The notes under the pieces were generated by a model. The model had not been told where the DNA came from. It was given only the letters and a program-made list of their open reading frames with translations, and did not search any database. Shown here one piece after another: positions 1 to 64,000 of a DNA stretch of 64,000 nucleotides; position 1 is the first letter of the stretch; the number at the start of each line of letters is the position of its first letter. This stretch comes from Escherichia coli (GTDB lineage Bacteria; Pseudomonadota; Gammaproteobacteria; Enterobacterales; Enterobacteriaceae). The position numbers and the translations under genes were made by a program. The stretch lies in NCBI RefSeq assembly GCF_045037415.1, contig NZ_CP173438.1; one strand, written 5' to 3'.

Positions 1-9766: not shown

Positions 9767-10247
9767 TGTTCAGCAGCCCGCGGAGATGCGCTTTAACCGC
9801 GCCCGTGTCCGGCGGGCGTTTGTCACGATTGGGCAGCGTCATATGCGTGATGCCCGTCGGCTGGTGATGCGCCGTGCGCGGTCGGCACCGGGTGAAAACC
9901 CCGGTTATCAGACCGGACGCCTGGCTCGTTCGATTGGTTACATGGTGCCGAGAGCCAGTAAAAAGCGAGCCGGTTTTATGACACGCATTGCCCCTAACCA
10001 GCGCAACGGTAAGGGGAACCGGATGATCTCTGGTGACTTCTATCCGGCGTTTCTGTTTTTTGGTGTCCGGGGAGGAGCAAAACGTCGTCGTAGTCATCAT
10101 CGTGGTGCATCCGGTGGCAGCGGCTGGCGGCTGGCTCCACGTAATAACTTTATGGTGGAAACGCTTGAAAAGAACCGCAGCTGGACACGCTATTTTCTGG
10201 CGCGGGAATTGCGTAAATCACTGAAGCCGGAGCGACGACACAGATGA
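9741..10247 (+). CDS. Virion morphogenesis protein (HK97 gp10 / Mu G-like)
   Basis: 168 aa, basic; position between head-completion and tail genes. Confidence 0.55.
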   Translation: MATPFFHVDVQQPAEMRFNRARVRRAFVTIGQRHMRDARRLVMRRARSAPGENPGYQTGRLARSIGYMVPRASKKRAGFMTRIAPNQRNGKGNRMISGDFYPAFLFFGVRGGAKRRRSHHRGASGGSGWRLAPRNNFMVETLEKNRSWTRYFLARELRKSLKPERRHR

Positions 10248-10804
10248 AACTGACGCCTGTTATTGCTGCGCTGCGTGTCCGCTGCCCGTATTTTGAAAAC
10301 CGGGTGGCAGGCGCGGCCCAGTTCAAAAATCTGCCGGAGGTCGGAAAGCTGAAACTCCCGGCGGCGTATGTGGTACCGGGGGATGATTCTCCGGGAGAAA
10401 ACAAAAGCCAGACCGACTACTGGCAGGAGCTGAAAGAGGGCTTCTCCGTGGTTGTCATACTGAGTAACGGGCGTGATGAGCGCGGTCAGTTTGCCTCGTA
10501 TGATGTGGTGGACGATGTCCGGCAGATGCTCTTTAAGGCCCTGCTGGGCTGGAACCCGGAAGCGTGCGGTAACCCGATTACCTATGACGGCGGCACGCTG
10601 CTGGATCTGAATCGTCATGAGCTGATTTATCAGTTCGATTTTTCGGTCATCAGCGAGCTGACTGAAGACGATACCCGCCAGCTGGATGATCTGAACAGTC
10701 TGGATGAACTGCAAACGCTGGCGATTGATGTTGATTATCTCGATCCCGGTAACGGGCCTGACGGCGATATCGAACATCACACCGAAATAACCCTTCCTTC
10801 CTGA
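10244..10804 (+). CDS. Tail-associated protein of the Mu-like module (function uncertain)
   Basis: 186 aa; overlaps the upstream gene by 4 nt; acidic C-terminus. Confidence 0.5.
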   Translation: MKLTPVIAALRVRCPYFENRVAGAAQFKNLPEVGKLKLPAAYVVPGDDSPGENKSQTDYWQELKEGFSVVVILSNGRDERGQFASYDVVDDVRQMLFKALLGWNPEACGNPITYDGGTLLDLNRHELIYQFDFSVISELTEDDTRQLDDLNSLDELQTLAIDVDYLDPGNGPDGDIEHHTEITLPS

Positions 10805-10812
10805 GGATCCTC

Positions 10813-10983
10813 ATGTTTGTCAAACCTGTTAAAGGGCGGTCAGTGCCTGACCCTGCCCGCGGCGACCTTTTGCCCGCCGAAGGGCGAAATGTTGACGAGA
10901 ACAACTACTGGCTGCGCCGTGAAGCAGCGGGTGATATCCGGCGCGTGAATAAAAAGGTGAACACCGATGACGATAAGCTTTAA
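10813..10983 (+). CDS. Small hypothetical protein, 56 aa (below the ORF-track cutoff)
   Basis: ATG at 10813 to TAA at 10981; fills the gap before the sheath gene. Confidence 0.3.
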   Translation: MFVKPVKGRSVPDPARGDLLPAEGRNVDENNYWLRREAAGDIRRVNKKVNTDDDKL

Positions 10984-12464
10984 CACCATTCCGTCGAATA
11001 CGCTGGTTCCGCTGTTTTATGCGGAAATGGATAACCAGGCGGCGAATACTGCACAGGACAGCGGAGCATCGCTGCTGATTGGTCATGCCAATAACGGTGC
11101 AGAGATTGTTGCCAACAGTCTGGTGCTGATGCCGTCGGCAGACTATGCACGCCAGATTTGTGGTGCGGGAAGTCAGCTGGCGCGTATGGTCGAGGCTTAT
11201 CGCCAGACTGACCCGTTTGGCGAGCTGTATGTGATTGCCGTTCCGGAAGCCACAGGCGCGGCGGCAACGGTTACGCTGACGGTGACCGGGGAGGCAACCG
11301 AAACCGGCACGGTGAATGTTTATGTGGGACGTACCCGCGTGCAGGCACCGGTGACCAACGGCGATAACGTCGCGACGATTGCCAGCAGTATCAAAGATGC
11401 CATCAATGCCGTTCCGACCCTGCCGTTTACTGCCTCATCTTCGGCAGGCGTGGTCACACTGACCGCGCGTCATAAGGGGCTTTGCGGGAATGAAATTCCT
11501 GTCAGCCTCAATTACTACGGCTTTGGTGGGGGCGAAGTGCTGCCAGCGGGCGTACAGATTGCCGTGGCGACGGGGAACGCCGGAACGGGCGCTCCTGTTC
11601 TCACCGGCGCGGTGGCTGCAATGGCGGATGAGCCGTTTGATTATATCGGCCTGCCGTTCAACGACACGGCCTCCGTTAACACGCTGGTGACCGAGATGAA
11701 CGATACCAGCGGTCGCTGGAGCTATGCGCGTCAGCTGTATGGTCATGTGTATACGGCAAAGATCGGCACGCTGTCAGAACTGGTGACCGCAGGTGACCAG
11801 TTTAACCAGCAGCACATTACCCTGGCGGGGTACGAAAAAGAGAACCCAGACGCCTGCCGACGAGCTGGCGGCAAGCCGTACCGCCCGCGCAGCGGTGTTT
11901 ATTCGCAACGATCCGGCACGTCCCACGCAGACCGGTGAGCTGGTGGGTATGCTGCCTGCGCCGAAGGGGAAACGGTTCACGATGACCGAACAACAGACCC
12001 TGCTGTCTCATGGCGTGGCAACGGCGTATGTCGAAAGCGGGGTGCTGCGCATTCAGCGTGATGTCACCACGTACAGGAAAAACGCTTACGGTGTTGCGGA
12101 TAACAGCTACCTCGACAGCGAGACGCTGCATACCAGCGCGTATGTGCTGCGCAAACTGAAATCCGTCATTACCAGTAAGTACGGGCGTCACAAGCTTGCC
12201 AGCGACGGTACCCGCTTTGGTCCCGGTCAGGCGATTGTCACCCCGGCGGTGATCAAAGGGGAACTGCTGGCAACCTACCGTCAGCTTGAGCGTGCGGGGA
12301 TCGTGGAAAACTACGAACTGTTTAAGCAGTACCTGGTTGTGGAGCGTGATGCCAGCGATCCGAACCGCCTGAACACGCTGTTCCCGCCTGACTATGTTAA
12401 CCAGTTGCGTGTCTTTGCCGTGGTTAACCAGTTCCGTCTTCAGTATTCAGAGGAGTCTGCATAA
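10967..12464 (+). CDS. Contractile tail sheath protein (Mu L-like), interrupted by an apparent frameshift at the A-run 11835..11839
   Basis: Two overlapping ORFs (10967..11938 in frame 2, 11793..12464 in frame 0) together give ~500 aa; C-terminal part has a sheath-like LFPPDYVNQLRVFA motif. Confidence 0.7.
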
Positions 12465-12820
12465 TGGCCCGTATCGGGGGAACCTGTTATTTCAAAATTG
12501 ACGGTCAGCAGCTATCGCTGACCGGCGGCATTGAGGTGCCCATGAACAGGACGGTAAATGATGACATCATCGGCCTGGACGGTTCAGTGGACCGCAAGGA
12601 AACTCACCGTGCACCTTATGTCAAAGGGACCTTCAAGGTGCCGAAGAATTTTCCGGTGAGCAAAATCACCTCGTCTGATGAGATGACCATCACTGCCGAG
12701 CTGGCGAACGGTCAGGTCTATGTATTGTTGTCTGCCTGGCTGCACGGTGAAGCGAACCATAATGCCGAAGAAGGCACGGTTGATCTTGAGTTCCACGGTG
12801 AAGAAGGGGATTACCAGTGA
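12464..12820 (+). CDS. Tail tube protein (Mu M-like)
   Basis: 118 aa immediately after the sheath gene. Confidence 0.8.
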   Translation: MARIGGTCYFKIDGQQLSLTGGIEVPMNRTVNDDIIGLDGSVDRKETHRAPYVKGTFKVPKNFPVSKITSSDEMTITAELANGQVYVLLSAWLHGEANHNAEEGTVDLEFHGEEGDYQ

Positions 12821-13140
12821 TTGAGCTTGTACTTAAAAAACCGATCATCGCCCACAAAGAAACACTGCATGTGCTGGAAATACGTGAGCCTACGTATGAC
12901 GAGATTGAGGCGCTGGGGTTCCCTTTCTCTGTTTCGCCTGATGGTGGTATGAAAATGGACAGTCAGGTGGCGCTGAAATATATCCCGCTTCTGGCCGGGA
13001 TCCCGCGCTCGTCTGCAGCGCAGATGACGAAGCTGGATATTTTCAAGGCAGGCATGATTGTAATGCGTTTTTTTACCGGCTTGGAGACGGAAGAGACCTC
13101 CGGAAGCGATTCTACAATGTCGCGTGGTTCTGGAAATTAA
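12817..13140 (+). CDS. Tail assembly chaperone (G-like)
   Basis: 107 aa immediately upstream of the tape-measure gene. Confidence 0.7.
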   Translation: MIELVLKKPIIAHKETLHVLEIREPTYDEIEALGFPFSVSPDGGMKMDSQVALKYIPLLAGIPRSSAAQMTKLDIFKAGMIVMRFFTGLETEETSGSDSTMSRGSGN

Positions 13141-13232
13141 ACCCCCTTGAACTTCGCAGGACGGCTATTTCCCACTTTGCTGATCTGGAGGCAGAGGCCG
13201 TCCGTATAAATGAGGAGATGAAGCATGGCTGA
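12817..13232 (+). CDS. Tail assembly chaperone, predicted -1 frameshift extension product (GT-like)
   Basis: Slippery heptamer T_TTT_TTT at 13068..13074 in the zero frame; the -1 frame stays open to TGA 13230..13232, abutting the tape-measure ATG at 13225. Confidence 0.5.
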
Positions 13233-15126
13233 TAATTTTCAGCTGAAAGCCATCATCACCGCCGTTGACAGGCTGTCCGGCCCGCTTAAAGGTATGCAGC
13301 GTCAGCTTAAGGGGTTTCAGAAAGAAGTCTCCAGCCTTGCTCTGGGCGCTGCCGGGGCGGGTACTGCAATAATGGGGGCACTGGCACTCCCTGTAAAATC
13401 AGCCATCACCCTTGAATCGAAGATGGCTGATGTCCGCAAAGTGGTGGACGGTCTGGATACGCCGGATGCGTTTAAGGCCATGACGGAGCAGGTACGCGCT
13501 TTGTCTACTGAGCTTCCCATGTCTGCAGACGGGATCGCGGAAATTGTGGCGGCTGGCGGTCAGGCCGGGATTGCACGTGATGAACTGATGCAGTTTGCCA
13601 CTGATGCGGTGAAGATGGGCGTGGCCTTTGATACCACGGCTGAAGAGTCCGGGCAGATGATGGCCCAGTGGCGTACTGCGTTTAATATGACGCAGGATGA
13701 AGTGGCTGGGCTGGCTGACAAAATCAACTACCTTGGTAATACCGGCCCGGCGAATGCGAAGAAAATCTCCGATATTGTTACGCGTATTGGTCCTTTAGGT
13801 GGTGTTGCAGGTGTGGCTTCCGGCGAAATCGCGGCAATGGGGGCAACCATTGCCGGGATGGGCGTGGAGTCAGAAATTGCCGCCACAGGGATCAAGAACT
13901 TCATGCTTTCCCTGACCGCGGGAAATTCAGCGACAAAATCGCAGAAACAGGCATTACGTTTTCTGCGGATCAATCCGAAGAAATTAGCTGCTGATATGCA
14001 GAAAGATGCCCGGGGAACCATGCTGTCTGTACTGGATGCGATGGCTAAAGTGCCTAAAGAAAAACAGGCAGCTGTGCTGAATGCCCTGTTCGGGAAAGAG
14101 TCTCTGGGCGCGATAGCACCTCTGCTGACTAACCTTGATTTGTTGCGTACCAACTTCAGGCGGGTTGCGGATTCCCAGCAGTATGGCAGTTCGATGCAGA
14201 AGGAATATGCTTCGAGGGCAGCGACGACGGAAAACCAGCTTTTACTTCTGCAAAATCAACTTGATGCCATTTCTTCCACTCTGGGGGAAACGTTTCTTCC
14301 TGAGGTTAATGATGGTCTTGAAGCGGTAAAACCGCTCCTTGAGGAAGTGAGAACGTTTGTCCGTGAAAACCCGGAGCTCGTTAAGACCATTGCTAAAATC
14401 GGTCTGGCTTTACTGACAGTGGGGGCCGCTGCAGGCTCTTTGTCCAGAATCATGAAAGTTCTCGGCGGTGTGATGAATATGACGCCTGCTAAGGGTCTGA
14501 TTGCTCTTCTGGTCGGTGCCGCTTACCTCATTATTGATAACTGGGAAACCGTAGGTCCTGTCATAAAAAAAGTCTGGCGCGTGGTGGATGAAACGGCGCA
14601 GGCGATGGGGGGATGGGAAACTGTTCTGAAAGCGATCGCCCTGTTTATGACAACCAAATGGGTTGCTGACGTTACCAAATCCATTACCGCAGTGACCAGA
14701 GAGATGCGTACGCTGGGGAAGGTGTCGGCAGAAACGGGATTGATGGGGAAAGGCCGCGGCTTTATCGGGAAGGCCGGGGTATATGGTTTTCTGGGAACCC
14801 TGATGTATGAGCCGGTTAAAGATACTCTGGAAAGTGTTGTTCCTGAAGATACAGTTAACTGGCTGGATAATAAAGGGCTGTTTCTGGCTTCAGACTGGAC
14901 GCCTTTTTTTGATCGTAAAGAGTACGAGCAGTATCAGGCCAGCCTGAGTCAGTACAAACCCAATGTTCCGCTGTTGAATCCATCTTCTTCCATGACACAG
15001 CACAGCGAACTGAAAGTCACGTTCGAGAATGCTCCGCCAGGCATGAAGATAATTGATGTACCGGGCAAAGCCGATCCCCTGATGAAAATCACGCACGATG
15101 TGGGGTATTCTCCATTCAGGCGATAA
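13225..15126 (+). CDS. Tail tape measure protein
   Basis: 633 aa, Ala/Gly-rich with helical repeats; position after the chaperone. Confidence 0.9.
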   Translation: MADNFQLKAIITAVDRLSGPLKGMQRQLKGFQKEVSSLALGAAGAGTAIMGALALPVKSAITLESKMADVRKVVDGLDTPDAFKAMTEQVRALSTELPMSADGIAEIVAAGGQAGIARDELMQFATDAVKMGVAFDTTAEESGQMMAQWRTAFNMTQDEVAGLADKINYLGNTGPANAKKISDIVTRIGPLGGVAGVASGEIAAMGATIAGMGVESEIAATGIKNFMLSLTAGNSATKSQKQALRFLRINPKKLAADMQKDARGTMLSVLDAMAKVPKEKQAAVLNALFGKESLGAIAPLLTNLDLLRTNFRRVADSQQYGSSMQKEYASRAATTENQLLLLQNQLDAISSTLGETFLPEVNDGLEAVKPLLEEVRTFVRENPELVKTIAKIGLALLTVGAAAGSLSRIMKVLGGVMNMTPAKGLIALLVGAAYLIIDNWETVGPVIKKVWRVVDETAQAMGGWETVLKAIALFMTTKWVADVTKSITAVTREMRTLGKVSAETGLMGKGRGFIGKAGVYGFLGTLMYEPVKDTLESVVPEDTVNWLDNKGLFLASDWTPFFDRKEYEQYQASLSQYKPNVPLLNPSSSMTQHSELKVTFENAPPGMKIIDVPGKADPLMKITHDVGYSPFRR

Positions 15127-15190
15127 TAACCCTACTTTAATCAAGTAGGGTTATTGAGTGGTAAAGTTTGTGCTGAATGTAGGAGAGAAT

Positions 15191-15679
15191 ATGAAGAAAA
15201 TGTTTATATTGTTGTTGGCTGCAGGACTGCCATTAAACTCCTTTGCGAAGCCAGTAACGGAAAAGCAGCTTGCTACATACTTTATAGATAACGTTAAAAC
15301 TTCAGCAGATAAGAATATAGATCTAGATGTAGGTGGAATAAATAGACTGTCTGTAATATGCCCAGCAAAGTCGGCAAGTGGAACTCTTTTAATAAAAAAA
15401 GCATCCTACGAGTTTAATAAAGGTATTGGTGTTTTTGATTTTGAAAATAACTCACAATCTGCACCATTGGCTTTTATTGTACCAATTAGTGAGGATGAAA
15501 ATAACTTTGACTCGGAAATTATTGGTTTCTCTTTTGCATTTAAAATGCCAAGAGGGCAATTCTTTGTTGATGTTACGAAATCAGGGAAGGTAAAGGCTGG
15601 CGTAAATATTAGTGGTGAAAGCGGAATTACTTATTCATCATGTAGAATAGATACTCATAATGTTGATTATGATCTTTAA
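15191..15679 (+). CDS. Secreted hypothetical protein, 162 aa; AT-rich cargo gene inside the tail module
   Basis: ATG at 15191 preceded by AGGAGAG; Sec-type signal peptide MKKMFILLLAAGLPLNSFA; low GC; own terminator. Confidence 0.6.
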   Translation: MKKMFILLLAAGLPLNSFAKPVTEKQLATYFIDNVKTSADKNIDLDVGGINRLSVICPAKSASGTLLIKKASYEFNKGIGVFDFENNSQSAPLAFIVPISEDENNFDSEIIGFSFAFKMPRGQFFVDVTKSGKVKAGVNISGESGITYSSCRIDTHNVDYDL

Positions 15680-15694
15680 TTTTATTACCTAATA

Positions 15695-15722
15695 AAAAAC
15701 CGCGTTTACACGCGGTTTTTAT
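15695..15722 (+). terminator. Rho-independent terminator after the secreted cargo gene
   Basis: AACCGCG-TTTACA-CGCGGTT hairpin followed by TTTTTATTT. Confidence 0.6.
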
Positions 15723-15735
15723 TTGAGGTGACACC

Positions 15736-17109
15736 ATGGATTTTTCTCATATTTCTTCGTACCTATCCTCTAATTCTCGAAGTGGCTGGCGTGAAAAGCT
15801 ACTTGAAGCATCATTTCGAGGTGTGCCGTTTAAGGTTGAAGAAGAAAGTGCGGGAACCGGTCGCCGTGTGGAAACACATGAATACCCGAACCGCGACAAG
15901 CCTTATACCGAAGATCTGGGAAAAGTCACTTTCCGCCCGTCCATCACAGCTTATGTGGTGGGAGATGACTGCTTTGACCAGCGCGATCGCCTGATTGACG
16001 CGCTGAATAAACCCGGTCCCGGCACGCTTGTCCATCCGACATACGGTGAGATGAAAGTCTGTGTTGACGGGGAAGTTCGGGTCAGCACATCGAAAAGTGA
16101 AGGGCGTATTGTCCGCTTTGACCTGAAGTTTGTCGAAGCGGGAGAACTCTCTTACCCCACATCAGGTGCGGCGACGGCGCAGACGCTGATGTCATCCTGT
16201 TCTGCACTGGATGACTGCATCAGTGACAGCTTCAGCGGTTTCAGTATCGATGGCGTGGCGGATTTCGTGCAGAACGACGTTATCGGTAATGCCAGCATAA
16301 TGCTGGGGTATGTTTCTGATGCGATGAAAGTGGTGGATTCTACCGTATCGGATGCCGCCAGGCTGTTGCAGGGGGATATCTCGGTACTTCTGCCGCCGCC
16401 ATCGTCAGGCAAAAATTTCGTTGAGCAGGTGCAGAAAATGTGGCGTACCGGGAAACGCCTTTATGGTAACGCCAGCGACCTGGTCACCATGATCAAAACG
16501 CTTTCCGGTGTCAGCCTCGGCAGCGATCTGCAACCGCGCGGCGTCTGGAAAACGGACAGTAAAACCACCGCCACGGCTACGCAGCAGCGTAACGTGGTTG
16601 CCAGCACCCTTCGTACGACCGCAATCAGCGAAGCGGCGTATGCCGTCACGCGATTGCCTGCGCCAACAACTTCCGCGGTGATGCAGAATTCCGCAGTGGG
16701 GCAGGCAACAACACCCGCGCAGAGCACTGGCTGGCCTGCCGTCACGCATCCGGCACTGAACAATGCACCGGCGGTGAAAAACACGGTTGACCTGCCGACG
16801 TGGGAAGAACTGACTGACATTCGCGACACACTGAATACGGCAATTGATAAGGAGTTGTCCCGTACAACCAGTGATGCGCTGTTTCTGGCGCTGCGCCGGG
16901 TGAAAGCAGATCTGAATGCGGATATCAACACGCGCCTTGAACAGTCTGCACGGATCATTCAGCGCACACCGGATGAGGTTTTACCCGCGCTGGTGCTGGC
17001 GGCGACCTGGTTTGATAACGCGGCGCGTGACGCGGACATTATCCGGCGTAATGCCATTACGCATCCCGGCTTTGTGCCGGTGATCCCTCTGAAGGTGCCA
17101 GTGCAATGA
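15736..17109 (+). CDS. DNA circularisation protein (Mu N-like)
   Basis: 457 aa; position after the tape-measure gene in a Mu-like order. Confidence 0.75.
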   Translation: MDFSHISSYLSSNSRSGWREKLLEASFRGVPFKVEEESAGTGRRVETHEYPNRDKPYTEDLGKVTFRPSITAYVVGDDCFDQRDRLIDALNKPGPGTLVHPTYGEMKVCVDGEVRVSTSKSEGRIVRFDLKFVEAGELSYPTSGAATAQTLMSSCSALDDCISDSFSGFSIDGVADFVQNDVIGNASIMLGYVSDAMKVVDSTVSDAARLLQGDISVLLPPPSSGKNFVEQVQKMWRTGKRLYGNASDLVTMIKTLSGVSLGSDLQPRGVWKTDSKTTATATQQRNVVASTLRTTAISEAAYAVTRLPAPTTSAVMQNSAVGQATTPAQSTGWPAVTHPALNNAPAVKNTVDLPTWEELTDIRDTLNTAIDKELSRTTSDALFLALRRVKADLNADINTRLEQSARIIQRTPDEVLPALVLAATWFDNAARDADIIRRNAITHPGFVPVIPLKVPVQ

Positions 17110-18185
17110 ACGACAATGTCACGCTACGGGTAAATGGCCGGGAGTGGAATGGCTGGACATCGGTGCGCATCGGTGCCGGTATTGAACGGCTGGCGCGGGA
17201 TTTCAGTGTGGAGATCACCCGCCAGTGGCCGGGTGATGAGGGTATCACCACGCTTCAGCCGCGCATTAAAAACGGTTCAAAAGTGGAAGTGCTGATTGGT
17301 GATGAGCTGGTGATCACCGGCTGGGTGGAGGCGACTCCCGTTCATTACGATGCCCGTTCGGTCAGCACCGGTATTGCCGGACGTAGTCTGACGGCTGACC
17401 TGATTGACTGTGCAGCCGAACCGACACAGTTTAACGGACGCTCGCTGGTGCAGATTGCGCAGGCGCTTGCTGCGCCTTTCGGCATTGAGGTGGTGAACAG
17501 CGGTGCGCCATCGGGTGTTATTCCTGATGTTCAGCCTGATCACGGTGAAACGGTGATTGAGGTAATCAACAAAATACTCGGTCAGCAGCAGGCACTGGCT
17601 TACGACGACCCGCACGGCAGGCTGGTGATTGGCGGTATTGGCTCAACGCGGGCACATACCGCGCTGGTACTTGGGGAAAATATCCTTTCCTGTGATACGG
17701 AGAAGAGTATCCGGGAGCGGTTTTCTGTTTACCAGGTGGCGGGGCAGCGTGCCGGAAACGACGATGATTTCGGTGAGGCCACCACCACCGCGCTGCGGGC
17801 CCGCACAGAGGACGCATTTATTGCCCGTTACCGTCCGATGTATATCAGGCAGACAGGGCAGGCTACGGGGGCAGGCTGTATTGCGCGTGCTGACTTTGAA
17901 GCCCGACAACGGGCGGCGCGGACGGATGAAACCACCTATGTGGTGCAGGGCTGGCGACAGGGTAACGGTACGCTGTGGCAGCCCAACCAGCGGGTGATTG
18001 TCTTTGATCCGGTCTGTGGTTTTGACAATACCGAACTGCTTGTCTCGGAAGTCACGTTTACTCAGGACCAGAACGGCACCCTGACGGAAATCCGTGTCGG
18101 CCCGCCTGATGCTTATCTGCCTGAACCCGAAGACCCCGGCGCGCGGAAAAAGAAAAAAGCCAGAGTACAGGAGGACCCGTTCTGA
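17106..18185 (+). CDS. Baseplate hub protein (Mu P-like)
   Basis: 359 aa; overlapping chain of baseplate genes. Confidence 0.75.
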   Translation: MNDNVTLRVNGREWNGWTSVRIGAGIERLARDFSVEITRQWPGDEGITTLQPRIKNGSKVEVLIGDELVITGWVEATPVHYDARSVSTGIAGRSLTADLIDCAAEPTQFNGRSLVQIAQALAAPFGIEVVNSGAPSGVIPDVQPDHGETVIEVINKILGQQQALAYDDPHGRLVIGGIGSTRAHTALVLGENILSCDTEKSIRERFSVYQVAGQRAGNDDDFGEATTTALRARTEDAFIARYRPMYIRQTGQATGAGCIARADFEARQRAARTDETTYVVQGWRQGNGTLWQPNQRVIVFDPVCGFDNTELLVSEVTFTQDQNGTLTEIRVGPPDAYLPEPEDPGARKKKKARVQEDPF

Positions 18186-18733
18186 TGAGGGCGATTGAAG
18201 CCATGCAGCGACAACTACTCGGCCTGATTGGGCGGGCCGTGGTGAAAAGCATCAGTGCCGCCACGAAATGTCAGACCGTGGATGTGTCCCTGATTGCCGG
18301 TGAACCCAAAGCCGGGGTTGAACATCTTGAACCCTACGGTTTTACCGCAAGGGCAAACAGCGGTGCGGAAGCGGTGGTGTTGTTTCCGGATGGCGACCGT
18401 TCTCATGCGGTGGTTGTTACGGTGTCGGACCGGCGCTACCGCCTGAAAGGACTGCAGACGGGTGAGGTGGCTGTCTATGACGATCAGGGGCAGTCCGTGA
18501 CGCTGACCCGGGAGGGGATCGTGGTGGACGGTGCAGGTAAAACGATCACGTTTCGCAATTCACCTAAAGCACGTTTTGAAATGGACCTGGAAGTGACAGG
18601 ACAGGTGAAAGACCTGTGCGACTCCGGCGGCACCACCATGTCAGCGATGCGGCTTGCCTATAACGGGCATCGTCACAGAGAGAACGGTCAGGGCAGTAAC
18701 ACCGACAAACCGGATAAAGCGATGGAGGCATGA
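18185..18733 (+). CDS. Baseplate assembly protein V / spike
   Basis: 182 aa; position and size as in Mu-like baseplates. Confidence 0.75.
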   Translation: MRAIEAMQRQLLGLIGRAVVKSISAATKCQTVDVSLIAGEPKAGVEHLEPYGFTARANSGAEAVVLFPDGDRSHAVVVTVSDRRYRLKGLQTGEVAVYDDQGQSVTLTREGIVVDGAGKTITFRNSPKARFEMDLEVTGQVKDLCDSGGTTMSAMRLAYNGHRHRENGQGSNTDKPDKAMEA

Positions 18734-19158
18734 TGGAACTGTGGCTGACGGTGAACGGTAAACGCACCTGCGCCAGCGCACCGCTGGATCCGCTGACCCG
18801 CGCCGTGGTGATTTCCCTGTTTACCTGGCGGCGGGCGGAGCCTGATGACAACGCCGACGTCCCGATGGGATGGTGGGGGGATACCTGGCCTGCGGTACAG
18901 AATGACCGTTACGGCTCCCGGCTGTGGCTGCTTCAGCGCAGCAAACTGACCAATCAGCTGGTGCAGACGGTAAGGGGGTATATCCGCGAATGCCTGCAAT
19001 GGATGATTGATGACGGCGTGGTGTCCCGTATTGATCTGGATATCCGCCGCACCGGGATTAATGAACTGGGTAACAGTATCACTCTCTGGCGTCGTGACGG
19101 ACCGGTAATGATTTCTTTTGATGATCTGTGGAGTGCGATAACGCATGGCGGACAGTGA
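18730..19158 (+). CDS. Baseplate protein (GPW/gp25-like)
   Basis: 142 aa between the V-like and J-like genes. Confidence 0.7.
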   Translation: MMELWLTVNGKRTCASAPLDPLTRAVVISLFTWRRAEPDDNADVPMGWWGDTWPAVQNDRYGSRLWLLQRSKLTNQLVQTVRGYIRECLQWMIDDGVVSRIDLDIRRTGINELGNSITLWRRDGPVMISFDDLWSAITHGGQ

Positions 19159-20203
19159 ATTTCAGCGCCCGACGCTGGCAGAAAATATCAGTATGCTCCG
19201 TAACGATTTATTCGCCAGGCTGGACGTCAGCGACACGCTCCGGCGCATGGATGAAGACGTGCGGGCAAAGGTGTATGCGGCGGCGCTGCATACGGTTTAT
19301 GGGTACATCGATTATCTGGCAATGAATATGCTGCCTGACCTGTGCGATGAGTCCTGGCTGGCACGACATGCTGCGATGAAACGGTGTCCGCGCAAGGGGG
19401 CCACGGCTGCCAGCGGGTATATGCGCTGGGAAGGTGTCAGCGATGGCCTGAAGGTGACTGCCGGGAGCGTGATTCAGCGCGATGACCTGGTTCAGTACAC
19501 GGCAACTGCCGATGCAACCAGCTCCGGTGGTGTCCTGCGTGCGCCGATCACTTGCTCAACTACAGGCGCGGTCGGTAACGCTGACGACGGTACGGCATTA
19601 ATCCTGGTCACGCCGGTGAATGGTCTGCCGTCTTCCGGTGTTGCAGATACCCTGACTGGCGGATTCGATACTGAAGATCTGGAAACGTGGCGCGCCCGCG
19701 TCATTGAGCGGTATTACTGGACGCCGCAGGGCGGGGCTGACGGGGACTATGTCGTCTGGGCTAAAGAAGTGCCCGGCATTACCCGCGCATGGACATACCG
19801 TCACTGGATGGGAACGGGAACTGTCGGTGTGATGATTGCCAGCAGTGACCTGATTAATCCCATTCCGGAAGAATCAACGGAAACGGCGGCAAGACAACAT
19901 ATCGGGCCACTGGCCCCGGTGGCAGGCTCTGATTTATATGTATTCAGGCCGGTGGCGCATAAAGTGGATTTTCATATCCGCGTGACGCCGGACACACCGG
20001 AAATACGGGCTGCCATCACCGCCGAGTTGCGTTCGTTCCTGCTGCGTGATGGTTATCCGCAGGGAGAACTGAAGGTGTCGCGTATCAGTGAAGCGATTTC
20101 CGGTGCGAACGGGGAATACAGCCATCAGTTGCTTGCACCGGCAGACAATATCTCCATTGCAAAAAATGAACTGGCGGTACTGGGGACGATTTCATGGACG
20201 TGA
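19145..20203 (+). CDS. Baseplate J-like protein
   Basis: 352 aa; position in the Mu-like baseplate order. Confidence 0.8.
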
Positions 20204-20778
20204 CAAACGATGATTACATCCGTCTGTTGTCGGCACTGTTGCCCCCCGGTCCGGCGTGGTCATCCAGCGATCCAGCGATTGCCGGTGCGGCACCGTCATT
20301 AACCCGCGTTCATCAGCGTGCGGATGCCCTGATGCGGGAGCTGGATCCGCGCACCACCACTGAACTGATAAACCGCTGGGAGCGTCTGTGCGGCCTGCCG
20401 GATGAATGTATTCCGGCGGGAACGCAGACCCTTCGCCAGCGTCAGCAACGGCTGGATGCGAAGGTTAATCTGGCGGGCGGCATCAATGAGGATTTTTACC
20501 TTGCACAGCTTGCTGCCCTGGGCAGACCAGACGCCACCATCACGCGATACGACAAAAGCACGTTCACCTGCTCATCGGCCTGTACTGACGCAGTGAATGC
20601 GACGGAATGGCGGTATTACTGGCAGGTCAACATGCCAGCCGCCACCAACACCACCTGGATGACATGTGGCGATCCCTGTGATTCCGCACTGCGTATCTGG
20701 GGCGATACCGTTGTCGAGTGCGTGCTTAACAAACTCTGCCCTTCGCATACCTACGTAATTTTCAAATATCCGGAGTAA
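20194..20778 (+). CDS. Tail protein (Mu gp48 / YmfQ-like)
   Basis: 194 aa; directly upstream of the tail fibre. Confidence 0.7.
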
Positions 20779-20781
20779 TCC

Positions 20782-23157
20782 ATGCATCGTATAGACACGA
20801 AAACCGCGCAGAAGGATAAGTTCGGCGCGGGTAAGAACGGTTTTACCCGTGGTAACCCCCAGACCGGCACGCCTGCCACCGATCTGGATGATGACTACTT
20901 TGACATGTTGCAGGAAGAACTTTGCAGCGTGGTGGAGGCCTCCGGTGCCAGTCTGGAGAAGGCGCGGCACGACCAGCTGCTTACCGCGCTTCGTGCGCTG
21001 CTGTTAAGCCGCAAAAATCCGTTTGGCGATATCAAATCGGATGGCACGGTAGAACGCGCTCTTGAAAATCTGGGGTTACAGGATGTAAAAGCTGGTTCAT
21101 TGAACAATCTGTACACTAACCATTCCCGTAGTGTCTTAATGGAATTGCCGTTATTATTCCCAGACTACGATACGGTGCTGGCTGCTCAGTCTGGTGCGGA
21201 ATATATGTATCCACAGGGATTTGTGGTGACAGGAGAAAAAATCTATCTGAGTTATACCGTTGAGCCAAAGCAGACACGGAACGTTATAGTTCAGTACACA
21301 ACATCCGGCGAATATGAGGGATATTATTATGTCGATAATGGAGGTCGTGGCGTTGTCAGCGAAGGCCTTGTGGTGACAACGGATTACGGTGGATTACGTT
21401 TGTTCATGTCAGGAGAAAATGGATTACTGAAACAGTTTTCGCTTGATGGGGCAATTTCTGGTTCAGTATTGCCGTTAATTGATGAACATGATGTCGGTGT
21501 TTACAACCAGTTCAGCTATCGTAAAAACCGCTGGGTGGTTGAACAGTCAGCGCCGGAAGTGGGAGGCCTGATCACCCGCACAGTATTTGCGGTGTATGAT
21601 TTTCAGTTTCGTCGGACAGGGACATTCACATTACCGTTGCATGATTCCGGATATATCACGGAAAGCACAGACAGCTATGCAAGACGCTTCACAAAACGTC
21701 AGGGAATTGCTGTGGGAGACGATTATATTGCCTGTTCTTATGGTGGCTATTTTAATACCGGGGCATCAGCCGGATTTAACCAGTTTCAGGGGGTTAAGGT
21801 CTTTTCTCCGGATGGAGTAAAGCAGCAGGAATCCATTCTTCATCCCCAAAAAATGATAGATGTGCTTACCAGGCAGGGTTTTACACCTTCGCGCATTGAG
21901 AACGAAGGAATTTGTATTTCTGACGACGGCGGCAGTATATATTCGCTTTATATCTTTCTGGAGCGTGGGTTACCACAGGCTTATCAGAAAGGAATTGTTC
22001 TGATGAAAGAGTTCAGTACTGGCAGAGATGCTATTGATTTTCGTCAGGCAGCCTGGTTGTACACGGGGTTTGATGTGTCTCATGCCAGTATTGGAACATT
22101 TCCCCGTAGTGCCCAGGGGTTGGTAAACCCGGTGTTGGGGACGGTATTCACATCCCTGTCTGAAATTCTGGCATATATGCGTTCTGTGAGTCAGAAATGG
22201 TTTTGTCTGCATACAACCACGACACCGATTAAAGATCTGAGTGGAAATGACATTCCTGCTGACAATTATGTGTTCATCAAGAATGCTAATAACCAGACAT
22301 TCTATATAACGCAGGAGTCAGCTGAAGGTGGAATAAAATATAAAGCTGTCACTACAGACAGCGGAGAATATGGTTTTCAGCGACAAAGAGAGGCAATCTG
22401 GTCCAATGTTATCACCATCGCACAAAAGAGCGATGGTGAGGATCAGTTTAATCGTATTATCGCTGCCTCGAAAAGTGGTTCAGGTAAAAATCAGGATAAA
22501 ATACTGGTAGTTGACCAACAGGCATCAGAGGGGAATAACACGCTGGTAATTGGCGGTGGTTCATCTGTGTTCAGGTCAGCGACAGTGATTGATTTTGCAA
22601 CGAATCAGGATGCAAATGCCACAGGAGGAGAAAAGAGATGGCGCATAGATTCATCAGGAAATCTCCGCCCTTATACAGATAATACGTATTCGATCGGTTA
22701 TGCCTCATGGCGACCCGCACAGGTTTATTCAGCTACGGGAAGTATCAGTACATCAGACCGGACTCATAAACAGGACGAAACAATTCTGTCGGATGCAGAA
22801 AAAAGGGTTGCCAGAAAGCTGCTCGGGTATATCTGTCGGTTCCGTTTCAGAGATGCAGTGTCCAGCAAAGGGAACGCAGCCAGATGGCATGTAGGAGTGA
22901 TTGCTCAGGACGTACAGAAGGTCTTCTCTGAGGAAGGGCTGGACGCTTTTGATTACGGTATTTTGTGTCGTGATGAATATCCGGCGGAATATGAAGTGGT
23001 TTACGGGACTCGTATGGAGCTTGGTCCTGACGGACTCCTTACAATGGAAGAATACGATACCGGAGAGCGCAAGCTGGTCAGGGAGGCTGGTGAAATAATG
23101 TCTGTAAGGAATGATGAGCTGCATTATTTCATGCTGGCATCGCTGTCTGGCCAGTGA
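20782..23157 (+). CDS. Tail fibre protein with C-terminal intramolecular chaperone (peptidase S74-like) domain
   Basis: 791 aa; AT-rich mosaic central part; C-terminal ~130 aa resembles the self-cleaving chaperone domain of fibres and tailspikes. Confidence 0.8.
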
Positions 23158-23167
23158 ATAATATTAA

Positions 23168-23194
23168 TGTAAGGAGCGATATAAGCTCCTTACA
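23168..23194 (+). terminator. Hairpin after the tail fibre gene (possible terminator, weak U-tract)
   Basis: 10-bp stem TGTAAGGAGC/GCTCCTTACA with 7-nt loop. Confidence 0.4.
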
Positions 23195-23889
23195 TCATGC
23201 ATTTTATGCTGCGATTATGCGTTCTCCTGTTGTTTGTTGCTGAGAGTGAAACACCGGAAACATACTGGTGGATTGAAATGTTCTGTGTGGCAGCGTATGA
23301 ATATGTCGTGGTAGGGTGGATAAAAAATGCCCGTGATGATCCGGGCAACATAGCAGTATGCATTTTTCTATTGTGAACTGATGCATTATACAAGTAATGC
23401 TGTTATTGAGGAAAGTTTAAAGAAGCGGCTCTTCTCCGCCTGTAAAGTTTGGTCATTATTGCTTTATATATAAGTTCCACCAGTAGGCGATCATCTATGA
23501 TGTTGGCATATCGACTTTGTATAAGAGGTTTCCGGTCGGAGATAAATGAAACCGTAGCACGTCGTATGCAAGAACGTGCCACGGCTGGCTGGCGAACTTT
23601 CGATAGTGCGAGTATTGAATGATTTCCAGCTGTTACTGATTTTATATAACTGCAGTGGAATTATTCAACACACAGGCAAAACGGAATAAGCTGAGAAAAA
23701 AAAGCGTGCTTTCCCAATCTGGGGTAAATCACATCTGAATGACACCTGAAAACAGGTGGTGGCCTCAAGAAGGCTTGGAATATTCTTCTTTAATGTTATG
23801 TAATTTATTGATTTTTCGTGTACGATTTTAAGACATTTATTCCAAGAAAAATTTTTAACTCTTTGATTTTTCGACTCTGTATCATCGGT

Positions 23890-23948
23890 TCTCGAAAACC
23901 GGAGTAGGGGCAACTCTACCGGGGGTTCAAATCCCCCTCTCTCCGCCA
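23890..23948 (+). repeat. 3' fragment of tRNA-Ser(CGA) (serU-like, anticodon loop to CCA); putative prophage att core repeat
   Basis: 59 nt TCTCGAAAACCGGAGTAGGGGCAACTCTACCGGGGGTTCAAATCCCCCTCTCTCCGCCA match the 3' part of remembered E. coli tRNA-Ser(CGA); the 5' half is absent. Confidence 0.75.
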
Positions 23949-24617
23949 CTTTATCAATGACTTATCTCCCGACTTCCCGCCTTGCTTTTCCTAAACAGAA
24001 CAATCGTAGGATATTCTTGAAGGGTTAGATCGTCACTGTTTTCTGTTCGATACTGTGACATTCAGCACTTGATTCGCTATGGGTCTGACAGGAAGGTTTC
24101 GAGCGAAAATCTACAGTTATTCAGTCGTTTTCTTATCGGTCACCATTATTCTTTTAGACATTGATCCTATGAAACTGCCGCAAAGTTGCTGGCGGGAACT
24201 GAAGTTGCGTAGAGAAGGGGTCAATAATTGAGCCAAAAAAGGAACGCGGCCGTCAGATTAAAGCCGCGGGACAAAGTCCATAATTTCCAAGAGTTGTTGA
24301 ATTTCCCAGCTTTTTTGAAAGCCTTTGTATCATACTAACAAGTAAAAAAGGTTTAAACACCAAAATTAACCTATATTTCTGGTTAGCTTTACCATGACAG
24401 ATGACTTGCTCCTGGAGACATTTGCGCTGCCAGTCTGTATGGCTGAGTTGTGTATTTATTGTTCGCCTTTTTCTCAGTTTTTTTCTACAGACATAATAAA
24501 AAAGACACGACTCAAGTATGAGCGTGTCTGAGTTTGTCTTACTTATTTGTCTTGGTAAATTATTGTTGTTACTACCAGGCACTGTTCTGTTAAATAACTG
24601 AAGTCAGCGCAAAAAAA

Positions 24618-25268
24618 TCAATGAGACATCATCTCCTCGACCACTTCTTCGCTACTCAACTGATAGGGATAATACGTTGGCCAGTTTTCCATTTCATTCA
24701 ATAAAGATTGCTGGGAATCATTACCCATAAAAATGTGAAAATGAGATGATTTTCGTGGTGCAATTATATGATCGCTAAATTGTATATATTTAGGGGCTTT
24801 GCTTTCAGGATCTTTACATTCGAATAAGTAACGAACGCCTTTCTTGCCTGATTTATAGGTGAGTATTTTGTATCCATCGTAATCATATTTACAGGATGTT
24901 GTTTCATTATTTCTATGGAATTCGACAATGCCGTCCTCAATGCCAATCATTTCGATATCTGTCGCATAACCTTTGCGATAATAATCTTTAATTTCAGCAA
25001 ATGTTTTGGTTTTATCTGCATCCGCTTTCTTCTGAAAGACGGGGTCAAGTTTGCCACTTTGCAGTAAAGGGTAAACGGATTGCCAGACTCCATCCCAGTC
25101 ACTGAGCGTTCGGTTTTGTACATTGGTATCATCAAAAACACCATTAGCAGCTTTTTGTTCGACCTCTGTTAAGGGTTTGCCGTGTGAGTGATGACCATGC
25201 GAAAAGGCAGGAGCGCTAACAATAAAGACACCTAAAGCAACAGCCAGTTTATGAAGACGAATCGCCAA
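24618..25268 (-). CDS. zinT: Metal-binding periplasmic protein ZinT
   Basis: 216 aa; His-rich N-terminus ([16 protein letters not shown]) and overall match to ZinT/YodA. Confidence 0.9.
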
Positions 25269-25304
25269 AACAATTTCCTCCAGAGTTAATGTACATGATG
25301 TGTA

Positions 25305-25323
25305 ATGTTATATTGTAACATAT
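25305..25323. promoter_or_regulatory. Palindromic Zur-box-like operator upstream of zinT
   Basis: AATGTTATATTGTAACATA, near-perfect palindrome ~40 nt upstream of the zinT start. Confidence 0.55.
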
Positions 25324-25477
25324 GAAAAAATGCAACAACTCATTAGGAAATGAGAGCATGGTATTCTCAGGTGTATTGAACTATCTTATTGAAATAAAAT
25401 AAATTATTCTGGTGATGAAAGGTTGATGACAAACGAAACATAACTTGATGCGATCTGTGTGGGCCGGATAGGGCGCT

Positions 25478-26910
<1,433 letters not shown>

Positions 26911-26961
26911 GCTCGCGCCGCATCCGGCCGGGATAACGCGAAGTTTGTCGGCAATATGAAG

Positions 26962-27597
26962 TTATAGAGATAATTTGTTGTGGGCCTGCTTGCGTAACCG
27001 GTTGAAAAGGGAAAGCAACTTCTTATACCGTAAGGCTAAAAGCAGTACAGCCAGCCCAGCGTAGATGAGTGGCTGCGGTGAAATAATCTTCACTGACCAC
27101 AGATAATGTATTGGGGTCAGGATCGCGACAAGATAGACGAAGTTATGCAACTGTTGCCAGTGTTTGCCGAGTTTTCGCTGCATCGACTGGGTTGAAGTGA
27201 ACGCTAAAGCAAGCAAAATAACCCAGCTGATAATTCCTAACGTTAAATAAGGCCGGGTAATTAACTCCTTACCTAATAACGCCAGATTATTCACGCCCAA
27301 CTCCAGCAATGCGTAACTGGTTAAATGCAGTGTCGCCCAGGCAAAGCACCATAAGCCTAACAGGCGGCGAGTGCGTATCAATAACGGCTGTTTTGCGTAG
27401 CGTGCCAGAGGTGTGATTAACAAGGCCGCAAGCAAAAATTTCAGTGCAGTGCGACCGGTAAAATGCTGAATATCTTTCACCGGATCGGCACCTAGTCCAC
27501 CGTGATTGATCGCCCAGACCAGCCAGAGAAACGGCAACAATCCGGCAAGATGCAGGCAAACTTTCAGCCATATCACCTGTTTTGCTGTCAGGCGCAT
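26962..27597 (-). CDS. msrQ: Methionine sulfoxide reductase haem-binding subunit MsrQ
   Basis: 211-aa membrane protein matching MsrQ/YedZ. Confidence 0.9.
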
Positions 27598-28608
<1,011 letters not shown>

Positions 28609-28710
28609 TCACACTTTTTTGTCGTTAGCCAACAAGAGCCGTTTACTGTTAATCTGTCAGGGAGTCACCTCCCTAACAGTAGCAGAGATCAGCTTTTACA
28701 TATTTACGCA

Positions 28711-29124
28711 TTAACTGCCACGATAGGTTGAATACCCATATTGGCTGAGTAACAAAGGCACATGATAATGCTCGTTCACTTTATTAATATGAAATTCAAC
28801 GGGGATCTCAGGGAAGAAACTTTCAAGATTTTGTTTCTTGAAATAGTCCCCGGTTTTAAATACGACACGGTAATCGCCAGTAGTCGCAGTTTGCTCGGGC
28901 CACAGTGCCTTAATTCGTCCATCCTTATCTGTTTTGGCGGTATTAAGTTGTAACCAGCCGTTATCCGCTTTCTTTTCAAGAGTGACTGTCACGTCGGCAG
29001 CGGGTTTTCCTGTTTGCTGGTTCAAAATGTGCACGCTAAGAATGTTTTGTTGTGCGGCATAAACCAAAGAAGGTAATGAAAATGCTGCCGTTGCTACCGA
29101 GAGTACTAAATAACGCTTTAACAT
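28711..29124 (-). CDS. hiuH: 5-hydroxyisourate hydrolase (transthyretin-like)
   Basis: 137 aa with signal peptide; ends with C-terminal YRGS. Confidence 0.9.
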
Positions 29125-29193
29125 GTTTATATCCTTGTCATGTGAATGAGTTTTGAGGATAGCGAAAAAACGTCCAGGGTAACCTTACAGCAG

Positions 29194-29211
29194 CATTACA
29201 ATTTTGTAATG
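29194..29211. promoter_or_regulatory. Perfect inverted repeat in the hiuH-hprR divergent region; candidate HprR/CusR-type response-regulator box
   Basis: CATTACAATTTTGTAATG. Confidence 0.5.
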
Positions 29212-29256
29212 AACCAGGTTGTTTCTATAACATATGATTTATGGCATATTATTTTC

Positions 29257-29928
29257 ATGAAGATTCTACTTATTGAAGATAATCAAAGGACCCAGGAATG
29301 GGTAACGCAGGGGCTTTCCGAAGCGGGTTATGTCATTGATGCCGTTTCTGATGGCAGAGATGGGCTTTATCTTGCGCTGAAGGATGATTATGCATTGATC
29401 ATTCTGGATATTATGCTTCCGGGTATGGATGGCTGGCAGATCTTACAAACGTTAAGAACGGCAAAGCAAACTCCTGTTATTTGCCTTACAGCAAGGGATT
29501 CTGTCGATGACAGAGTCAGAGGGCTGGACAGTGGAGCAAATGATTATCTGGTAAAACCTTTTTCATTTTCTGAGTTGCTGGCAAGGGTTCGGGCACAATT
29601 AAGGCAACATCACGCTTTGAATTCAACATTAGAAATCAGTGGCTTAAAAATGGACTCTGTCAGTCAAAGTGTGAGCAGGGACAATATCAGTATTACACTG
29701 ACGCGCAAGGAGTTTCAGTTACTTTGGCTACTGGCCTCCAGAGCTGGCGAGATTATACCCAGAACGGTTATTGCGAGTGAAATTTGGGGAATCAACTTTG
29801 ATAGTGATACCAATACGGTGGATGTCGCCATTCGCAGGCTCCGCGCAAAAGTTGATGATCCTTTTCCTGAAAAGCTAATCGCCACAATCCGGGGGATGGG
29901 CTATTCATTCGTAGCGGTAAAAAAATAA
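29257..29928 (+). CDS. hprR: Two-component response regulator HprR
   Basis: ATG at 29257 gives a 223-aa OmpR-family protein starting MKILLIEDN; the ORF-track start at 29146 is an upstream extension. Confidence 0.9.
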   Translation: MKILLIEDNQRTQEWVTQGLSEAGYVIDAVSDGRDGLYLALKDDYALIILDIMLPGMDGWQILQTLRTAKQTPVICLTARDSVDDRVRGLDSGANDYLVKPFSFSELLARVRAQLRQHHALNSTLEISGLKMDSVSQSVSRDNISITLTRKEFQLLWLLASRAGEIIPRTVIASEIWGINFDSDTNTVDVAIRRLRAKVDDPFPEKLIATIRGMGYSFVAVKK

Positions 29929-31286
29929 TGAAAAGATTATCTATAACCGTCCGTTTAACCTTGCTTTTTATATTTCTGCTGTCTGTTGCTGGCGCTGGAA
30001 TTGTATGGACTCTCTATAATGGCCTGGCAAGTGAGTTGAAATGGCGCGATGATACAACACTCATTAACCGGACAGCGCAGATCAAGCAGTTGTTAATTGA
30101 TGGGGTAAATCCAGATACATTACCTGTCTATTTTAACCGGATGATGGATGTTAGTCAGGATATCTTGATCATTCATGGTGATGGCATCAATAAAATTGTT
30201 AACCGGACAAATGTCAGTGATGACATGTTAAATAACATACCTGCTAGTGAGACAATCAGCGCAGCAGGCATTTACAGAAGCATTATTAATGATACAGAGA
30301 TAGATGCTTTACGAATTAACATTGATGAAGTTTCGCCATCATTAACGGTTACTGTGGCTAAATTGGCTTCAGCCAGACATAATATGCTTGAACAGTATAA
30401 AATTAATAGCATTATAATTTGCATTGTCGTCATTGTATTGTGCTCATTATTAAGTCCGTTGTTAATCAGAACGGGGTTGCGAGAGATCAAAAAGTTGAGT
30501 GGCGTAACGGAAGCGCTGAATTATAACGATAGCCGAGTGCCGGTTGAGGTTAACGCATTACCGAGAGAACTAAAACCTCTTGGGCAGGCGTTGAATAAAA
30601 TGCATCATGCTTTAGTCAAAGATTTTGAGCGCCTTAGTCAATTTGCTGACGATCTCGCTCATGAACTTAGAACGCCAATTAATGCATTACTGGGTCAGAA
30701 TCAGGTTACGCTCAGTCAAACCAGAAGTATCGCTGAATATCAAAAAACAATTGCCGGAAACATCGAAGAGCTGGAAAATATTTCGCGGTTAACAGAGAAT
30801 ATACTGTTTCTTGCCAGGGCAGACAAAAACAATGTTTTGGTGAAACTGGATTCGCTTTCTCTCAATAAGGAAGTTGAAAATCTTTTGGACTATCTTGAAT
30901 ATCTTTCAGACGAGAAAGAGATTTGCTTTAAGGTCAAGTGCAATCAACAAATCTTTGCGGATAAAATTTTACTGCAACGAATGTTATCGAATCTTATTGT
31001 TAACGCCATTCGATATTCACCAGAAAAATCGCGTATTCATATAACCAGTTTTCTTGATGCCAACGGTTCTCTTAATATTGATATCGCCAGTCCTGGAACG
31101 AAAATTAATGAGCCTGAAAAACTCTTCCGTAGATTTTGGCGGGGAGATAATTCGCGTCATTCCGTAGGTCAGGGACTTGGCCTTTCTTTAGTCAAAGCGA
31201 TTGCCGAATTACATGGAGGAAGTGCTACGTATCACTATCTCAGTAAGCATAACGTGTTCCGAATTACGTTACCGCAAAGAAATTAA
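29928..31286 (+). CDS. hprS: Sensor histidine kinase HprS
   Basis: 452 aa with membrane anchor and H-box ELRTPIN; overlaps the hprR stop. Confidence 0.9.
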   Translation: MKRLSITVRLTLLFIFLLSVAGAGIVWTLYNGLASELKWRDDTTLINRTAQIKQLLIDGVNPDTLPVYFNRMMDVSQDILIIHGDGINKIVNRTNVSDDMLNNIPASETISAAGIYRSIINDTEIDALRINIDEVSPSLTVTVAKLASARHNMLEQYKINSIIICIVVIVLCSLLSPLLIRTGLREIKKLSGVTEALNYNDSRVPVEVNALPRELKPLGQALNKMHHALVKDFERLSQFADDLAHELRTPINALLGQNQVTLSQTRSIAEYQKTIAGNIEELENISRLTENILFLARADKNNVLVKLDSLSLNKEVENLLDYLEYLSDEKEICFKVKCNQQIFADKILLQRMLSNLIVNAIRYSPEKSRIHITSFLDANGSLNIDIASPGTKINEPEKLFRRFWRGDNSRHSVGQGLGLSLVKAIAELHGGSATYHYLSKHNVFRITLPQRN

Positions 31287-31393
31287 CATCGGGCTTCAGT
31301 ACGCCATAAGTTAACCGTGAAAAAACGCAGCCACGTCGTGAGTATTAACGTGGCTGCGATTGATTATGCGCTTACATTACAATGTAACAGGGA

Positions 31394-32245
31394 TTAACTC
31401 GCGTAAGCTGCCAGCATTTCCTGCGCCGCCAGTTTACCCAACGCATTCGCTGCAAAAGGACTGTCGCCGGTGAGAAGTTTACGGTCCTTATGTACTCGCC
31501 CGGTGATGTCGTCATTAATGATGTTCATGCCCATTTTCTTCAACTCTTCGCCGAAGTACCAGGTGAGATGACCCGGCATATAGCCAATATCTGGCGTTTG
31601 TTTGTCTGCGGCGTCTGGGAATGCGCAAATAGAATAACCATTCAGTGGGTTATCGCTGTGGCGAAGTGCCAGAAAAGCTGCCGGACCGTGGCAAAGGGAG
31701 ATAACAAAACGGTCATTTTTGATTGCCCACTGTAAAGCGGCAGCCACGTCCTGGCTTTCTGGTAAACCAATAAGTGCGCCATGCCCACCAGGAACAAAGA
31801 TTGCTGCATATTCGCTATCAGCGTTGAGGCTGGCGACAACATCCGCGAGTTTCTTCGGATTACGGAATAACGATTTATGCTGTTCAAAGAATGGCATTAC
31901 TTTTTCATCTTTGTGCGGCATAGCCCAGTATTCAAACTTGGTCATCAGACCGGAAATGGTCGCCACTTCGAATTCGAAACCTGCAGCATGGAGATGATAC
32001 AACGGCAGCAACGTTTCAATCGGATGGTTACCGGTCGAGAACAGTTTTCCGTTATCGGTCGGCAAATAACGTTCGTCCGCGGCGATCACCAGAATTTTAT
32101 GTTTACCGCGATACGGTTTTGGATAGTCCACGCCATCAAGATCAGAGACGGGACTCGTATATTGGCTAAGCGAATATTCTGAAGGGAAGAACGCATTATC
32201 TTCAGCAATATCGACCTGCGGGTTTTTACTTGTTTGAACAGTCAT
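31394..32245 (-). CDS. hchA: Protein/nucleic-acid deglycase Hsp31
   Basis: 283-aa DJ-1/PfpI-type protein matching HchA. Confidence 0.9.
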   Translation of the reverse strand: MTVQTSKNPQVDIAEDNAFFPSEYSLSQYTSPVSDLDGVDYPKPYRGKHKILVIAADERYLPTDNGKLFSTGNHPIETLLPLYHLHAAGFEFEVATISGLMTKFEYWAMPHKDEKVMPFFEQHKSLFRNPKKLADVVASLNADSEYAAIFVPGGHGALIGLPESQDVAAALQWAIKNDRFVISLCHGPAAFLALRHSDNPLNGYSICAFPDAADKQTPDIGYMPGHLTWYFGEELKKMGMNIINDDITGRVHKDRKLLTGDSPFAANALGKLAAQEMLAAYAS

Positions 32246-32837
32246 AGTGTATTCCTTATTGTTGCTTAGTTAGGGTAGTCACTATATTTGCGACTGAGCT
32301 GGTCGCTATTTTTAACCAGGCTGAAAAATTGAGTCAATATATCGAAAGCGGTAGTTGGCGGGCATAAGTATGTAATGATGATGCTGCACTGGTGTTGAAT
32401 ATTATTCACGCCAAACTTTCCTTATTGAGTAACGTCGTCGCAAGTGGCCTCAATGATTTTAGACCATTATCAGAGGTTTGGGGGCGATGGGGAGAGATTT
32501 AGTGCTGTGGAATGTTGTGGTACTGATGAATATTTATATCCCGGATTGGTAGGGAAAAAGTTTTTTTCATGCACTATTTTTGCAAATATTTCTATATGGG
32601 AAGCGGTTTTGTTGCGGATTAATTCATAAAGAAATGCATTTGGGTGTTGGCTGGAAGAGACGCTGGTAGATTTTATTGAGCCAGGAGGGGCGGGGTAATG
32701 TGCTGTATCGATATGCTTTGGCAATTGCGTGTGCCGCAGATGGAGATGAAATGCCAATAAAAAAGCCTGAGTTCGATGAGGGACGAACTCAGGCTGGTGT
32801 TATGTTTTACAGTAACACGCCTCGGCGCGTTGGCTGA

Positions 32838-33953
32838 TTAGAACTGGTAGACGATACCAACTGCAAACTGGTCATCAGCTGCTGCGCCAGTAATGGCGGC
32901 GTCATCTTTATCCAGCATGTTGAATTTGTATGCAGTATAAACGTTCATGTTCTTATTGAAGTAGTACCAGGTACCAACTTCAATGTAGTTCACACGGTCA
33001 GCGTCAACATATCTATGTCCAGGTACACCTTTGATATCTTTACCTTTAGAGTACACATAACCTAAGGACGGACGCAGACCAAAGTCGAATTGGTACTGAA
33101 CAACCGCTTCAAAGTTCTGGGTTTCATTGATAAGTTGATCACGCATTATTGTATTGCCTTCTTGATCGGCAACACCTGTATCAATAGAACCCGGAGTCAT
33201 ATTACGAGTTTCACCGTACATTACAGCTGCGTAGACATTGTTCGCGTCATACTTTGCAGCCAATGACCACAGTTCAGCATTTGAACCGTTTCCATCGGCA
33301 ACTTGATCGTTGGTGCGATCAGATTTGCTATATGCACCAACGATACCAAAACCATTGATGTTATAGTCTACAGACAACGCATAGCCGTCACCATTTTGTT
33401 TCTTAGTGCTACGGTTGCTGTTTTTGCCTTGGTACTGAATCGCAAAATCAAGACCATCAACCAGGCCAAAGAAATCAGAGTTACGGTAGGTTGCAACACC
33501 GTTGGTACGACCGTTCATGAAGTTGTCAGCGGAAGCCCAGGAATCGCCACCCCATTCAACTAACATATCGGTATAAGCTGCGGCATCATAAGCAACACCG
33601 TAGTTACGGCCATAGTCAAATGATCCTAACTCGTTATATTTCAAACCGGCGAAGGTTAAACGGGTTTTTTCTTGGTTTTCACCTTCAGGCTTGCTGGCGT
33701 CGAGGTTGTATTCAAACTGACCGAAACCAGTCAGTTCGCTGGTGATTTGGGTTTCACCTTTAACACCGAAACGAGCATAGGAGGTATCTTCGTTTTCGCT
33801 GTTATTATCATCAGTATTTGACCAGATGCGTTCGCCAACCATCTTGCCGTAAAAATCAACTTTATTGCCATTTTTATTATAAATTTCAGCCGCATTTGCT
33901 GCGCCAGCAACTAATAACGCCGGGACCAGCATTGCCAGAACTTTTCTTTTCAT
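32838..33953 (-). CDS. yedS: Outer-membrane porin (OmpC/OmpF family, YedS-type), apparently intact
   Basis: Start at the internal Met ([21 protein letters not shown] signal) gives 371 aa ending in the porin motif VYQF. Confidence 0.85.
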
Positions 33954-34500
33954 TATGTATTCCCTTGTGATTATAATCTTCATGAATATATCAATAAGTG
34001 CTGTTATCCAAAAAAAGCACATTTGGATACTATTCTATGAAGTTCATTTTATTTTAAAGATTACATGTAACAAATGTATTTAAAAGATTTCAAAATGTTT
34101 CTAATCTATTTAATATAATTCATAGTTATGAATTCTGAATATAAATATTCACGAATATTATGGATATATATCAATATGTTATGAGTTGATCGAAAAAATA
34201 GGGAGTATCAATGATTGTTGCGCTAAACGGCTGGTGTGATCTCGCGCACATTAATGAAGGCATAAAAAAAAGCCGGCATCATGCCGGCCCAAAAAATATA
34301 AACAAGACGATAAAAGGCTAATAACGGAGGCATGATGACACAGAAAAATAAAAAGGTATAATTGTAATCAGTACCAATATATTGATTGAATGAATTAATA
34401 AAGCCGAAATCAAAGATAAATAACATCGTTCAAATCGATTTTTCCTGTATTCACCGCCGTTGCGCAAAATTTATCTATTTGTTCAAAAAATGATTGAGTC

Positions 34501-34884
34501 TTGACTGGCTCATCCAATGTGGAAAAATGTGACTTTTATCACATAATAGTTCTAAGTCTGAATTTTCCGGGTTATCTCAAAATGGAATACGGTTCGACAA
34601 AGATGGAAGAGAGACTCTCTCGCAGCCCTGGCGGCAAATTGGCTTTGTGGGCTTTCTATACATGGTGTGGCTATTTCGTCTGGGCAATGGCGCGATACAT
34701 CTGGGTGATGAGCCGGATCCCCGATGCCCCCGTGTCGGGATTTGAAAGTGATTTAGGATCTACCGCGGGGAAGTGGTTAGGAGCATTGGTCGGATTTCTG
34801 TTTATGGCCCTGGTTGGTGCCTTGTTAGGCGGCATTGCATGGTACACCCGACCTCGTCCCGCACGTTGCAGACGCTATGAATAA
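34501..34884 (+). CDS. yedR: Inner-membrane protein YedR (start codon uncertain)
   Basis: 127-aa ORF with two hydrophobic segments; position between the porin and yedJ. Confidence 0.7.
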   Translation: MTGSSNVEKCDFYHIIVLSLNFPGYLKMEYGSTKMEERLSRSPGGKLALWAFYTWCGYFVWAMARYIWVMSRIPDAPVSGFESDLGSTAGKWLGALVGFLFMALVGALLGGIAWYTRPRPARCRRYE

Positions 34885-34923
34885 AAACTGCTAAGGTTGC
34901 GACTCTTTGGCAACGGAGCGCGT

Positions 34924-35619
34924 ATGGAGTTACAACACTGGCAGGCACAGTTCGATAACTGGTTGAAAAACCATCATCAACATCAGGACGCGGCGCATGA
35001 CTTGTGTCATTTTCGCCGTGTCTGGGCTACGGCACAGAAACTGGCGGCAGATGACGATGTCGATATGCTGGTGATTTTAACCGCCTGTTATTTTCACGAT
35101 ATCGTGACCCTGGCGAAAAATCATCCGCAACGGCAGCGTTCTTCAATCCTGGCGGCAGAAGAGACGCGTCGCCTGCTCCGTGAAGAGTTCGCGCAATTTC
35201 CGGCGGAGAAAATTGAGGCCGTTTGTCATGCCATTGCCGCTCACAGTTTCAGCGCGCAAATCGCCCCCTTAACAACGGAAGCTAAAATCGTCCAGGATGC
35301 GGATCGGCTGGAAGCCCTGGGGGCGATTGGCCTGGCGCGCGTATTTGCCGTTTCAGGGGCATTGGGCTTGGCGCTGTTTGATGGCGAAGATCCGTTCGCA
35401 CAGCATCGCCCGCTTGATGATAAACGCTACGCGCTGGATCATTTCCAGACAAAGTTACTGAAATTACCGCAAACCATGCAAACCGCAAGAGGCAAGCAGC
35501 TGGCACAGCACAACGCGCAATTTTTAGTCGAGTTTATGGCGAAGCTCGGTGCCGAACTGGCGGGGGAGAATGAAGGTATCGATCACAAGGTGATAGATGC
35601 GTTTTCACCCGCTGGCTGA
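34924..35619 (+). CDS. yedJ: HD-domain phosphohydrolase YedJ
   Basis: ATG at 34924 gives 231 aa starting MELQHWQ; HD motif (CYFHDI). Confidence 0.85.
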
Positions 35620-35685
35620 GCGCGTGGCCCTAAACGGCAGTAATTATGTTAACCTGTCGGCCATCTCAGATGGCCGGTTAAATCT

Positions 35686-37104
35686 ATGCAGGAAAATATA
35701 TCAGTAACCGATTCATACAGCACCGGGAATGCCGCACAGGCAATGCTGGAGAAACTGCTGCAAATTTATGATGTTAAAACGCTGGTGGCGCAGCTTAATG
35801 GTGTGGGTGAGAATCACTGGAGCGCGGCAATTTTAAAACGTGCGCTGGCGAATGACTCGGCATGGCACCGTTTAAGTGAGAAAGAGTTTGCCCATCTGCA
35901 AACGTTGTTACCCAAACCACCGGAACATCATCCGCATTATGCGTTTCGCTTTATCGATCTATTTGCCGGAATTGGCGGCATCCGTCGCGGTTTTGAATCG
36001 ATTGGCGGACAGTGCGTGTTTACCAGCGAATGGAACAAACATGCTGTACGCACTTATAAAGCCAACCATTATTGCGACCCGGCGACGCATCATTTTAATG
36101 AAGATATCCGCGACATCACCCTCAGTCATCAAGAAGGCGTGAGTGATGAGGCGGCGGCGGAACATATTCGTCAACACATTCCTGAACACGATGTTTTACT
36201 GGCCGGTTTCCCTTGTCAGCCATTTTCGCTGGCTGGCGTATCGAAAAAGAACTCGCTCGGGCGGGCGCACGGTTTTGCCTGCGATACCCAGGGTACGCTG
36301 TTCTTTGATGTGGTGCGCATTATCGACGCGCGTCGTCCGGCGATGTTTGTGCTCGAAAATGTCAAAAACCTGAAGAGTCACGATAAGGGAAAAACGTTCC
36401 GCATCATCATGCAGACGCTGGACGAACTGGGCTATGACGTTGCCGACGCAGCAGATAACGGGCCGGACGATCCGAAAATCATCGACGGTAAACATTTCCT
36501 GCCGCAGCACCGTGAACGCATCGTGCTGGTGGGTTTTCGTCGCGATCTGAATCTGAAAGCCGATTTTACTCTGCGTGATATCAGCGAATGTTTCCCTGCA
36601 CAGCGAGTGACGCTGGCGCAGCTGCTGGACCCGATGGTTGAGGCGAAATATATCCTGACGCCGGTGCTGTGGAAGTACCTCTATCGATATGCGAAAAAAC
36701 ATCAGGCGCGCGGTAACGGCTTCGGTTATGGAATGGTTTATCCGAACAATCCGCAAAGCGTCACCCGTACGCTGTCTGCTCGTTATTACAAGGATGGCGC
36801 GGAAATTTTAATCGACCGCGGCTGGGATATGGCCACGGGTGAGAAAGACTTTGACGATCCGCTGAATCAGCAACATCGTCCACGTCGGTTAACACCTCGT
36901 GAATGCGCGCGCTTAATGGGTTTTGAAGCGCCGGGAGAAGCGAAATTCCGCATTCCGGTTTCGGACACTCAGGCCTATCGCCAGTTCGGTAACTCGGTGG
37001 TCGTGCCGGTCTTTGCCGCGGTGGCAAAACTGCTTGAGCCAAAAATCAAACAGGCGGTGGCGTTGCGTCAGCAAGAGGCACAACATGGTCGACGTTCACG
37101 ATAA
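35686..37104 (+). CDS. dcm: DNA-cytosine C5-methyltransferase Dcm
   Basis: 472 aa with FAGIGG and PCQ motifs. Confidence 0.95.
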
Positions 37105-37555
37105 GGCCACCCGCAGCAAAAATATGCGCGCGATTGCCACGCGTGATACGGCGATTGAGAAGCGCCTCGCCAGTTTGTTAACCGGGCAGGGCCTTGCGTT
37201 TCGCGTTCAGGACGCCAGTCTGCCCGGACGCCCGGATTTTGTCGTTGATGAATATCGCTGCGTGATATTTACCCACGGCTGCTTCTGGCATCATCATCAC
37301 TGCTATCTGTTTAAAGTGCCTGCGACTCGAACCGAGTTCTGGCTGGAGAAGATAGGTAAAAATGTTGAACGCGATCGCCGCGATATCAGTCGCTTGCAGG
37401 AACTCGGCTGGCGCGTACTGATTGTCTGGGAGTGTGCGTTACGTGGGCGCGAGAAGCTTACGGATGCGGCGCTTACCGAGCGTCTGGAAGAGTGGATCTG
37501 CGGCGAAGGTGCCAGCGCGCAGATCGACACGCAGGGGATTCATTTACTCGCTTGA
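37085..37555 (+). CDS. vsr: Very-short-patch repair endonuclease Vsr
   Basis: ATG at 37085 gives 156 aa; overlaps the dcm 3' end, the known dcm-vsr arrangement. Confidence 0.9.
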
Positions 37556-38464
37556 TGCATCCTGAATAACTGGCGCGACAACGGGTTTGGCCGGGAAGAG
37601 ATATTTTCCCAACGTGACCAGTACCACCGCGAAGACAATTACGCCGAGCGCCAGCCATTCAATCTTCGACAGCGTTTCGCCACCCAGTCCCGTACCCAGC
37701 AAGACCGCGACCACCGGGTTAACGTAGGCGTAGCTGGTGGCGAGAGCCGGACTGACGTTGCGGATTAAATACATATAAGCGTTAATGGCGATAATCGAAC
37801 CAAACAGCGCCAGATAGCCGACCGCAAGGAAGCCTGAAAGGGAAGGGAGCGCCGTCAGTTTTTCACCCGCAATCATCGACGCAATCATTAACACCACGCC
37901 AGCCGCCAGCATCTCAATCGCACCCGCCATCATCCCTACAGGTAAGGTAATGCGCGAGCCATAAACCGAGCCAAACGCCCAGCTAATCGAGCCGATTAAA
38001 ATCAGAATCGCGCCCCATGGATTGCCGCTTAAGTTTCCACCGCTATTGAGCATGATGATTCCGGCAAGCCCAATGGCGATACCCACCCATTCCAGTTTGC
38101 GCGTTTTAATGCCAAACAGGCGGCTGAAGCACAGGGTAAAAAGGGGCACGGTTGCAACCACTACGGCGGCGATGCCGGAAGGAACATTTTGATGTTCGGC
38201 AACCGTCACCATGCCATTACCGACAGCCAGCAATAACAGGCCAATCAGCGCGGCATTGAGCAGCGGACGTAGCGGGGGAAGTTTGTGTCCGCGCAGTAGC
38301 AAAAATGCCAGCAATAAAATACCGGCTGCCAGGAATCGAACGCCCGCCATCATTAACGGAGGCCAGCTTTCCACGCCAATCCGAATGACAAAATAGGTTG
38401 AGCCCCAAATGATATACAACGCAAACAGCGCGCCAAAAAGCGGTAACAACTGGCGGAAACGCAT
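37544..38464 (-). CDS. yedA: EamA-family transporter YedA
   Basis: 306-aa polytopic membrane protein. Confidence 0.9.
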   Translation of the reverse strand: MRFRQLLPLFGALFALYIIWGSTYFVIRIGVESWPPLMMAGVRFLAAGILLLAFLLLRGHKLPPLRPLLNAALIGLLLLAVGNGMVTVAEHQNVPSGIAAVVVATVPLFTLCFSRLFGIKTRKLEWVGIAIGLAGIIMLNSGGNLSGNPWGAILILIGSISWAFGSVYGSRITLPVGMMAGAIEMLAAGVVLMIASMIAGEKLTALPSLSGFLAVGYLALFGSIIAINAYMYLIRNVSPALATSYAYVNPVVAVLLGTGLGGETLSKIEWLALGVIVFAVVLVTLGKYLFPAKPVVAPVIQDASSE

Positions 38465-38636
38465 AATCCCTCACGGCTGAAATAAAAAGGTGGTTCATAG
38501 TAAACGTGAAAATCATTCTGCTGGCGAGAGATATAATTGCACTTGATTGTTAAATAAATGTTGACCTGTGAAGCAAGTATCAGAGCTGCCGTTTTTGCTT
38601 CATACTTACACCCTTCAACAATAAAAATGAGAGGGA

Positions 38637-39554
38637 ATGCTTTTGGCCGGGAGTAGTTTACTGACGTTGCTCGATGATATCGCCACACTGCTGGACGATA
38701 TCTCCGTGATGGGCAAACTGGCGGCGAAGAAAACCGCCGGTGTATTAGGGGATGACTTATCGCTCAATGCGCAACAAGTTTCAGGCGTGCGGGCCAACCG
38801 GGAACTTCCCGTGGTCTGGGGCGTGGCGAAAGGTTCGCTGATCAATAAAGTGATTCTGGTGCCGCTGGCGCTGATCATCAGTGCGTTTATCCCGTGGGCG
38901 ATTACGCCACTGTTGATGATTGGCGGCGCGTTTCTCTGCTTTGAAGGGGTAGAGAAAGTGCTGCATATGCTGGAGGCGCGTAAACATAAAGAAGATCCGG
39001 CGCAGAGTCAGCAGCGTCTGGAGAAGCTGGCGGCGCAGGATCCGCTGAAGTTTGAAAAGGACAAAATAAAAGGGGCGATTCGTACCGATTTTATATTGTC
39101 TGCGGAAATCGTCGCCATCACGCTGGGGATTGTGGCAGAAGCGCCGTTGCTTAATCAGGTGCTGGTGCTTTCAGGCATCGCGCTGGTAGTGACCGTGGGC
39201 GTCTACGGTCTGGTAGGGGTTATCGTTAAGATTGATGACCTGGGGTATTGGCTGGCGGAAAAATCCAGCGCGCTGATGCAGGCATTAGGTAAAGGGTTAT
39301 TGATCATTGCGCCCTGGTTGATGAAAGCGTTATCGATTGTCGGCACGCTGGCGATGTTCCTCGTCGGCGGCGGGATTGTGGTACATGGTATTGCGCCGTT
39401 GCATCACGCCATTGAACATTTCGCCGGGCAGCAAAGTGCAGTGGTGGCGATGATATTACCGACTGTTTTAAATCTGATTCTTGGATTTATCATCGGCGGC
39501 ATCGTGGTGCTGGGAGTGAAAGCCGTAGCGAAAATGCGCGGTCAGGCACATTAA
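38637..39554 (+). CDS. yedI: DUF808 inner-membrane protein YedI
   Basis: 305 aa. Confidence 0.9.
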
Positions 39555-39632
39555 TACTCGCACAGGCTATTATGCAAAATTCGCCATCTTCAACTAAGGT
39601 GAACAAGTTTCACTCGAAAAAAGGAGGCGAGT

Positions 39633-39815
39633 ATGAGCTTTATGGTTAGTGAGGAAGTTACGGTTAAAGAGGGCGGCCCGCGGATGATTGTCACTGGATA
39701 CTCCAGCGGTATGGTTGAGTGTCGTTGGTATGACGGGTACGGGGTCAAGCGGGAAGCTTTTCATGAAACCGAGCTTGTTCCGGGGGAGGGGAGTCGTTCT
39801 GCGGAAGAAGTTTGA
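39633..39815 (+). CDS. yodC: Small protein YodC
   Basis: 60 aa MSFMVSEEVTVKEGGPRMIVTGY... Confidence 0.8.
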   Translation: MSFMVSEEVTVKEGGPRMIVTGYSSGMVECRWYDGYGVKREAFHETELVPGEGSRSAEEV

Positions 39816-39828
39816 AAGGGTATCATTA

Positions 39829-39859
39829 ACACCAGGCCGGATCACATCCGGCCTGGTGT
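39829..39859. terminator. Perfect 14-bp inverted repeat downstream of yodC (bidirectional hairpin; no U-tract)
   Basis: ACACCAGGCCGGAT-CAC-ATCCGGCCTGGTGT. Confidence 0.4.
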
Positions 39860-39985
39860 CCCAATGCCTGCAATGAATGATAGTCGCGTCTTATCATGCC
39901 ACCATTATAAAATTATCGCTGTTTTGCGGTACGCTATCGCCGGGTTATGCCAGAATCATAAAAAAGCAGGTTGGGAGTCGTCAGG

Positions 39986-42603
<2,618 letters not shown>

Positions 42604-42687
42604 TCACATTTCTATTCATAAGTAGCGTTAATCATTCATAGCGCGAATATTTTCTTGTCAGCGAAAAAAATTGCAGATAAGGTGATG

Positions 42688-42774
42688 AACACATCAGATT
42701 TCCTGGTGTAACGAATTTTTTAAGTGCTTCTTGCTTAAGCAAGTTTCATCCCGACCCCCTCAGGGTCGGGATTT
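42688..42774 (+). ncRNA. dsrA: Small regulatory RNA DsrA
   Basis: 87 nt AACACATCAGATTTCCTGGTGTAACGAATTTTTTAAGTGC...CCCGACCCCCTCAGGGTCGGGATTT match the remembered DsrA sequence, including its terminator hairpin. Confidence 0.9.
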
Positions 42775-42787
42775 TTTTATTGTGCAT

Positions 42788-43015
42788 TCAACGATTCACT
42801 TCAGAGACGCTGAAGTCATGAATATCCAGTTCGAAGGCATCCGCCAATTCACGCCATGTATGATATTCACGTCCATCGACGCTAACGTGTTCAGAATCGT
42901 TCTGGCTGCGATGAACTTCGCTTTCGCTAATTTCATTGATCGCCGCCAGCAGGGCATCGACATCGACGCTGACCTCACGTTTTGCGGTATCGCTGTACTC
43001 TTTTGCGGTTTTCAT
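42788..43015 (-). CDS. yodD: Small protein YodD
   Basis: 75 aa MKTAKEYSDTAKREVSVDVDALLAAINE... Confidence 0.8.
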   Translation of the reverse strand: MKTAKEYSDTAKREVSVDVDALLAAINEISESEVHRSQNDSEHVSVDGREYHTWRELADAFELDIHDFSVSEVNR

Positions 43016-43087
43016 CATCTTTCCTCGCAACCGTTACTCTGTTGTTGCCGCCAGTCGTTAAGTCCGCCTGGCATCTCTTAAGTATAG

Positions 43088-43366
<279 letters not shown>

Positions 43367-43409
43367 TCTTATTCAGCCTGACTGGTGGGAAACCACCAGT
43401 CAGAATGTG

Positions 43410-44033
43410 TTAGCGCATGTTGACAAAAATACCATTAGTCACATTATCCGTCAGTCGGACGACATGGTAGATAACCTGTTTATTATGCGTTTTGATCTTA
43501 CGTTTAATATTACCTTTATGCGATGAAACGGTCTTGGCTTTGATATTCATTTGGTCGGAGATTTGAATGGTTCCCTGACCTGCCATCCACATTCGCAACA
43601 TACTCGATTCGGTTCGGCTCAATGATAAAGTCGGCATATTTAAAAACGAGGTTATCGTTGTATCTTTTTTCAGAATATCGCCAAGGATATCGTCGAGAGA
43701 TTCCGGTTTAATCGATTTAGAGCTGATCAATAAATTTTTTCTGACCAATAGATATTCATCAAAATGAACATTGGCAATTGCCATAAAAACGATAAATAAC
43801 GTATTGGGATGTTGATTAATGATGTGCTTGATGCGCTGACTGTTAGAAGCATCGTGGATGAAACAGTCCTCATTAATAAACACCACTGAAGGGCGCTGTG
43901 AATCACAAGCTATGGCAAGGTCATCAACGGTTTCAATGTCGTTGATTTCTCTTTTTTTAACCCCTCTACTCAACAGATACCCGGTTAAACCTAGTCGGGT
44001 GTAACTACATAAATCCATAATAATCGTTGACAT
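43410..44033 (-). CDS. rcsA: Capsule synthesis co-regulator RcsA (LuxR family)
   Basis: 207 aa [25 protein letters not shown]... with C-terminal helix-turn-helix. Confidence 0.95.
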
Positions 44034-44283
44034 GGCATACCCTCACTCAATGCGTAACGATAATTCCCCTTACCTGAATATTTCATCATGACTAAACGGA
44101 ACAACATGGGTCACCTAATGCGCCACTCTCGCAATTTTTCAGGCGGACTTACTATCCCGTAAAGTGTTGTATAATTTGCCTGGAATTGTCTTAAAGTAAA
44201 GTAAATGTTGCGATATGTGAGTGAGCTTAAAACAAATATTTCGCTACAGGAGTATCCTGGAAGATGTTCGCAGATATTATTTT

Positions 44284-44297
44284 TCGGATAATCCTTA
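44284..44297 (-). promoter_or_regulatory. RcsAB-box-like site upstream of rcsA
   Basis: Minus strand reads TAAGGATTATCCGA, resembling the remembered RcsAB box consensus TaAGaatatTCctA. Confidence 0.45.
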
Positions 44298-44322
44298 GGG
44301 TAGCATGATAAACGTTACGGAA

Positions 44323-45108
44323 TTATATTAATGGTAATTCACTAATAATATCAGCCAGCAAATTAAAAATTTCACTGAATAAATGTTCGCAAAAAGGCGC
44401 AATTAACGGCATTAATGCCGCCATTAAAGAGATGCCGACAGTCAGAGTTAATGGAAATCCAATAACAAAAATGGATAATTGCGGGGCCATACGATTCAGT
44501 AAACCTAATGCCAGATTCAGGGTCAGCAACAGAGTAATGAGCGGTAACGCCAGCATCAGCCCGTTAAGGAAAATCAAACTCCCTGCTTTGGTGAGTGCCA
44601 GAAACGCATTGCTGTTCAACGGTTCGCTACCAATCGGCAGGGTGTGAAAGGTATCGACCAGCAGTGAAATCAACCATAAATGACCGTTAAATGTCAGGAA
44701 CAGCAGTAATGCCAGCATATCCATGATGCGCGCTAAAACGGGCATATTGAGATGGCTGCCAGGATCGACAAATGTCGCAAATGACAGCCCCATTTGCAGA
44801 CCGATAATTTCGCCAGCGGTTCGCACAGCGGCAAAGGCAAATTGCATGGTAAAACCAAGCGCAATGCCGATCAGGATCTGCTGCACGGCCAGCCACAGAG
44901 CAAAGAACGAAAAAACAGGAACATCGTTGGCAGGTAATGATGGGGCAATGGCGAACGTGATCATCATTGCCAGACCCAGTTTTACCCGTTTCGGCACGCT
45001 GCGTTCGCTCAGAATTGGCGCGGTAGAAATGAGCGCCAGCACGCGCAGTAACGGCCAGAAGTACAGGCTTAACCAGGAAAGCCATTGATCGCTTGTTACC
45101 TGCATCAT
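44323..45108 (-). CDS. fliR: Flagellar export apparatus protein FliR
   Basis: 261-aa membrane protein; last gene of the fliL operon. Confidence 0.95.
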
Positions 45109-45116
45109 TGTACGGC

Positions 45117-45386
45117 CTACCCGATGATATACGGCAGGTTAGTGAACAAGGTGCGGACGTAATCCAGCAACAGATTGAGCATCCACGGTCCGGCAATAAT
45201 AATGGCGATAAATACGGCGATGATTTTTGGAATAAACGACAGCGTCATTTCGTTGATCTGCGTGGCGGCCTGCAAAATACTGATGATAAGACCCGTGACC
45301 AGCGCCACCAGCAACAGTGGGGCAGCCAGTGCCAGCGCGACTTTCATCGCTTCAGTCCCCATCATCATGACCGATTCAGGTGTCAT
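45117..45386 (-). CDS. fliQ: Flagellar export apparatus protein FliQ
   Basis: 89 aa. Confidence 0.95.
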
Positions 45387-45395
45387 TTTGCCTCT

Positions 45396-46133
45396 CTAGC
45401 TGTAAAAGCTCTGCGCCAGCGAACCGACCAGCAATTGCCAGCCATCCACCAGTACAAACAGCATCAGTTTAAAGGGCAGAGCAATGGTGGCTGGGGGAAC
45501 CATCATCATCCCCAATGCCATCAACACGCTGGCAATCACCAGGTCGATAATCAAAAAAGGGATGAAAATCGTGAAGCCTATCTGAAATGCGGTTTTCAAC
45601 TCGCTGGTCACGTAGGCCGGGAGCAAAATGCGCATCGGCACAGCTTCAGGCCCCTGCAACGGGCCGGTATTCGCCAGTCTGGCAAACAACCCTAAATCCG
45701 CCTCGCGGGTCTGACGCAGCATAAACTCACGCAGCGGCTGCGCCCCTTTTTCCAGCGCCTCCTGCATTGAGATTTTCTCTTCGCTGAATGGCTGGTACGC
45801 ATCGACATAAATTTTGTCGATCACTGGCGACATAATAAAAAAGGTCAAAAACAGTGCCAGTCCCAGCAATACCTGGTTAGGTGGCGCGGAGGGCGTTCCC
45901 AGCGCGTTACGCAATAAACCAAAAACAATAATGATGCGGGTGAAACTGGTCATCATCAGTAAAATCGCTGGAATGAACGTCAACGAGGTGATGAACACCA
46001 GCGTCTGCACCGGGAGCGACCAGCTTTGTCCACCGCCAGGTAGCGGCTGGCTGGTGATACCCGGCAGTTGCGCGAAGGCGAGGGGCGTAATCAGCCAGAG
46101 AAGGACCGGTGCGACAGAAAACAAACGACGCAT
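45396..46133 (-). CDS. fliP: Flagellar export apparatus protein FliP
   Basis: 245 aa with signal peptide. Confidence 0.95.
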
Positions 46134-46501
46134 CAGGATCTCCCGCCACGCTTAAGCAAATTTTTCATGACCGACTGAAAATCGGTCTGCGGTATCTCCT
46201 CCGTTGGTGCTGAAGGGGGAAGTTTATGTAGCAGATTGATTTGCCCTGCGGTAACGCCGAGCACCAGCCGTGCATCTTCCACATCGACCACCACGACCCG
46301 TTCACGCGCGCCCAGCGAAGCACTGGCGCTAATTTTCAGACCGTTAACGCCAGTGCGTTTAGGGGCAAATCCCAGCCGTTTTACCAGCCAGGCGGCAGCG
46401 AGGATCAGGGCAATAATGGCGATGAGTGCGCCGCTCACCTGCAGCAGTGGCGCAGCAGAAACCGGCGCGGAAGATTGCACAGTAGCATGGTTATTCATCA
46501 C
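46133..46501 (-). CDS. fliO: Flagellar protein FliO
   Basis: 122 aa with a single transmembrane segment. Confidence 0.9.
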
Positions 46502-46914
46502 TAACGGCTCAGGCGGCGCATCCGCTCGGACGGGGTAATGATATCGGTGATCCGCACGCCATATTTATCGGCAACAACCACCACTTCGCCCTGGGCGATT
46601 AAATAACCGTTGATCAGAATATCCAGCGGTTCGCCCGCCAGACCGTCCAGCGCCACGACTGATCCTTGCGTCAGACGCAACAGCTCTTTGATGGTCATCC
46701 GCGTACGGCCCAGCTCGACGGTCAGCTTGACCGGAATATCCATAATCAGGTCGATATCCTGCAACGTTCCGCTGACATCTCCGCCGCCAAATTGCTGGAA
46801 CATTGCGTCGGCAGCGCTTTTTCCGCTGGTTGATTTTTGCTCGCTCAACGCTTCAGCCCACATATCGTCCATTGCGCCGTTGTTGTCATCGGCCGGATTA
46901 TTCATGTCACTCAT
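46501..46914 (-). CDS. fliN: Flagellar motor switch protein FliN
   Basis: 137 aa. Confidence 0.95.
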   Translation of the reverse strand: MSDMNNPADDNNGAMDDMWAEALSEQKSTSGKSAADAMFQQFGGGDVSGTLQDIDLIMDIPVKLTVELGRTRMTIKELLRLTQGSVVALDGLAGEPLDILINGYLIAQGEVVVVADKYGVRITDIITPSERMRRLSR

Positions 46915-47915
46915 TTGGGCTGTTCCTCGTTCAGAGAATTTAAAATCGGGTTAATCAAATGTTCTATCCGTAACGCATACTGACCGTTGAGAGTGCCGTA
47001 CTGACTGGTCAGAACCGGGACGCCGTCAACATGGGCGATGATGCGATCGGGTTTTTCTATCGGCAGGACGTCGCCGGGTTTCAGTTTTAAAATCTGCGAC
47101 AGGCGTAGCGAGATATCGGCAAAGTTGGCCACCAGTTCCAGCTGTGAATGCTGCACCTGGCGCACCAGGTTATCGCGCCAGTTCTGATCTTCATTACGCG
47201 AGTTTTCCAGCGGCGGGTTAACCAACAATTCCCGTAGCGGCTCGATCATGCTGAATGGCAGGCAGATATTAAATTCGCCGGTCAGGTTGCCAATCTCCAC
47301 ATGGAACGGCGTGTTAACCACAATGTCGTTCGGCGAGGTGGTGATATTGGTAAATTTCACCTGCATTTCCGAACGCACGTACTCAACTTCCAGCGGATTA
47401 ATCGCTTTCCAGGCGTCGCTATAGCCTTCAAGCGCCAGCTTTAACATGCGGTTGATGACGCGCTGTTCGGTATGAGTAAACTCGCGACCTTCCACTTTGG
47501 TCGGGAAGCGTCCATCGCCGCCAAACAGGTTATCCACGGCGATAAACACCAGGCTCGGCGAGAACACCACCAGCCCTGTGCCGCGCAGCGGTTTAAGGTG
47601 GATAAGGTTCAGGTTGGTCGGCACCGGCAAGTTGCGGGCAAATTCATGGTACGGCTGAATGCGGATGGCCCCGACGGTAATGTCCGGGCTACGGCGCAGC
47701 AGGTTGAACAGCCCCATACGAAAATGGCGGGCAAAGCGCTCATTAATGATTTCCAGCGCCTGCAAACGTTCGCGCACAACCCGTCGTTGGGTATTCGGAT
47801 CGTACGGACGAATGTCACTTTCGCCGCTAACACTGGCTGTCGGTTCGTCTTTGACTTCGCTGTCACCATTCAACAGCGCATCAATTTCAGCTTGAGAAAG
47901 AATACTATCGCCCAT
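46911..47915 (-). CDS. fliM: Flagellar motor switch protein FliM
   Basis: Start at the internal Met (MGDSILSQAEIDALL) gives 334 aa; the ORF-track start is an upstream extension. Confidence 0.95.
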   Translation of the reverse strand: MGDSILSQAEIDALLNGDSEVKDEPTASVSGESDIRPYDPNTQRRVVRERLQALEIINERFARHFRMGLFNLLRRSPDITVGAIRIQPYHEFARNLPVPTNLNLIHLKPLRGTGLVVFSPSLVFIAVDNLFGGDGRFPTKVEGREFTHTEQRVINRMLKLALEGYSDAWKAINPLEVEYVRSEMQVKFTNITTSPNDIVVNTPFHVEIGNLTGEFNICLPFSMIEPLRELLVNPPLENSRNEDQNWRDNLVRQVQHSQLELVANFADISLRLSQILKLKPGDVLPIEKPDRIIAHVDGVPVLTSQYGTLNGQYALRIEHLINPILNSLNEEQPK

Positions 47916-47919
47916 GTCG

Positions 47920-48384
47920 TTATCGCAGAATAAAAGCGGTATACAGCACGTCGGTGACATCCTGTTTCGGTTGCCCGGCAACAAGCGGGGTGGAAAGTGT
48001 GGTTTTAATCTCGGCAATCAGGTTTTTCTTGCCTTCTTCTGTCGCCAGTACGGCAGCATCCTGACGTGAAAACAGTAACAGCAAGCGACTACGGACTTCC
48101 GGCAAATACTCACTCAGCCGCGAGCGGGTTGCTTCATCTTTCAGTCGCAGGGTTATGCCGATATAAAGCACGCGATCCGCATCGCCCAAATTGACCGTAA
48201 AGGTATCCAGCGCATAGAAGACCGGGGAGGGCACGACGCGTTGCTGCGCTTTGTCGTCAGCGGCAACCTGATGCGAATGCCAGTAGCTGTAACCTGCGCT
48301 GGCACAGGCCGCGAGGGTAATGAATACCAGAATCGGGATCCAAAGCGATCGCTTGCTTTTCTTGCTTATCGCGTAATCAGTCAT
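47920..48384 (-). CDS. fliL: Flagellar basal-body-associated protein FliL
   Basis: 154 aa. Confidence 0.95.
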
Positions 48385-48488
48385 GTGTTGCGGTCTTCCT
48401 GTGTCGCTACTGCTTATCGGCTAATTATCCTGCGTCTTGAGCGCAACAAAGCGGGGAAAAGACGCGGATTACGGTGCTACCTCTGACG
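48385..48488 (-). promoter_or_regulatory. fliL-operon upstream region (expected FlhDC-dependent class 2 promoter; motif not resolved)
   Basis: Intergenic gap between fliK and fliL; assignment is by position only. Confidence 0.35.
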
Positions 48489-63450: not shown

Positions 63451-64000
63451 TTATTTCGAGTTGCTATTTGAGGTGTCGAACTGCTGTGTCAGATAGCTAC
63501 TAGTGGAGTTCAGCGAGTTCATTAACACATCTAATTGGGTGAACTGGGCTTTATAGCGCGTCATTAAGGTATCGATACGTTCACTGGCTGCGTTGTACTG
63601 GTCGGTCAAATTATTCAGCGTTTTGCTGACGCCATCTTTTGCTGCCTGGATTATCCCGGTGGAAGAGAGCCAACTGGTCAGGTTGCTACTAATGCCGGTG
63701 GTTACCCCAGTACTTTTGCCGTCACCTATAAACATTTCACCGATACCAGCGGCATCATTTTTTAGCGCCGTTTGCAGTTTGTCGGTCGCGATTTCCAGCT
63801 TGCCGGTACTGGCATCGCTGGTAATGCCAATCTGTGCCAGCGTTTTATAGTTTGAACTGCTGTGAGTATTGGCGAGCAAGGTTTTAAGCTGAGTCTGGAT
63901 GGTACGCAGTGTGGAGTCACCGAGTAATGCGCCATTACTGGAGTCCTGACTTTCAGCTCCGGCATCGACAGCGGTGTATTTGGTTAAGCTGCTGAATGTA
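63451..64000 (-). CDS. fliD: Flagellar filament cap protein FliD, 3' part only (gene continues beyond window end)
   Basis: C-terminal FliD-like translation ending ...QQFDTSNSNSK; the reading frame stays open to position 64000. Confidence 0.9.
   Translation of the reverse strand, partial: TFSSLTKYTAVDAGAESQDSSNGALLGDSTLRTIQTQLKTLLANTHSSSNYKTLAQIGITSDASTGKLEIATDKLQTALKNDAAGIGEMFIGDGKSTGVTTGISSNLTSWLSSTGIIQAAKDGVSKTLNNLTDQYNAASERIDTLMTRYKAQFTQLDVLMNSLNSTSSYLTQQFDTSNSNSK

Follow-up and report, generated by a model that had tools for sequence, protein, structure and literature searches.

Phage SfI has a contractile tail, as seen by electron microscopy (PMC3636060). The sheath genes of SfI, SfII, SfIV and SfV (gp13 in SfI, orf11 in SfV) and Mu gpL-type sheaths share their gene order and domain set with a prophage region in the DNA analysed here, a stretch of 64,000 nucleotides from Escherichia coli (assembly GCF_045037415.1, contig NZ_CP173438.1; hereafter the window). 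Unlike the SfI and SfV sheaths, the window gene has one extra base that splits it into two open reading frames (ORFs). The window prophage also differs from the SfI/SfV-type phages in its integration at a tRNA-Ser gene (serU type), adjoining zinT.

Eco31I is a type IIS restriction–modification system, reportedly described by Bitinaite et al. in 1992 (cited via PMC12679398). In the ST131 strain EC958, the methylases M1.EcoMI and M2.EcoMI are 100% identical to the Eco31I methylases and are encoded on the GI-leuX island (PMC4659465). M1.EcoMI is an m6A methylase that modifies GAG-m6A-CC, with 100% of GAGACC sites methylated, and M2.EcoMI is predicted to place m5C at GGT-m5C-TC; the system is variably present within ST131, and EC958 has its prophages and islands enriched for the GGTCTC/GAGACC motif (Forde et al. 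2015, PMC4659465). Nanopore methylation calls for E. coli ATCC 25922 give the same motif pair (PMC12679398). Methylation motifs peculiar to a strain are a documented source of systematic error in nanopore assembly, mostly as C>T and G>A (Lohde et al. 2024, PMC11610573; Liu et al. 2024, PMC11610603). Judging from assembled sequences alone, we consider the sheath frameshift of the window to be, most likely, an error of the nanopore consensus that methylation induced at an Eco31I site, and neither prophage decay nor a programmed frameshift.

In the given sequence the split into two ORFs does exist, and it is more than a chance pattern. Two overlapping ORFs on the plus strand, in frames 2 and 0 by position modulo 3, cover the sheath gene (Table 1), as an earlier note on this DNA had described. 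Pfam profiles place PF17481 and the first half of PF04984 on the N-terminal ORF and the second half of PF04984 together with PF17482 on the C-terminal ORF (E-values of 1e-12 to 1e-22), and the break cuts PF04984 in mid-domain, at profile position ~88–96 of 168. As written, the sequence spreads the three sheath domains over two ORFs and not over one polypeptide of ~500 aa. The same note held that neither ORF is a full sheath and that the two together span about 500 aa, and this stands: each ORF matches part of the sheath families, and deletion of the one extra base in silico restores a 498-aa product identical to WP_001566767.1, with PF17481, PF04984 and PF17482 in order on the single chain.

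The sheath span is 98.5% identical at the nucleotide level to the gene of SfI gp13, annotated as ‘tail sheath’, and shares 97–98.5% with the sheath genes across SfI, SfII, SfIV and SfV. With many prophage copies in E. coli (WP_001566767.1 genes) the identity reaches 99.9%. All of these homologues measure 1497 nt and encode 498 aa. The best structure match is the 495-aa tail sheath protein 9khy (E 1.5e-80, residues 3–490). The tail module runs in the order terminator, DUF2635, sheath, tube (PF10618), chaperone (PF10109) and tape measure, with the sheath directly upstream of the tube gene, as expected of a member of the sheath family. Once the extra base is discounted, the predicted product is a member of the Mu gpL/SfV orf11 sheath family, and the window probably has an ordinary Mu/SfV-type sheath gene that is intact.

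Table 1 Features of the sheath region and Eco31I sites in the window (positions are those of the window)
Feature	Position	Strand	Remark
Tail sheath gene, SfI/SfV-like (Mu gpL-type) prophage	10967..12464	+	1498 nt, against 1497 nt / 498 aa in intact homologues
N-terminal ORF, 323 aa	10967..11938	+	Residues 1–292 native, then 31 out-of-frame residues, TGA
C-terminal ORF, 223 aa from GTG	11793..12464	+	17 out-of-frame residues, then native 293–498
A5 run named by the earlier note	11835..11839		Same as in intact homologues; not the indel site
GAGAACC: Eco31I site GAGACC (reverse complement GGTCTC) plus one A at 11843/11844	11840..11846		Frameshift-causing base
GAGACC, sole unaltered Eco31I site in the window	13093..13098		The Logan contig from this clone has GAAACC
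GGTTCTC: second Eco31I site, extra T at 23889/23890	23887..23893		In displaced 3′ tRNA-Ser (serU) fragment, prophage end

We placed the extra base by alignment to three homologues and by a first-difference scan from both ends, which locate it at 11843/11844, where GAGACC becomes GAGAACC. The earlier note had put the frameshift at GAAAAAG. The A5 run is present there, but it is A5 in the window and in all aligned intact homologues alike; the extra base lies 4 nt 3′ of it, so that the alignment to homologues lands outside the run. The description of a frameshift at a short A-run therefore misplaces the indel, and the interpretation changes with it. The extra A occupies the fourth position in GAGACC, corresponding to the T3/C4 step on the GGTCTC strand, and thus coincides with the two adjacent base pairs modified in GAG-m6A-CC and GGT-m5C-TC (modified positions from PMC4659465).

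The same event is found at a second site in the window. A comparison of the whole window with Ecol_AZ146, a genome with an intact sheath, gives just six differences in 64 kb, two of which are single-base insertions that represent the same change, GGTCTC to GGTTCTC, the one in the sheath being on the other strand. In the corresponding 64 kb of Ecol_AZ146, the motif GGTCTC/GAGACC occurs just three times, and the window is altered at two of these three sites (11840 and 23887). For at least two of six differences to fall by chance within these 18 bp out of 64 kb, the probability is about 1.2e-6. The 61-mer around 23887 is matched at 100% over its full length by strain A1.S1.126 only, among the complete E. 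coli records. The third site, at 13093, coincides with the private ‘SNP’ of the Logan contig. Relative to the sheath-intact prophage, the 25 kb of late genes carry one missense SNP, the second motif insertion and the sheath base and are otherwise identical; the neighbouring late genes are intact.

The +A allele of the sheath is rare. Its 61-mer is present at 100% in only one of 985 complete E. coli records, NZ_CP146588.1 of strain A1.S1.126 (urine, Olsztyn), and in this RefSeq record the sheath gene is labelled ‘frameshifted’ by PGAP. None of 12 phage records carries the allele; the +A string has no match in IMG/VR, where the intact string has at least 120, and none in JGI metagenomes or GTDB representatives. 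Conservation of the two-ORF state in homologues, which the earlier note had named as an outcome that would refute its reading, is contradicted by these counts, and a conserved recoding site is thereby ruled out. A single Logan contig, SRR28375022_87 (run SRR28375022), has the 323-aa split product among its calls; this contig carries the +A and is two SNPs apart from the window. Between the window and A1.S1.126 there are four differences in homopolymer length, a few SNPs and an IS1 within fliM. Since this IS1A insertion in fliM (window ~47830) is present in A1.S1.126 and absent from the window, the window derives from another isolate of this clone or from another assembly of it.

We compared A1.S1.126 with A1.S1.18, a strain from the same project with the same prophage. 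The Eco31I methylase locus is found in 634 of 5,426 complete E. coli genomes. In A1.S1.126, both Eco31I-family methylases (m6A and m5C) are intact and have the same protein accessions as in EC958, and the locus has the same GI-leuX context in the two strains, adjoining McrBC. RM.EcoMI of EC958 and the A1.S1.126 system have the GGTCTC/GAGACC recognition and the methylases in common and differ in the endonuclease gene, which ISEc52 splits in A1.S1.126 (NZ_CP146588.1 1681187–1684179, outside the window); with the methylases intact, this leaves orphan methylation. Six of the ten motif sites assessed in A1.S1.126 are altered, comprising four of five around the prophage and two of five in the fim/GI-leuX region, and always at T3/C4. 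The other differences of this assembly from the references are GATC substitutions or homopolymer contractions, with the exception of one extra A adjoining an ISEc53 insertion in fimB. Its GATC and homopolymer differences are a nanopore error profile, the platform being read from these error signatures alone.

A1.S1.18 shows the same GATC and homopolymer errors, some of them identical to those of A1.S1.126 (e.g. G6 to G5 in the GP46 gene). Among its eight assessable motif sites there is no alteration, and no trace of the Eco31I genes was found in its GI-leuX. The contrast between six of ten altered sites with the methylases and zero of eight without them gives a one-sided Fisher p of 0.011 in a small sample of sites. 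Taken together, (i) the extra A lies inside GAGACC, (ii) the alteration recurs at other GGTCTC/GAGACC sites in the window, in A1.S1.126 and, at the third window site, in the Logan contig, and (iii) the cognate methylase is encoded where the errors occur (A1.S1.126), while the errors are absent where it is missing (A1.S1.18); a sequencing error is therefore favoured.

The proposed mechanism would start from an ST131-type E. coli host whose GI-leuX encodes two Eco31I methyltransferases. These would place m6A within GAGACC and m5C within its complement GGTCTC, and the nanopore signal would be distorted at the doubly modified T3:A / C4:G step. The consensus could then read C4 wrongly as T, with A for G on the opposite strand, or add an extra T or A. 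At the sheath site, the change of GAGACC to GAGAACC would split an otherwise intact 498-aa gene, which PGAP would then label ‘frameshifted’. For the window, this implies that its assembly, like run SRR28375022, is presumably nanopore-derived, and we infer that its strain carries the Eco31I methylases, whose locus lies outside the window.

The errors described by Lohde et al. (PMC11610573) and Liu et al. (PMC11610603) are likewise confined to motifs, located on modified bases and recurrent across sites and assemblies; C>T and G>A changes at the same sites and their absence in a methylase-less strain are also common to that system and to the present case. Two differences stand out: the sheath-breaking event is a +1 insertion, whereas the errors in PMC11610573 and PMC11610603 are substitutions or ambiguous purine/pyrimidine calls, and the Eco31I motif, with m5C and m6A on adjacent base pairs, is absent from the motifs treated there.

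Several observations count against an artefact. The window is cleaner than A1.S1.126, with GATC sites and long homopolymers correct, and may have been polished with short reads or produced with a better basecaller; because short-read polishing should remove a single-copy error, possible polishing of the window speaks against a sequencing error. Only six of the ten motif sites in A1.S1.126 are altered, and the errors in PMC11610573 and PMC11610603 do not include +1 insertions. Furthermore, the +A is present in three non-identical records (the window, the RefSeq record and the Logan contig), as inheritance would give.

These records, which differ elsewhere by SNPs and an IS1 insertion, are what a genuine, recent and lineage-restricted +1 would produce: the A in GAGACC would have been duplicated, the sheath inactivated and contractile tails lost in the course of ordinary prophage decay. 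We regard this explanation as unlikely. In its favour, the +A is a change from one to two bases and not in a long homopolymer, and the long homopolymers that are wrong in A1.S1.126 are right in the window and in the Logan contig. Other public assemblies of the prophage family carry independent sheath lesions, namely a 7-bp duplication and +A, −2 and −1 indels, and two further assemblies are disrupted without an indel (N-terminal products of 298 and 277 aa, probably through nonsense mutations); at least two of the sheath-disrupted assemblies have many other broken genes, and real and artefactual cases are mixed. The prophage integrase is also labelled ‘frameshifted’ by PGAP, in sheath-intact and sheath-split genomes alike, yet a 338-aa frame keeps the catalytic region.

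An inherited real mutation was in fact favoured at first on account of the three non-identical records. We dropped this reading on finding that the only other indel shared by the clone is the same base change in the same hexamer, a coincidence of ~1e-6 under inheritance. A genuine mutation in the sheath also leaves unexplained the further C4>T changes at GGTCTC sites, which are absent from the methylase-negative sister. No other sign of decay, such as could mark a genuine pseudogene, accompanies the lesion: the late region is otherwise identical to that of sheath-intact prophages. The genuine inactivating mutation of a cryptic or domesticated prophage, offered by the earlier note as one of two options, is accordingly unsupported. 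Frameshifted prophage pseudogenes of the PGAP type, as which the sister RefSeq record labels the gene, are a related annotated category, but the lesion in this case tracks a methylation motif and the pattern of sequencing errors instead of independent decay.

Two candidate signs that were considered along the way were set aside. The integrase says little either way as a mark of earlier decay, its DNA being identical in a sheath-intact genome and its frame 0 giving the 338-aa product. The sheath lesions of other assemblies cluster at nt 840–877, as a mutational hotspot of the sheath would have them, but the look-up by the 171-aa C-terminal product recovers only breaks just upstream of ATG 11949, and we attribute the clustering to ascertainment.

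We also considered that the GGTCTC changes might be real in a different sense, the doubly methylated T3/C4 acting as a mutational hotspot in a lineage that kept the methylases and lost the endonuclease, as the split gene in A1.S1.126 would allow. If this were true, C>T changes by m5C deamination together with +1 insertions would erode the recognition sites and knock out genes like the sheath. We judge such a hotspot to be very improbable.

A length miscall in the A5 run GAAAAAG, the form of error that the earlier note had in mind, is scarcely credible. In its favour, the shift follows only 4 nt after the run, and several homopolymer errors are found at other places in A1.S1.126. However, left and right scans both give 11843/11844 and leave the run at its homologue length, and the homopolymer errors that these assemblies do show shorten runs of five or more bases and do not expand single ones. 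The note's suggestion of a sequencing error is thus favoured as to the error and not as to the homopolymer: the A5 is untouched, and the extra A sits on an Eco31I-methylated position.

Least probable of all is a functional two-part sheath, made by programmed +1 frameshifting or transcriptional slippage or assembled from two polypeptides: the ORFs overlap and the first stop (11936–11938) lies 10 nt before the in-frame ATG 11949, which makes reinitiation conceivable, but the two-ORF state occurs in one of the 985 E. coli records and in no phage or IMG/VR record, a +1 shift is required with no known +1 slippery motif at the junction, the break falls in mid-PF04984 and not at a domain boundary, and no convincing ribosome-binding site precedes any of the in-frame C-terminal starts (11793, 11895, 11943, 11949 and 11982). 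The junction reads GAG AAC CCA, and the A5 run is read GAA AAA G, as it is in the single-ORF homologues. Both the A5 miscall and the programmed or functional split are effectively excluded.

The prophage gives no evidence of domestication or recoding. Read as a methylation-induced consensus error, the sheath case is not new biology and belongs with the methylation-induced nanopore errors. Its twist is an insertion at a site with m5C and m6A on adjacent base pairs, and a false pseudogene that is already in the RefSeq annotation. In strains with Eco31I methylases, nanopore-only assemblies can gain false +1 frameshifts and C>T or G>A changes at GGTCTC/GAGACC. Such errors pass into RefSeq, where they take the form of pseudogenes labelled ‘frameshifted’ and of private SNPs or indels that look like clonal markers. 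For calls of prophage integrity, pseudogenes or outbreak SNPs from such assemblies, GGTCTC/GAGACC sites should be masked or re-checked.

Further features of the window were recorded. GGTCTC/GAGACC is strongly depleted, with one site in the window and three in the reference where dinucleotide shuffles lead one to expect 19 ± 4.4; this scarcity over 64 kb may reflect avoidance of Eco31I restriction, or codon usage. The displaced 3′ part of a tRNA-Ser (23880–23948; anticodon loop CTCGAAA, serU type) marks the prophage end adjoining zinT; ARAGORN calls no tRNA at 23880–23948, and in the sister genome a 31-nt exact repeat of the fragment is found in the intact tRNA-Ser beside the integrase, outside the window. 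The IS1397 (IS3-family) transposase at 25520–26878 is a continuous 452-aa ORF because the slippery A-run (26001–26008) is A8; the run is A7 in both related genomes, where it is annotated with a programmed −1 frameshift, and the A8 is either a homopolymer overcall or an allele with a constitutively fused OrfAB transposase.

Within the tail genes, the tape measure gene starts 84 nt past the tail assembly chaperone gene (PF10109; window 12817–13225), a type of gene that usually has an extension made by a programmed −1 frameshift. The tail tube differs from WP_000090998.1 by S89L, which results from a private C>T at 12729. The same 118-aa tube variant is encoded in an unrelated sheath-intact prophage (GCA_041359895.1), and L89 is either a natural polymorphism or a separate miscall. 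The tail fibre at 20782–23157 is a single continuous ORF of 791 aa, with a Peptidase_S74 C-terminus on the Logan call; the RefSeq annotation of this DNA gives a partial ‘StfP’ pseudogene and a 672-aa tail fibre protein.

Follow-up and report, generated by a model that had tools for sequence, protein, structure and literature searches.

A predicted programmed -1 ribosomal frameshift in the tail-assembly chaperone gene of an SfIV-like prophage of Escherichia coli

The tail-assembly chaperone gene of a prophage in the 64,000-nt stretch of Escherichia coli DNA analysed here (the window) very probably carries a programmed -1 ribosomal frameshift of the tail-assembly-chaperone type, as represented by G/GT of phage lambda and E/E+E' of phage P2. 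This reading, which is drawn from the DNA of the prophage and of its relatives, is carried by the anatomy of the site, its conservation and a coding signature in the -1 frame, all three of which were observed directly. The features concerned are as follows.

10967..12464, tail sheath gene, split (Pfam, PHROGs)
12464..12820, + strand, tail tube gene, 118 aa (PF10618 Tail_tube, E = 1.7e-32; phrog_185)
12817..13140, + strand, zero-frame chaperone ORF ('G'-like), GTG start, 107 aa (PF10109 Phage_TAC_7; phrog_166)
13068..13074, + strand, slippery heptamer T_TTT_TTT (cgT TTT TTT), encoding Phe-Phe (codons 85-86), where the PF10109 domain ends at its C-terminal side
13074..13232, + strand, predicted -1 extension ('T'-like), 52 codons (YRLGDGRDLRKRFYNVAWFWKLNPLELRRTAISHFADLEAEAVRINEEMKHG) and the TGA at 13230..13232
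13075..13140, + strand, predicted dual-coding overlap of the G tail in the zero frame (TGLETEETSGSDSTMSRGSGN) with the first part of the -1 extension
13212..13217, + strand, Shine-Dalgarno-like GAGGAG for the tape-measure gene, within the -1 extension and 7 nt upstream of the ATG, unchanged throughout the clade-1 alignment
13225..15126, + strand, tape-measure gene, 633 aa (PF10145, E = 2.2e-42; phrog_28)
15736..17109, Mu gpN-like gene (Pfam)
17106..18185, Mu gpP/gp44-like gene (Pfam)

The chaperone ORF begins within the end of the tail tube gene, the TGA stop of the latter and the GTG start of the former overlapping as GTGA. Its 107-aa product scores 32.1 bits against PF10109 (cut-off 25), with residues 5-86 corresponding to profile positions 3-78 of 79. 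As the initial annotation had proposed, T_TTT_TTT lies at 13068..13074 in the zero frame of this ORF: the surrounding codons are ATG CGT TTT TTT ACC GGC, which places the run in the correct X_XXY_YYZ phase. The -1 frame had been described as open for about 50 codons up to a stop at 13230..13232, and 52 codons are counted from TAC at 13074, the first codon after the slip, to the TGA at that position. The predicted products are thus G with 107 aa and GT with 138 aa (86 + 52); the predicted junction of GT reads R-F-F-Y-R (region ...GMIVMRFFYRLGDGR...), and the tail specific to G is FFTGLETEETSGSDSTMSR. The end of the extension had been said to abut directly the start of the tape-measure gene; the ATG is indeed at 13225, but the extended ORF overlaps the tape-measure gene by 8 nt (13225..13232, ATGGCTGA). 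The -1 frame is open from 12942 onward, and ATG, GTG and TTG are absent from it between 12942 and 13217; having no start codon before 13218, it cannot be an ORF with its own initiation, whatever the size. The +1 frame is closed by a stop at 13148..13150, two codons past that of G. A scan for promoters and terminators on the + strand inside G/T found nothing.

The neighbouring genes form a contractile-tail module according to Pfam and PHROGs, and the host element is an SfIV/phiP27/ST64B-like prophage with a Mu-like contractile tail. Its tail region shares 99% identity with Shigella phage SfIV and 99.9% with the prophages of many E. coli genomes. When a 937-nt query extending from the tube gene to the tape-measure start was used, homologous DNA was found in 1081 of 5426 complete E. 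coli genomes, 210 of which contain the full 937-nt stretch; serotype-converting phages of Shigella have it as well. The sheath gene of this prophage consists of two overlapping ORFs, 10967..11938 and 11793..12464, which result from one extra A near 11843 (GAGAACCC versus GAG-ACCC) when compared with the gene of E. coli DA33137, SfIV and SfV, which is intact and 1497 nt long. Either the prophage is defective and the gene a pseudogene, or the split reflects a sequencing error. Because the sheath is disrupted, this prophage copy may be unable to build tails, unless the extra base is a sequencing error, and the frameshift signal may for the same reason no longer matter for phage production in this copy. 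In the corresponding region of DA33137 (L173, 9306..10003), the programmed frameshift of an IS1 transposase is annotated by PGAP as a joined CDS; the IS1 insertion is apparently absent here, the 283-aa ORF at 31394..32245, which by its position we take to be hchA, being intact.

For the comparison with relatives, 170 related loci were gathered from phage, viral-contig and E. coli collections; a second scan of viral contigs gave only near-identical SfV-type loci, and the diversity came from tblastn against the phage collection. In 167 of these loci the extension lies in the -1 frame relative to the chaperone domain. The initial annotation had regarded the arrangement as the conserved G/GT type, and had named a -1 frame that is not conserved in homologues as the result that would speak against it; the homologues examined bear the arrangement out, in the slot between the tube and tape-measure genes, with PF10109, and in lineages whose proteins are as little as about 33% identical. 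An in-phase heptamer is present in 166 of the 167 loci, as T_TTT_TTT in 85 and T_TTT_TTC in 81. The source taxa are E. coli, Shigella, Salmonella, Yersinia, Pantoea, Edwardsiella, Pseudomonas and Burkholderia, and the lineages are represented by SfIV, phiP27 and ST64B; by SfV, SfI, SfII, Pantoea AH07 and Edwardsiella EPP-1; by Yersinia YeP1-3; by Pseudomonas DVM-2008; by Burkholderia BgVeeders33; and by Stutzerimonas PG1, in which the run is T_TTT_TTG. The fusion proteins of the other lineages are 33-43% identical to that of this prophage. In every lineage the run is located at the same aligned residues (..[GRNSP]-F-[FL]), the extension contains the motif A-x-[FY]-[WF]-x-x-[NDS]-P, and the extension ends at the tape-measure start or a few bases beyond it. 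In SfV/SfI, AH07, EPP-1, YeP1, DVM-2008 and BgVeeders33 the motif has the narrower form A-x-[FY]-W-[KR]-x-[ND]-P. The codon before the run is GGT, CGT, AAT, AGT or CCT across the lineages, encoding five amino acids (G, R, N, S and P) and always ending in T, which points to selection on the nucleotide heptamer and not on the protein.

In one SfV-type locus (L113, about 1448..1456), GGG TTT TTC stands in place of GGT TTT TTC, a synonymous substitution by which the heptamer loses its first T, so that just the tetramer U_UUC is left. Paraburkholderia phage IPK (L174, 950..1206; record marked UNVERIFIED) keeps a homologous -1 extension (..LAHFWNVSPAHI..), and at its chaperone gene the slippery heptamer is absent, G-F-F being encoded by GGC TTC TTC, and no shift site is evident. 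The -1 frame of IPK opens at 991, only three codons before the stop of G (998..1000).

The coding signature was examined as the mean pairwise difference at codon positions 1/2/3 among 16 gapless clade-1 sequences, which have 72-99.5% nucleotide identity to this prophage. In the part that encodes G only (12828..13067), the zero-frame values are 0.145 / 0.061 / 0.427. In the overlap (13075..13137), they are 0.159 / 0.304 / 0.238 in the zero frame and 0.238 / 0.159 / 0.304 in the -1 frame, and past the stop of G (13141..13229) the -1 frame gives 0.104 / 0.037 / 0.403. At the heptamer the third-position variability thus passes from the zero frame into the -1 frame, and within the overlap the -1 frame resembles coding sequence and the zero frame does not. 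This pattern indicates that, starting at the heptamer, purifying selection acts on the -1 frame.

We infer the slip event, how often it would take place and what the two products would do as follows. Ribosomes would start at the GTG at 12817, coupled to the stop of the tube gene, and would translate the PF10109 domain first. With tRNA-Phe on UUU in the P site (13069-71) and on UUU in the A site (13072-74), a minority would slip back by one base, both tRNAs being able to re-pair perfectly on U_UUU_UU; the slipped ribosomes would then read UAC and 51 further codons up to the UGA at 13230-32, giving the 138-aa GT, and the majority would stay in the zero frame for another 21 codons and yield the 107-aa G. 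If the two products act as in lambda and P2, coating of the tape-measure protein would fall to the N-terminal domain that they share and recruitment of the tube protein to the extension, and the G:GT ratio would be set by how often ribosomes slip.

With respect to the efficiency of such a slip, heptamers of the form H_HH.U_UU.Y are among the most efficient shift sites in E. coli (Sharma et al. 2014, PMC4066793). In the same study (PMC4066793, Table S3), UUUUUUU gave 0.326% frameshifting without a stimulator and 10.2% with the IS3 pseudoknot, the corresponding values being 0.121% and 7.6% for UUUUUUC, 0.118% and 0.77% for UUUUUUG, the heptamer of P2, and 0.277% and 43% for GGGAAAG, the heptamer of lambda. 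From the reporter values without a stimulator, the present site is at least as slippery as the validated sites of lambda and P2. E. coli genes contain far fewer in-phase U7 runs than expected (z = -15.6; PMC4066793).

A search for stimulators gave no convincing element. For 13068..13160 and for 36-nt downstream windows in eight phages, MFE folding was no better than that of shuffled sequence, the z-scores ranging from -1.2 to +1.1; RNAalifold on two clades gave weak helices and no covariation; Rfam had no match at the site; and no Shine-Dalgarno-like element was seen by eye upstream of the heptamer. A UUGGAG/CUCCGG hairpin (13081..13086 with 13098..13103; 6 bp with a 6-nt spacer) was considered as a stimulator and rejected, there being no compensatory change and the central pair being broken in five of seven sequences. 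As no RNA stimulator is evident, the efficiency is probably low, under one to a few per cent, and possibly at the basal level of 0.3%. Apart from these candidates, the block GGAGACGG (13083..13090), 9 nt past the heptamer, shows no change among the nine aligned clade-1 sequences, with variable flanks. Dual coding (G-D-G and E-T) may explain this invariance, and neither the SfV nor the YeP1 clade has retained the block. SfV (L005, 2459..2477) in turn has a perfect 8-bp hairpin, TGCGCCAG-CTA-CTGGCGCA, inside the -1 extension, the pairing of which is kept in AH07 and EPP-1 and partly in YeP1; situated 45 nt past the heptamer, it is too distant for a classical frameshift stimulator.

In a broader and, in our view, unlikely form of the frameshift reading, T_TTT_TTY at the end of PF10109 would be an ancient site shared by P2-like phages and by SfV-type phages with Mu-like tails, working without a stimulator and with its output set by a so far unrecognised factor. 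If this were the case, the candidates for setting the output would be the nascent G domain, a nearby element, for instance GGAGACGG, or mixed slippage by ribosome and polymerase on U7. The difference between the T7 and T6C clades (0.33% versus 0.12% basal) would then tune the G:GT ratio to different tape-measure proteins, and a long or short zero-frame tail of G would likewise do so.

The alternative that survives best, and that we nevertheless consider quite improbable, is transcriptional slippage. Some mRNAs would gain one U (or lose two) as RNA polymerase passes the T7 tract, instead of or alongside slippage by the ribosome, and ordinary translation of these would yield the 138-aa protein (or one of 137 aa, with one Phe fewer). 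The run of seven T is a homopolymer, and the protein produced would be identical (R-F-F-Y-R). The tract is also mutable in DNA, T8 and T5 alleles being found, and the avoidance of U7/A7 in all three phases of E. coli genes has been partly ascribed to transcriptional slippage and indels (PMC4066793). However, in 81 of the 166 loci the run is just T6 with a C after it, and in P2 and PG1 it is T6G; productive slippage in bacteria has been described on runs of about nine A or T (PMC5009743), as against seven T here. The run is strictly held in phase and its first T always comes from the preceding codon, neither of which a phase-independent polymerase mechanism would need. Moreover, the homologous T_TTT_TTG site of P2 is accepted as translational (PMC3091744).

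It is far less probable that the gene is decayed, that is, that a single chaperone ORF was broken by a 1-nt deletion in the homopolymer and the -1 stretch is its dead remnant. The sheath gene of the same prophage does carry a real frameshift lesion, and chaperone alleles with the two parts fused in frame do exist (L012, L093/L094, P0001 and P0003-P0007). All of the full-length 'fusion' proteins in the protein database come from such mutant alleles, for which the following changes were seen.

L012, 1746..1753: T8
P0001: T5, inferred from the 137-aa protein sequence
L093/L094, about 1440: an extra G before the run
P0007 (Shigella flexneri, 661 contigs): fused further downstream, apparently by GGAAAC -> GGAAAAC

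The entries P0003 and P0004 are also proteins of natural G/T-fused alleles. Being rare, each arising from a different indel and nested in split clades, the fused alleles are derived; they would make GT only. The split form is the usual one in the plaque-forming phages SfIV, SfV, SfI, SfII, phiP27, ST64B, YeP1, AH07 and EPP-1, as in the 167 loci mentioned above, and together with the strong signature of purifying selection in the -1 stretch this effectively refutes decay.

An independent small gene, in which the -1 stretch would be started at its own codon or by re-initiation and no fusion would be made, is just as hard to maintain. phrog_32181 matches the extension only (E = 3.4e-5; PHROGs), which suggests that some annotators call it as a separate ORF, and the SfV clade has a -1 frame GTG 15 nt upstream of the run. 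That GTG is missing in AH07, YeP1, DVM-2008 and BgVeeders33, however; the -1 frame has no ATG, GTG or TTG until its last few codons in this prophage and in all of clade 1, and conservation of the -1 frame begins right at the heptamer.

Chance, with a functionless T-run happening to precede an open -1 frame, has next to no probability and is refuted, since the site, phase, extension and end point are kept in lineages whose DNA no longer aligns and the -1 frame carries a coding signature, even though eight of the 89 in-phase slippery heptamers in the 64,000-nt window precede a comparably open -1 frame (heptamers counted in ORFs of at least 100 aa, with the -1 frame open for at least 50 codons and running past the zero-frame stop). 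With eight similar sites among 89, the pattern in one sequence is not significant in itself, and the significance of the present site rests on its context and on the comparative data. One of the eight is A_AAA_AAA at 29919..29925, at the end of the ORF 29146..29928, which is in phase and is followed by an open -1 frame of 453 codons; this A7 run was ruled out as a recoding site, being an ordinary hprR/hprS gene junction.

Returning to the frameshift product, an AlphaFold2 model of the 138-aa fusion was calculated from a 13-sequence alignment and has a mean pLDDT of 84. In this model the G part is predicted to consist of a beta-hairpin and helices and the extension of three helices, with pLDDT values of 69-83 per 10-residue block in the extension. 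Against BFVD, the GT model scores best with a 137-aa 'tape measure chaperone' from Burkholderia phage Mica (E = 1.5e-4, TM 0.48), and the next matches include several tail assembly chaperones. The PDB gave no sequence match and no Foldseek match, and no NCBIfam model matches the GT fusion or P2 E+E'.

The extended 138-aa product is absent from every record checked, RefSeq/PGAP included. The annotated records (SfIV, SfV, SfI, phiP27, ST64B, F1055, AH07, EPP-1, YeP1, DVM-2008, PG1, BgVeeders33 and the RefSeq E. coli genome) contain the short ORF only, and the IPK record is without any annotation. PGAP names the same ORF in E. coli DA33137 'phage tail assembly protein', and in the paper on the SfIV genome the gene is a hypothetical protein and the frameshift is not mentioned. 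In the literature examined, there is no report of both products in vivo for SfIV, SfV, ST64B or phiP27. Frameshifts of this kind in tail chaperones are familiar from tailed phages and are unannotated in this phage group. The value of the present result is therefore mainly one of annotation: a joined CDS would complete the tail-assembly gene set of SfIV/SfV/ST64B/phiP27-type phages, and likewise that of the related tailocin-like elements of Pseudomonas. The frameshift site opens no new question.

Among the known systems, lambda gpG/gpGT is alike in its slot between the major tail protein and the tape measure, and in an abundant short product and a rare extended product that share their N-terminus and have a presumed ratio-setting role. 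The ratio in lambda has been measured as about 30:1 (PMC5009743, summarising in part Levin et al. 1993 and Xu, Hendrix and Duda 2004, 2013, 2014). Lambda differs in its heptamer, G_GGA_AAG, in having no sequence similarity to the present proteins and in its non-contractile tail.

The initial annotation had suggested a comparison with the G/GT pairs of Mu-like phages. The arrangement is indeed conserved in relatives with Mu-like tails, and Mu itself has a homologous tail module (sheath L, tube M, gpN-like and gpP-like baseplate proteins) with the chaperone in the same slot, its gp41 scoring 24.7 bits against PF10109, just under the cut-off. Mu is nevertheless not the closest validated parallel. 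Its gp41 uses a -2 frameshift (Xu et al. 2004, as outlined in PMC5009743), with the open frame and extension in the +1/-2 frame, whereas the +1 frame here is the one that closes at 13148..13150; in addition, PF23746 (Gp41_Mu), the family of Mu gp41, does not match the chaperone of this prophage.

The closest validated parallel is gpE/gpE+E' of P2, with a -1 shift on T_TTT_TTG. P2 produces E of 91 aa and E+E' of 142 aa by a -1 shift at TTTTTTG (Christie et al. 2002, as related in part by Lynch et al., PMC3091744), similar in size to the 107/138 aa predicted here; the P2 site is without downstream structure and its shift is accepted as translational (PMC3091744). The P2 record is annotated with the -1 shift, the sequence being GGT TTT TTG at G-F-L (L092, 679..685). 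As in this prophage, the N-terminal part of the P2 protein is a PF10109 domain (47.5 bits for P2 E, 56.7 for SfV and 26.6 for YeP1), and in P2 E, this chaperone, SfV and YeP1 alike the slip site is residue 85/86, where this domain ends (profile position 78 of 79). In both systems the -1 slip is on a T6N run encoding G/R-F-F/L, the tail is contractile and there is no downstream hairpin, and even the 8-nt overlap is shared, E+E' of P2 ending at 858 and T starting at 851 (L092). P2 differs in the seventh base, which is G there, T here and C in relatives, and in the surrounding tail module, which here is Mu-like (gpL/M/N/P homologues) and not P2-like. The extension may possibly be a distant homologue of P2 E', judging from sequence comparisons: hhalign gives E = 0.0018 with a probability of 15%, and MAFFT aligns AWFWKLNPLEL with AVIFHWPPSEL of P2 E'. 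The family of P2 E', PF06528 (Phage_P2_GpE), has no match at E <= 0.1 in the fusions of this prophage, SfV or YeP1, as against 76 bits for P2, and BLASTP finds no significant similarity between the SfV extension and P2 E' (E = 0.76). Taken together with the position of the run, the comparison means that the slip site of P2 E/E+E' is conserved well beyond the P2-like phages, into phages with otherwise Mu-like tail genes, Mu itself using the -2 shift.

Follow-up and report, generated by a model that had tools for sequence, protein, structure and literature searches.

Several temperate phages encode exported accessory proteins in their late or tail regions, among them Lom and Bor of phage lambda, SodCI of Gifsy-2, and Cor/Llp. 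The benefits of these proteins to the lysogen are adhesion, serum resistance, oxidative defence, and receptor blocking. A periplasmic protein of another kind is made by phage T4, whose Spackle (Sp) inhibits the tail lysozyme gp5 and acts on the incoming tail in the periplasm. An accessory transcription unit in a phage genome has been termed a moron (PMC3594210; Juhala et al. 2000). In HK97, a moron adjoining the tape measure gene encodes gp15, which blocks DNA entry (Juhala et al. 2000; Cumby et al. 2012; reviewed in PMC3594210), and this block depends on the tail region of the incoming phage (PMC3594210). The gp15 protein is a small inner-membrane relative of YebO. Its gene precedes the tape measure gene, a promoter has been recognised for it, and its expression by the prophage has been shown.

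The locus described here resembles the gp15 moron in that a single small gene of deviant GC content, with a putative terminator of its own and a product predicted to reach the envelope, lies beside the tape measure gene and is missing in close relatives. It differs in that the gene, which we call the cargo gene, lies downstream of the tape measure gene, where sequence scans revealed no convincing promoter, and in that its product is unrelated to gp15 and is probably a soluble periplasmic β-barrel. The locus belongs to an Escherichia coli prophage whose late region occupies the first ~23 kb of the window, by which we mean the whole stretch of 64,000 nucleotides that was analysed. This late region combines lambdoid lysis genes with an HK97-type head and a Mu-type contractile tail. 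An identical prophage is present in E. coli DA33137, where it adjoins zinT, and its relatives include the Shigella phages SfIV, SfV, SfII, and SfI, together with the coliphage vB_EcoM-720R4. Coordinates are collected in Table 1. The right neighbour of the cassette matches a baseplate hub family and is hereafter called gpN; "DNA circularisation" is an older name for such genes.

Table 1. Positions of the cassette, its parts and its neighbours in the window.
Feature	Position	Strand	Basis
Tail tape measure gene, 633 aa, left neighbour of cassette	13225..15126	+	phrog_28, E 3.6e-142; RefSeq 'phage tail tape measure protein'
14-bp AT-rich hairpin without U-run, beginning at the tape measure stop codon; left edge of cassette	15124..15156	+	dG -18.5 kcal/mol, z -5.1
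Whole inserted cassette, 598 bp (hairpin, ribosome-binding site, ORF, terminator)	15127..15724	+	SfIV homology break
Weak candidate extended -10, TGgTAAAGT	15159..15167	+	only promoter-like feature near the cargo gene
Shine-Dalgarno AGGAG, 5 nt before ATG	15181..15185	+	read from sequence
Cargo gene, 162-aa precursor	15191..15679	+	ATG 15191, TAA 15677-15679; RefSeq WP_001566765.1 'hypothetical protein'; phrog_5586, E 2e-82
Predicted Sec-type signal peptide coding region, MKKMFILLLAAGLPLNSFA, predicted cleavage after SFA	15191..15247	+	n-, h- and c-regions read from sequence
Intrinsic-terminator-like hairpin and U-run	15695..15724	+	folding dG -20.3 kcal/mol, z -6.3
Mu gpN-like baseplate hub / 'DNA circularisation' gene, 457 aa, right neighbour	15736..17109	+	phrog_184, E 2e-144; RefSeq 'DNA circularization protein'

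The limits of the cassette were defined by alignment with SfIV, whose tape measure and gpN genes are 99% and 95% identical to those of the window. In SfIV, gpN comes straight after the tape measure gene. Homology ends past the tape measure stop codon and restarts at the gpN ribosome-binding site (GAGG, 15725-15728), which lies directly 3′ of the terminator hairpin. The gap between the two genes is 24 nt in SfIV and 45 nt in SfV. The GC fraction is 0.342 for the cargo ORF and 0.339 for the cassette, compared with 0.519 for the tape measure gene, 0.553 for gpN, and 0.519 for the late region, of which positions 15127-15724 form the deepest GC trough. An earlier note on this DNA had proposed a cargo gene of low GC inserted in the tail module, and both points are borne out: the ORF stands at 0.34 against 52-55% in its neighbours, and the corresponding gaps of SfIV and SfV are only 24-45 nt long. 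These results demonstrate that 15127-15724 is extra low-GC DNA absent from closely related viable phages. This segment is an accessory cassette of the moron type, and the gap that it occupies in the late tail operon is recombination-permissive. The cassette was found in 100 of 5426 complete E. coli genomes (~2%), with human, animal, and wastewater sources among the carrier isolates. The only phage record with the gene is vB_EcoM-720R4, in which the protein has 96% amino-acid identity to that of the window.

The 162-aa ORF with a strong ribosome-binding site, as described in the earlier note, was recovered on inspection. The span given in that note began at 15158, where an in-frame GTG does exist and would make the ORF 173 aa long; the ATG at 15191 is the better start because AGGAG sits 5 nt upstream of it. 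The deduced N-terminus reads MKK, MFILLLAAGLPL, NSFA, with a lysine after the predicted cut, and thus has a basic n-region and an h-region with a GRAVY of 2.0. Residues -3 to -1 of the predicted cleavage site are S-F-A, and KP follows. All three features of a type I signal peptide (the n-region, the h-region, and small residues at -3 and -1) can be read in the protein, and no lipobox was seen in its sequence. The mature protein is predicted to have 143 aa, a mass of about 15.6 kDa, and a pI of 5.1. The same n/h/c layout is predicted in every full-length member of the family, in agreement with the Sec-type signal peptide proposed earlier. From these features, the cargo protein is probably exported to the periplasm, which retains the first half of the earlier wording "periplasmic or secreted" and drops the second.

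The ORF was intact in 12 of 12 sampled loci, which carried seven nucleotide alleles. Measured against the window allele in the same genomes, dN/dS was 0.27-0.94 for the cargo gene, a range resting on few changes (1-4 synonymous and 4-8 non-synonymous), compared with 0.02-0.11 for the tape measure gene and 0.14-0.26 for gpN. The cargo values would fit weaker constraint than on the neighbours, or diversifying selection of the kind seen in arms-race genes. IS1 interrupts the cargo gene in one IMG/VR prophage, and in E. coli PEC122 it lies in or beside the gene. Because it is disrupted by IS1 in at least one prophage, the gene is dispensable to the host under some conditions.

Database searches placed the cargo protein in a very small family. 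In PHROGs, it matched only phrog_5586, a family of unknown function. It had no match in Pfam, even at E ≤ 10, and none in NCBIfam; PADLOC returned 0 families at E ≤ 1, and PDB sequences searched with the family profile gave no match. Close relatives and a single clade at 48% identity were all that a word-indexed search of 5.8 billion proteins returned. When 1.84 billion cluster representatives were searched exhaustively by HMMER with a 3-sequence profile, 17 proteins matched, including a 2363-aa repeat protein (E 3e-4) that we judged spurious. Full-length members are 148-176 aa long, the identities of homologues range from 49% down to 23%, and the AFDB50 members come from Escherichia, Salmonella, Citrobacter, Enterobacter, and Pantoea. 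Among the ten other aligned members, two of which are N-terminally incomplete (P0015 being without any signal), nine share the signal peptide layout and the AxA-type site. Every full-length member has such a signal peptide and AxA-type site, after which Lys usually comes, despite differing sequences. No member varies at C57 (15359-15361) or C151 (15641-15643), and good conservation is also seen in the block FKMPxGQFFV. Homology to a conserved tail component, which the earlier note had named as grounds for giving up its reading, was found in none of PHROGs, Pfam, PDB, and BFVD.

The genomic contexts of the homologues fall both inside and outside tail modules. P0007 (48% identity), P0012, P0013, and P0014 occupy the same gap between tape measure gene and gpN in more distant tail modules, and P0019 comes after a tape measure gene and a HIRAN-domain gene. 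The position is kept in six lineages, down to 30% identity. P0018, P0020, and P0021 are located among genes for ParA, a CI-like repressor, a RecA-dependent nuclease, toxin-antitoxin systems, and IncFII RepA, surroundings like those of phage-plasmid elements. Since homologues occur in both settings, the protein can do without tail genes in cis and does not belong to the tail itself. The constant position between tape measure and hub in six lineages could point to a lineage-specific tail or tail-assembly component. That reading is largely refuted: SfIV, with nearly identical genes on both sides, forms virions without the gene; the gene is likewise missing in SfV and in 33 of 76 surveyed relatives; some homologues lie away from any tail genes; and a signal peptide would take the protein out of the cytoplasm, where tails are assembled. 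A meaningless ORF is excluded, since motifs, cysteines, and signal peptide are kept down to 23-30% identity and the predicted fold is confident.

We then considered the predicted structure, as the earlier note had suggested. An AlphaFold2 model built on an 11-sequence alignment had a mean pLDDT of 84 and a pTM of 0.78. In this model, the first 20 residues are disordered; a helix (residues 24-41) comes next, and eight short strands then form a β-barrel. The strands are 5-10 residues long (mean about 7.5), and the barrel part comprises about 100 residues. C57 lies where strand 1 ends, and C151 belongs to strand 8; in a closed barrel the two strands would adjoin, so that a periplasmic C57-C151 disulfide is plausible. 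Foldseek searches of AFDB50 gave only the cargo family itself, and searches of BFVD gave nothing. Structural neighbours found elsewhere were generic, with none outstanding, and the top matches were soluble barrels. They comprised uncharacterised Burkholderia proteins, avidins, designed barrels, a T6SS immunity protein, outer-membrane barrels, and the PliC, MliC, PhiA, and ACP hydrolase inhibitors.

An eight-stranded barrel encoded in a tail region brings to mind outer-membrane proteins of the Lom/Ail/OmpX type, but this identity is very improbable for the cargo protein. With strands of 5-10 residues and a barrel of about 100 residues, the structure falls short of the length needed to cross a membrane. 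The C-terminal residues, NVDYDL, lack the aromatic end signal, there is a conserved cysteine pair, an 18-residue helix is packed on the barrel, and the best structural matches are soluble barrels. No Pfam match to outer-membrane protein families was found, and membership of Ail/Lom/OmpX was rejected on this count, on the strand lengths, and on the C-terminus. The other exported morons mentioned above, namely the lambda outer-membrane barrel, the lipoproteins, and the Cu/Zn superoxide dismutase, likewise have no sequence or structure match to the cargo protein.

In another, rather unlikely reading, the protein serves host interaction or fitness: a periplasmic barrel that inhibits a cell-wall hydrolase or binds a small ligand in the manner of calycins. 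The hydrolase could be an animal lysozyme or a competitor's muralytic toxin, with a gain in lysogen survival in the animal host or in competition. In our reading, the protein resembles MliC in having its first Cys near the start of the barrel and its second in the final strand, and an invariant-looking SASG tetrapeptide recalls SASGARY of MliC. The carriers span human, animal, and wastewater isolates, and lambda Lom and similar genes provide a precedent for host-interaction morons in tail regions (PMC3594210). Membership of the MliC/PliC family (PF09864) itself was rejected, since hhalign of the family alignment against E. coli MliC gave 5% probability with only the signal peptides aligned, and no Pfam match was obtained.

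Whether other relatives carry the cassette was determined by a survey of the 80 closest gpN loci from IMG/VR, in 76 of which a tape measure gene could be located and the gap measured. The gap was empty (15-27 nt) in 33 of the 76 loci, in line with the accessory status proposed in the earlier note. The cargo gene of the window occupied it in 15 loci (gap of ~609-610 nt). In 13 others it held a gene for a 176-aa protein of phrog_5485 with an N-terminal transmembrane segment (L079 type, GC 0.34), and in 12 a gene for a 164-aa protein of phrog_8976 with a signal-peptide-like start (L066 type, GC 0.32). Single loci carried a 152-aa protein of phrog_7115 (L100, GC 0.37) and, on the opposite strand, a 150-aa membrane-anchored protein matching phrog_8545, labelled "superinfection exclusion Sie-like" (L098, E 3e-41). 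The apparent cargo of the remaining locus, L052, is actually a disrupted tape measure gene. By hhalign, the other occupants were ruled out as relatives of the window family. Terminator hairpins are clear for the L079 and L100 cargoes and likely for L066; a consensus-like promoter, TTGTAA-16-TAGAAT, was found for the L079-type cargo. The L098 prophage has a gpN 97% identical to that of the window, and the GC of its cargo is 0.38. Since this occupant lies on the opposite strand, the slot supports independent transcription. These results show that the gap between tape measure gene and gpN in SfV-like prophages is a polymorphic slot, with different cargo in different relatives.

The terminator that the earlier note had placed after the gene is supported by structural evidence. 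The stem consists of CCGCG and CGCGG (15700-15704 and 15711-15715) around the loop TTTACA, is lengthened by A/U pairs, and is followed by UUUUUAUUU. None of 200 shuffles folded equally well as the + strand hairpin. On the - strand, the folding dG was -19.5 kcal/mol (z -4.8); as the hairpin is symmetric and has an A-run upstream, it could act in both directions. The consensus terminator scan did not call the hairpin at 15695-15724, in our reading because the A/U pairs that lengthen the stem consume the U-run. Rfam gave only sub-threshold matches to Leu_leader, RNAI, and Arrc14 on this hairpin, and no known RNA. A GC-rich hairpin with a U-run was present 3′ of the gene in six of six sequence-distinct contexts (the window and L004, L006, L008, L009, and L010), and the hairpin sequences are mutually unrelated, so the window hairpin has equivalents in five other contexts. 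These features suggest that the cassette has its own terminator hairpin. At the left edge of the cassette, the outer pairs of the AT-rich hairpin are missing in the 720R4-type allele, and the breakpoint of a deletion variant (L013) falls in its loop. With its extra DNA, deviant base composition, and apparent terminator, the cassette behaves like a moron in three of five features.

The search for a promoter gave a different picture from that for a terminator. The consensus scan called no + strand promoter for the cargo gene, and the best scores of a sigma-70 weight matrix upstream of the gene in four lineages were within background. The best site of the window, which contains TGgTAAAGT, scored 6.9, compared with a background median of 5.35 and a 90th percentile of 7.94. 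A match common to the lineages, ATGAAA-18-TATTCT, was discarded as merely conserved tape measure coding sequence. In L008, the tape measure stop codon and the cargo start are only 16 nt apart. With no credible promoter in any lineage and this 16-nt gap, expression in the lysogen is not supported by the sequence.

The late operon offers a route of expression. In the DA33137 prophage, a DUF1133 gene, which we take to encode a Q-like antiterminator, lies at the lambdoid Q position just upstream of the window. In phages of the SfIV type, a Q antiterminator is used (PMC3851460). Being co-oriented with the late operon, the cargo gene would be transcribed during lytic growth, and Q-modified polymerase would pass the terminator into the hub and baseplate genes. 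The gene could be a lytic-cycle gene only, made from the Q-antiterminated late transcript and with no role in the lysogen, an option to which we give little weight. A late-acting product could, with the same low likelihood, exclude secondary infection, spare progeny from envelope debris, or modulate lysis timing. The orientation, the lack of a credible promoter of its own, the short gap in L008, and the retention of the slot in six lineages would all suit such a gene. However, a mid-operon terminator is useless for a purely late gene, yet it is kept in every lineage with unrelated sequences. Moreover, the phage-plasmid homologues are stand-alone genes with their own terminators in maintenance or immunity regions, and the L098 occupant of the slot lies on the opposite strand. 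A terminator ignored by the late polymerase is useful only if some transcripts start elsewhere, as in the logic of morons (PMC3594210). In the lysogen, it would keep late-promoter-independent transcripts out of the baseplate genes, and we infer that the cargo gene is expressed there.

On the basis of these features, we propose that the cargo gene encodes a Sec-exported, soluble periplasmic β-barrel that protects against other phages at a periplasmic step of infection, a tentative assignment to which we give a probability of roughly 40%. Judging from the sequence and the model, the precursor would be exported via Sec and cut after Ala19. The 143-residue mature protein would fold in the periplasm, with the N-terminal helix packed on an eight-stranded up-and-down β-barrel, and the C57-C151 disulfide would probably staple the first strand of the barrel to the last. 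There, the protein would block the periplasmic step of infection by other phages and so protect the lysogen or the infected cell. The blocked step could be passage of the tail tip or tape measure, local digestion of the cell wall, or transit of DNA.

The earlier note had left the choice between superinfection exclusion, receptor masking, and a host-interaction factor; periplasmic superinfection exclusion appears the likeliest function. It is consistent with the moron architecture, the predicted envelope destination, the elevated dN/dS, and the precedent of HK97 gp15. The balance is tilted further towards exclusion by the "Sie-like" phrog_8545 gene that the sibling prophage L098 carries in the same slot, and two other slot occupants begin with a signal peptide or a transmembrane segment. 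The L098 gene sits in the same gap as the cargo gene and is likewise low in GC, and its product has an N-terminal membrane segment; it differs in its unrelated sequence, in its strand, and in that its product is membrane-anchored, in contrast to the cleaved, soluble protein predicted for the cargo gene. The argument from the slot amounts to guilt by association, and the term "Sie-like" is no more than a database label. Searches of PHROGs and PADLOC, and structure searches including BFVD, revealed no homology or specific structural similarity to known exclusion proteins. By analogy, the proposed mechanism comes near to that of T4 Spackle, which is also a small periplasmic phage protein with a signal peptide. 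Spackle differs in being helical, with no sequence or fold similarity to the cargo protein, and in being the product of an early gene of a virulent phage rather than of a prophage moron. The tail genes of the window prophage showed no lysozyme domain.

Moron genes within tail operons are long known, from HK97 and lambda onwards, and the existence of the cassette will not surprise a specialist. No papers on WP_001566765.1 were found in the literature, and none describing the slot or the family; as far as these searches show, the protein family and the polymorphism of the slot are undescribed, whereas moron cassettes in tail operons are already known. The product represents a very small enterobacterial family, phrog_5586, that is predicted to be exported, to contain a disulfide, and to adopt a confidently predicted fold. 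At the slot, at least five unrelated cargo genes, most of them envelope-directed, alternate with an empty site. A wider view, which we hold to be doubtful, is that such proteins are uncharacterised periplasmic β-barrel exclusion factors that intercept contractile tails of the Mu type at their tape measure or hub in the periplasm, or act at another periplasmic entry step; the slot would then be a dedicated exchange site for alternative cassettes of envelope defence, and the fast amino-acid change in the cargo would stem from an arms race against tails entering the cell. The prophages that differ in the slot only are naturally isogenic-like, and would provide controlled material for tests of phage exclusion and of lysozyme or serum resistance.

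The gap between the tape measure gene and the gpN-like hub gene houses more than one kind of cargo. At least four further genes were found in this slot in sibling prophages (L066, L079, L098, and L100); they are low in GC, mutually unlike, and unrelated to the cargo gene of the window. In three of the four encoded proteins, the N-terminus consists of a signal peptide or a transmembrane segment. Inspection of the locus L115 (2387-3423) revealed that a HIRAN-domain gene precedes the gene for P0019, a distant family member of 30% identity, both being located downstream of a tape measure gene; this arrangement looks like a two-gene cargo in the same kind of slot. Features of the slot and of the late region are listed in the table.

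Features of the cargo slot and of the surrounding late region
Feature	Window position	Description	GC
Upstream hairpin	15124-15156	AT-rich, perfect 14-bp; begins at the stop codon of the tape measure gene	
Other slot cargo		phrog_8976, phrog_5485, phrog_7115; phrog_8545 ('Sie-like') on the minus strand	
Low-GC island 1	1-900	3' part of the gene annotated 'ATP-binding protein' in RefSeq, ahead of the holin gene	0.38-0.41
Low-GC island 2	2381-2989	DUF2441 gene, between lysis genes on one side and HNH/terminase genes on the other	0.39

As the table shows, the late region has two more low-GC islands, both of them at positions typical of morons.

The left edge of the cassette is marked by a hairpin, for which folding gave a dG of −18.5 kcal/mol and a z of −5.1. 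No U-run accompanies it in the window sequence, and the allele of the type found in coliphage 720R4 is devoid of its outer pairs. It could be an RNA-processing element, a stability element, or a recombination scar. A prophage variant that has undergone deletion or rearrangement (L013, 3571-3948) has its junction at window position 15138, exactly in the loop of this hairpin. There, some 377 nt of unmatched DNA link the lysis-gene region (window 971-1782) to the cargo gene. The variant lacks the head genes and the tail genes as far as the tape measure gene, and it retains gpN and a cargo gene 100% identical to that of the window.

On the other side of the slot, comparison of the window with SfIV shows far greater divergence in the first 20 or so codons of gpN (window 15736-15800; MDFSHISSYLSSNSRSGWREKL versus MDLSSFPPDLHLLSSSSGWRDRL) than in the remainder of the gene, and in SfV-type relatives the gpN match begins only from residue 17-18. 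The hub protein is variable at its N-terminus, which adjoins the slot. The 'empty' site of SfIV (L002, 3526-3560), GATAA-CGCAGTCCTT-TTTGAGG, was compared with window 15710-15735 and resembles the right arm of the terminator located 3' of the cargo gene (CGCGGTTTTTATTTGAGG); the two agree at only about 8 of 11 bases. This likeness faintly suggests that the empty slot may derive from the occupied one by deletion.

The most divergent family members reside in phage-plasmid-like elements (L009, L010, and L116), where their neighbours are genes for IncFII RepA, a ParA-like protein, MazEF or HigBA-like toxin-antitoxin, a CI-like repressor, and a RecA-dependent nuclease. In all three elements the cargo-family gene stands alone, and in L009 and L010, the two examined for this feature, the copy is followed at its 3' side by its own terminator hairpin.

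Insertion of IS1 was observed at two loci. In L033 (3258-3984), a clade-2 cargo gene is interrupted in its 5' part, and in E. coli PEC122 (hit H30) the element lies within or adjoins the cassette. The AT-rich cassette appears to be a target of IS1, and the cargo gene is dispensable in the hosts that carry these insertions.

Follow-up and report, generated by a model that had tools for sequence, protein, structure and literature searches.

The window, by which we mean the whole 64-kb stretch of DNA that was analysed, changes from phage to chromosomal DNA within an interval of 1460 nt, which separates a tail-fibre gene from zinT and consists of a 59-nt tRNA fragment flanked by 732 nt of phage DNA and 669 nt of chromosomal DNA. 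The main features are as follows.

20782..23157, plus strand: tail-fibre gene, the last prophage gene, encoding 791 aa with a C-terminal Peptidase_S74 chaperone domain (Pfam PF13884, E 1.3e-9)
23890..23948, plus strand: attR core repeat, the displaced original 3' part of the serU tRNA-Ser(CGA) gene
24618..25268, minus strand: zinT (PF09223), the first chromosomal gene past the junction

The fragment at 23890-23948 matches the 3' end of the K-12 serU gene for tRNA-Ser(CGA) at 59 out of 59 nt, starting with the final base in the 5' strand of the anticodon stem and extending through CCA, and an exact match of this length cannot have arisen by chance. ARAGORN detected no tRNA gene in the 64-kb window and the fragment lacks a 5' half, in line with an earlier note on this DNA, which had recognised the 3' 59 nt of tRNA-Ser(CGA) at this position with the 5' half missing. 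The interval has a GC content of 0.40 compared with 0.50 for the whole window and contains no ORF longer than 109 aa. Of the nine ORFs that reach 40 aa (range 40-109 aa), none scored significantly against Pfam; a 94-aa ORF antisense to the tRNA fragment alone returned matches, two in number and both below threshold (E 0.024 and 0.057). Among 5426 complete E. coli genomes, 42 contain the complete interval at 99.9% identity, and those of the 42 that carry type labels are O25b:H4-ST131.

The left end of the prophage lies outside the window, and the pairing of the two ends was read from near-identical genomes and not from the source genome. One of these 42 genomes, that of strain THO-003, is collinear with the whole window, with five differences in 64 kb (three one-base insertions in the window and two substitutions), and window position 1 corresponds to position 24760 of its locus (L002). 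In this locus, an intact tRNA-Ser(CGA), found by ARAGORN and annotated in the record, is located at 8525-8614 and, together with the adjoining tyrosine integrase gene, lies 40,091 bp upstream of the fragment and about 16 kb before the window start, that is, in the region beyond the window where the earlier note had expected both of them. Aligning the two att repeats, as had been proposed there, revealed a 62-nt direct repeat at both ends (8553-8614 and 48644-48705, spacing 40,091 nt), which is the sole long direct repeat in the 40.5 kb. All 42 near-identical genomes have this repeat as CGG plus the 59 nt, and in them, as in THO-003, the intact tRNA-Ser and the integrase gene are 40,091 bp upstream. 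The stretch from one repeat to the other is occupied by phage genes: the tRNA is followed by int on the minus strand, a DUF4224 gene, an exonuclease gene and lambdoid control genes, and later by lysis, head, contractile-tail and baseplate genes ending at the tail fibre. The int gene is a full-length ORF of 341 aa encoding a tyrosine recombinase (PF00589), its stop codon is located 53 nt from the tRNA end, and its product is 94% identical, end to end and free of gaps, to the integrase of the DEC5B (O55:H7) prophage. PGAP tags this integrase gene as 'frameshifted' despite the ORF matching a 341-aa homologue over its full length.

Furthermore, a prophage-free strain of the same lineage, SK1144, sharing with the window the IS1397 between zinT and msrQ as well as the yersiniabactin island at asnT, provided the empty site for comparison that the earlier note had called for. 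Here a single intact serU is followed by the identical 669 nt and then by zinT. The SK1144 site is the exact attB, with serU joined to CTTTATCAATG..., and nothing was removed by integration. The repeat pair and the empty site bear out the proposal that the fragment is the distal att repeat of a tRNA-integrated element; no intact tRNA-Ser occupies this position, and the partner repeat is present at the other end, the two points on which that proposal had been made to stand or fall.

Overall, we interpret the junction as the attR of a prophage of approximately 40 kb that was placed in serU by tyrosine-integrase site-specific recombination, a reading to which we assign a probability of roughly 0.93. 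The attR comprises window positions 23689-23948, and the prophage combines lambdoid control genes with a contractile tail. The junction is conventional and of an already-known kind at a known hot spot, in an E. coli host of ST131 type. According to the mechanism we propose, attP would itself contain the 3'-terminal 62 nt of serU, and strand exchange in the anticodon stem-loop would regenerate a complete but hybrid tRNA gene beside int at the left end, its 5' part coming from the chromosome and its 3' part from the phage. The chromosome's own 3' part would be displaced by 40 kb and persist as the orphan fragment (23890-23948). To the left of this fragment, 200 nt would represent the phage arm with likely integrase arm-binding motifs; the remainder of the 732 nt is non-coding debris of phage-phage recombination (a small-gene remnant, an invertase stump and a lambdoid linker), and the 669 nt to the right are unaltered chromosome.

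The two copies of the repeat differ at two positions, which form a base pair in the stem of the variable arm and are distributed as listed.

attB, variable-arm pair: A..T
Window attR, variable-arm pair: A..T
attL, variable-arm pair: G..C
DEC5B phage-phage junction, variable-arm pair: G..C, linked to the int-side arm

Since attR and attB share A..T, whereas attL and the int-side copy of DEC5B share G..C, the 3' part of the regenerated tRNA would be phage-supplied, and the same pattern places the exchange within the 19 nt CGGTCTCGAAAACCGGAGT in the anticodon stem-loop. We infer the crossover position in CGGTCTCGAAAACCGGAGT, and likewise the ability of the prophage to excise today, from these sequence comparisons. 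The right prophage boundary is fixed at window 23889/23890, and with the phage-supplied repeat copy situated at the left end, the other prophage edge would consequently be the end of the intact tRNA gene. tRNA attachment sites were reportedly classed by Williams in 2002, one class being that of the anticodon loop, and on our reading the serU site described here falls into this class.

The phage arm extends up to the core and recurs in other phages and prophages.

23689..23889, unstranded: phage arm of the attachment site (P arm), which travels with this integrase type

A block starting at 23689 is 95-97% identical to ev099, PhiR70_1 and mEp332 and is also found in many serU prophages, with SerU-LTIIb matching at approximately 91% over the core-proximal 120 nt only (from 23770). 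The arm is likewise common to the DEC5B prophage junction, where tandem prophages show arm, core, arm and int contiguously, in an attP-like arrangement. The motif CTTGGAATA occurs in just two copies in the 64-kb window, at 23774-23782 (plus strand) and 23838-23846 (minus strand), both less than 120 nt from the core, a count that by itself is not significant, as at least two copies arose in 8 out of 100 shuffles. Three more direct copies, CTTGGAAT, are located in the int-side (P') arm of attL, 46-76 nt past the tRNA end and overlapping the end of int. With lambda as the model, the CTTGGAATA copies are candidate integrase arm-type sites at which binding is presumed. In Salmonella arizonae and Citrobacter werkmanii, serU is bordered by int-side arms of a related kind that contain TTGGTATA repeats. 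As sources of an attP, the free phages ev099 and mEp332 were considered and rejected; at this spot they have a captured attR with host DNA instead, consisting of the tRNA fragment and 278 nt of chromosome.

Moving outwards from the arm, the 732-nt 'ORF-less' phage DNA is a recombination mosaic, and its make-up explains the lack of ORFs. Four elements were recognised.

23167..23195, unstranded: perfect 11-bp hairpin directly 3' of the tail-fibre stop, terminator-like on both strands
23269..23319, plus strand: degraded remnant of a gene of approximately 96 aa (87% identity over 53 nt, two frame-breaking gaps)
23486..23549, plus strand: 3' end of a Pin/Gin-type DNA invertase gene, approximately 20 codons plus stop (last 64 nt)
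23542..23672, unstranded: lambdoid non-coding module (approximately 100 nt), found downstream of pin, stf or tfa in very many lambdoid prophages

The hairpin, with a folding energy of -17.4 kcal/mol and a z-score of -6.1 (none of 200 shuffles folded as well), is probably where the late operon ends. In phage PhiR40_1 and the AST205 prophage, the gene of approximately 96 aa comes after the tail-fibre genes; a 59-aa ORF at 23197-23376 is what remains of it here, with protein likeness only around 'WIEMF'. The invertase stump translates to AIIYDVGISTLYKRFPVGDK followed by a stop, compared with ...VAIIYDVGVSTLYKKFPVGDK and stop at the end of PinE, and an in-frame stop lies just upstream, so that no full-length serine recombinase ORF (approximately 185 aa) exists and the sequence is a remnant and not a gene; it marks where an invertible tail-fibre segment has been lost. 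Partial matches to the lambdoid module were obtained in 3182 of the 5426 genomes as well as in HK97, HK106, phi80, phiP27 and Stx phages, and in HK97 it is placed between tfa and the sib site. The module is probably a recombination linker. The boundaries between modules are independent of one another: one IMG/VR contig (L172) is the same as the window up to 23672 and diverges beyond, whereas position 23689 is where similarity of the arm to ev099, PhiR70_1 and mEp332 begins. The earlier note had seen no convincing ORF in these roughly 730 nt, an observation now accounted for by gene remnants plus an att arm. More generally, 'ORF-less' DNA at prophage ends usually consists of att arms and recombination scars.

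Several further candidates in this region were rejected. A sib-like retroregulator at 23690-23727 was dismissed on its folding energy: at the distance from the core that corresponds to the HK97 sib, which immediately follows the shared 100-nt module at 137-186 nt from the core and folds at -28.2 kcal/mol (z -6.1), the window holds an A8 run and a weak hairpin of -7.7 kcal/mol (z -0.6), and the strong extended hairpin with a U-run on the int strand that characterises sib/tI is absent beyond the P arm. Among below-threshold Rfam matches, CssrB corresponded to one module hairpin only, Plastid-psbI-rps4 to nothing but the antisense of the tRNA fragment, and sX4 and tmRNA to chance or partial similarity.

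On the chromosomal side, the 669 nt between the fragment and zinT consist of two parts.

23949..24395, unstranded: non-coding DNA downstream of serU, present in 5420 of 5426 genomes and 96% identical to K-12
24396..24617, unstranded: 222-nt yodB-less allele, unrelated in sequence to the 995 nt holding yodB that it replaces in K-12

Together with the fragment, the first part aligns to K-12 serU-proximal DNA at 96% (window 23890-24395), and from 24618 onward the sequence is zinT, whose terminator lies inside the 222-nt allele on the minus strand (stem 24529-24503, U-run 24502-24497; -15.3 kcal/mol, z -4.7). In 120 loci outside Escherichia, no conservation of the DNA downstream of serU was seen. 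yodB was not found by tblastn across the window at E<=1e-3, confirming the absence of the gene that the earlier note had reported; within the interval, tblastn returned two chance-level matches of 8-12 aa (E 0.037 and 1.3), and a yodB remnant was discarded by both blastn and tblastn. As the lineage carries the yodB-less allele, the 669 nt hold no yodB. This allele occurs in 2304 of the 5426 genomes (42%) and the K-12 yodB allele in 3114, which together account for 5418 genomes, and SK1144, with its empty site, and CFT073 both carry the yodB-less form. The absence of yodB is a species-wide dimorphism unrelated to the phage. The gene order of K-12 is not the norm for E. coli, yodB being missing from 42% of complete genomes. 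The name 'yodE' was set aside, as it lies in RyeG elsewhere in the genome, and so was a hydrophobic 50-aa ORF at 24079-24231, which has stops in other copies and in which all differences between K-12 and the window are non-synonymous.

Finally, the window differs from THO-003 by three insertions, at 11843, 23889/90 and 26001, each of which duplicates the adjacent base. The insertion at 11843 splits the 498-aa tail-sheath ORF into 323 and 223 aa, and that at 26001 lengthens the A7 run at the IS1397 frameshift site to A8. The extra T at 23889/23890 reduces the 62-nt exact repeat to 59 nt and is absent from all 5426 genomes, the site without it reading CGGTCTCG. An excess of insertions (three) over substitutions (two) across 64 kb looks like assembly error; if real, the extra T may hinder excision.

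Considering these data, three other accounts of the junction can be weighed against an attR formed by clean integration. The earlier note had left two alternatives for the missing yodB, a different local order or a deletion at integration, and the former holds while the latter fails. Loss of yodB or other chromosomal DNA at integration or by aberrant excision, which would make the junction a scar instead of a clean attR, could draw on the shorter distance between zinT and serU (669 nt in the window compared with 1442 nt with yodB in K-12) and on the aberrant excision known at serU from ev099 and mEp332. Yet the prophage-free sister SK1144 has the identical 669 nt, the two alleles divide nearly the whole species between them, CFT073 and many strains without this phage carry the 222-nt form, and the alleles diverge at the zinT stop codon, 669 nt away from the att core, so that this account is refuted in practice; a false lead is thereby removed and the neighbouring chromosome shown to be intact. 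Hardly more probable is the notion that the fragment is the leftover of an older, lost serU element and not the partner of the adjoining prophage. serU does host several kinds of element, as exemplified by CFT073 with a different integrase and a 14-nt tRNA repeat and by the tandem prophages of DEC5B, but a single repeat pair spans the 40.5 kb, the arm that adjoins the fragment is found in DEC5B joined to the core and int-side arm of this integrase type, and SK1144 has an empty site free of any spare fragment. A true attR that is locked, with the extra T at the core edge by the crossover region and the frameshifted sheath indicating a decaying, non-excisable prophage, is a less remote proposition but still improbable: the T insertion is unique to the window and the sheath ORF is indeed broken, whereas the surplus of one-base insertions over substitutions, the duplication of the adjacent base each time and the location of one of them in an A7 run resemble error.

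A further account grants the gene-poor DNA a function through two small RNAs, one on each side of the tRNA fragment.

23322..23378, minus strand: candidate 57-nt prophage sRNA, a hint only (TATAAT at 23390-23385; terminator stem 23347-23328 followed by U6)
24235..24322, minus strand: candidate core-genome sRNA of approximately 88 nt, a hint only (TTTAAA and TATGAT spaced by 17 nt at 24357-24329; G+C-rich hairpin 24268-24245 followed by UUCCUUUUUU)

Both candidates, an AgvB/AsxR-type RNA read from 23378 to 23322 and an Escherichia-specific one read from 24322 to 24235, have a -10-like box and an intrinsic terminator. The 57-nt candidate resembles the anti-sRNAs of 51-60 nt in length and terminator (PMC4104026). 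Like AgvB and AsxR (RF02702, RF02703) it is prophage-borne, has an A/C-rich 5' part and shares the identical terminator base UUGCCCG-N8-CGGGCAUUUUUU. Homologues of AgvB and AsxR have a conserved 3' region (nt ~18-60) and a variable 5' end (PMC4104026); the window candidate differs from them in lying after the tail fibre and not at the moron site 3' of PR' (PMC4104026), and its central region is not conserved. Its Rfam scores of 22.9 bits for AgvB and 17 for AsxR are well under the gathering thresholds of 56 and 63, its folding z-score is -2.4, and every copy found is identical, leaving no variants for covariation. The terminator pattern is in addition generic: a search of IMG/VR gave 121 matches, comprising 87 of AgvB (86 identical and one single-base variant), two of the window element itself, identical in sequence, and 32 of unrelated terminators. 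The likeness to AgvB, with identical copies as the only ones compared, does not go beyond the base of the terminator and a handful of neighbouring nucleotides. The 88-nt candidate, which in K-12 corresponds to 2,043,094-2,043,181 on the plus strand, is near-invariant among four divergent strains, far above its surroundings, with approximately 13 substitutions in the adjoining 180 nt. It nevertheless has a folding z-score of only -0.8, no Rfam match and no counterpart beside serU outside Escherichia, and its hairpin could be the distal yodB terminator in K-12-type strains. We regard it as unlikely that the region functions through these two RNAs, and as slightly less likely still that the 1.4 kb hides two unannotated regulatory sRNAs, namely a prophage RNA of 57 nt distantly related to AgvB/AsxR and a core RNA of approximately 88 nt. 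If so, the former may sit after the tail fibre in an ExPEC ST131 prophage, as opposed to AgvB/AsxR in EHEC, and the latter may be near-invariant between serU and zinT or yodB in both yodB alleles; either would be a modest addition to the catalogue of prophage and core sRNAs.

An attR formed by clean integration into serU agrees well with what is established for comparable sites. In lambda-type tRNA att sites of the anticodon-loop class, attP holds the tRNA 3' part from the anticodon stem to CCA, as here, and in those sites as well as in this prophage int is located beside the regenerated tRNA with the orphan 3' fragment at the far end. The anticodon stem provides a dyad at the crossover, and arm motifs lie on both sides, like lambda P1-P2 and P'1-P'3. 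No substantive difference from this class was apparent, with arm binding and the exact 7-bp overlap being putative in the present case. serU is a recognised site for prophages and islands (PMC8767318, PMC7067040) and is split in approximately 29% of complete E. coli genomes, as judged by a 300-nt attB probe that is unbroken in 3856 of the 5426. The same tRNA fragment is annotated in GenBank for 'phage SerU-LTIIb' (KU052038.1), and the same core is found in SerU-LTIIb, the O55:H7 DEC5B prophages and the serU prophages of STEC O121:H19 and O145:H28 (PMC8767318, PMC7067040). In these lambdoid serU prophages, the arm is 91-97% identical and both CTTGGAATA copies are kept. By contrast, the cargo and structural modules differ: in the present prophage, a contractile tail is accompanied by Mu-like baseplate genes and a tail fibre of the S74 type, and the strain that carries it belongs to ST131-type ExPEC and not to STEC or ETEC. 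The PAI-CFT073-serU island, in turn, shares with the window the same tRNA gene, the same downstream 669 nt and the yodB-less allele, but repeats only 14 nt of the tRNA 3' end and uses a different sublocation and integrase family.

The segment corresponding to window 23689-24226 recurs in two free lambdoid phage genomes, ev099 (locus L010, 2501-3035) and mEp332 (locus L009, 2601-3135), in both of which it is made up of the att arm, the 3' fragment of serU and a 278-nt piece of E. coli chromosomal DNA from downstream of serU. Because this host-derived segment is 97% identical to K-12, we conclude that it did not originate from the propagation host. The segment is a fossil attR, caught in an old aberrant excision and maintained as present-day phage cargo, where it adjoins an AraC-type regulator.

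At the serU site of CFT073 (locus L008, 2987-3000) we found an island with a different integrase, whose repeat covers just the final 14 nt of that tRNA, and therefore two integrase families use distinct sublocations within one tRNA gene. Additionally, E. coli serU together with the downstream 447 nt was found at 96% identity on a 2.9-kb contig (CAUHML010000302.1) of a metagenome-assembled genome labelled 'uncultured Bacteroides sp.', and this contig is likely a binning contaminant.

The two sides of the serU fragment each carry a possible small-RNA element:

23322-23390, minus strand: TATAAT box, followed by 57 nt with an intrinsic terminator
24235-24357, minus strand: TTTAAA-17-TATGAT resembling a promoter, followed by about 88 nt and by a G+C hairpin and its U-run

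For the element at 23322-23390, the top Rfam matches were two prophage anti-sRNAs, with scores (22.9 bits for AgvB, 17 bits for AsxR) that fall far short of the threshold. Its 288-nt surroundings (23198-23485) are present in 57 genomes, every copy being at least 99% identical, and identical copies of the element itself were obtained from two IMG/VR contigs. The stretch at 24235-24357 has neither an annotation in K-12 nor a match in Rfam, and was not found beside serU outside Escherichia; it is almost unchanged among K-12, CFT073, one ETEC strain and the window, with about 13 substitutions in the neighbouring 180 nt.

Comparing the window with its close relatives, we observed that the programmed-frameshift slippery run of IS1397 (25520-26878) is A8 at window 26001, not A7, so that orfA and orfB form a single fused transposase ORF of 452 aa, whereas THO-003 and SK1144 have the A7 run with the frameshift annotated. 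Furthermore, one extra base relative to THO-003 at 11843, within the tail sheath gene (10967-12464), splits a 498-aa ORF into 323 and 223 aa. All three indels of the window versus THO-003 in 64 kb (11843, the additional T at 23889/90 and the A7-to-A8 change at 26001) duplicate the adjacent base, and reflect either errors in the assembly or inactivating mutations private to the window.

Inside the tail-fibre ORF (window 20782-23157; 45540-47915 of the THO-003 locus L002), which is an uninterrupted 791 aa, the window and THO-003 show no sequence differences, yet the THO-003 record divides this ORF into a pseudogene fragment labelled 'StfP' and a tail-fibre protein of 326 aa annotated separately. 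In the O55:H7 strain DEC5B, RefSeq places a 55-aa 'capsid protein' (locus L004, 2966-3133, equivalent to window ~23522-23689) over the shared non-coding lambdoid module; its frame overlaps a hairpin, it has no match in Pfam, and elsewhere the same product is named 'nucleocapsid protein'. The protein name is probably a spurious one spread by the annotation pipeline.

Follow-up and report, generated by a model that had tools for sequence, protein, structure and literature searches.

The 64,000-nt stretch of Escherichia coli DNA analysed here (the window) contains an intact gene at the chromosomal position occupied by yedS in K-12 (the yedS slot), and this gene very likely encodes a functional general-diffusion porin from one of at least three ancient families of alleles which recombination swaps at this position, with expression in standard culture probably being low. 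Its expression, silencing, assembly into a trimer and permeability are what we infer from the comparisons below. The exact protein encoded in the window is already present in RefSeq (WP_000824383.1), and the intact gene is real, albeit a common and catalogued variant. The most interesting by-product of the analysis is the cassette-like polymorphism of the slot, and the polymorphism itself was directly observed.

The porin coding sequence, the positional equivalent of yedS, is located on the minus strand (32838..33953) and consists of 371 codons plus a TAA stop codon ending at position 32838, without interruption in either the window sequence or its ORF list. The longest mechanically predicted ORF starts at an ATG at position 34022 and has 394 aa, and the ATG at position 33953 gives 371 aa; RefSeq places the start of the identical gene (WP_000824383.1, 1116 nt, annotated 'porin') at the equivalent of the ATG at 33953, and 100% identical coding sequences are annotated 'porin' in other E. 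coli genomes. A ribosome binding site (AAGGGA, 33961..33966, minus strand) was read 7 nt upstream of this ATG, and a GAGGG-type layout of the ribosome binding site is also found at ompF and ompC. Codons 1-21 (33891..33953, minus strand) form a predicted signal peptide with cleavage expected after ANA, as judged by comparison with OmpC and OmpF and not with a dedicated predictor; it matches the N-terminus of K-12 YedS exactly, and is near-identical to those of OmpC and OmpF. The protein ends in AVGIVYQF, i.e. with the terminal aromatic Phe of a beta-signal, and a predicted intrinsic terminator is located 43 nt past the stop codon (32764..32795, minus strand), with a 12-pair hairpin followed by TTTTTTATT. 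A 371-codon ORF with such matches is far beyond chance. The original prediction of an uninterrupted 371-aa reading frame with a signal peptide and a C-terminal barrel motif is therefore borne out, both by the ORF running from 33953 to 32838 with its Pfam Porin_1 match (E-value 9e-119), and by the presence of the porin-type N-terminus and the terminal Phe.

The gene order in the window is hprS (plus strand), hchA (minus), the porin gene (minus), rseX (minus), drpB (plus), yedJ (plus) and dcm (plus), and the neighbourhood of K-12 yedS has the same gene order in reverse orientation. K-12 yedS (b4496) is annotated as a pseudogene, and its translation is broken by a frameshift near codon 222 and, at approximately codon 162, by an in-frame stop (FFG*VDGL), so that it is disrupted, in agreement with the original prediction. 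Reading through the stop and the frameshift gave a reconstructed K-12 YedS of 397 aa, which is 69% identical to OmpN and 62% identical to OmpC, and which is also represented by an intact K-12-type allele in strain PD4 (WP_001613326.1, 397 aa, annotated 'porin OmpC'). The PD4 allele is 97% identical to the reconstructed K-12 YedS and 54% identical to the window porin, and scores above the cut-off of the OmpC subfamily (537.6 bits). The window gene had been described as yedS-type, and this holds for its slot, signal peptide and flanks, but not for its sequence: the identity of the window porin is 54% with the reconstructed K-12 YedS, against 57% with OmpF, 54% with OmpN, 54% with PhoE and 52% with OmpC, so that its similarity to K-12 YedS does not exceed that to the paralogous porins.

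It could be argued that the window gene is the un-mutated ancestor of K-12 yedS, from which it would differ only by the lesions, and the common slot, the identical signal peptide and the flanks of 90-100% identity would fit such a relationship. However, we consider this to have next to no chance of being correct, as the DNA of the coding block is just 37-76% identical per 100-nt window, the proteins are 54% identical and belong to different NCBIfam classes, and an intact K-12-type allele exists separately in PD4; K-12 yedS minus its lesions was consequently rejected as an identification of the window gene. K-12 yedS and the intact K-12-type alleles have the slot, flanks, upstream region, signal peptide and terminator region in common with the window, whereas the proteins differ in length (397 aa for the K-12 type, 371 aa for the window type), in nearest relatives (OmpN at 69% and OmpC at 61-62% versus OmpK35 and OmpF), and in classification, with the K-12 type passing the OmpC cut-off and the window type passing no subfamily cut-off. 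The name 'yedS' hence covers proteins which are only ~54% identical to one another, and results obtained with one yedS allele, or with K-12 reagents or arrays, need checking before they are transferred to another.

Over 20 kb around the porin gene the window matches several clinical genomes at 100% identity, among them 81009, H105 and the Ecol_AZ series, all of which we take to be ST131, and the host would belong to the same E. coli lineage as strains 81009 and H105. A separate feature of this region is the non-coding spacer between hchA and the porin terminator (32444-32757, ~590 nt), which contains only short chance ORFs, has a G-over-C skew of up to 0.48, and is 86-99% identical between strains.

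With regard to protein family, the window gene is, on the available sequence and model comparisons, a general porin of the OmpF/OmpC/PhoE superfamily, with the OmpF/OmpK35 type as its nearest relatives. The match to Pfam PF00267 (Porin_1) scores 397.2 bits against a gathering cut-off of 23.7, and spans residues 27-371 of the protein and positions 1-337 of the 337 in the profile. Scores were below the curated cut-offs for the NCBIfam OmpC subfamily (NF007841, 416.6 versus 484 bits), the OmpF equivalog (NF007446, 450.7 versus 583 bits) and the PhoE equivalog (415.8 versus 599 bits), and membership of the OmpC subfamily or the OmpF equivalog was ruled out on this basis. A sequence search of solved structures gave Klebsiella pneumoniae OmpK35 as a full-length match with 490.9 bits, followed by E. 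coli OmpF (399 bits) and OmpC (~312 bits). An AlphaFold2 model, made with a 45-sequence alignment as input, has 16 strands and a mean pLDDT of 81.3, and its top PDB match in Foldseek was OmpK35 (5o77, TM 0.91, 63% identity), with Omp35 and OmpF (TM 0.88 for OmpF) next. The Porin_1 match, the full-length OmpK35 match and the 16-strand model are all in agreement with the earlier description as a general porin, while the label 'OmpC-family' is appropriate in the broad superfamily sense but not for the subfamily, given the score of the latter and the closer likeness to OmpF and OmpK35.

The similarity with OmpK35 (PDB 5o77, 9hn1) consists of the top sequence and fold match, the 16-strand barrel, the VEWGGD.W motif in loop L3 and the constriction residues, whereas ~37% of the residues differ and loops L6 and L7 are longer in the window porin. 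The genes also differ in location, with ompK35 presumably being the ompF-locus gene and the window gene occupying the dcm-yedJ-drpB-rseX slot. Likewise, E. coli OmpF, OmpC, PhoE and OmpN resemble the window porin in superfamily, fold, pore architecture and export signals, with 52-57% identity, but are encoded at other loci (aspC-ompF in K-12 for OmpF), and the window porin scores below every equivalog and subfamily cut-off. It is not one of the two major porins. From family membership we would expect Sec-dependent export, BAM-mediated assembly via the C-terminal Phe and trimeric general diffusion, and the mature protein would be a 16-stranded beta-barrel, presumably a trimer, with a pore narrowed by loop L3.

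The OmpF constriction residues K16, R42, R82, R132, D113 and E117 correspond to K37, R61, R98, R149, D129 and E133 in the window porin. A 10-sequence alignment shows no variation at any of the six; among the 45 aligned sequences this applies to five of them, while E133 is retained in at least 90%. The L3 motif is LVEWGGDSW in the window porin, as in OmpK35, where OmpF and OmpC have LPEFGGD. Alignments also revealed an insertion of ~14 codons (residues ~260-273, 33135..33176, minus strand), which lengthens the predicted loop L6 relative to the 357-aa subtype of the same family found in strain ST130, and which appears in the AlphaFold2 model as a long beta11-beta12 hairpin. The distinctive L3 motif and the unusually long L6 hairpin, together with a loop hypervariability typical of phage and colicin receptors, could point to a specialised channel or receptor, such as a PhoE-like anion- or substrate-selective pore, or a docking site for phages or colicins. 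We regard this as improbable, as the L3 motif is shared with OmpK35, which is a general porin, the score for the PhoE equivalog is well under its cut-off, and the basic ladder and acidic L3 residues are the OmpF set, while a role as receptor would in any case be compatible with that of a general porin. We therefore favour a general-diffusion porin, which, when made, would provide an extra route across the outer membrane for small hydrophilic solutes including beta-lactams, and would display its variable loops at the cell surface.

Next we compared the drpB-to-hchA region of the window with those of K-12, PD4, ST130 and NC101. In this five-strain alignment the flanks are 90-100% identical, and the 200 nt upstream of the ATG together with the signal-peptide codons are 97-100% identical across the allele families, whereas the identity in the block encoding the mature protein ranges over sliding windows from 37 to 76% versus K-12 and from 38 to 80% versus NC101. 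The comparison with NC101 is the sharpest: the flanks are 99-100% identical, there are no differences at all at 34152-33856 and 32864-32766, and 368 mismatched columns lie inside 33855-32865. Because the strong divergence between the window and NC101 is confined to this segment, we took its ends as the borders of a divergent cassette (32865..33855, minus strand; mature residues ~12 to ~341), which leaves the first ~11 codons of the mature protein and the last 9 codons of the gene outside, and is the only strongly divergent part of the locus in the NC101 alignment and in sliding-window identity. All allele families share their promoter region and 5' UTR, and likewise the signal peptide and the terminator. 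This arrangement would be explained if the allele families replace one another at the slot by homologous recombination, with crossovers in the conserved signal-peptide and C-terminal segments, since every family would then inherit these shared parts.

The distribution of the families was determined in 5,426 complete E. coli genomes, using core-only queries and at least 80% coverage, as full-length queries also gave matches to the signal-peptide segment and across families. The window family was found in 1,626 genomes (30%), the NC101 family (352 aa) in 1,140 (21%) and the K-12 family in 1,662 (31%), so that at least three deeply diverged families of alleles occur in the yedS slot. A further 998 genomes (~18%) are in no family at this coverage, and may contain IS-split copies, deletions or further alleles; two inspected genomes outside the family counts contained an ST130-type copy and an IS3-split copy, respectively. 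Within the window family, ~900 genomes have at least 95% identity and ~700 contain the ST130 subtype at ~87% identity, and the 991-nt coding core is at least 99% identical in ~600 complete genomes. The window porin and the ST130 subtype are near-identical over residues 1-180, and their differences are in the predicted loops L4-L7.

The nearest proteins outside E. coli are from E. fergusonii (83% identity), Citrobacter (75%), Enterobacter and Leclercia (72-76%) and the K. oxytoca group (~70%). In E. fergusonii, Citrobacter and K. oxytoca the gene for this relative is located directly 3' of dcm-yedJ(-drpB), which makes the window family a widespread positional ortholog of the slot. In E. fergusonii GCA_002965935.1 there are two tandem porins in the yedS slot (6001-7086 and 7663-8772 of the region examined), one being 83% identical to the window porin and the other belonging to the OmpC subfamily (532 bits). 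This tandem pair may be a remnant of an ancestral pair which gave rise to the E. coli allele families.

We then used the Nei-Gojobori method, with the window allele as reference, to estimate dN/dS. The ratios were 0.11 overall and 0.04 for the barrel plus L3 versus ST130 (dS 0.57), 0.07 and 0.04 versus E. fergusonii (dS 1.46), 0.08 and 0.04 versus Citrobacter (dS 1.72), and 0.15 and 0.12 versus NC101 (dS ~1.5). The high dS for NC101 is remarkable given the identity of 99-100% between the flanks of these strains. The level of synonymous divergence between the families (0.6 to >1.5) is at or beyond that between E. coli and Salmonella. Among the four E. coli families, 75% of the residues in predicted extracellular loops are variable versus 44% of the residues elsewhere (p = 2e-8), and between the window porin and the ST130 subtype these figures are 32% and 5%. 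Judged from these ratios, the porin is under strong purifying selection and has long been kept functional, with the variation concentrated in predicted surface loops. This combination of long-kept function and surface variation is the main argument that the porin is probably made and matters.

Loss of the gene was nevertheless seen repeatedly. A K-12-type porin gene is frameshifted in O157:H7 NE1127, in E. coli AZ 186 an IS1 element splits an allele which is 100% identical to the window gene (1501-3392 of the region examined), and in VTB96816v (3001-5397) and PE164 (1313-3819 of the respective regions examined) the porin gene is split by IS3-family elements. Gene loss at the yedS slot is hence recurrent and the slot tolerates it, and these events fit either dispensability of the porin or selection for porin loss under antibiotics. 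In O157:H7 NE1127 both drpB (1570-1850) and the adjoining K-12-type porin gene (2501-3687 of the region examined) are annotated as frameshifted.

The independent inactivations in K-12 and O157:H7 and by IS1 and IS3 insertions are what would be expected if the ORF were intact but silent and dispensable, i.e. a selectively neutral gene which drifts towards the pseudogene state of K-12 and contributes nothing to the envelope of this strain. The upstream region with its 27% G+C, which is typical of H-NS-bound DNA, and the finding of serum antibodies to K-12 YedS in only 1/141 healthy people (PMC11242715) can be read in the same manner. We nevertheless find this unlikely, as dN/dS values of 0.04-0.11 over a dS of 0.5-1.7 speak for selection having acted on the protein over a long time, the residues of the pore are conserved, and the core is present at 95% identity or more in the ~900 genomes mentioned above, where the sampled matches are mostly full-length coding sequences annotated 'porin'. 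Moreover, the bias of the variation towards the loops is expected of a protein exposed at the surface. A functional porin with probable low expression in standard culture, which would be switched on under particular conditions, accounts better for these observations; this pattern of expression is suggested by analogy with Salmonella ompS1 and with rseX, which is repressed by H-NS/StpA.

Any selective explanation for the slot polymorphism is at this stage conjecture. A tentative scenario, which we rate well below an even chance, is that the slot is a porin cassette locus, where the three or more families are held at intermediate frequency (~30%, 21% and 31% of complete genomes) by balancing or frequency-dependent selection (exerted by phages, colicins, antibody or antibiotics) and are shuffled between lineages by recombination which always breaks in the conserved signal-peptide and C-terminal codons. 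In such a scenario the window allele, as an OmpK35-like pore whose L6 hairpin is extended by 14 residues, would be a lineage-marking surface antigen, a phage receptor and a route for beta-lactams in a pandemic ExPEC clone.

The region between the porin gene and rseX (33954..34264, minus strand) is AT-rich (~27% G+C), must hold the promoter and 5' UTR, and is 92-100% identical to that of K-12. A promoter scan gave 7 sites versus 6.5 expected from shuffled sequences, with 34139-34112 and 34073-34046 among the matches, and no promoter was placed on this basis. The rseX small RNA gene is located upstream of the porin gene (34265..34354, minus strand; Rfam RF01401, 93.8 bits versus a gathering cut-off of 50) with its terminator at 34290-34270, and the rseX-yedS arrangement is identical in K-12. 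Expression of rseX is repressed by H-NS/StpA (PMC8313858). The K-12 ompC and ompN genes likewise adjoin genes for porin-regulating small RNAs, micF and micC respectively, and thus all three porin loci pair a porin gene with a small RNA gene.

A CRP-like palindrome TGTGAtctcgcGCACA was read between rseX and the porin gene (34235..34250), and its K-12 counterpart ggTGTGAtcaggcGCACAtta, assigned to yedS, is among the CRP sites which Footprint-seq identified in vitro (PMC12871828, a 2026 preprint). A yedS transcript is detectable in K-12, and drops 2.5-fold upon sigma-E induction together with those of ompF, ompC, phoE and ompN (PMC2731931). As the upstream region is common to the alleles, the same control is expected for the window allele.

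The predicted pairing of MicF with the translation start of the window gene (-60 to +45, the only part covered, so that MicF may pair elsewhere in the 5' UTR) had an energy of -12.6 kcal/mol and was equalled by 55% of the shuffled sequences, whereas the ompF control gave -27.4 kcal/mol with no shuffled sequence as good. Warner et al. reportedly found the expression of YedS to be dependent on MarA and MicF, and this MicF dependence is without counterpart in the pairing predicted at the translation start of the window gene. As cited in two later papers, the same authors described a functional YedS in carbapenem-resistant clinical E. coli (Warner et al. 2013, Antimicrob Agents Chemother 57:1935, cited in PMC4048246 and PMC11267920), so that, going by those citations, the existence of an intact and functional yedS in some clinical E. 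coli was published as early as 2013. Like the window porin, that protein is a porin of the yedS slot in a non-K-12 E. coli; it is functional and, according to the citing papers (PMC4048246, PMC11267920), has been linked to carbapenem entry. The original prediction had raised the possibility that this strain expresses an extra general porin, and this is plausible in view of the purifying selection and of the published clinical YedS.

A further parallel is provided by Salmonella ompS1, a quiescent porin gene which is silenced by H-NS/StpA and relieved by LeuO (PMC4264507). Dependence on OmpR is a further trait of OmpS1-type porins. Like OmpS1, which is a minor porin with poor expression in culture, the window porin has an AT-rich upstream region; the equation with OmpS1 is by naming. 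E. coli yedS is labelled 'ompS1' in one study (PMC2731931) and 'outer membrane protein S1' is the source name given for K-12-type proteins, but the name thus attaches to the K-12-type family and not to the window type. A search of the E. coli literature for 'outer membrane protein S1' returned only work on Salmonella.

Minor porins are clinically relevant, as they may admit beta-lactams and carbapenems once OmpF and OmpC have been lost. Where the yedS slot holds an intact porin gene, a further gene must be lost or repressed for the strain to turn impermeable, and such a scenario has already been reported for a carbapenem-resistant isolate.

Finally, several features were noted in the surroundings of the locus. 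To its left, the yersiniabactin high-pathogenicity island (irp2, ybtA, ybtPQXS and integrase) is located at tRNA-Asn (window positions ~9000-22900, as placed by offset from the annotated identical region of strain H105), and a copy of IS1397 lies between zinT and msrQ (~25500-26900). The gene for the DsrA small RNA is located at 42688-42774 (plus strand, Rfam 102.5 bits), close to dsrB and rcsA as is usual, with the fli flagellar operon to the right of this region.

Follow-up and report, generated by a model that had tools for sequence, protein, structure and literature searches.

The strong minus-strand hairpin in the intergenic region between a yedS-type porin gene and drpB (yedR), which a first-pass annotation had taken for a terminator with no gene in front of it, is the 3' end of rseX. 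This gene encodes a known Hfq-dependent small RNA of 91 nt, and the finding is hence already known and not new. The rseX gene of E. coli has been known since 2002-2006. The window, i.e. the whole stretch of 64,000 nucleotides of Escherichia coli DNA that was analysed, carries the gene at 34264..34354. We are close to certain of the joint account, according to which the locus is the known rseX, would be transcribed from a weak sigma-70 promoter into a terminated 91-nt RNA, would act in trans as an Hfq-dependent repressor and would be silenced by H-NS. Within this account, the identity, the boundaries, the synteny, the conservation and the terminator were established in the present analysis, while the Hfq dependence, the targets and the silencing by H-NS are taken from the literature.

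Identity and boundaries of the small RNA gene

The locus comprises the following features (coordinates of the window, strand, description):

32838..33953, minus strand: intact yedS-type porin gene, annotated as 'porin' in 100%-identical genomes, located downstream of rseX on the same strand
34264..34354, minus strand: rseX sRNA gene, 91 nt, with the 5' end at 34354 and the 3' end at 34264, from the RF01401 match and the alignment with MG1655 b4603
34264..34271, minus strand: 3' U8 tail (T-run), an A-run of eight on the plus strand
34270..34290, minus strand: intrinsic terminator stem-loop (GGGCCGGCA-UGA-UGCCGGCUU) with the core palindrome at 34272-34288, from the terminator scan; structured element of the Rfam model
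34291..34325, minus strand: RseX core, nt 30-64 (GUUAUUAGCCUUUUAUCGUCUUGUUUAUAUUUUUU), U-rich and near-invariant by identity; predicted pairing site of the K-12 allele for ompA and ompC
34326..34331, minus strand: hypervariable hexamer, RseX nt 24-29, here GCCUCC, with a pairwise identity of 0.54; its complement holds the plus-strand GGAGG
34332..34354, minus strand: RseX 5' region, nt 1-23, identity 0.90, with the allele-specific C21 at 34334
34361..34366, minus strand: putative -10 hexamer TACAAT of rseX (-12 to -7), tentatively assigned in the sequence by its distance from the 5' end of the K-12 RNA
34332-34361, plus strand: 9-codon mini-ORF ATGATGACACAGAAAAATAAAAAGGTATAA, which runs antisense to the start of RseX and which we do not regard as a gene
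34335-34362, plus strand: promoter-like ATGACA-16-TATAAT, overlapping the mini-ORF, the rseX 5' end and the -10 hexamer
34582..34884, plus strand: drpB (yedR), divergent from rseX, with its own promoter within about 34519-34582 (PMC7648144)

An Rfam scan of 33900-34700 matched the model RF01401 ('rseX Hfq binding RNA') over its full length (model positions 1-94 of 94) at 34265-34354 on the minus strand, with 93.8 bits against a gathering threshold of 50 and an E-value of 2e-13. RyhB, Esr41, STnc430 and Bp1_781, which have a GC-rich hairpin and a U-run in common with the window RNA, were rejected; they align over the terminator only and reach 18-23 bits against gathering thresholds of 47-102.

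The window sequence aligns base for base with rseX of E. coli K-12 MG1655 (b4603, 2033649-2033739), with 88 of 91 positions identical and without indels, and the ends of the K-12 RNA project onto 34354 (5') and 34264 (3'). In MG1655 the gene lies between drpB and the yedS pseudogene on the yedS strand, and the order hchA-porin-rseX-drpB-yedJ-dcm-vsr is the same in the window. The two genes thus share the locus between drpB/yedR and yedS, the strand relative to yedS, the length of 91 nt and the terminator. They differ by three substitutions in the 5' third of the RNA (nt 9 A>U, nt 21 G>C and nt 26 U>C), which in the window allele alter the predicted fold and create a CCUCC at nt 25-29, and by the downstream porin gene, intact in the window and a pseudogene in K-12. 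Sequence and synteny together leave virtually no doubt that the gene is the rseX orthologue.

The hairpin GCCGGCAT-C-ATGCCGGC is located exactly where it had been placed, at 34272-34288. The plus strand reads GCCGGCATCATGCCGGC over this interval, preceded by eight A (34264-34271); the minus-strand T-run, earlier counted as nine, therefore comprises eight residues. In the terminator scan this hairpin was the strongest site between 33000 and 36000 (minus strand, 34290..34270, nine pairs of which six are G-C, followed by the T-run). The element has the 9-bp stem and the U8 tail of a Rho-independent terminator and is unchanged in 13 distinct alleles, although the window allele is predicted to favour a different, more stable fold. 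By analogy with other Hfq-dependent sRNAs, the U8 tail is expected to serve as the binding site for the proximal face of Hfq.

Working from the sequence only, the first-pass annotation identified the type of object correctly. Its proposal of an sRNA was borne out insofar as a minus-strand sRNA gene ends at the terminator; the gene, however, is a known one (RF01401, b4603) and lacks annotation only in the PGAP/RefSeq records of other strains. The supposed transcript of ~200 nt shrinks to 91 nt, and the interval 34355-34500 is occupied by the rseX promoter and an AT-rich spacer. The remark that no convincing minus-strand ORF lies upstream of the hairpin holds: one ORF of 67 aa (34223..34426) crosses the hairpin and two others measure 35-49 aa, and none of these three is annotated in any genome examined. 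The terminator had looked gene-free because the RefSeq/PGAP records omit rseX. Among the matches listed, PGAP left rseX unannotated in complete E. coli genomes with the exception of MG1655, despite a score of nearly twice the Rfam gathering threshold. Owing to this systematic gap in PGAP/RefSeq, scans based on sequence only keep flagging the rseX terminator as an orphan. The result is the rediscovery of a characterised sRNA, and its practical lesson concerns annotation.

Of 5,426 complete E. coli genomes, about 4,876 carry the 91-nt sequence, each in a single copy; 501 of them have exactly the window allele and 1,623 that of K-12. RseX has been listed among the few Hfq-dependent sRNAs of variable presence within E. 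coli and Shigella (PMC3318445). A scan with an exact pattern over one genome per bacterial or archaeal species, strict enough for diverged copies outside Escherichia to escape it, yielded matches in Escherichia only (E. coli, E. albertii, E. whittamii and two further species). Each of these loci scored 87-95 bits with RF01401, and the order hchA-porin-rseX-drpB-yedJ was kept in five other Escherichia loci. Across 14 Escherichia sequences, the mean pairwise identity of the RNA was 0.91 overall, with 0.95 for nt 30-91, 0.90 for nt 1-23 and 0.54 for nt 24-29, whereas the flanks were less conserved (0.75-0.84 directly upstream and 0.80 directly downstream). The hypervariable hexamer occurs as GCUUCC, AACUCC, AGCCCC, AACCGC, AACGAC, ACUUAC, GCUUAC and AACCCU. 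A covariation test over the 13 alleles found no compensatory pairs, the variation being too scant to speak for or against any helix. In E. coli 042 (locus 1171-1452) rseX is kept with one core substitution (GCC to GAC, nt 37-39).

Expression, silencing and targets of RseX

From the sequence, a weak sigma-70 promoter with the -10 hexamer TACAAT (34366-34361) would start the minus-strand transcript at 34354, and the 91-nt RNA would stop at the GC-rich hairpin and the U8 tail (34290-34264). The -35 element is weak and may be read as TTCAAT or TCAATC. A sigma-70 promoter of rseX is backed by 5' RACE (PMC8313858), and RseX stands outside the sigma-E regulon (PMC1804206). The former study further reports that H-NS represses rseX in K-12, with a northern band of ~91 nt appearing only in an hns deletion, that hns-deficient cells contain a species of ~75 nt besides the ~91-nt RNA and that native expression had gone undetected for two decades before this RNA was seen (PMC8313858). 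No native RseX could be detected in wild-type E. coli or Salmonella, whichever condition was tried (PMC8313858, PMC1804206). In the window, the G+C content is 0.27-0.33 over 33850-34600, with about 30% in the intergenic region, and such a low value is consistent with binding and silencing by H-NS at this locus. In the proposed mechanism, H-NS and StpA would silence rseX in K-12 and the gene would normally remain unexpressed. A missing Term-seq 3' end at the hairpin, earlier suggested as grounds for dismissing it, would mislead, because H-NS silences RseX, which cannot be detected in wild-type cells (PMC8313858).

The 91-nt RseX down-regulates OmpA and OmpC (PMC7648144). According to PMC8313858, the regulation depends on Hfq, and RseX also acts directly on fimB and ihfB; point mutations in the RNA relieve the repression of reporters for both genes, and a highly accessible 'region 1' near the RseX 5' end is implicated in their regulation. 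We assume that 'region 1' overlaps with nt 1-23. The U-rich stretch, the hairpin and the U-tail of the window sequence are typical of Hfq-binding sRNAs, and terminator hairpin, U-tail and upstream U-rich stretch may together form the Hfq-binding module. The single-stranded 5' and central segments would then form imperfect duplexes with the translation-initiation regions of ompA, ompC, fimB and ihfB and lower their expression, and overproduced RseX would relieve envelope stress.

Which RseX nucleotides pair with the targets we infer from duplex modelling. Unrestricted RNAduplex runs against the ompA, ompC and yedS leaders gave meaningless whole-length duplexes, and the search was based on 22-nt windows with shuffled controls. 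For the K-12 allele, the predicted sites were nt 37-51 (ompA) and nt 30-44 (ompC). The best local duplexes were predicted at -23 to -7 of ompA (-18.5 kcal/mol) and at -28 to -9 of ompC (-19.0 kcal/mol), both covering the Shine-Dalgarno regions; compared with shuffled RseX (-13.9 +/- 3.1 kcal/mol for ompA and -13.1 +/- 2.5 kcal/mol for ompC), they were just 1.5-2.4 standard deviations better and hence weakly above chance.

RseX resembles MicA, RybB, MicC, MicF and OmrA/B, all of them short RNAs that act in trans, end in a Rho-independent terminator with a U-tail, need Hfq and repress mRNAs of outer-membrane proteins at the translation-initiation region. RseX itself lies outside the sigma-E regulon, is subject to silencing by H-NS and was found in Escherichia only when searched for with the pattern used; it has no sequence relationship with them.

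The silence of the gene in wild-type cells could also mean that rseX is a relic whose expression never reaches physiological relevance and whose published effects are artefacts of overexpression. The failure to detect native RseX and the weak -35 element agree with this, as does the absence of the gene from ~10% of the E. coli genomes together with its classification as a variable sRNA (PMC3318445). A relic, however, would not account for an RNA body (nt 30-91) conserved at 0.95 between flanks of 0.75-0.84 across Escherichia and for an invariant terminator, nor for the RNA of the expected size that appears once H-NS is removed and the loss of fimB and ihfB reporter repression upon RseX point mutations (PMC8313858). 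We consider a mere relic improbable and retain the reading of rseX as a functional but silenced repressor gene.

A predicted alternative fold in the window allele

The substitutions at nt 21 and nt 26 distinguish the window allele in its predicted secondary structure. Here nt 12-26 were predicted to pair with nt 70-82, which comprise the 5' arm, the loop and part of the 3' arm of the terminator. The minimum free energy of this alternative fold is -17.4 kcal/mol, compared with -14.6 kcal/mol when the terminator is enforced, and the probability of the terminator stem drops to 0.03, compared with at least 0.99 in seven other Escherichia alleles, K-12 included, and in six further E. coli alleles. 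According to the fold prediction, G21C and U26C are needed jointly. At a nascent length of 78 nt the alternative helix already reaches -14.4 kcal/mol, against -8.7 kcal/mol in K-12. No change other than C21 disrupts the consensus pair 21-46 in the 13 alleles, and C21 was also found in A37 and in an ST131 isolate.

The predicted 13-bp, antiterminator-like helix with the 5' arm of the terminator might have turned the window allele into a conformational switch. Its terminator would then act as a conditional attenuator with partial read-through to the porin gene ~310 nt downstream, which is intact, on the same strand and presumably silenced by H-NS as well, or else the 5' pairing region would be sequestered and masked. 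Besides the predicted energies, the joint requirement for the two substitutions and the early formation of the helix, the persistence of the allele in 501 identical genomes and its recurrence in A37 and the ST131 isolate speak for such a switch. The prediction is, however, purely thermodynamic and disregards Hfq and the kinetics of transcription, and the margin of 2.8 kcal/mol is about as large as the error of the energy model. Moreover, the C21 allele precedes two porin alleles that are just 65% identical to each other, and a window-type porin is also found behind a G21 allele (O104:H4), so that allele and porin are not linked. The upstream region of the porin gene itself is strongly conserved (identity 0.98), suggesting an independent promoter. 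Taken together, we regard the conditional attenuator as an outside possibility, and the conformational switch of the allele likewise as doubtful; the preferred reading remains an ordinary 91-nt RNA ending at its terminator. If the switch were real, it would represent a lineage-specific rewiring of the RseX/porin module and a modest case of natural sRNA variation that alters termination or seed availability beside a hypervariable porin locus.

The plus strand and the flanking genes

The mini-ORF behind a GGAGG that had been noted on the plus strand is present, and so is the GGAGG. The suggestion that it encodes a leader peptide found no support, since the Shine-Dalgarno motif and the first ATG are unconserved and the changes are non-synonymous. 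Read in reverse complement, the mini-ORF corresponds to RseX nt 1-23 and the adjoining first bases of the promoter, and the GGAGG at 34326-34330 is the complement of RseX nt 25-29. A translated leader or micro-peptide would agree with the frame ATG ACA CAG ... TAA (8 codons), which is intact in all eight Escherichia sequences compared, and with the position of the GGAGG in the window allele, 6 nt upstream of the second ATG. The mini-ORF lies, however, wholly inside sequence that is conserved for another documented reason, namely the RseX 5' end and the -10 region. Its GGAGG falls into the only hypervariable patch of the RNA, where GGAAG, GGAGT, GGGGC, GCGGT, GTCGT or GTAAG are found elsewhere, and is missing in K-12, AR_0085, E1, L5_E1779 and all six non-window sequences of the species scan. 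The first ATG is replaced by ATC in seven of seven other alignment sequences; among 17 sampled sequences it occurs in three, all of them C21 alleles (window, A37 and ST131_86), and in no other Escherichia species sampled. All five codon differences of the mini-ORF are non-synonymous. The sole strong promoter-like site on this strand, at 34335-34362, overlaps the mini-ORF and would start transcription downstream of it, the mapped drpB promoter lies ~180 nt further downstream, and the mini-ORF precedes no gene in the manner of a leader. A conserved start and Shine-Dalgarno motif, purifying selection and a suitably placed plus-strand promoter are thus all absent at 34332-34361, and translation of this frame is highly implausible; the conserved sequence is better read as the 5' end of rseX.

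The GGAGG together with the ATG is the complement of RseX nt 18-29. The idea that it mirrors an anti-Shine-Dalgarno seed of RseX was dropped, as the patch is hypervariable and the best predicted sites of the K-12 allele lie in the conserved core.

The promoter-like ATGACA-16-TATAAT is the only sigma-70 match of at least 11/12 in the whole 64-kb window and is kept in seven of eight Escherichia sequences, with GATAAT in E. albertii. One such site was expected and one observed in 64 kb, and the chance of its occurrence within the AT-rich intergenic region is 7%. Its assignment as the drpB promoter was rejected, the latter having been mapped to the stretch between the former start GTG-1 and ATG-22, at about 34519-34582 (PMC7648144). 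The site might interfere with the rseX promoter by competition, or its occurrence might be due to chance.

The porin at the yedS locus is highly variable, with 53-99% amino-acid identity to the window porin in other E. coli and Escherichia, while the flanking hchA and drpB are 92-97% identical. K-12 has a pseudogene at this position, O104:H4 a frameshifted copy and 042 one disrupted by an insertion sequence. The yedS porin locus has been linked to carbapenem susceptibility. Directly upstream of the porin start, ~110 nt (33954-34063) are 98% conserved among the 14 Escherichia sequences, in spite of differences of up to 47% between the porin coding sequences that follow; this pattern suggests strong constraint on a promoter or 5' UTR, or else a recombination boundary located at the start codon. 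In E. coli 042, the insertion that truncates the porin gene is an IS2-family element, and drpB is annotated as a pseudogene with an internal stop. In the window, PGAP places the drpB start at 34603 (93 aa, the 'M29' ATG), and western blot and rescue data identified ATG-22 as the main start (PMC7648144). ATG-22 corresponds to 34582 in the window and gives a protein of 100 aa, as in the current MG1655 record.

Follow-up and report, generated by a model that had tools for sequence, protein, structure and literature searches.

Background

REPs are imperfect palindromes of 35-40 nt with a bulge in the stem and a GTAG at the 5' side (PMC3479197). TnpA-REP depends on both of these features: once the GTAG or the mismatched bulge has been removed, a REP is no longer bound or no longer cleaved (PMC3479197). 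Two or more complete REPs in alternating orientation, together with a linker, make up a BIME. REPs and BIMEs bind IHF, DNA polymerase I and gyrase (PMC3479197), and at the RNA level REPs raise mRNA stability (PMC3479197). Rho-dependent transcripts of E. coli have their steady-state 3' ends just after stable stem-loops that lack a U-tract (PMC6061677). These stem-loops, 24% of which are REPs, shield the transcripts from PNPase and RNase II (PMC6061677). REPs situated at most 15 nt from a stop codon reduce translation (Liang, Rudd and Deutscher 2015, according to the account given in PMC12306157).

Here we consider a hairpin downstream of yodC, a small stress gene of E. coli. A ChIP peak of sigma-S RNA polymerase is assigned to yodC in E. 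coli (PMC4447067), and in Salmonella YodC is a small protein under sigma-S control (PMC5437024).

A perfect hairpin between yodC and dgcQ

The window, that is, the whole 64-kb stretch of E. coli DNA analysed here, contains a perfect inverted repeat at positions 39829-39859, in the order ACACCAGGCCGGAT-CAC-ATCCGGCCTGGTGT. The 14-nt arms are 100% complementary and are separated by a 3-nt loop. Both the repeat finder and direct reading returned exactly the coordinates and letters of the 14-bp repeat reported in a preliminary description of this DNA. The features of the region are listed in Table 1.

Table 1. Features of the region between yodC and dgcQ. Positions are those of the window.
Feature	Position	Strand	Basis
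yodC, 60 aa, DUF2158/YodC family	39633..39815	+	ORF list; matching E. coli annotation
Spacer from the yodC stop to the hairpin foot, 13 nt	39816..39828	+	direct reading
5' arm ACACCAGGCCGGAT	39829..39842	+	direct reading, repeat finder, comparison with canonical REPs
CCAG in place of the REP GTAG tag	39832-39835	+	
REP foot GCCGGAT within the 5' arm	39836-39842	+	
Loop CAC	39843..39845	+	alignments with CRE1540 and other Escherichia
3' arm ATCCGGCCTGGTGT	39846..39859	+	direct reading, repeat finder
REP foot ATCCGGC within the 3' arm	39846-39852	+	
Former BIME linker that joined the two REPs, no T tract	39860..39882	+	alignment with the long allele and other Escherichia
Remnant of the second REP (Y-type, inverted), GTCGCGTCTTATCATGCCACC	39883..39903	-	alignments, motif position
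dgcQ (diguanylate cyclase), next gene, annotated GTG start	39986..41680	+	SK1144 RefSeq annotation of identical sequence; ORF list

The upstream gene had been correctly named: in E. coli the 60-aa ORF preceding the hairpin is annotated as yodC, flanked by yedI and dgcQ, both on the same strand, and its stop codon TGA occupies 39813-39815. The start of dgcQ is ambiguous, as the frame opens with TTG at 39971, the RefSeq start is GTG at 39986, and an ATG follows at 40006 (window 39971-40008).

This is the longest perfect inverted repeat of the window and the only one with arms of at least 14 nt (loops of 3-10 nt). In 40 first-order Markov simulations of the window no repeat had arms of at least 12 nt, and the hairpin pattern with at most three mismatches had one match in the window versus none in 100 shuffles. 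The repeat is well above chance expectation. The window contains no further copies of the hairpin at up to three mismatches. The 14-bp RNA stem can form on either strand, and the 33-nt element folds at -27.5 kcal/mol. A scan of positions 38000-42000 against Rfam, with E-values up to 10, produced three chance-level matches, none of them at the hairpin.

The bases following the stem are CCCAATGCCT. The preliminary description had noted that there was no flanking U-tract and that the hairpin was not a simple terminator, and on both counts we agree. Where an intrinsic terminator has a U-rich tract of 7-8 nt, the tail here is CCCAATGC, with one T in eight positions, and a terminator scan of 39400-40200 yielded no sites.

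Other inverted repeats were seen elsewhere in the window. Two long perfect ones, an AT-rich 13-bp repeat at 15125-15155 (AATAACCCTACTT/AAGTAGGGTTATT) and a 12-bp repeat at 32764-32795 (AGCCTGAGTTCG/CGAACTCAGGCT), are not followed by T tracts. The same is true of a perfect 11-bp hairpin, CTGACTGGTGGGAAACCACCAGTCAG, at 43378-43403. Its sequence also lies within the context printed by Adams et al. for the curated "primary" dsrB Term-seq 3' end at K-12 position 2024594. The hairpin at 43378-43403 is a local precedent for a U-less hairpin that marks an mRNA end.

REP features of the hairpin

In a REP, a foot of the form GCC[G/T]GAT ... ATC[C/A]GGC encloses the upper stem and the loop. A search of K-12 bases 1-50000 with the REP-foot pattern found five canonical REPs, all of them with GTAG and an enclosed segment of 16-18 nt. 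The sole match to the same pattern in the 64-kb window is the yodC hairpin, with CCAG for GTAG. Its foot encloses 3 nt (CAC) versus the usual 16-18. Against five REPs per 50 kb of K-12, the window region, with no match beyond this remnant, seems unusually REP-poor.

The tag is lost in K-12 as well, where TCAG takes the place of the window's CCAG. All 14 pairs of the hairpin are Watson-Crick, leaving no bulge. With a 37-nt query containing the hairpin, 4146 genomes gave a single locus each; the two "places" per genome counted at the median arise because the palindrome matches itself on both strands. This disposes of the reading, left open in the preliminary description, that the hairpin is a standard REP present in many copies. 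Structurally, too, it is not a standard REP: it has no GTAG tag, no bulge and no upper part of 16-18 nt. The term "REP-like", used there as well, is right as far as descent is concerned: the foot GCCGGAT/ATCCGGC is kept and a canonical REP pair occupies the orthologous site in other genomes.

As it departs from REPs in length, tag, bulge and copy number, the hairpin is a REP remnant and not a working REP, and it passes for one on location and descent alone. Its location, between yodC and dgcQ, is that of an extragenic REP in a putatively transcribed 3' region. Descent is evident in that 1216 E. coli genomes and all six loci of other Escherichia carry full REPs at this very site, with unchanged flanks. 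The window does not contain a BIME, which would require at least two complete REPs in alternating orientation with a linker: only the remnants at 39829-39859 and 39883-39903 are present. That no REP feature is annotated here in the K-12 RefSeq record is no evidence either way, as the copy of the record that was used lists none at all, the well-known REP near 5565 included.

Two alleles in E. coli

The survey set consisted of 5426 complete E. coli genomes, and the 451 bases around the yodC ORF match 5362 of them over at least 80% of their length. In some genomes the region matches in two pieces and is 67 nt longer. One of these is CRE1540, where identical flanks enclose ACACCCGACCGGAT-GTGGCGCTCACGTCGC-ATCCGGTCGGGTGT, then GCCTGATGCGACGCTATCGCGTCTTATCATGCCTAC and a partial duplication. 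The site in CRE1540 is a full REP followed by a second REP in inverted orientation, i.e. a BIME.

The long allele, like the site in the other Escherichia lineages sampled, is a full REP (GTAG-GCCGGAT-16 nt-ATCCGGC) with an inverted partner. It occurs in 1216 of the 5426 genomes (22%) and the short hairpin in 4146 (76%). The two numbers add up to 5362, that is, to every genome that carries the region, and thus intermediates are essentially absent. In K-12 MG1655 the short allele is located at 2028144-2028174 on the minus strand and has a single C-to-T change that turns one pair into G.U.

Compared with the long allele, the first REP of the window allele is 13 nt shorter at its top, and the GTAG tag and the bulge of the stem are lost too. 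The loop CAC marks the point where these 13 nt of upper stem and loop are missing. The second REP is also damaged: its other arm is short by about 11 nt net, and its GTAG (minus strand) has become GTGG. Full copies of the second REP in other lineages read GCCTGATGCGACGCTGTCGCGTCTTATCATGCCTAC, and in strain E69 and E. whittamii the second REP copies at the yodC locus have GTAG. The remnant GTCGCGTCTTATCATGCCACC is still able to form a short 6-bp stem with ATGATA at 39877-39882.

Additional length changes were observed at this site. The long allele (L001, about 620-700) contains a tandem duplication of approximately 54 nt covering the tail of the second REP and its flank, and in strain E69 and E. 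whittamii (L009, L011, 1680-1980) the whole REP pair is present in two tandem copies. On a small scale, the yodC 3' region is a hotspot for changes in length that involve REPs.

Downstream regions of yodC in related bacteria

With YodC as the query we collected 80 loci, one genome per species: six from other Escherichia and 74 from other genera, namely Salmonella, Citrobacter, Kosakonia, Enterobacter, Phytobacter, Trabulsiella, Buttiauxella and others. In all six loci of other Escherichia (E. albertii, E. whittamii and four divergent records), yodC is followed directly by a full REP and a second, inverted one, and two of the six have two tandem REP sets. Several of them retain an intact GTAG and the consensus, for example GTAGGCCGGATAAGGCGTTCACGCCGCATCCGGC, which is built like the five canonical REPs of K-12 and like the REP crystallised with TnpA-REP (PMC3479197).

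No REP was found after yodC in the 74 loci of other genera. Instead, about 72 of these show, no more than 60 nt from the stop codon, a hairpin with Ts behind it, typically AAAACGCCCGG-loop-CCGGGCGTTTTT (GCCCGG-loop-CCGGGC) with a T tract after it. This count comes from our own script. The terminator scan calls the Kosakonia yodC terminator; it is conservative and misses those of Salmonella and Enterobacter, where A/T pairs are absorbed into the stem. In loci of the Citrobacter freundii group (L024, L025, L029-L031, L034, L043, L045 and L053, about 1684-1800) the GCCCGG terminator is absent after yodC, and a conserved AT-rich block with an inverted repeat of its own (TCTCAACCATTAGTTATATTTATCATTTTGGTGAGA...) is shared between them. 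This block may be a different insertion or a regulatory region.

Comparison of the alleles and relatives makes it very probable that the hairpin is what decay has left of one REP in a two-REP BIME inserted downstream of yodC. The most parsimonious history, with its direction taken from the outgroups, would have three steps. A REP pair would have replaced the intrinsic terminator after yodC in the ancestor of Escherichia. Flanking pairs (ACACCAG/CTGGTGT) would then have extended the stem in the lineage leading to E. coli and Escherichia sp. MOD1-EC7003 (L005). Finally, both REPs would have lost internal sequence in what is now the majority haplotype of E. coli, so that the remaining REP foot and the seven complementary flanking pairs would make up the perfect 14-bp stem with its 3-nt loop. 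The deletion path could be one 13-nt deletion and a point change, or two deletions that spared CAC.

Conservation of the stem

Eight distinct haplotypes, six short and two long, were chosen from the spread of matches, not at random, and compared pair by pair. Standard pairs occupy 97.3% of the pair cells, and this value falls to 25-38% when the partner is shifted by one to three columns. Both sides have changed with pairing retained at three of the 14 pairs. Pair 4 shows a series of states: C-G in the window, U.G in K-12, U-A in strain RMDEC465. Mismatches are found at pair 2, in the common O157-like and PKF11 haplotypes and in RMDEC465, and at pair 13, in one strain; thus the constraint on the full 14 bp is loose. 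All short haplotypes examined have at least 12 contiguous pairs, with energies of -21 to -28 kcal/mol. In stability, the short hairpin of the window (-27.5 kcal/mol) equals the outgroups' full REPs (-20 to -30 kcal/mol).

Paired changes can also be produced by template-switch correction of quasi-palindromes or by replacement with another REP copy, and thus the covariation is not in itself proof of selection on the RNA.

Candidate function and alternative explanations

The likeliest function, one that we regard as about evenly poised between right and wrong, is that of a stem-loop at the 3' end of the yodC mRNA that keeps exonucleases out and fixes where the transcript ends. It is preferred because the hairpin sits exactly where the relatives have the intrinsic terminator of yodC. 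The transcript would start from a sigma-S-dependent promoter, and the stem-loop would act like other REPs or U-less 3' stem-loops: by blocking the 3'-5' exonucleases PNPase and RNase II it would stabilise the short yodC transcript and set its 3' end. Since the hairpin has no U tract, polymerase would be released further downstream by Rho or would read on into dgcQ. The stem has the properties of the protective class, being stable (-27.5 kcal/mol), U-tract-less and situated in a 3' UTR. As a whole, the explanation that combines an origin from a REP with a role at the RNA 3' end is the best one available, and we hold it to be somewhat more likely right than wrong.

The 100 nt downstream of the stem contain 25 C and 20 G, a mild excess of C, and thus no obvious rut site. 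In the available part of the data of Adams et al. the nearest Rho region is at K-12 2027287 on the minus strand, about 730 nt into dgcQ, with a score of 2.67. This corresponds to about position 40716 of the window, and it suggests that Rho prematurely terminates some of the transcription that enters dgcQ. As far as the curated Term-seq tables of the same authors were available, covering three growth conditions, they list no 3' end near K-12 2028144, none between 2025257 and 2043181, and none beginning with 2028. Low expression of yodC may be the cause.

The main rival explanation is that the hairpin is a neutral leftover of a selfish REP pair after two deletions, its symmetry being a product of palindrome mutation. 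We consider this doubtful, although it retains a sizeable share of the probability. It would account for the damage to both REPs of the BIME in one and the same haplotype, for the loss of the GTAG tag and bulge that the transposase requires, for natural haplotypes with mismatches at pairs 2 and 13, and for the lack of a K-12 3' end in the available Term-seq tables of Adams et al. It does not sit well with the stable stem of 12 or more contiguous pairs (-21 to -28 kcal/mol) in every short haplotype examined, with the three pairs that changed on both sides leaving pairing intact, or with the presence at this position of some strong hairpin, be it a terminator, a REP or a remnant, in every relative. 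This last observation suggests that the 3' end of yodC needs a hairpin. Alternatively, the strong stem (-27.5 kcal/mol), placed as the canonical terminators of other Enterobacteriaceae are, might be a weak, non-canonical U-less intrinsic terminator that insulates dgcQ from the yodC promoter. This is improbable: the 10 nt after the stem (CCCAATGCCT) contain two Ts only, the scan finds nothing, models of intrinsic termination require a U-rich tract for pausing and release (PMC6061677), and no K-12 3' end is listed in the available part of the Adams et al. tables. A slightly better, though still unlikely, candidate is a brake on translation, which would be compatible with the 3'-end role. With a spacer of 13 nt between stop codon and stem, the hairpin might stall terminating ribosomes, and mRNA cleavage and tmRNA rescue would then lower the level of YodC. 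However, the distance is 20 nt if counted from the REP foot (39836) and 16 nt if counted from the former GTAG (39832), both beyond the published limit of 15 nt, and the spacing is near the threshold however it is measured.

Two further explanations place the function of the site in the DNA. A perfect dyad in the intergenic region upstream of dgcQ could be the operator through which a dimeric protein regulates dgcQ or yodC. Given the known affinities of REPs and BIMEs (PMC3479197), it could also be a REP-type site that binds gyrase, IHF or DNA polymerase I. The preliminary description had offered a protein-binding palindrome as one of its readings, and it finds no support here: the two E. coli alleles preserve base pairing but place their half-sites 13 bp closer together or further apart, and within the half-sites two base pairs have changed in complementary fashion. 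A hairpin fits the variable spacing and the complementary changes and an operator of fixed geometry does not, and we rejected the operator reading on these grounds. Moreover, yodC and dgcQ are neighbours outside Escherichia too, yet the element is not found there, and the BIME architecture used by the known REP-binding proteins is broken. A protein-binding site is very improbable. Even less credible is an active REP or REPIN unit that is bound, cut and copied by a REP-associated transposase. The foot sequence is kept and the site is extragenic, but the tag is CCAG (TCAG in K-12) and the stem is perfect, while TnpA-REP needs GTAG and a bulge (PMC3479197), and the element occupies a single locus per genome in 4146 genomes. 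With GTAG and bulge missing and only one copy present, an active mobile REP was excluded; the remnant would no longer be a substrate for the REP transposase.

The role at the mRNA 3' end can be extended further, in a way that we consider improbable. The U-less REP hairpin that replaced the terminator might have created a tunable gate between yodC and dgcQ, with partial sigma-S-dependent read-through into dgcQ. If so, the amount of read-through, of YodC translation or of mRNA stability would depend on whether a genome has the 31-nt remnant or the full REP pair (-27 vs -41 kcal/mol). Since dgcQ encodes a cellulose-regulating diguanylate cyclase, the two alleles would then be a natural polymorphism in c-di-GMP signalling.

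Implications

The 3' end of yodC appears to have changed hands, from an intrinsic terminator to an inserted REP pair and from the pair to a stump, with a stable stem-loop kept at every stage. This relay is in keeping with the published idea that a hairpin at the 3' end, terminating or not, is needed by E. coli mRNAs. Perfect palindromes in intergenic regions of E. coli can be REP stumps, and REP catalogues based on the consensus may miss them. The polymorphism with two haplotypes could be used to test how the length and stability of a REP affect the neighbouring gene. Beyond annotation the case matters little and leaves current understanding unchallenged, being one of ordinary REP decay at the 3' end of a gene.

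Comparison with known systems

The REPs of Liang, Rudd and Deutscher (2015) lie close to a stop codon, as the yodC stem does (13 nt), but the latter is not a full REP. The yodC intrinsic terminators of Salmonella, Citrobacter, Kosakonia, Enterobacter and other genera share with the Escherichia hairpin the position relative to the stop codon, the orientation and a GC-rich hairpin; they differ in being unrelated, non-homologous sequence, with an A tract upstream and a T tract downstream. The protective 3' stem-loops of Dar and Sorek 2018 (PMC6061677) are likewise stable, located in the 3' UTR, devoid of a U-tract and in part derived from REPs; the excess of C over G downstream is weak at yodC. 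The closest described elements are the Z- and Y-type REPs and the BIMEs. From these the yodC hairpin is set apart by seven additional flanking pairs outside the REP consensus, an inner segment of 3 nt, the CCAG tag, the unbulged stem, its occurrence in a single copy and the truncation of its partner REP. It resembles them in being extragenic and just past a stop codon, in its foot GCCGGAT...ATCCGGC and in forming a stable hairpin on the mRNA strand, and it is orthologous to the full REP and inverted REP present in 22% of E. coli genomes.
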